From Saccostrea echinata (Eukaryota): a stretch of DNA of 64,000 bases. The notes under the pieces were generated by a model. The model saw nothing but the letters and a program-made list of their open reading frames with translations. It was not told where the DNA came from and searched no databases. Location: the NCBI RefSeq assembly GCF_033153115.1, contig NW_026889782.1, positions 30,814,001 to 30,878,000 on the forward strand, read 5' to 3'. Shown piece by piece: positions 1 through 64,000 of the stretch (within the stretch, counting starts at the first letter, position 1; each line of letters opens with the position of its first letter). A program made the position numbers and the translations under genes.

Positions 1-11925: not shown

Positions 11926-12599
11926 ATAAATTATTATAACAACCTTAGGATTTGCGAAGTACAGATTATTTCTGATTAAATGTCTCCGGAGAATTCTTAT
12001 TTGTCCCATGTCTCCATTTTTGCATGATATAACTAGACTATATTGAATTTAGCTAGCCTTCACTTATGAGCTAAACATTGCTTCAGATATAACTATACAC
12101 ATCTAATCTTAAATTGATTTTAACCTCTCACTATAACAATTCTGATAGGTTCAAGTATAAATTTTGTTTCAATATGGCTGCAATTTTTCTAATATCAAAA
12201 TTCCTTTTATATAGGATTTTTGCTAAAAAGTGTTTTTTCCTAATTTTTTAGCTCAATGTTGTGCTCAGAGGTGGATGGCAAAATTATCATTGCATGTAGT
12301 TATTGTATTTTCCATAGCTTTGCTGCATGTGAAAAAAAATGTACCTCTTAGTATTTTTGTTGACTTTTCAGAAATTTGTTGTTTTAAATATATTTAAGAA
12401 AGATCAAAAGATACCTAAATCCCAGTCTCAAGAAATTGACTGAAATTGCAAAAAACACCATGTATAAAAATGCGAAATAATTCACTGACTTGAAGCCAAA
12501 ACTACAGAAGGTTGATGATGCAAAAATGACCCATTAAAATATGTATAAGGTATACATGTAAATAAATTTTCAGGTGCATACATTGCTTAAACTGCAGAG

Positions 12600-13532
12600 C
12601 AGGGTTGGCCGGGAAATACCAGTGGTGGGAATTACCAGTGGTAAATACCAGTATTTCCCGTCCCGGGAAATACTACAAATTTTCTCTAAACTGGGAAATA
12701 TTGGGAAATACTGGGAAATACAAAGTTATTAAAGTTTTTTTATTTCTCTAATTCATTCAATCTTATACAAAATTTAAAAATAAAATAAACATAAAAGCAG
12801 AAGATGAATAATATGGTATATGTATCAAATTGCAATTTAAATATTCAGAATGTATCATTACTCGGGGTCCCATCACCATAAGCATTCTGAAACATTTCCC
12901 CCAGGCTTTATAAAACTGAAGTTTTCCAATTTAAGTTTCTTTTCAGTTTTGTAAAATTATTAAGTTTAATAATTATAAATCCAAGAACAAAAAACAACTT
13001 GTTTTTATCCTTCTATAAACACTGTAGTTATTACAAACAATCATGTTGTTTTAACAAATTGCTCTGGACAGTTTTGTGCTCCTGTTTTGAGAGATAATTA
13101 CCTTGAGTAGAACTGAAAGGCTTCTTCTTAGATTTGCTATTTATATACCATACTCAACAGTTAAGAATTTTCTTAGATCCTTCTTTAGTTATATAAAAAC
13201 CCAATTGGGATCTTTGGGTTCATTTCATGGACCTTTATAGACTACATCTGACTTAAGCATGAAACAAATGACACTCAAGTCTGGTATATGAATATACTGT
13301 GTTATGATTATATAAAATGAATTACTTGGAAACCATTTTTTTTAAATCAGGGACAGTGATACCAGGTGGATATCTTAGCCAATAAAGTGTACTACATGTT
13401 AATATGAAAGAAATATGTAGCTATTTCTTATTTCCCAGTATTTCCCGGGAAATACCAGTAATTCCCGGTAATTACCAGTATTTCCCACCGTCCTGGGAAA
13501 TATGAGTATTTCCCAGTTTTTTGCCAACCCTG
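12600..13532. mobile_element. Non-autonomous TIR transposon with 8-bp TSD (hAT- or P-like)
   Basis: TIR cagggttggc/gccaaccctg; perfect TSD ctgcagag at 12592-12599 and 13533-13540; repeated subterminal gggaaatac/gtatttccc motifs. Confidence 0.88.
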
Positions 13533-14140
13533 CTGCAGAGTCTTGAAACGGAAAATAAAATTTCTTAGTTGTAAATTCTAGGTTTTAAAACAATATTTTT
13601 GAGAAACAATCCTATGTGATTTTATTACATCTGATTCAGTAATGTGTTTAAATTTTAGAAATTATGGTTAAGGAAAGGCCATCATGCACCATAATAGAAA
13701 TGAATTGCACATAATGCTTGTTGTTTTAATAAAACTTTTAACATGTATAAAATTTACTTGTATGCAAATCAAAGATTATCTACTTAAACCAATAATTAAA
13801 GTGATTGTACTTTGGGGTATTTAGATGTTTGGGGTATAATGCTTTTGTCTGATTTTCTTTAGATAAGTATACTGTCTCAAAGCTTGAGAATGAAACAGAA
13901 TTTTTCTTTATTTTTTGTTCACAACTTTCATTTTTGTGAAATAGAAACAGAAAATTTCAAATAGAAAAAATTATATGAATCACTGGTATCAAACAGGGTT
14001 ACCCATTTTATGTGTGACTTATTGTATGTCATAGGTTATGTTACCTTCCCTCCACCCCTTTTTTTTTACACAAAGTGCACTCATTGGAATGACACAATTT
14101 GTACTGTGTACCTGACCTTTGCTTTCTTTTCCTGTTTCAG

Positions 14141-14277
14141 TAAAACCACAACAATCTCCCTATAAGAAGGCAGGGCCACCATTATCAGCTGTTCCTGTCA
14201 AACCTCGTGCCATACCTGTCATTAAACCAAAGGCTCCAGACGTTGTACTGAAGGCGGGGACTGACCCAGACATTCAG
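14141..14277 (+). CDS. NEO1: Neogenin-like penultimate coding exon
   Basis: Polypyrimidine...tttcag acceptor, CAG|gtaaaa donor; VKPQQSPYKK...TDPDIQ. Confidence 0.85.
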
Positions 14278-14685
14278 GTAAAATAATGAGGGGTAAAATA
14301 GATAGATAATCAGGTAAAACACATAAGGTTAAGAGGGAATACAAAGATATACAGGTAAATAAAGTAAAATACAGAAAGTTTCTGATGTTTGTCACAGACG
14401 TAACAAAACAATGTATTGGCAAGATTAAAAATTGTAACGCAAACTCTGTCTTTGCTACATTTGAATTCTACAGTTCATTCAGTTGGTATAACAATATTTT
14501 CCTCAGTCTGAGAAAAAACTACATTTAAACCTACATAAACAGAAATCAGCATTTTTTTGGGAAAAAAAAGGAAAGTCCAAAGCGACATAGAGGTTTCTTG
14601 ATGTTCTGATGAGATTTTCATTATAAAAATGATTTATATTTAAGGAATACTAATGAATAGCTTGTTTTGTTTTTGTTTCCTTCAG

Positions 14686-14784
14686 AAATCAGAGAGTACA
14701 GAAGAATTATCTGCTGAAATGGCAAACTTGGATTGTTTAATGAAAGACTTAAATGCCATTACTCAGCAGAACTTTGAAGTGTAG
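14686..14784 (+). CDS. NEO1: Neogenin/DCC terminal coding exon with P3 motif and stop
   Basis: ccttcag acceptor; KSESTEELSAEMANLDCLMKDLNAITQQNFEV*, the DCC/neogenin P3 helix. Confidence 0.93.
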   Translation, partial: KSESTEELSAEMANLDCLMKDLNAITQQNFEV

Positions 14785-17700
14785 CATTGTTATAAGGTTA
14801 ATTGTAGTCTAGTGTTATAAACCAGAAAATACTGAAGTCCCAGAGGACAAAACATTCGGAGCAAAATCCACACAATTCTGGGGAAGTTTTCTCTAGATTT
14901 CTTGGATGAGTGTCATCCTTATACAACGTTATGCTCCAGTTTGGAGAAAGTGATGTAAAAAGATTCTTTGTACATCTTTTTTGAACAAGTTTTGATGCTT
15001 CACTTGGAGCAATTCAACGACATCAAAATGGAATGGAAAAAGTCAGTTAATTCAGCAATCAAATTGTATTGAAAAGGAACTTAATCAAGCATTTTTGCTT
15101 GATGAGAAAAAGTTAATTTTGAAACTAAGGAGTTTTTAGCTCACCTCGACGAAGTCGAGATGAGCTTATGCTATACCCCCGGCGTCGGCGTCGGTGTCGG
15201 CGTTAGCGTCGGCGTCCCAGGTTAAAGTTTTAGGAGCAAGTCCCATTCCCATGTAACTATAAGCCCTACCTGGACCAAACTTGCATGGATGATGCATCTA
15301 GGGATGGACACTACCACACTAGCTTCGGATGCTGGATCTGACCTAGATTTTCCGGATGAGTGACCAGGTTAAAGTTTTAGGAGCAGGTCCATTCCCAAGT
15401 AACTATAAGCCCTACCTGGACCAAACTTGCATTGATGATGCATCTAGGGATGGACACTACCACACTTGCTTCGGATGCTGGATCTGACCTAGATTTTCCG
15501 GATGAGTGACCAGGTTAAAGTTTTAGGAGCAAGTCCCATTCCCAAGTAACTATAAGCCCTACCTTGACCAAACTTGCATGGATGATGCATCTAGGGATGG
15601 ACACTACCACACTTGCTTCGGATGCTGGATCTGACCTAGATTTTCCAGATGAGTGACCAGGTTAAAGTTTTAGGAGCAGGTCCATTCCCAAGTAACTATA
15701 AGCCCTACCTGGACCAAACTTGCATGGATGATGCATCTAGGGATGGACACTACCACACTTGCTTCGGATGCTGGATCTGACCTAGATTTTCCAGATGAGT
15801 GACCAGGTTAAAGTTTTAGGAGCAGGTCCATTCCCAAGTAACTATAAGCCCTACCTGGACCAAACTTGCATGGATGATGCATCTAGGGATGGACACTACC
15901 ACACTTACTTCAGATGCTGGATCTGATGTAGATTTTCCAGATGTGTACCAGGTTAAAGTTTTAGGAGCAGGTCCATTCCCAAGTAACTATAAGCCCTACC
16001 TGGACCAAACTTGCATGGATGATGCATCTAGGGATGGACACTACCACACTTGCTTCGGATGCTGGATCTGACCTAGATTTTCCGGATGAGTGACCAGGTT
16101 AAAGTTTTAGGAGCAGGTCCATTCCAAAGTAACTCTAAGCCCTACCTTGACCAAACTTGCATGGATGATGCATCCAGGGATGGACACTACCACACTTGCT
16201 TCGGATGCTGGATCTGACCTAGATTTTCCACATGTGAGACCAGGTTTAGATTTAGGAGTAGTCTCGTTCCCAAGTAACTATAAGCCCTACCTGGTCCAAA
16301 CTTTCATGGATGATGCATCTAGGGATGTACACTAACCAATCTGCTTCGAATGCTGGATCTGACCTAGATTTTCCACATGAGTGAATTTTAGCCATATTTT
16401 AACCAAATTAGCATGGATGATGTATCTAGGGATGGATACTTCCAGACTTGCCTTGGATTCTGAATCTGACGTACATTTTCCAGATGAGTGACCAGGGTAA
16501 TTTTTTGGAGTAGCTATATAATATTATGGCCTGTTATGATAAAACTTGCATAGATGGTGCATCTAAGGATGAAAACTTCCAGACTTGCTTTGGATGTTGG
16601 AACTGACCAAAATTTTCTTGATTACTAAACAGGTCAAAAGTTTTTTGAGCAGATCTATAATTAAATCAAACTTGCATGGATATTGATCTTGGGATGTACC
16701 CTAACTAGAAAAAAAATATGATGTGAAATTTGCCTTACATGTAGATAACATTCGTCGAGGTGAGCTTCGTAATCTTTGATTACCTATGTTTTGTTATTGA
16801 CATGGAATTGAAGCAGTGTGTGATTGAAATGAAAAATCCAACTCTGTGGAATATGGAGTATTATTTCATAAAGGAAAAAAAAACTGAAAAGGAATGTGAA
16901 ATCTCTGTTAATTAAAACACTCATTAATTAATCAACAAACACAGTAGTAAATTTGTAGAAGTATATATAAATGTTCTCCTTCGCAACAGATGCCATATTT
17001 AACCTGTTAAACTAGTTATTTGACTTGTACAACAAAGAATGTTGCAATCATGTCACTGAACCAACAGACTCGGCCTCATTCTTACGCGTAGCCTCACTTT
17101 AGTATGGATGAGTCCATGTATGAGGGGTGTACAGGTCATTTTATGTTTTTGGTGCCTGAATTATAAAAAGAGATCATCATTGTTTCATATATGTACATTT
17201 GTGATAATGTAAAATTTTATTCATGGAGAAACAGTCATTTTGAGCCAAAAACCCACCTTCATTTAAACTATCCTGATATTATCAAGAAAAATGTGTTTTT
17301 GAATTCTTAAAACCACTTTTCCATGTGTCAAACCTTAGCCATATATTGTTGCAATGTGTATATATCTCTCATTTAATTTGCATAGAGTAGACCAAATTTT
17401 TTGTATTTTTGCAAAACTTTTTTTTTTGGCAAAACATGGATCTTTATCATGCTTAAAGCTGTTTGTAAGTACAAAAAAGATTAAGGAGAATCAAATCAAA
17501 TCTATCATTTTAAGGTCACTAATACCTGGATTATAGTGTAACATGAATCCCCTGTGTATTGTGACTGTTAGTGGTGCTATATTTAGTAACATCATCAAAA
17601 TTTTGACATAAAATACTATGTCAATTCATAGTTACCTGTATTTATGTACATCTTTATAGTGAGGTCCTTTGTTCACAAATTTTAAATGTGTACATTACAA

Positions 17701-18473
17701 AACAGGAGTTAAGTCTTACTGAACTTTATAATTTTATAGATCTGTACTGCTGATGTTATTTTATCATTTGTACATGTCCGTATTATTTTGCCACAAACAT
17801 GTAACATATGTACTTAATTATTTTCAAGGTAATACATTTGTTGTTTTATTGGTCATTGATAAATTAGTAGTTTCATTACATAAACTGGCAAAGACAGGAT
17901 TCTCCTTTCTTATTTTGACACAATGGAATTTTTATTTGTAATTAATTTAATGTTGTACTGCACCATTGTAAACTTTTTTGCACATAAATTGAAGTTGATG
18001 GTTTATTTTTGCTCTGAATTTCTTCAATATAAATGAAGTATATAACTTCTATTTTATTCATACGATTGAAAATAATTATGTTCTTAGTGTCACAAAATAT
18101 AAAACCAAGATTTTAAGACATTTTCTTTACTGAAGTCAAAGAAAAGTTCCCTGCTTTTTATTGTTGATTTCATTTCTCTTTTATATGAACTACTGTTTCT
18201 ACATTATTAAGTTAAATATTTAACTTTGATACATTTTAGATAATTTTTTTTATATCATCTGCTTTATTTCAAAGGTTGTGTACTCGTTATTTATAGAACT
18301 GCATTGTGTTTTACATATTTTTTTTTGTTTTCAATATGTAGCGGTATTTTATATTTAGTACTTTACTCATGTGAACCCTGATGTGATGATGTCACAAGTG
18401 ATGAGTATTGCTTTCGGTTGTGTTTGTGTTTTGTAGACATTTTGACCTTGAACAAAACATCTTTTTCAATAAA
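14785..18473 (+). other. Probable long neogenin 3'UTR (contains a HINE insertion)
   Basis: Follows the stop codon; AT/TGTA-rich; candidate AATAAA at 18468-18473. The true 3' end cannot be determined from sequence. Confidence 0.45.
15136..16790 (+). mobile_element. HINE with central 146-147-bp tandem array (~10 units) in the neogenin 3'UTR
   Basis: 5' agctcacctcgacgaagtcgagatgagct hairpin + (ggcgtc)n; 3' gtcgaggtgagct + gtaatctttgattac hairpin; the paralogous UTR at ~35150 is an empty site. Confidence 0.88.
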
Positions 18474-18559
18474 TTGTCATAATTACTCTGTGTTCAATTG
18501 ACTTGAGATATATACCATATTGACAGAGAGAAAGCACGTTTCTAAGGTTGACAAGCCAT

Positions 18560-18735
18560 ATTTATGTGGAAGCATCCTCAGGTGTTGTAGATTCAAATTT
18601 GTTCAAATCATGACCTCTAGGTCTAGGGTGAGGCCACAGTAAAAGTTCACAATTTTACAAAAAAGATTTTGCTGCTGAAAAACAGCAGGGCAATAGTGAC
18701 TCATGTGAGCATTGTGGTCCACCGGCCTTTTGTTT
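18560..18735 (+). mobile_element. HINE 3' fragment
   Basis: One repeat unit like those of the 19118 element, followed by a degenerate 3' terminus (ctcatgtgagc...ggtccaccggcc). Confidence 0.6.
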
Positions 18736-18746
18736 ATTACGTCATT

Positions 18747-19049
18747 CATGCATTCTCTGTACATGCTGTAAGCACTAAAACCAAGAAACGAAATGTCTCT
18801 TATTTTGATGAAATTTGCACCCTGTGATACATTTCCTCAATTTTCTTGTTTCATTTGGATAAAAAGGGCTAGAAATTGTCAAATTCAATGGATTCGTCTC
18901 CATTGCAACTGAGTGAAAATGTGTAATTTCTTACACCATATTTCCAAGTTCTGTACCAAGACGCATCTGTAGTGCAAATTTCATCAAAAGAGAAGAATGT
19001 CATTTCCCAGCCCTAAAGTAAATGTGTAGTTGCTTACAGAGAATGCATG
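18747..19049. mobile_element. MITE (~300 bp)
   Basis: Terminal IR catgcattctctgt/acagagaatgcatg; internal IR ttttgatgaaatttgcac/gtgcaaatttcatcaaaa. Confidence 0.7.
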
Positions 19050-19114
19050 GTAATGTTGAAAGAATCACAATATTTTCTACGATGTAAAATTATTTTCTTT
19101 AAAATAAAGTTTTA

Positions 19115-19117
<3 letters not shown>

Positions 19118-19152
<35 letters not shown>

Positions 19153-20781
19153 TTCTGTTTTCATCCGTTGTCGTGCTTCATGCGTAAACTTTTCACATCG
19201 ATATCTGCGACTTCTCAAGAACAACTGGGACAATTTCAGCCAAACTTGCCACAAAGTATCCTTGGGTAAAGGTGATTTAAGTTTGTTAAAATGAAGGGCC
19301 ACGCCTTCTTCCAAGGGGAGAGAATTAAGAATTTGTGAAAAATTAATGGCATCTTTAAAAAATCTTCTCAAGAACCACTGGACCAGGTAAGATGAAAGTT
19401 ATATTGAAACATCCTCGGGTAATGTAGACTCAAGTTCGTTAAAATCATAACCCCCAGGGGTAGGGTGGGGCCACAATGGAGGATCAAAGTTTTACATAGG
19501 AAAAATCTCCAAAACAACTGGGCCAAGAAAAATGAAACTTATGTTGAAACATCCTTAGGCATTATAGAATCAATTTTGTTCAAATCATGACCCCAGGGGG
19601 AGGGTGGGGCCACAATGGGTGATCAAAGTTTTACACGGGAATACACTGGAAAACTCTCCAGGATTACTGGACCAAGGATGAAACATATGTGGAAACATCT
19701 TCTGGTAGAGTAGATTCAAATTTGTTCAAGTCATGATCCCTGGGGGTAGGGTCAGGTCACAATGGGGGATCAAAGTTTTACATAGGAAAAATCTTCTCCA
19801 GAACAACTGGGCCAAGAAAAATGAAACCTATGTTGAAACATCCTTAGGTAGTGTAGATTCAAGTTTGTTCAAATCATGACCCCAGGGGTAGGACGGGGCC
19901 ACAATGGATGATCAAAGTTTTACACGGGAATACATTGGAAAAATCTTTACCAGAACCACTGGGCCAAGAATGATGAAACTTATGTGGAACATCTTCAGGT
20001 AGTGTAGATTCAAATTTATTAAACCATGATCCCTGGGGGTAAGGTGGGGCCACAATGGACAATGAAAGTTTTACATTGGAATACATAGGAAAAATCTTGG
20101 AAAAAATTCTTTTCCAAAGAACAACAAAGCCATGATTGGTTATATTTACATGAAAGCATCCTCAAATAGTATAGATTCAAATTTGTTCAAATCATGACTC
20201 GGGGAATAGAGTGGGGCCACAATGGATGATCAAAGATTTACACATGAATACATAGGAAAAATCTTTGACAATCTTCTCAAGAATAGAAAAGCCATGATTT
20301 GTCTTATTTACATGGAAGCATCCTTGGGTAATGTTAATTCAAATTTGTTCAAATCATGACCCCCTGGGGTAGGGAGGGGACACAAAAGGTGATCAAAGGT
20401 TTTTTTTTAAATTAGGAATATATAGAAAAGATCATTTAGAAATATTCATCCCAAGAACAACAAAGCCATGGTTAGTCATTTTAATACATAAGCATCTTCA
20501 GGTACTTGTATTGAAGATTCAAGATTGTTCAAATCATGACTCCCGGGGGTAGAAAATAAAACTTACTGGAAAAAATCTAAATGAGAGACAGATTAGAACT
20601 TTATTTATGAGTTGTTACTGAATATTAGACTAATTATTTCGATGATCCTTATCACCCTTTAGAGCTATTTCTCTTGCTTTGGGGCAACAAAACTTCAATC
20701 GGTTTATTTTATACTCCATGGATCCTCTATGGATTGTTGTTTTATACTCAGGTGACCGTTAATGCCCTTGGGCCTCTTGTT
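19118..20781 (+). mobile_element. HINE with diverged ~145-170-bp central repeats
   Basis: Same termini as the 7597 element; repeats carry ttcaaatcatgacccc...ggggccacaatgg. Confidence 0.85.
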
Positions 20782-21055
20782 TAAAAAGTAAACGATGAAA
20801 ATAAAAGATTTTACGGACAACTGTAATTGGGACAGATATGAAACATCCTGTGTGTCACAGCAAAACTCAAAAATTCTCAAAAAATATTCAAAAGCACTTT
20901 ATTCTTCACATAATTAATGCCGAAATTATACAAATAAGTAAATCAGAAAAAATATGGGTTATTATTTTGAGACATAACTTGAATTACAATACATGTTCTA
21001 ATAAAAACTAACAACACCGAAATATTGAACATCATTTGTAGCACTTGTTATATAA

Positions 21056-21358
21056 AGGTCAGATGACACGTTCCTCAAAAATATATAATTTTCCCCTAAA
21101 ATGTAATATTGAAGTTCTCCTTCTTTAAGAAACTTCCTCACAAAAAATGGGATTTGTTCAAGATTCAGGAGGATGGTATTTCCTATATAATTTTACATGA
21201 AATTACTTGAATTGCTCATATCACAATTTTTGGTTCATATTTTTCCCCATACATTTTAAAAACTGTTAAAAAATCAGAAGACAATTATAGTAGTAAAAGT
21301 TTTTAGAATATTCCGAAGAGATGCAAAATCAGATATTTGAGGAACGTGTCGTCATATC
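21056..21358. mobile_element. MITE (possibly Kolobok-like)
   Basis: Imperfect TIR gacacgttcctcaaa/tttgaggaacgtgtc; degenerate TTAA-like flanks. Confidence 0.6.
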
Positions 21359-21601
21359 TTAAACAATTAATGCATATGATCCAGAACTTCAAATTCAATT
21401 TTTATATGTTTCTTCACAACAAAAATGACCACGAGGTTTTGACTGAATTAAATGAAATGTAGATAATATGCATGTTTTACCTATATATAAATTACCTCCA
21501 ATTGAAACATACTACTACCTGACTTTATCATAGTCATCCAATCTAATTTAACATTGTTTGTGGGGGGTGACCATTCAGAAATTAATTACCTGTATGTAAT
21601 A

Positions 21602-24600
21602 TCAAATGGAATATCTTCTGACATGTTTCTTTATTTCTTTCAAAATCATTCGATACTTGCGTTTCATCATTCTCTTATCCTTAAAAGAGAAATATCTTTG
21701 AGGGTTTTTGAGTTCCAGTATCATTTGCCTGGTTCTTTTTAAAGCGGATATACCCTCTTTGTCCACCACACAGTTATATTCTCTGTATTTCACCCTCAAA
21801 TTAGCATCTGCCCCAGCCTCCAGTAAAACAGATACCATTTTCTCAGGGCATTTGGTATTACAAAACAAGCTGCCATCAATGAGTCTAAAAAGTAAGGGTT
21901 TGACGTCCGCCTCATTTGATCCTTTGCGAATAAGAATATCTTGGTTAGAATCCAGACCGATGAACAGCAAATGCCTCAACACGTCACAATCTGCTCGACG
22001 TAATTTTATGTACACATTATCTTTTAGATCCCAGACTTTGTTCTTTTTAAACACCACATCATCCTTACTATTTGTAGCCACAACTGCATGCTGAATGTCT
22101 ACAAGGATGTTGAACAAATGCAAATTTACTCTGTTTTGCTGTTGTTTATTTTCGGGCTGTTTTAACAATTTTATTACATTTACCTTGTTTTCAATCAATG
22201 CCATGTACAAGGCGATAGTCCATTTGTTGTACAAATTGTACAATCAGCGCCTCTTTTAATAAGCATTTTTAAAACGGAGATGGATGTTTTATTGCTATCT
22301 ACTGTTTTATACAGTGGTGTCTCCCCTTCTTGATTCTGTAAATTGACGTAAGCACCAGCTTCAAGAACCTCCTTCACTGTATTTGCATTACCCCCTCTGC
22401 ATGCAGCTATCAAAGGTGTATCCCATAAAGTGCTTTGATTGATTTTAGCTCCCATATTTAGAAGTTGTCTTACGATGTCAGTGTATTCACCAGAGCATGC
22501 AGCCGTCAATGGAGTGCTATATTTACCTTGTAAATGGACATCAGCCCCCGCCTCAATCAGCTCCTTGAAAATAACCTTATTTCCACCCTCACACGATACT
22601 ATCAGTGGCATATCATCTTCACGATGTAAATTGACATTGACTTCTGCCTGTAGGAGCTCTTTCACTACATTCAAATGTCCACCCTTACATGCAGCTGTCA
22701 GTGGAGTGCTATATCTACCCTTTAGATTGACATCAGCCCCTCTTTGGAGCAATTCTCTAACCACATCTATATATCCATCGGCGCATGCAGCTACCAAGTA
22801 TATGTTGGTAAACTTTTCCCGAGCACCATGAGATTTGGTGCCGAGCGAAGCGAGGGACCAAATCGAATGGCGAGGGAAAAGTTTAACAACATACTTAGTA
22901 CATGTTTCACACAGAAATTAAACCCTTTGTGTTTCTATCTATTTCATGACAAATTTTTGTGTGTTTCTTGTTATTTAATCAAGATAATGATGATTTGATC
23001 CTGACTGTTGCCATTTTGTACAGGTCCAGATGTGATAATTATACCCTCAGGGGGTATATCTACCTGTCTGCAACAGGTCAGATGACGGTCTATAGTGAGT
23101 AGTTTTCAAACACAATAAGGGTTCATTTCTATAGATTCAAAATCTCTGTATGAAGATATTCATGTCATTTTTAATGGAGTCTTGTGGGCATTAGTAAAGA
23201 TTTGTTTTTAGAGGTAAAATGGATAAATTATTCTTGAAAAGCACATATCTCCACAGAAAACGAAAACAGAAAAAAGGAAAAAAATCTGTATACGGTTGGA
23301 TTGTCTCGGCTTCCAACAATTACAGGGAAAGTTACACACTATTTGAGCAATATAGGACTGGCCTTGTGTATTTGAACATTGTAAAAATAAATCCAATTTT
23401 AACTTCTTGCTGTGTCCTCTTAATCTGTTAATTATAATCGAAGACAAGATGGTGAGTAAACTTTTTTTTGCACTATTTGATGAGATATAATTCTGGGTAT
23501 TATATATATATTCAAACAATTACTAAACCTTTCTTAAAATTCTGTTTTGATTTTGATTTTTTTTTTTAAATTTAATTATTTAATGTTTTAATTTTGACTA
23601 AAGTTGGTTAATTCAGAAAGAAAGACAAGGGGAAAAAAGACCGTTTTTTCCTTTACTAATTATGTAGGTTTTATTGACTATTTAGCACATCAGGTCCAAC
23701 ATTCATTGTTAAGTGACCTTGCCCTGTGTCCATGATTGTAACCTATCATTGATAATGATAAGTTTAATAATTATGCACACAATGGCATAGTCATCCAACC
23801 ATGAAGCTTGGGCTTGGAGTGTACCAAGTGATTTGGTAGCAGCAAAAACCATTTGTTCGAGGTGTGAAACATGTACTAATGGTGTATTACACACACTCTG
23901 TGGATTAACATCTGCTTTTGCATTTAAAAGCTCTTTGACAAGTTCTAAGTATCCACTCTTACAAGCAACTGTCAATGGTGTTTTGTATTTATCCGGTGTC
24001 CATGTATTCCAGGGATTGAAATTGACATTAGTTCCGAACTTTAGCAGTAACTTAACAACATCAAGTCGCCTACATTTACAAGCAATAGTTAATGGCGTCT
24101 TCCATACGAATATTGGATTGACATCAGCCCCCTTTTGGAGCACTTCTTTCACCACAATCAAATTCCCACCAAGACATGCAGCTGTCAATGGTGTTATGTG
24201 CTTCTCCTCTGGTCCTTTCTCAATGAGACTCAAAATTGTGTCTGGATTGTGAAGACTGCAATGAAAGGGTACATTTAATATCAGTTGCAGTGAGCGTTTT
24301 ACATCATCAAACCATACATGCTGTGGATTAACAAAAGCCCCCATTTCAAGAAGCTCTCTCACAAGGCTCAAATCTCCAACTAAACATGCAGCTGCTAGGG
24401 GTGTAAACCATTCTTCATCGTGTTGATTTACAACAGCACCCGCTTCAAGAAGATCTTTTATTAGAGCTTTATCTTGATTTCGAATAATAGAGGCTAGTAA
24501 TGGTGTACTTCCTTCATTATCTTGGTGATTGACATCAGCTTTTGCTTTCAGCAGTTCTTTAATCAATATCAAATTTGCATTACGATTTCTACAGGCATTT

Positions 24601-25411
24601 ATAAGTGGTGTATTGTTGACACCTTGTACCCGGTAGATTGACATCAGCCCCAGCTTTTAGAAGTTCTTTAACCACTTGGAGATGACCACCACTGCATGCA
24701 GCATTCAATGGTGTATCATTAAGACTCTTGGGTTTACCTTTGCTCCTGCCTGTAGCAGCTCCTTCGCTACAATTGTATGTCCACTGCCACACGCAGCTGT
24801 TAAAGCAGTGTTATCTCTACACTGTAAATCAATGTTAGCCCCAGCCTTAAGTACCGTAGGAGCTTCACTATACCCAATTTACCACTTCTACATGCCGAAA
24901 TCATAGGGGTCTCAAAATTTGTTTTTCGGTTGACAATGGCCCCTGATTCCAGCAATCTTTTTGCTACATTTAGATGTCCTTCATTACATGAAGCCGTTAA
25001 TGGTGTATTATGTGCAGACTCTAGATTTACTGAAGCTCCAACATTTAACAGCTCATTGACAATATCTAAATGGCCACCTTTGCATGCTTCTGTAAGTGGT
25101 GTTTCATATTGACCCTCCAAATAACATCTGCACCTTTTTTGCGAAGTTCTTTCACGACACTCAAATGTCCACCATTGCATGCTGCTGTCAGTGGTGTATG
25201 ATCATGACTCTGCATGTTGATATCAGCACCTACCCCGATCAACTCTTTTTCAACAGACACGTGGCCAAATAAACATGCTGCTATTAGTGGTGTATTTCGT
25301 CGACATAAATCTCCCCCAGAAAATCTCACCTTATGAGAGTAGATATGTGGCGTTCTATTAATTGTAAAGTTTAAATCGATATGTTCCAGTAAAATTCTAA
25401 CAGTCTCAACA
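21602..25411 (-). pseudogene. Disrupted ankyrin-repeat and C-terminal part of HEPN-STAND-ANK copy 1
   Basis: ANK (TPLxxAC) fragments in alternating frames, colinear with the intact 944-aa ORF of copy 2; frameshifts at ~25465, ~25120, ~24855, ~24728, ~24625, ~22213 plus a 1082-bp insertion. Confidence 0.85.
22796..23879. mobile_element. Non-autonomous insertion with asymmetric inverted repeats (Crypton/DIRS-like geometry)
   Basis: Splits the TPLVAAC codons; left terminus pairs with ~22867-22896; right terminus gtgtgaaacatgtactaa pairs perfectly with 22895-22912; only 'aa' is shared at the junctions. Confidence 0.75.
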
Positions 25412-50976: not shown

Positions 50977-52834
50977 AAAATACACTTAGCTCCATATTTA
51001 GACAGATATGGACACGTTTTACGGTTTAACAAAGGAGCATTAATTTTATGTGATATTAAATTATCGGCACTGTTTATCAGTCTCAATCATCTTCTCTCAT
51101 AGATCCTTGGTCTTCTATTTTTCAACTTCCAAATTAAAGACCGCAAATGGACATTTACCAGACAAATGACGTCAAAGGTTTAAAAAAAAATGTATGTCAC
51201 TTTTTCTTCCCTGGACTTGAATGATGTTGGAAATTTTGATAATAGAATGAAAAGGTTTATAAAAGTGTTCCATAAATCTGTGAAGAATATCTGAGCATCA
51301 ATCTTCAATAGAACAAAAATGTATTAATTTGACAGAAATAATACAGAATAGATCTCAAGCTTTTGAAGATTTAATTGCATATCAATGACATCAGAATTAC
51401 GCTTGAGTAATACAACAGATTTTGGGTATACATTGAAAGTCAGATGACATAAAGGTTTTTGGATAACATGCAATAAAACAAAAATTAAGCTGGAATACGG
51501 AATAAAATATGCAGTATTGTAAACTATCATTATGGTTTTGGTCTTACAACTATATATTAACAAGAATATCGCACATTTATAAAATGTTCTTTTTTAATGG
51601 AGGAGAATGTCTAGTGAAAAATAGTTTTCTGGAATGTGTGGTAAACATATTAAGGTAATGAAATTAAAAGAAAATATCTGTAAATACTGATTAATTACTG
51701 ATTTGATTACAGGTATAGAGGTATGATACACGAGTGAAAATAAGGAAGTATCTATGTAAGAAATCTCATTTCTTTAGAATAAAATCTTTTAAAAAAAAAT
51801 ACATTGCTTGAAAATTACTATTGAAAACATCTATCATATAAATTATCTGTATTAAATTCAAAATGAAGATAAATACAATAAAATTTTACTTTTTTTTTTT
51901 TACTGATTTATCAATGAACTTTTTTTTTTATTAAAGACAGTCTTTTACCTTATTTTCTCTTTACCTGTATAATTAAAGAGATCTTATTTTTTTCGACTTT
52001 TATTATGCTTTTCATGCTGTACACCTCTTCTAAAACACACTTTGATTAAAAAAAAAAAGTTTAAATCTGTATGTTTTGCATTTTTTTTTTTTTTTTTTTT
52101 TTGTATATTTTTCATAATCAACTGAAGGACTTTCTTCATTTGATATTTATTTAAAACTGCTCGTAATGTTTACCGATTTTTTTTATCAATGAATATCTAA
52201 TAATACTATGATTATAGATAAAGAATATCTTTAAAATCATCAGGCTAAGGTATGTTGTAAAGTACCTGATTATGACGTAAATTAAAGTTTACATTTAAAA
52301 TTGCTCATTAGGATCATGCTGCTTTAGCACCTTCATTCATTTATTTAATAAAATTGAATTTAACTCCATAATAATGTGTTGGAGAGGGGGAGGGTTTTAA
52401 CTAAAAGCTAACTTAATTTAACTACATAATAATATGTTGGAGAGGGGTTAACTAAGTATAAAGTAAACAGGATTGCTCGTTTTGGTTTCTGTATCGACGA
52501 AAACGTAGATTGAAGCAAAGCTATCTGACACACAAAATGAAGTATCTGTTATTTTCATATTTTCCTTTCCATATCAACAGGTTGGATTTCTTCTGAGCAG
52601 TAATATTCGTTATCTTCACATTTTATTTTGTATAAAACTATGTAGATTGTATGGATATATATTAAAATTAAAAACTTTAGATTTTTAAATCCTTCACAAA
52701 TTGTCTTTTGTGTACATTAGTCGTGAAGCAGAATGAATCTCAAGGAGGAAAGCAAATTCGGATTGTCAATTATTTCAGTTTACCAAAAGCACAGATTTGC
52801 TGGTTAGGCAATTTTGAAGAGTAATTTTCTCCAA

Positions 52835-53139
52835 TCAGAAACACAGATTTTTGCAGGCTATCACCCGTTGGACCCTTCTTATACAGTTACTAAGACAATC
52901 TGTCATTGGTCGGCGGCTCCTGACGAAATGATGACGTTTCGTTACGTCCTTGGCTTCTACTGGCTTCAAATCGACGTTATTTCCAAACAAAAAGTTTAAA
53001 AAGTTTGTCATTTTATGATAGTACGGTACAACTGCACCGTCATGTACAACATCCAGAATATCAAGAATGTTCATTTCGCTGTTTGCCTTTGATTCTGTAT
53101 GTCCAGCCTGTCTAAAAGTGTTCTCAGATTTCCCAATGC
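52835..53139 (-). CDS. Secreted prepropeptide exon 2: propeptide, KR and RSRR cleavage sites, 4-Cys mature peptide
   Basis: aatatttcag acceptor at 53140; open frame ending RSRR-PMTDCLSNCIRRVQRVIACKNLCF*; phase matches the signal-peptide exon. Confidence 0.75.
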
Positions 53140-56100
53140 CTGAAATATTAAAGAATAAATTGTTTGAAAAGGTCTCAAAACACATAATGAATCTTCGTTT
53201 CACTCATTTAATGGAAATGTGAAGATAATGAACAGCATCTTGCTCAAATCAAACAATACAAATTGAGAGCAAAGGAAACATAGACCTCTGAAAACAAAGG
53301 TAGGATCAGGTGCCATTGAGGAGTAAGTAGCCTTATCGACCCATCACACACAGCTTGTGCTCTATTTCATGAACGGGTAGACGGAAAAAAGAATAAAAAT
53401 AATGGCCTAACAATTATGATTTAATTTTCAAATATTTTGTTTTTGTAGTGAGTGTTTACCGTTTAATGATCACCGTTTAACTACTAATTATGTAATGTAC
53501 ATAAAGATTTCTGAAATGTTAATTAGTGAATTTGCCAAATTACGTATGACTTACATTCTGTACCAAATTTTGAGAAAGATTAAATGGTAAAACATGAGCA
53601 TTTTAATTATTCCAGACCAATATAGAATGGAATTACCAGGCCTTAATACTATAATTTAAGGATAGACTAAAATCAAAAATTAGTACTTGAATATCTTGAT
53701 GTGTAACTAAAAAGATGTTGAAAAGTTCGCAAGTGGGTATAATTATCATATTCAAATAAAAATCATGATGAAAATTTCGTTTTATTTTCATTAGTTAAGT
53801 CTGTTTATGGTACATGTATATGGATCAGCTTTTTAGAGATGGAGCATGTGTGATGATTATCTTCATATGCAAACAGACCATGAAGATATAAATACATTGG
53901 GTGTGGTGTTCCTTGAGAACAACATAAGGTCACGATCGAATGATTTTCAGAAGTATTCCTGGTAATTTTAACAAATTCATATGCTTTATTTCAAACCTCC
54001 CTTCATTTCTTATTTTGATTTATTTTTTAATTAACTATTTAATGTAGTTCAGGTATCTATTAAATGTCTTGAGAGAAAAATATAAGGAAGAAAACTGTGC
54101 AATTTCATATTTCTTAGTATTTTATCACTAAGAAATGGCTTTGTGATTAAAAACTTTTTCAAAATGTTTATTGAGCCGTTAGCAAAAAGCCATATCAGAT
54201 AACAGCGGATGATTTTCTTTCATACACTGTTTAATGAATTAACTCGATGAAACCTTAAATGATTCAAAGACTAATGTATCGTTAAATGGTTACAAATTAC
54301 GCTCGATAGTTACACGAACAGCCCCAAGCTGACCTCAGAGTCTGAGAGTCACAAGAAATTGATATTGATCACGTGATGACTCCTAATTACGTGATTAAGA
54401 TTGTGGACAATAAGAAGTAAAACAGCCATGATATAGGATATTTATAAAATTTAATCACAAGGCATTTTTCACATGTTTTTGACTCTTTCTGTTTTCTTTT
54501 AACTGTCTGTTTGTCTCTGTTTATCCACTAATTAACACTTTCCTGATTAGGTGTATGAAATTGATTTTCGTGCAAAATGTACTTGGTTACTTGAATGTTT
54601 AAAGCTTTTATTTCCGCCATTAATATTCTCACGTCCATTCATTATTTGAGGATTTGCTCCTTGTTAAAATTTGGTCAGTATTTTCCAGCAATCAATACCA
54701 AAGGACTATAAAATAACTGAAATCAAACATCTATTTCGGTGGGGGTTTTTGAAGGGGAGGGGGCTTGTGTTTTTTTAGTATGCTATGATTTAAAGAAACA
54801 TTTAAATTAATTGATTGTATGAGGTGACAATTGACATAGGATCAAATGATAATTATTATAAGCTGCACACCCGCTGCATAATTAAGATTTCAAGTCTAGA
54901 TAAATTCAACTTCCAGACTTATTGACTATAATGAAATTAATACTGTAGAAAGTGGACACACAGATGAATTTCTACTTAAAAATAGAAAGTTTTTGAATTT
55001 ACTGGGTGGAGGCAAATACCTAATGTACAACACAATATACATCAGATTTTGAGATGTTATTCTTAGAAAACAAATTGTGATAGGCCAAAAGCAGGTTTAA
55101 TTGAATGTCGCTAAAGACAGCTCATTTTTGGGGTGTTTGTTGTTTGAAACATTTCACAAATTCTGTGGTCTTTTCCAAAAAATGACATTTTGTAGATCGA
55201 CTAATGTATTAATACAAATTTGGGTCTACAGTTTTCTTCTGGCACATCTGATGTTTTAAAGGTCCGTGTTTGCTCTGCTCTGTTGTTTAATTAGACTTCT
55301 GAGCGTGATTACTTTTCGTAATTTTCACATTTGATCAGGAGAGTTATAAGTGTATCTGTATTTTAACTATTTTTATAGAAGATTTAAAAAAAAAAAAGAA
55401 GAGATTTCTGTTTTTTCTGTATAGGTTCACACAGTAGAAGATTTATTTACATTTCGAACGCACACTTTAAGGATATAAATAACAAATGTGGCCGTTTATT
55501 ACATTGAAACAAACTTCTACTTAAAACAGACAGCCCATATATTTTTCGTCTATTTAAAAATTAAGCGTTGAAGGCGAGACGCCATGTCCATTGACACTCG
55601 AGTGATTTACTACTGTTTTACACCAAACGACGCGGCCATTTTCCAATCTCAATGGCTGACTCTGTGACGTAGCTACCCCATTTGTATCATATTAGGGCCA
55701 TTCTGCGTTTGAAATTATCAAATGTCAATTTGTCATTAACAAACATCTAGAGTATGTCGAATAAAAGTTTTCTTGGTCAGATTGAATATTAAGCATTTAA
55801 TCACGGAGCTGTATCTAACGAGGCCATTGGGTGCAACTTCCTTTAGTAAAATGTGTTAACTGATTAATAAGGATTTATTTCTATGTTGGACATATTTTCA
55901 TCTTTGTCAATTTTAAGGAGGGCGTACTTCCGTTAGCAAAGAAATAAAATGTATTTAAGATTACATGGAACCTAAAATTATATCCTTTGAAATCGAGCAT
56001 TTAAAAACAGTTTATAGTTTACGTGTACCTGCATGAATCTGAATCTCTTTTAGTATTCAGTGACTTCTTAACACTTGTTATGTTAATAGCTATGAAAGAG

Positions 56101-56589
56101 GGTTTTTGCCTTTAATGATTTTTAATGTTTATATCGAAACATCATTAATTCTTATCTTTCTGTCATTTGAAGCATGATTTCATTTCCTAATTGAAACTAA
56201 TGCAAAACATAACCACTTCAAATCATTCTTGCTCATCACTTTTAAGGAAAACACAGAAGGGCTTTGTTTTTAAGAAAGATATAATTTTTTAAGTAATGAA
56301 AAAAAGGGAAAAATAACGAACAGAAATTGACCTCATAAATCCAGTAAAACGTACAAATCGTGAACATGGAAAACAGGGACCCCTGAAAACACTAAAAGTG
56401 GGGTCAGATGCAACCCTGTCGAAAGGTCACAAGTTATAATATTACTTGAAATAACAATGACTTTGCCTGATATATATAAGACGTGGATAATGTAATTTAA
56501 TTAACTAAGTTATACTCCTTGACGAAAATAAATCGTAGCGAAGGCAATAAGAAGTGAGGCAGAGGAGGTATATTACAAGAAGATCTTAG

Positions 56590-57930
56590 GACAAAATACT
56601 TCAAAATAATGTCAGTTTTTCAATATTTTTAATTTCATCAAAAAGAAAACGGAATTGGAATTACCGTAACTTAGCATACTGGATTTCTAAACTTTATAAA
56701 AATCCTTTCAAAAAAGATTATCTACCAAGCTCTTTCTGTACTCCTCACGAAAATATTAACAGCAGTAAAGGAGAAATTTCAGGAGTACTGTATAACAACA
56801 ATGTCGAGAAGTGGATTTAATCAGATTCCTAGGAACTTTCAGTAAATTTGAAGTCACAAAATTTTACCAAAATTAACAATTTATACAGCTATTTTTCACA
56901 TTAAAATAAGACCAAACTTTATGATATCATTGACAACTATTTCTTTAATGAAAATGGAAAACGTAAGTTTGCATACTTTATCATTGGTCATCTGCAGACT
57001 TATTTTGATTAAAAAACATTTTGATTCTACACTCAGGTAGTACGAGGTTGATATTAATAGATGCTTGAGTTTCTCATTGGCAATATCAATGTATTTTTCG
57101 CAACCAGATCTTTAAACAGTCTGTTTTAAATTCCAATGAGTACCAATTGCGCCCCGTTATTAGCAAACTGTTTTTGCATTCATATGAAGCAGAATTCATT
57201 CAAAAAATTCTACATGAAAAAAAAAGTCTCTTGATGTGGCCTTCAAATCGACATTTATCTATATCGCCGACGTTTAAGAAACAATAATCAGTTTCATTCA
57301 TACGTTGATTCGATATATCCCAATTAACTCGAAATTCAAGACACAGAGTCTAACGCATCTGTTTCATATTTGAATATTTTACTAGAAAAAGACATTCTAA
57401 ACATGACAACTAAATTTTATGATAAACGTGATGACTTCAACCTTCTATCCTTAACTTGTCCTATTTATATAGCAAGATACCACTTTTATTTGCATATGAA
57501 ATTTATTTCTCCCGGTTGATACGATACGCAAGAGCAAATTCTACATACAATGTCTAAAACGAAACAGGCTATTGACAAAAGGTTGATGATAATCTAATTA
57601 AGAGTCAACATTTTGCAAATTCTATGGTCGACACAATGACTTTGTTTGTAAATACAATCTGTCGGTGGGTCAAATTTTGACTAACATCTTTCATACAAAT
57701 TGTTAACGATATTTCATTATTTTCACACTAAACTATCTGCGGATTTTTTCGTTTACCCGATCGTGACAGGGAACACACGGTGGGTGTGACCGTTCGGCAG
57801 GGGATGTTTACTCCTCCATGGCACATGATCCCACCTCAGTTCAGAGGTCCGTGTTGTTTCTGTTCCTAATTTCCATTGTTTAAATGGACTTTTGATTGAG
57901 AATTTTATTGTTAGTCATATTCACATTTCA
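56590..57930 (+). mobile_element. Decayed Penelope-like retroelement: RT + 3' end, in the peptide-gene intron
   Basis: Remnants of YWIxKLxKNP, IPMxTNCAPLLA, SYEAEFIQK, YIxDV, FYDKRDDFN, FYGR followed by the 3' UTR block; no downstream GIY-YIG seen. Confidence 0.8.
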
Positions 57931-58261
57931 TATCTATTTATTCCAACAGCTTAAGAATAGATAGGAATATGAAATATGGGAGATTTTGTTTTTCTTTAAA
58001 TGGAAACGACCGGAAAACGTTACCCTCAAATGAGTATAATTTTATCTGTGCGACTTCTAATGTTATAAGTAGAACATACCATACACAAAGTCGAAAGCAT
58101 ATCATGAAAGAATCAACTTTTCTTCCTCATTTTCATATACTAATTTATTTTTACAAATACACTTGTTAACTAAATAGCATTTTCTTACTAGAAAAAGAAC
58201 TAGTTTTTGTTTAGGAAGTGAACAAAAATAATTAATGCTCACAATTTAATAAACGCCATAT

Positions 58262-58407
58262 ATCCGGTCGGCAGGGGATGCTCACTCCTCCATGGCACCT
58301 GATCCCACCTCTGATGTTTGGAGAACCTTGTTTGCTCTGCTCCTATTTTGTATTGTTTAATGGACTTTTGAGCTTGAATACTGTTCGTTATCTCCATATA
58401 TTTCATA
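58262..58407 (+). mobile_element. Penelope-like 3'-end fragment (more at ~11420-11600, 34283-34421, 38910-39070, 46620-46710, 53210-53420, 55240-55335, 56310-56430)
   Basis: Shared block ggcaggggatgctcactcctccatggcacctgatcccacctctg...tgttcgttatctccatat in either orientation. Confidence 0.75.
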
Positions 58408-60024
58408 TCATATCTTTTACAAAGCACAGAATTTTGTAAAGTTTTTTAAGTACATGAAATAGTAACATTTCTTTTTTGAAGGTTGCAGTAAATCCACCTT
58501 CACCCAAGATATTCTGTATTACTAATAATATTATATTATTAATAAAAGAAAGGCTGCATTACTTTAAACCATCATCAGAAAATGATGGAGGCACATGGAA
58601 TCTGGCTTTAATTGATACAGAGAGTAGAAGTATTTCCTCTTTGCAAGGTTTTTGCTATTTCATGCCCTGATTATATATTACAGATAATTAATCTGTGACT
58701 GTTTGGTTTGAGTAATACTTGGCGATAATGCAATCCAAACATTAAATGAGGTTCAGGTTAAAATATGGAGGACAATGGAAGAAATTGGTACCTAGATTTC
58801 CTCATTTACAAGAAATTCGTGTTGGTATTAATAATTGGCTAGCATTTTATAGATTTGAAAAGTTTGAAATAAATACGACAGTTTTTACTTTTAATATCAC
58901 GTCTTATTTATTTGCTTTTTTACTTCCAATATAGATATTAATTAGTTAAGAATATTTACATTTTTATAACCTGCAATACTATGATCTACAATCAAAGCAC
59001 AGAATGATTATAATGATACTTTACATTTCATTTCACAGAGTATTGTTTTAAAGAATATTTTTTTCGTGTGATCATAATAAGGATATTGTTTAATTATTCA
59101 TGAAATCTTTAAATAGCTTTACAGACAGACAAACACGGAAAACGATGAACAGAAAAACAGAAGATGGACAAACATTGTCCTAGGTACCTCCTGATTAATT
59201 CATTAAAATCGATTTCATTGTTTTATCTTTCTTTGTTTGCTTGCTTGCTTGATTTTTTTAATCAATCTTTTCAGAAATACATTTATATATTCTTTGGCCA
59301 ATTATTTCATTTATTTATTTATTTATTTGTGTTGATTGATTTATTATTCCTATGAATGATTTCTCTGACCAAATTTAAAAGCATGTGTTATTCCTGTCTC
59401 TTATGTCTAATATATCATGTTTTATTACGAAGCGAAAACTTGCATAGAAATGCTTCAAATATACAATATTATAAATTTTCAGTGACATACATGTATTTTA
59501 AGCATTCAGTTTATTTGATGATAGGTTACTAATATATAGACAAATAGAAATGATGAATGTAAAAAAGAAACAAAATGTTTACGAATTCCGTTAAAGTTTT
59601 AGGAGAAGGGTATGCATCCTTTACACAATGGCTTACAAGGTATGATAACTTTTGTAAAACCTTAATAACATTTAACATTTTAAGTCCAGAAAAATCAACA
59701 ACGTTTTCCGTATATCTCAACTATTTCGGGCATTGATCCGACAGAGGATTCAAAACTTCTTGGAGATCAGTCTCCTAAACTGTAGGGTTAAAAATTGTTT
59801 GCCAAAAGTAATTGTACTCAGTTTGTATTAATGGTGCACTCAATGTGTATTAATGTAGATTTTAAAAAAAAGAAACATATTTTTTCCTTTTTTTAGTACA
59901 TTCATTATCAAAGTTGCTACTATCGCAAATCTTTTTATATCCCGTTTGAGGAATTGGTTATAACCTGTTCAACATAATTACTAATTAATGAAGAAGATAA
60001 TTAAAATGATATAGAGTGTCTTAC

Positions 60025-60076
60025 CTGACTGATATAACAGTGACAGTACCAGACATAACATCATTCCCAATCTCAT
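60025..60076 (-). CDS. Secreted prepropeptide exon 1: signal peptide MRLGMMLCLVLSLLYQS(G)
   Basis: ATG + basic residue + hydrophobic core; consensus CAG|gtaaga donor, phase 1. Confidence 0.72.
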
Positions 60077-60504
60077 ATTCCTCCGTAATTCCTGTCAAAA
60101 CAGTCCTGTTCCTTAAAGTCCAGAAAGATACGGAATTCGTAACGTGTTTGGTTCTATATCTTAGTCTTATCCACTGATGTGCTCTGTTCTTGGAGCATAA
60201 TGTCTTAAAGTCAGATTAATTTAATTTAAGAATTCTTATTTTCTTATTAATCAAATATTTTTGCAGAACCTGGCACGGTTACCTCGGGAATCTAAGGTTT
60301 GATAGAAAATGATAGTCTTTCTTAGAGTAGATGTATGACTGGTGTAGAAATAACAAATTGCCTTGAAACAGTCGTCCTTTTAAGTAATATAGATGGCTTA
60401 ATCAAACATTACTTGGTATTAAACGCCAAGATATCATTTTACAGAAAACACTTGCTAAACGACATAGATCTCAATATTGCATTAATTACTAGCTAGGACA
60501 TCTA

Positions 60505-60548
60505 TATTTATAAACAAGGTCTCCTTCGCTAGTGTAGTGTGACGTCAC
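60505..60548 (-). promoter_or_regulatory. TATA box + full CRE upstream of the peptide gene
   Basis: TATAAATA on - at 60505-60512; palindromic gTGACGTCAc at 60539-60548. Confidence 0.55.
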
Positions 60549-61404
60549 AATTGCTCTCCGTAATATGTTTATTAATGTCGTTTGATATACGCCTTCTTGA
60601 CATACCATCATAATCAATATTAATTATTGGTTAAGTAAATTTTCAGAACTTCAGAATTTTTCCCTAAAAATATTGCAGGGGCGGGAGATCCTATATATAT
60701 AACATTTTAAATAAAATCTTCAGGCAAAATGGGTGAAAAATATATCCTTTCGTTTACCGAAAAAAAATTCCGACACATGATTTATCATTTAATTTACCCT
60801 TACTGTTGAATGTTTGAAAGGTCTTGGTGACATAGTAAGTGATATAATTTTATCTAATCTTCAGCAGTGTTTTATTGTTAATTGACACTAACTGGAATCA
60901 GTTATCTGTTAGATTAGTTACGTCCTTACTTACGTTGTAAGTTATGTGAAAGTGCAAATTGGTTAAAACAATACAATTCATACAAAATAAAGGCATTTTT
61001 AATAAATGGTAAGAAAATCCAATATGATTAGATAACCTCATGTGTTAAATAGGATGGTAAATGATGTTGGTGTAGGATGAAGAGACTCTTGATTAAATTA
61101 CCTGATCATGTTTCCTATTGTAAGGACAAAAAGTTGATTTGTTTACTAACAATGTTCCTACATTCATCCTGTATGGAAGAAAAGAAAAAATTCGAAAATA
61201 AAACTTATTCTCAATACAGTTAAAGCTTGATTTAAGATTTTAAATATTGCATTTTTGTTAAAAAAAAAAATTAGGCACCTACATGTAATTCGAACCATAA
61301 CACGTGGTATTACATCGACAAGGAAGTATTAACTCCTAATTCCTTTAAATATTTTTTTTTAAATAAAGTAAAGAATCACAACATGTAAACTCTAATTTGA
61401 AATA

Positions 61405-61630
61405 CTATGGAATCATTAAAATTCGTTGAGGCCAATTTTCGTGAATTGCCTAAATTTTAAATGTTCGAGGGGGACGTAATTTCGTGCATTCCCTCATTGT
61501 TACAAAAAGATTACCTTTAAAAAATTCTTCTTGCTAATTCGTTGAGGATGTGAATCAACGAATTATTAATTGGGAATTGACTCGCGAACTCCACGAATTT
61601 GAGCAACTACGAAATCTAATGATTCCACGG
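61405..61630. mobile_element. MITE with TA TSD
   Basis: ta|ctatggaatcatta ... taatgattccacgg|ta. Confidence 0.75.
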
Positions 61631-62588
61631 TATGCAGGAAATTATGAAGGTACTTTTATCAGATTGTACTTTTGTAACATTTTTGTTGTTCATATTGGAC
61701 TTAAAATTTGTGTGCATACAGATACTTATCATTGTTTTTAAACAGACCTTATGAAACTTGAATTTAAATGTCATTAAGTCCATTTTTGAACGACGTCATT
61801 ACGTAAAGAGTAGCCGCGCTGACTAATTAAATTATCAGAAGATGAAAGCCCAACTCACACGACTCTTATTAACACTTTCTTAATTGGAGGATTAAAGTAG
61901 TCATATTAACGACTGATTTACGATGTGTTGTTTCCCATTTACACTTCACATCACATCCATTTTTATACCAAACTAATATGGCAGACACGCTAATGAATGG
62001 GAAAATGACGTGCAACTTTTATAGTCCCGGAAAGGGTCAAACGCACGTAATATTTATTAAGGATGTATTTTTTTTATTATTATTATAATTTGAAGCATGT
62101 CAATATTCACATTTAATGCAATGAGAGCTAATTGATTTTTTATCTGAAGTCTCGTAGTAAGCATGGTAATTAATAGCAGTCAGAAGGAATATCACGTGAC
62201 ACCAGAGTAGTCGGCGGTTTTCGGTCTAATGAATAAACAAAGTTCAACGCTGGGTCAAACGTTCTTAAAGAAATCTATATCCTTAATTTTCTCCTATTAT
62301 TATTCACAATTGGCCTTTTACTATAGAAAATGTTGTTTAGTATAACATTGATAGAAAAGATGCTGGAGAAAAGTATTTTTATAAATAAAATTGAAATAAA
62401 TGAACAAAAATATTAAGACAGACGTTAAGAGTTGTTGTAGAGAAAAATAATGATATTTTGTTGAAACGAAGTTCGAGTCAATCTTCATGTTTTATTAACT
62501 TGTTGAATGCTTTATTGAATATTTTATCGTGTACTTTAATGTACTTGTATATTCTTTAACTTATTGAATACATATTTTATACTTTATT

Positions 62589-63221
62589 GTGAAATATGGA
62601 GATAACGAACAGTGTTCAAGCTCAAAGTCCATTAAAACAATACAAATCGGGAGCAGAGCAAACACAGACCTCCAAAAAAAGAGGTGGGATCAGGCGCCAT
62701 GGAGAAGTGAGCATCCCCTGCCGACCGGTTACACCCGCCGTGTGCTCCTTGTCATGACGGTAAATAACGAAAACATCCGTCGACAATTCGGTGTGTAAAT
62801 AATGGCCTAACAATTCGTATGAAAAACCTCAGTCAGCATATGACTTAATGATAGATTGTATTTGCTGACAAGGTCATTGTATTGACAATAGAACTTACGA
62901 AATGATGACCTAAAACGAGACTCTTGATATGCTCTACGTATGTACAATTTCTAAAACGAGGTAAATTATTGACAAACAAGTTGATGAAACAAGAATATCA
63001 GCATTCTCGTTTAAAGTCATCATTTCGTAAGTTCTATGGTCGATACAATGACCTTGTCAGCAAATACAATTTATCATTGAGTCAAATGCTGACTGACTTT
63101 TTTCATACTAATTGTTAGGCCATTATTTACAAACTGAATTGTCCACGGATTTTACCGTTATTTCCCGATCATGACAAGGACTTTTGAGCTTGAATACTGT
63201 TCGTTATCTCCATATATTTCA
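62589..63221. mobile_element. Penelope-like insertion with inverted duplicate 3' ends
   Basis: 62745-62923 is the reverse complement of ~63004-63180; the right arm encodes the RT C-terminus RLKSSFRKFYGRYNDLV...*. Confidence 0.8.
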
Positions 63222-63279
63222 TTCTTGTTTCAACAACTTGTTTGTCAATAACTTACATCGTTTTAGAAATTGTTCATAC

Positions 63280-63900
63280 GTAGAGTACTTTATTTTAATG
63301 GTATATCTTATTATAATTCCATTACTGTATTTTCTGATTTAATATCCTTGTTATATTTCAGTTTTTTCTATAACGAAATAGTATTGTATTATTGTATTCT
63401 TTATTATTCCCAATTGTATACTTTAAAGTATACCTTATTGTACACCTTATTATATATATTTTTCTTGTAATATAAATATTATGCATTTCCTAATTGTATA
63501 TTCTTAAAGTATATCTCCATATTGTATAGCTAATTGTATACAATATGTATATCTTTGTATATTTTATTTTGTTTCTTATTTATGCCCTTTTTATACTTCT
63601 TTACAGTATTTCTGTATTTCTTATCTCTTACTTTATACCCTATTATATTATCTTTACTGTATACCCATATTGTATATCCTGACTGTTACATTATTTTATA
63701 CTCAAATTAAATATTCTTATTGTATATCTTATCACATTTTCTTATTTTTAATATCTTTTCTTCTTATTATTATTAACATGAATTTTTGTATATTTTTGTG
63801 TATATATCTCAATCTTATACATGTACTTAATCGTTATCCTTATTGTATTCTTTCCTGGTATCAAAAGTATATTTAACACATATTTATCATAAATGAAAAT
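63280..63900. repeat. AT-rich low-complexity tract
   Basis: Degenerate tattgtat/ttatt motifs, strongly T-skewed. Confidence 0.6.
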
Positions 63901-64000
63901 ATTAAATAATGTTGAATGGTGTATAATTCAGTTTTATTAGTATTTTATTGATCATAATCAGTTTTCCTTTATCCCTTTTGCTTGTCCTTTAATAAAACGA

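Follow-up and report, generated by a model that had tools for sequence, protein, structure and literature searches.

A candidate signalling-peptide precursor with a near-invariant four-cysteine core in oysters

Sequence comparison indicates that the window, that is, the whole 64-kb stretch of DNA analysed here, carries a genuine oyster gene for a small secreted peptide with predicted cysteine bridges. In our preferred reading, to which we give a probability of about 0.6, it encodes the precursor of a secreted signalling peptide (a neuropeptide or hormone) from an undescribed oyster family.

All features of the gene lie on the minus strand. Its two predicted coding exons (60076-60025 and 53139-52835) are present and can be spliced in frame over a phase-1 GT-AG intron. 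Coding exon 1 (60025..60076), with the start ATG at 60076, holds 17 codons plus 1 nt and encodes the n- and h-regions of a putative signal peptide, as judged from the sequence and from the signal peptides of orthologues; the donor CAG/GTAAGA follows 60025. The intron (53140..60024; 6885 nt) contains short interspersed repeats. Its original description as TE-rich is a weaker point: only 1041 of its 6885 bases have a second copy inside the window, and none of its reading frames is open for more than 84 codons. Behind a pyrimidine tract comes the acceptor tttcAG (53141-53140), after which the second exon completes a Gly codon and adds 100 residues and a TGA stop (52835..52837). The codon count, 17+1+100, confirms the claimed product of 118 aa. 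According to sequence and comparison, the first part of coding exon 2 (52940..53139) encodes the c-region of the signal peptide and a fast-evolving propeptide. Next come an invariant Lys-Arg convertase site (52934..52939), which is the preferred N-terminal cut, and a conserved basic octapeptide (a hexapeptide plus RR, with R-x-R-R inside; 52910..52933), which would either stay on a 32-mer as its N-terminal tail or be cut as a second site. The 24-residue core (52838..52909) has the predicted C-x3-C-x9-C-x3-C motif and ends in a free Phe, with no amidation Gly.

The signal peptide was judged by eye and by hydropathy, from the hydrophobic exon 1 and the signal-like N-termini of the orthologues, and the cut is likely after G-I-G, a site also placed by eye. 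We find it hardly credible that chance alone produced the ORF or its splice, even if the junction 60025^53139 is a prediction from sequence and tblastn gave no match to exon 1, which is too short for detection by tblastn. Orthologue matches have E values of 7e-18 to 9e-14, full-length annotated relatives carry signal peptides, and the proposed exon was the best of the 62 phase-1 ATG...GT candidates found from the acceptor out to the end of the window. It ranked first of the 62 on hydrophobicity with a good donor, and first on likeness to the signal peptides of three relatives (score 43, against 29 for the next-best exon). Spliced and read-through forms suggest that the junction has the same position in the relatives. 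The 3-9-3 Cys motif gave one match in the six frames of the 64 kb, and still one with a spacer of 7-13; the peptide gene is present as one copy within the window.

Orthologues with signal peptides are annotated in Ostrea edulis (LOC130049805, XP_056003803.1) and Crassostrea virginica (LOC144623477, XP_078328025.1), both as 'uncharacterized'. The gene had been called hidden, a description that these annotations elsewhere weaken, although none of the 3 candidates from a protein search was identical. Both orthologues share the signal peptide, KR, R-x-R-R and the stop after Cys-Phe, but their propeptides have diverged from that of the window protein. The stored relative P0015 likewise begins with a signal-like peptide. 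Core identity to the window is 23/24 in O. edulis and 24/24 in both C. virginica and a JGI record, against 14/66, 8/66 and 14/66, respectively, in the propeptide. Among these three type A relatives, the mature region thus contrasts with the spacer as in neuropeptide precursors (23-24/24 vs 8-14/66), and the likeness between the window and C. virginica propeptides is at shuffle level (80 of 500 shuffles score at least as high). The Cys pattern and the basic sites, on whose conservation the original prediction was staked, are both conserved among relatives: KR and R-x-R-R occur in 72 of the 72 motif-bearing proteins (76 stored), and 7-8 of the 10 residues of the KR..RR block are identical among the relatives compared. 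Database forms extending past Cys-Phe (P0002, P0016 and others) were taken as probable read-through of the stop by gene callers, and P0023, an unrelated downstream frame, was left out of alignment A3. In the protein searches every relative came from an oyster or oyster-like record, and there was no gastropod match. Pfam gave 0 families for exon 2 (E<=10) and 0 for three full-length relatives (E<=0.01), and our literature search found no paper naming the orthologues or the peptide motifs.

A divergent form, type B, shares just 13/24 core residues with the window (8/66 in the propeptide), indicating that the constraint on the core is not uniform. Its propeptide groups with that of C. virginica (scores 76-81, reached by 0 of 500 shuffles). 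All 8 candidates (8/8) from a region search with type B were type B. The change of 11/24 core residues would represent a burst on one branch, and type B may be a paralogue of type A. Such a burst in an otherwise fixed ligand would be a natural case of ligand-receptor coevolution.

We propose that the signal peptide would be removed after Gly20 and that a PC1/PC2-type convertase would then cut after Lys-Arg to give a 32-residue peptide (net +6), with a trimmed 24- or 25-mer as the alternative product. Release of a 24-aa peptide at RSRR, as originally predicted, is doubtful because the residue after R-x-R-R is Pro or Leu in 72/72 relatives (Pro in the window protein), and because the conserved KR offers another site 8 residues before it. 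The P1' rule underlies this preference for the 32-mer; we found no literature citation for the rule. Computed masses of the disulfide-bonded forms are 3853.9 Da for the 32-mer (two disulfides) and 2778.3 Da for the 24-mer. In the divergent type, a cut at the upstream KR would expose an N-terminal Gln, a residue that in neuropeptides is often cyclised to protective pyroglutamate, according to a passage of PMC6402141.

Neurosecretory or gland cells would release the product, which would bind a dedicated receptor, such binding keeping the core constant. The comparison of orthologues supports the predicted secreted precursor with a conserved C-terminal four-Cys peptide, and a near-fixed core beside a variable propeptide is more in keeping with a receptor ligand than with an antimicrobial role. 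The layout also agrees with criteria I, III, IV and V of Koch et al. for new signalling peptides, as set out in section 3.1 of PMC10501145. Against the signalling reading we count the absence of a C-terminal amidation signal and the restriction of the relatives to oyster or oyster-like records, whereas most molluscan neuropeptides extend beyond one group. The uneven constraint shown by type B, the lack of motif matches in the oyster visceral-ganglion neuropeptide supplement and the AlphaFold2 models described below, which are not hairpins, count on the same side. Among the entries listed in the molluscan secretome supplement of PMC6425005 there was no relative.

Two other jobs were weighed against signalling. 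The peptide matches the alpha-hairpinin motif CX3CX4-20CX3C and is cationic (net charge +3 for the 24-mer, +6 for the 32-mer; hydrophobic moment 0.48), which might suit an alpha-hairpinin-like antimicrobial or immune effector, the other option raised in the original prediction. HEPN-nSTAND3-ankyrin neighbour genes could be read in the same sense, but a neighbourhood is no evidence of function, the gene is single in the window, and the Cys pattern alone can neither classify a peptide nor predict its structure (PMC7191063). Moreover, a constant core with a variable propeptide is the reverse of the mussel MgCRP-I precursors, in which, according to PMC4558851, the pre-pro region is conserved and the mature peptide hypervariable. 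We regard an effector role, a poor fit with the near-invariant core, as quite unlikely. A water-borne or gonadal cue (a spawning pheromone or gamete factor) whose signal changed in the type B lineage would account for a type B propeptide akin to that of C. virginica with yet 11/24 core residues changed, and disulfide-stabilised peptides probably suit release into water. This is nonetheless unlikely too: a core that stays the same in O. edulis, C. virginica and the window protein opposes species-specific recognition, and type B may be only a paralogue.

We expect the four Cys to pair in two disulfides, and the simplest pattern, 1-4/2-3, would close a helical hairpin. The helix-loop-helix fold first proposed was, however, not borne out by two AlphaFold2 models, both of which are a single continuous helix (spanning residues 10-31 in the 32-residue model and 12-33 in the 34-residue one; mean pLDDT 77, from 1 and 7 sequences, without a positive control). 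A rival for the fold only, leaving the signalling role intact, is one long amphipathic helix that forms a dimer held together by four inter-chain disulfides. On a helical projection the four Cys share a single face, at 60-140 degrees, next to a hydrophobic stripe that both types retain, and the 9-residue spacers of the two types (IRRVQRVIA and YRRMQSLIK) lack Gly, Pro, Asn and Asp, in contrast with the central loops of scorpion kappa-KTx-like peptides, where 5 of 5 have at least one such residue (PMC11722136 Table 1, by eye). AlphaFold2 with 1 or 7 sequences, however, readily gives one helix for short peptides (pTM 0.36-0.38 here), the CX3C-Xn-CX3C peptides known from plants, scorpions and cone snails are reported to be hairpins with 1-4/2-3 bonds inside one chain, and pairing within one chain is the simplest for four Cys. 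The helical dimer is, in our view, rather unlikely; a homodimer prediction without alignment (score 0.07 against a mark of 0.32) carries no weight either way. Searches with the helix model were uninformative on the fold, both in Foldseek (0 matches) and in VIA-align, where generic helices came up with a best Z of 3.5 and none of 48161 entries reached Z>=5. In the ESM Atlas the best feature score, 0.82, counts as no more than a lead; the rows resembling precursors included urotensin-2 at 0.75, and the C-terminal 34 residues gave no usable match.

Upstream of the gene lie a perfect CRE palindrome, TGACGTCA (60540..60547), and, just downstream of it, a TATA-like box (60505..60512), which are a candidate promoter element and core promoter. 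The octamer TGACGTCA is weak on its own (6 copies in the window vs 0.46 expected), while the CRE-N15-45-TATAWAW arrangement has 2 matches in the window vs 0.01 expected, and we infer that the pair may serve as promoter, with a putative start near 60480. Its presence was counted in favour of the signalling reading. The description as a two-exon gene holds if only coding sequence is counted; an AG resembling an acceptor (ttttgacAG, 60093-60092) 15 nt before the ATG suggests a further upstream non-coding exon and a putative 15-nt 5'UTR (60077..60091). The first AATAAA after the stop (52622..52627) is a candidate polyadenylation signal; the hexamer occurs 12 times in 3 kb. HEPN-nSTAND3-ankyrin genes neighbour the peptide gene.

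As a special case of the signalling reading, the gene could be the oyster member of an unnamed endogenous family mimicked by R-superfamily conotoxins (vil14a, as14a) and teretoxin Tan14.1, an idea we hold tentatively. The C-C-C-C framework is the same, but framework XIV is common to many unrelated superfamilies. The disulfides of vil14a connect I-IV and II-III, and its fold is CS-alpha/alpha. This toxin is said to share the 3-residue outer loops, similar Cys-adjacent residues and an aromatic C-terminus with the oyster peptide, which favours a link, while its central loop is reportedly two residues longer and Gly-rich, which does not. Section 2.6.3 of PMC13311285 considers it probable that the R-superfamily toxins are mimics of a molluscan peptide not yet recognised, and mentions an uncharacterized protein of Lottia together with related sequences from molluscs without venom; on that section the original lead to the R superfamily is legitimate, but PDB sequence searches (E<=10, short queries; 0-2 rows each, chance level) gave no framework-XIV chain, bearing in mind that HMMER filters lose weak short matches, and the absence of gastropod relatives from the protein searches also weighs against it. 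Put at its fullest, and just as tentatively, the 32-mer might be the bivalve form of the signalling peptide from which cone-snail and terebrid R-superfamily toxins arose, a ligand retuned in one oyster lineage (11/24 core changes); a bolder structural version would make it a four-disulfide helical dimer hormone.

The precursor appears to be missing from the oyster neuropeptide catalogues used in work on spawning, growth and settlement, and one supplement, that of the visceral ganglion, had 0 matches for the peptide motifs. A peptide of 24-32 residues can be synthesised directly, which puts its fold, receptor and physiology within reach of experiment now. Should it prove to be the endogenous R-superfamily counterpart, it would address the open point of PMC13311285 section 2.6.3 and help to explain why the K+ channel block by vil14a is very weak; were the toxins derived from such a peptide, oysters would offer a non-venomous aquaculture model for finding the receptor that is the toxins' true target.

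Among known families, the molluscan 'hairpin' signalling peptides invoked as kin in the original prediction turn out to be another family: the published Hairpin DREPs and contryphan-Vc1 (Koch et al. 2023) are likewise molluscan secreted orphan peptides, but the likeness ends with the name, each being a single disulfide-directed beta-hairpin as opposed to the four invariant Cys and helical prediction here. The CCWamide or agatoxin-like precursors resemble ours in their signal exon, non-conserved propeptide and C-terminal Cys-rich orphan peptide; identity was rejected on their eight Cys, amidation and three exons, vs four Cys and no Gly before the stop, and the CLCCY-like peptides on their different Cys number. 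Plant alpha-hairpinins (EcAMP1, MBP-1, MiAMP2) have the CX3CX4-20CX3C motif but differ in their plant origin, vicilin-linked or multi-module precursors and highly variable sequence, the oyster precursor being a single module with orthologues in oysters. Scorpion kappa-KTx have the exact 3-9-3 spacing in 3 of the 5 precursors of PMC11722136 Table 1 and the same order of signal, propeptide, basic site and peptide; they differ in being venom peptides with short propeptides and Gly/Asn/Asp in the central loops, no sequence match to them appeared in the PDB sequence searches with short queries, and convergence is the simpler reading. The framework XIV conopeptides (vil14a, as14a, flf14a-c) and Tan14.1 share with the oyster peptide four separated Cys, a molluscan source and a short C-terminal product; against that, they gave no detectable sequence match in the PDB searches with short queries, and the oyster peptide has a non-venomous host and a core that is conserved, not diversifying.

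The two coding exons, the splice, the 118-aa product and the four-cysteine spacing of the original prediction were all read on the minus strand at the positions claimed. Coding exon 1 starts at the ATG at 60076 and comprises 17 codons plus one base, followed by the donor CAG/GTAAGA. After a phase-1 intron of 6885 nt with its acceptor at 53141-53140, coding exon 2 finishes a Gly codon and adds 100 residues before the TGA stop (52837-52835). The precursor has a signal-like N-terminus, basic sites and a conserved four-cysteine C-terminus, whose C-x3-C-x9-C-x3-C pattern occurs only once across the six frames of the window. Among 62 upstream ATG-to-GT phase-1 candidates, exon 1 showed the highest hydrophobicity with a good donor and was the closest to the signal peptides of three relatives (score 43, against 29 for the next-best exon). 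An acceptor-like AG 15 nt ahead of the ATG suggests that the gene begins with a non-coding exon. That the intron is TE-rich was not established: 1041 of its 6885 bases, in short repeats, occur a second time in the window, and no open frame in it exceeds 84 codons. A short interspersed repeat family with 70-90% identity was found in the intron, the upstream region and elsewhere in the window (53207-53389, 55243-55332, 57546-57946, 58261-58422 and 62583-63222; also 46617, 39048, 34287 and 30743).

Upstream of the gene, a CRE palindrome (60547-60540) and a TATA-like box (60512) form a candidate promoter. Such pairs number two in the window against 0.01 expected, but we take this one as a lead only, because the CRE alone is overrepresented (six observed, 0.46 expected). 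The word TGACGTCA is about 13-fold above expectation in the window. On the minus strand, another promoter could lie at 61798-62023, where an alternative TATA-like box (62023) occurs together with CRE-like words farther upstream. The second CRE and TATA-like pair (37851-37898, plus strand) lies between two tandem minus-strand genes (39637-46525 and 21602-30188) with DZIP3-like HEPN, nSTAND3 NTPase and ankyrin-repeat domains. Both genes are broken across several frames, the downstream copy more so, which suggests introns and frameshifts. Repeated translations in several frames at 588-3437 point to a tandem repeat array.

A search with exon 2 matched three of three candidates (E 7e-18 to 9e-14), in clusters including proteins annotated as uncharacterized, XP_056003803.1 of Ostrea edulis (122 aa) and XP_078328025.1 of Crassostrea virginica (142 aa), each with a signal-like peptide at the N-terminus. 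These matches suggest that the window itself comes from an oyster. Relatives are either type A, near-identical to the window gene in the 24-residue C-terminal core, or the divergent type B. Five matches at E<=0.001, two of them type B, came from an unindexed search across 1.84 billion representatives; all 11 matches among 929 candidates of a profile search were type A or B, and a region search with type B returned only type B (8/8). No named non-oyster relative was among the matches of these searches, which are weak for a 24-residue motif. Spliced type B forms (stored protein P0015 and its kin) part from the read-through ones (P0019, P0039 and P0047) just ahead of the same Gly, at the signal-peptide end, which points to an intron position shared with the window gene and suggests that a relative makes a spliced transcript. 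Type B comprises two propeptide subtypes (P0015, P0033 and their clusters), which agree at 46/59 positions and whose cores are near-identical; both come from Logan records only, in up to 94 contigs.

Taking the window sequence as reference, the core is identical at 23/24 positions in O. edulis and at 24/24 in both C. virginica and a JGI record, while the propeptide, between signal peptide and KR site, retains 14, 8 and 14 of 66, respectively. For type B, the counts are 13/24 and 8/66. Propeptides form two groups, window, O. edulis and JGI record versus C. virginica and type B; their similarity was reached by 0/500 shuffles inside groups and by 56-287/500 across groups. The core was thus held fixed as the propeptides became unalignable, and 11 of its sites then changed on the type B branch, via speciation or duplication.

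A constant mature peptide with a drifting propeptide looks like a receptor-ligand pattern. Our preferred reading, with a probability of about 0.6, is that the precursor would be secreted, cut by a convertase after KR, closed by two disulfides among its four cysteines and released from neurosecretory or gland cells to act on a dedicated receptor. The main functional rivals are a gonadal or water-borne cue and an antimicrobial peptide, both of which we consider improbable. In the mussel MgCRP-I defence peptides (PMC4558851), the pattern of conservation is the reverse of the constant core and drifting propeptide of the oyster gene.

The order KR, a segment of 5-6 residues, RR and core is present in 72 of the 76 stored proteins. 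The residue after RR is Leu in 58 and Pro in 14, the one after KR is His, or Gln in type B, and 3-4 of 6 positions of the intervening segment are conserved. Convertase cleavage is poor ahead of Pro or an aliphatic residue. For these reasons we favor a 32-mer cut after KR, at roughly even odds, as the mature product. The 24-mer originally proposed, released at RSRR, is a more tentative candidate, for which the invariant R-x-R-R argues; an Arg-extended 25-mer also ranks below the 32-mer. The C-terminus lacks an amidation Gly, and an N-terminal Gln can turn into pyroglutamate (PMC6402141).

The CX3C-type motif characterizes cystine-stabilised alpha/alpha hairpins of plants, scorpions and cone snails, and three of five scorpion precursors in Table 1 of PMC11722136 have the identical 3-9-3 spacing; PMC7191063 cautions that a cysteine pattern by itself does not predict structure. 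AlphaFold2 returned a single continuous helix from one and from seven sequences, with the four cysteines on one face, adjoining a conserved hydrophobic stripe. Such a helix argues for a real rival, a helical dimer that would be bridged by inter-chain disulfides, as do the oyster spacers, which in both types lack Gly, Asn and Asp, whereas the five scorpion loops of PMC11722136 all contain at least one of them. Nevertheless, because these models are shallow, weak and have no control, a helical hairpin is still quite probably the fold.

Neither the gene nor its relatives matched a Pfam family. Peptide motifs and accessions had no match in the texts of PMC (8.1 million) and bioRxiv (0.36 million), subscription papers excluded, nor did the motifs in the supplement of an oyster ganglion study (PMC8398477). 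We rate the gene as a member of an undescribed peptide family, although an entry for it may exist in Moller et al. 2018 or in the supplements of PMC4200219, PMC4494067 and PMC6425005. The suggested likeness to molluscan 'hairpin' signalling peptides did not hold, since Hairpin DREPs are single-disulfide beta-hairpins; CCWamides, with eight cysteines, are likewise excluded. With alpha-hairpinins and kappa-KTx the oyster peptide has nothing in common beyond the cysteine motif. The cysteine framework of the R-superfamily agrees with that of the oyster peptide; PDB sequence searches with the latter returned no R-superfamily chain. The toxin vil14a is similar around the cysteines, but its loop is longer and Gly-rich. 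PMC13311285 (section 2.6.3) notes a likeness of R-superfamily toxins to an uncharacterized protein of Lottia and to sequences from non-venomous molluscs, a peptide still unrecognised. A link to this superfamily and its putative endogenous molluscan counterpart is the best lead.
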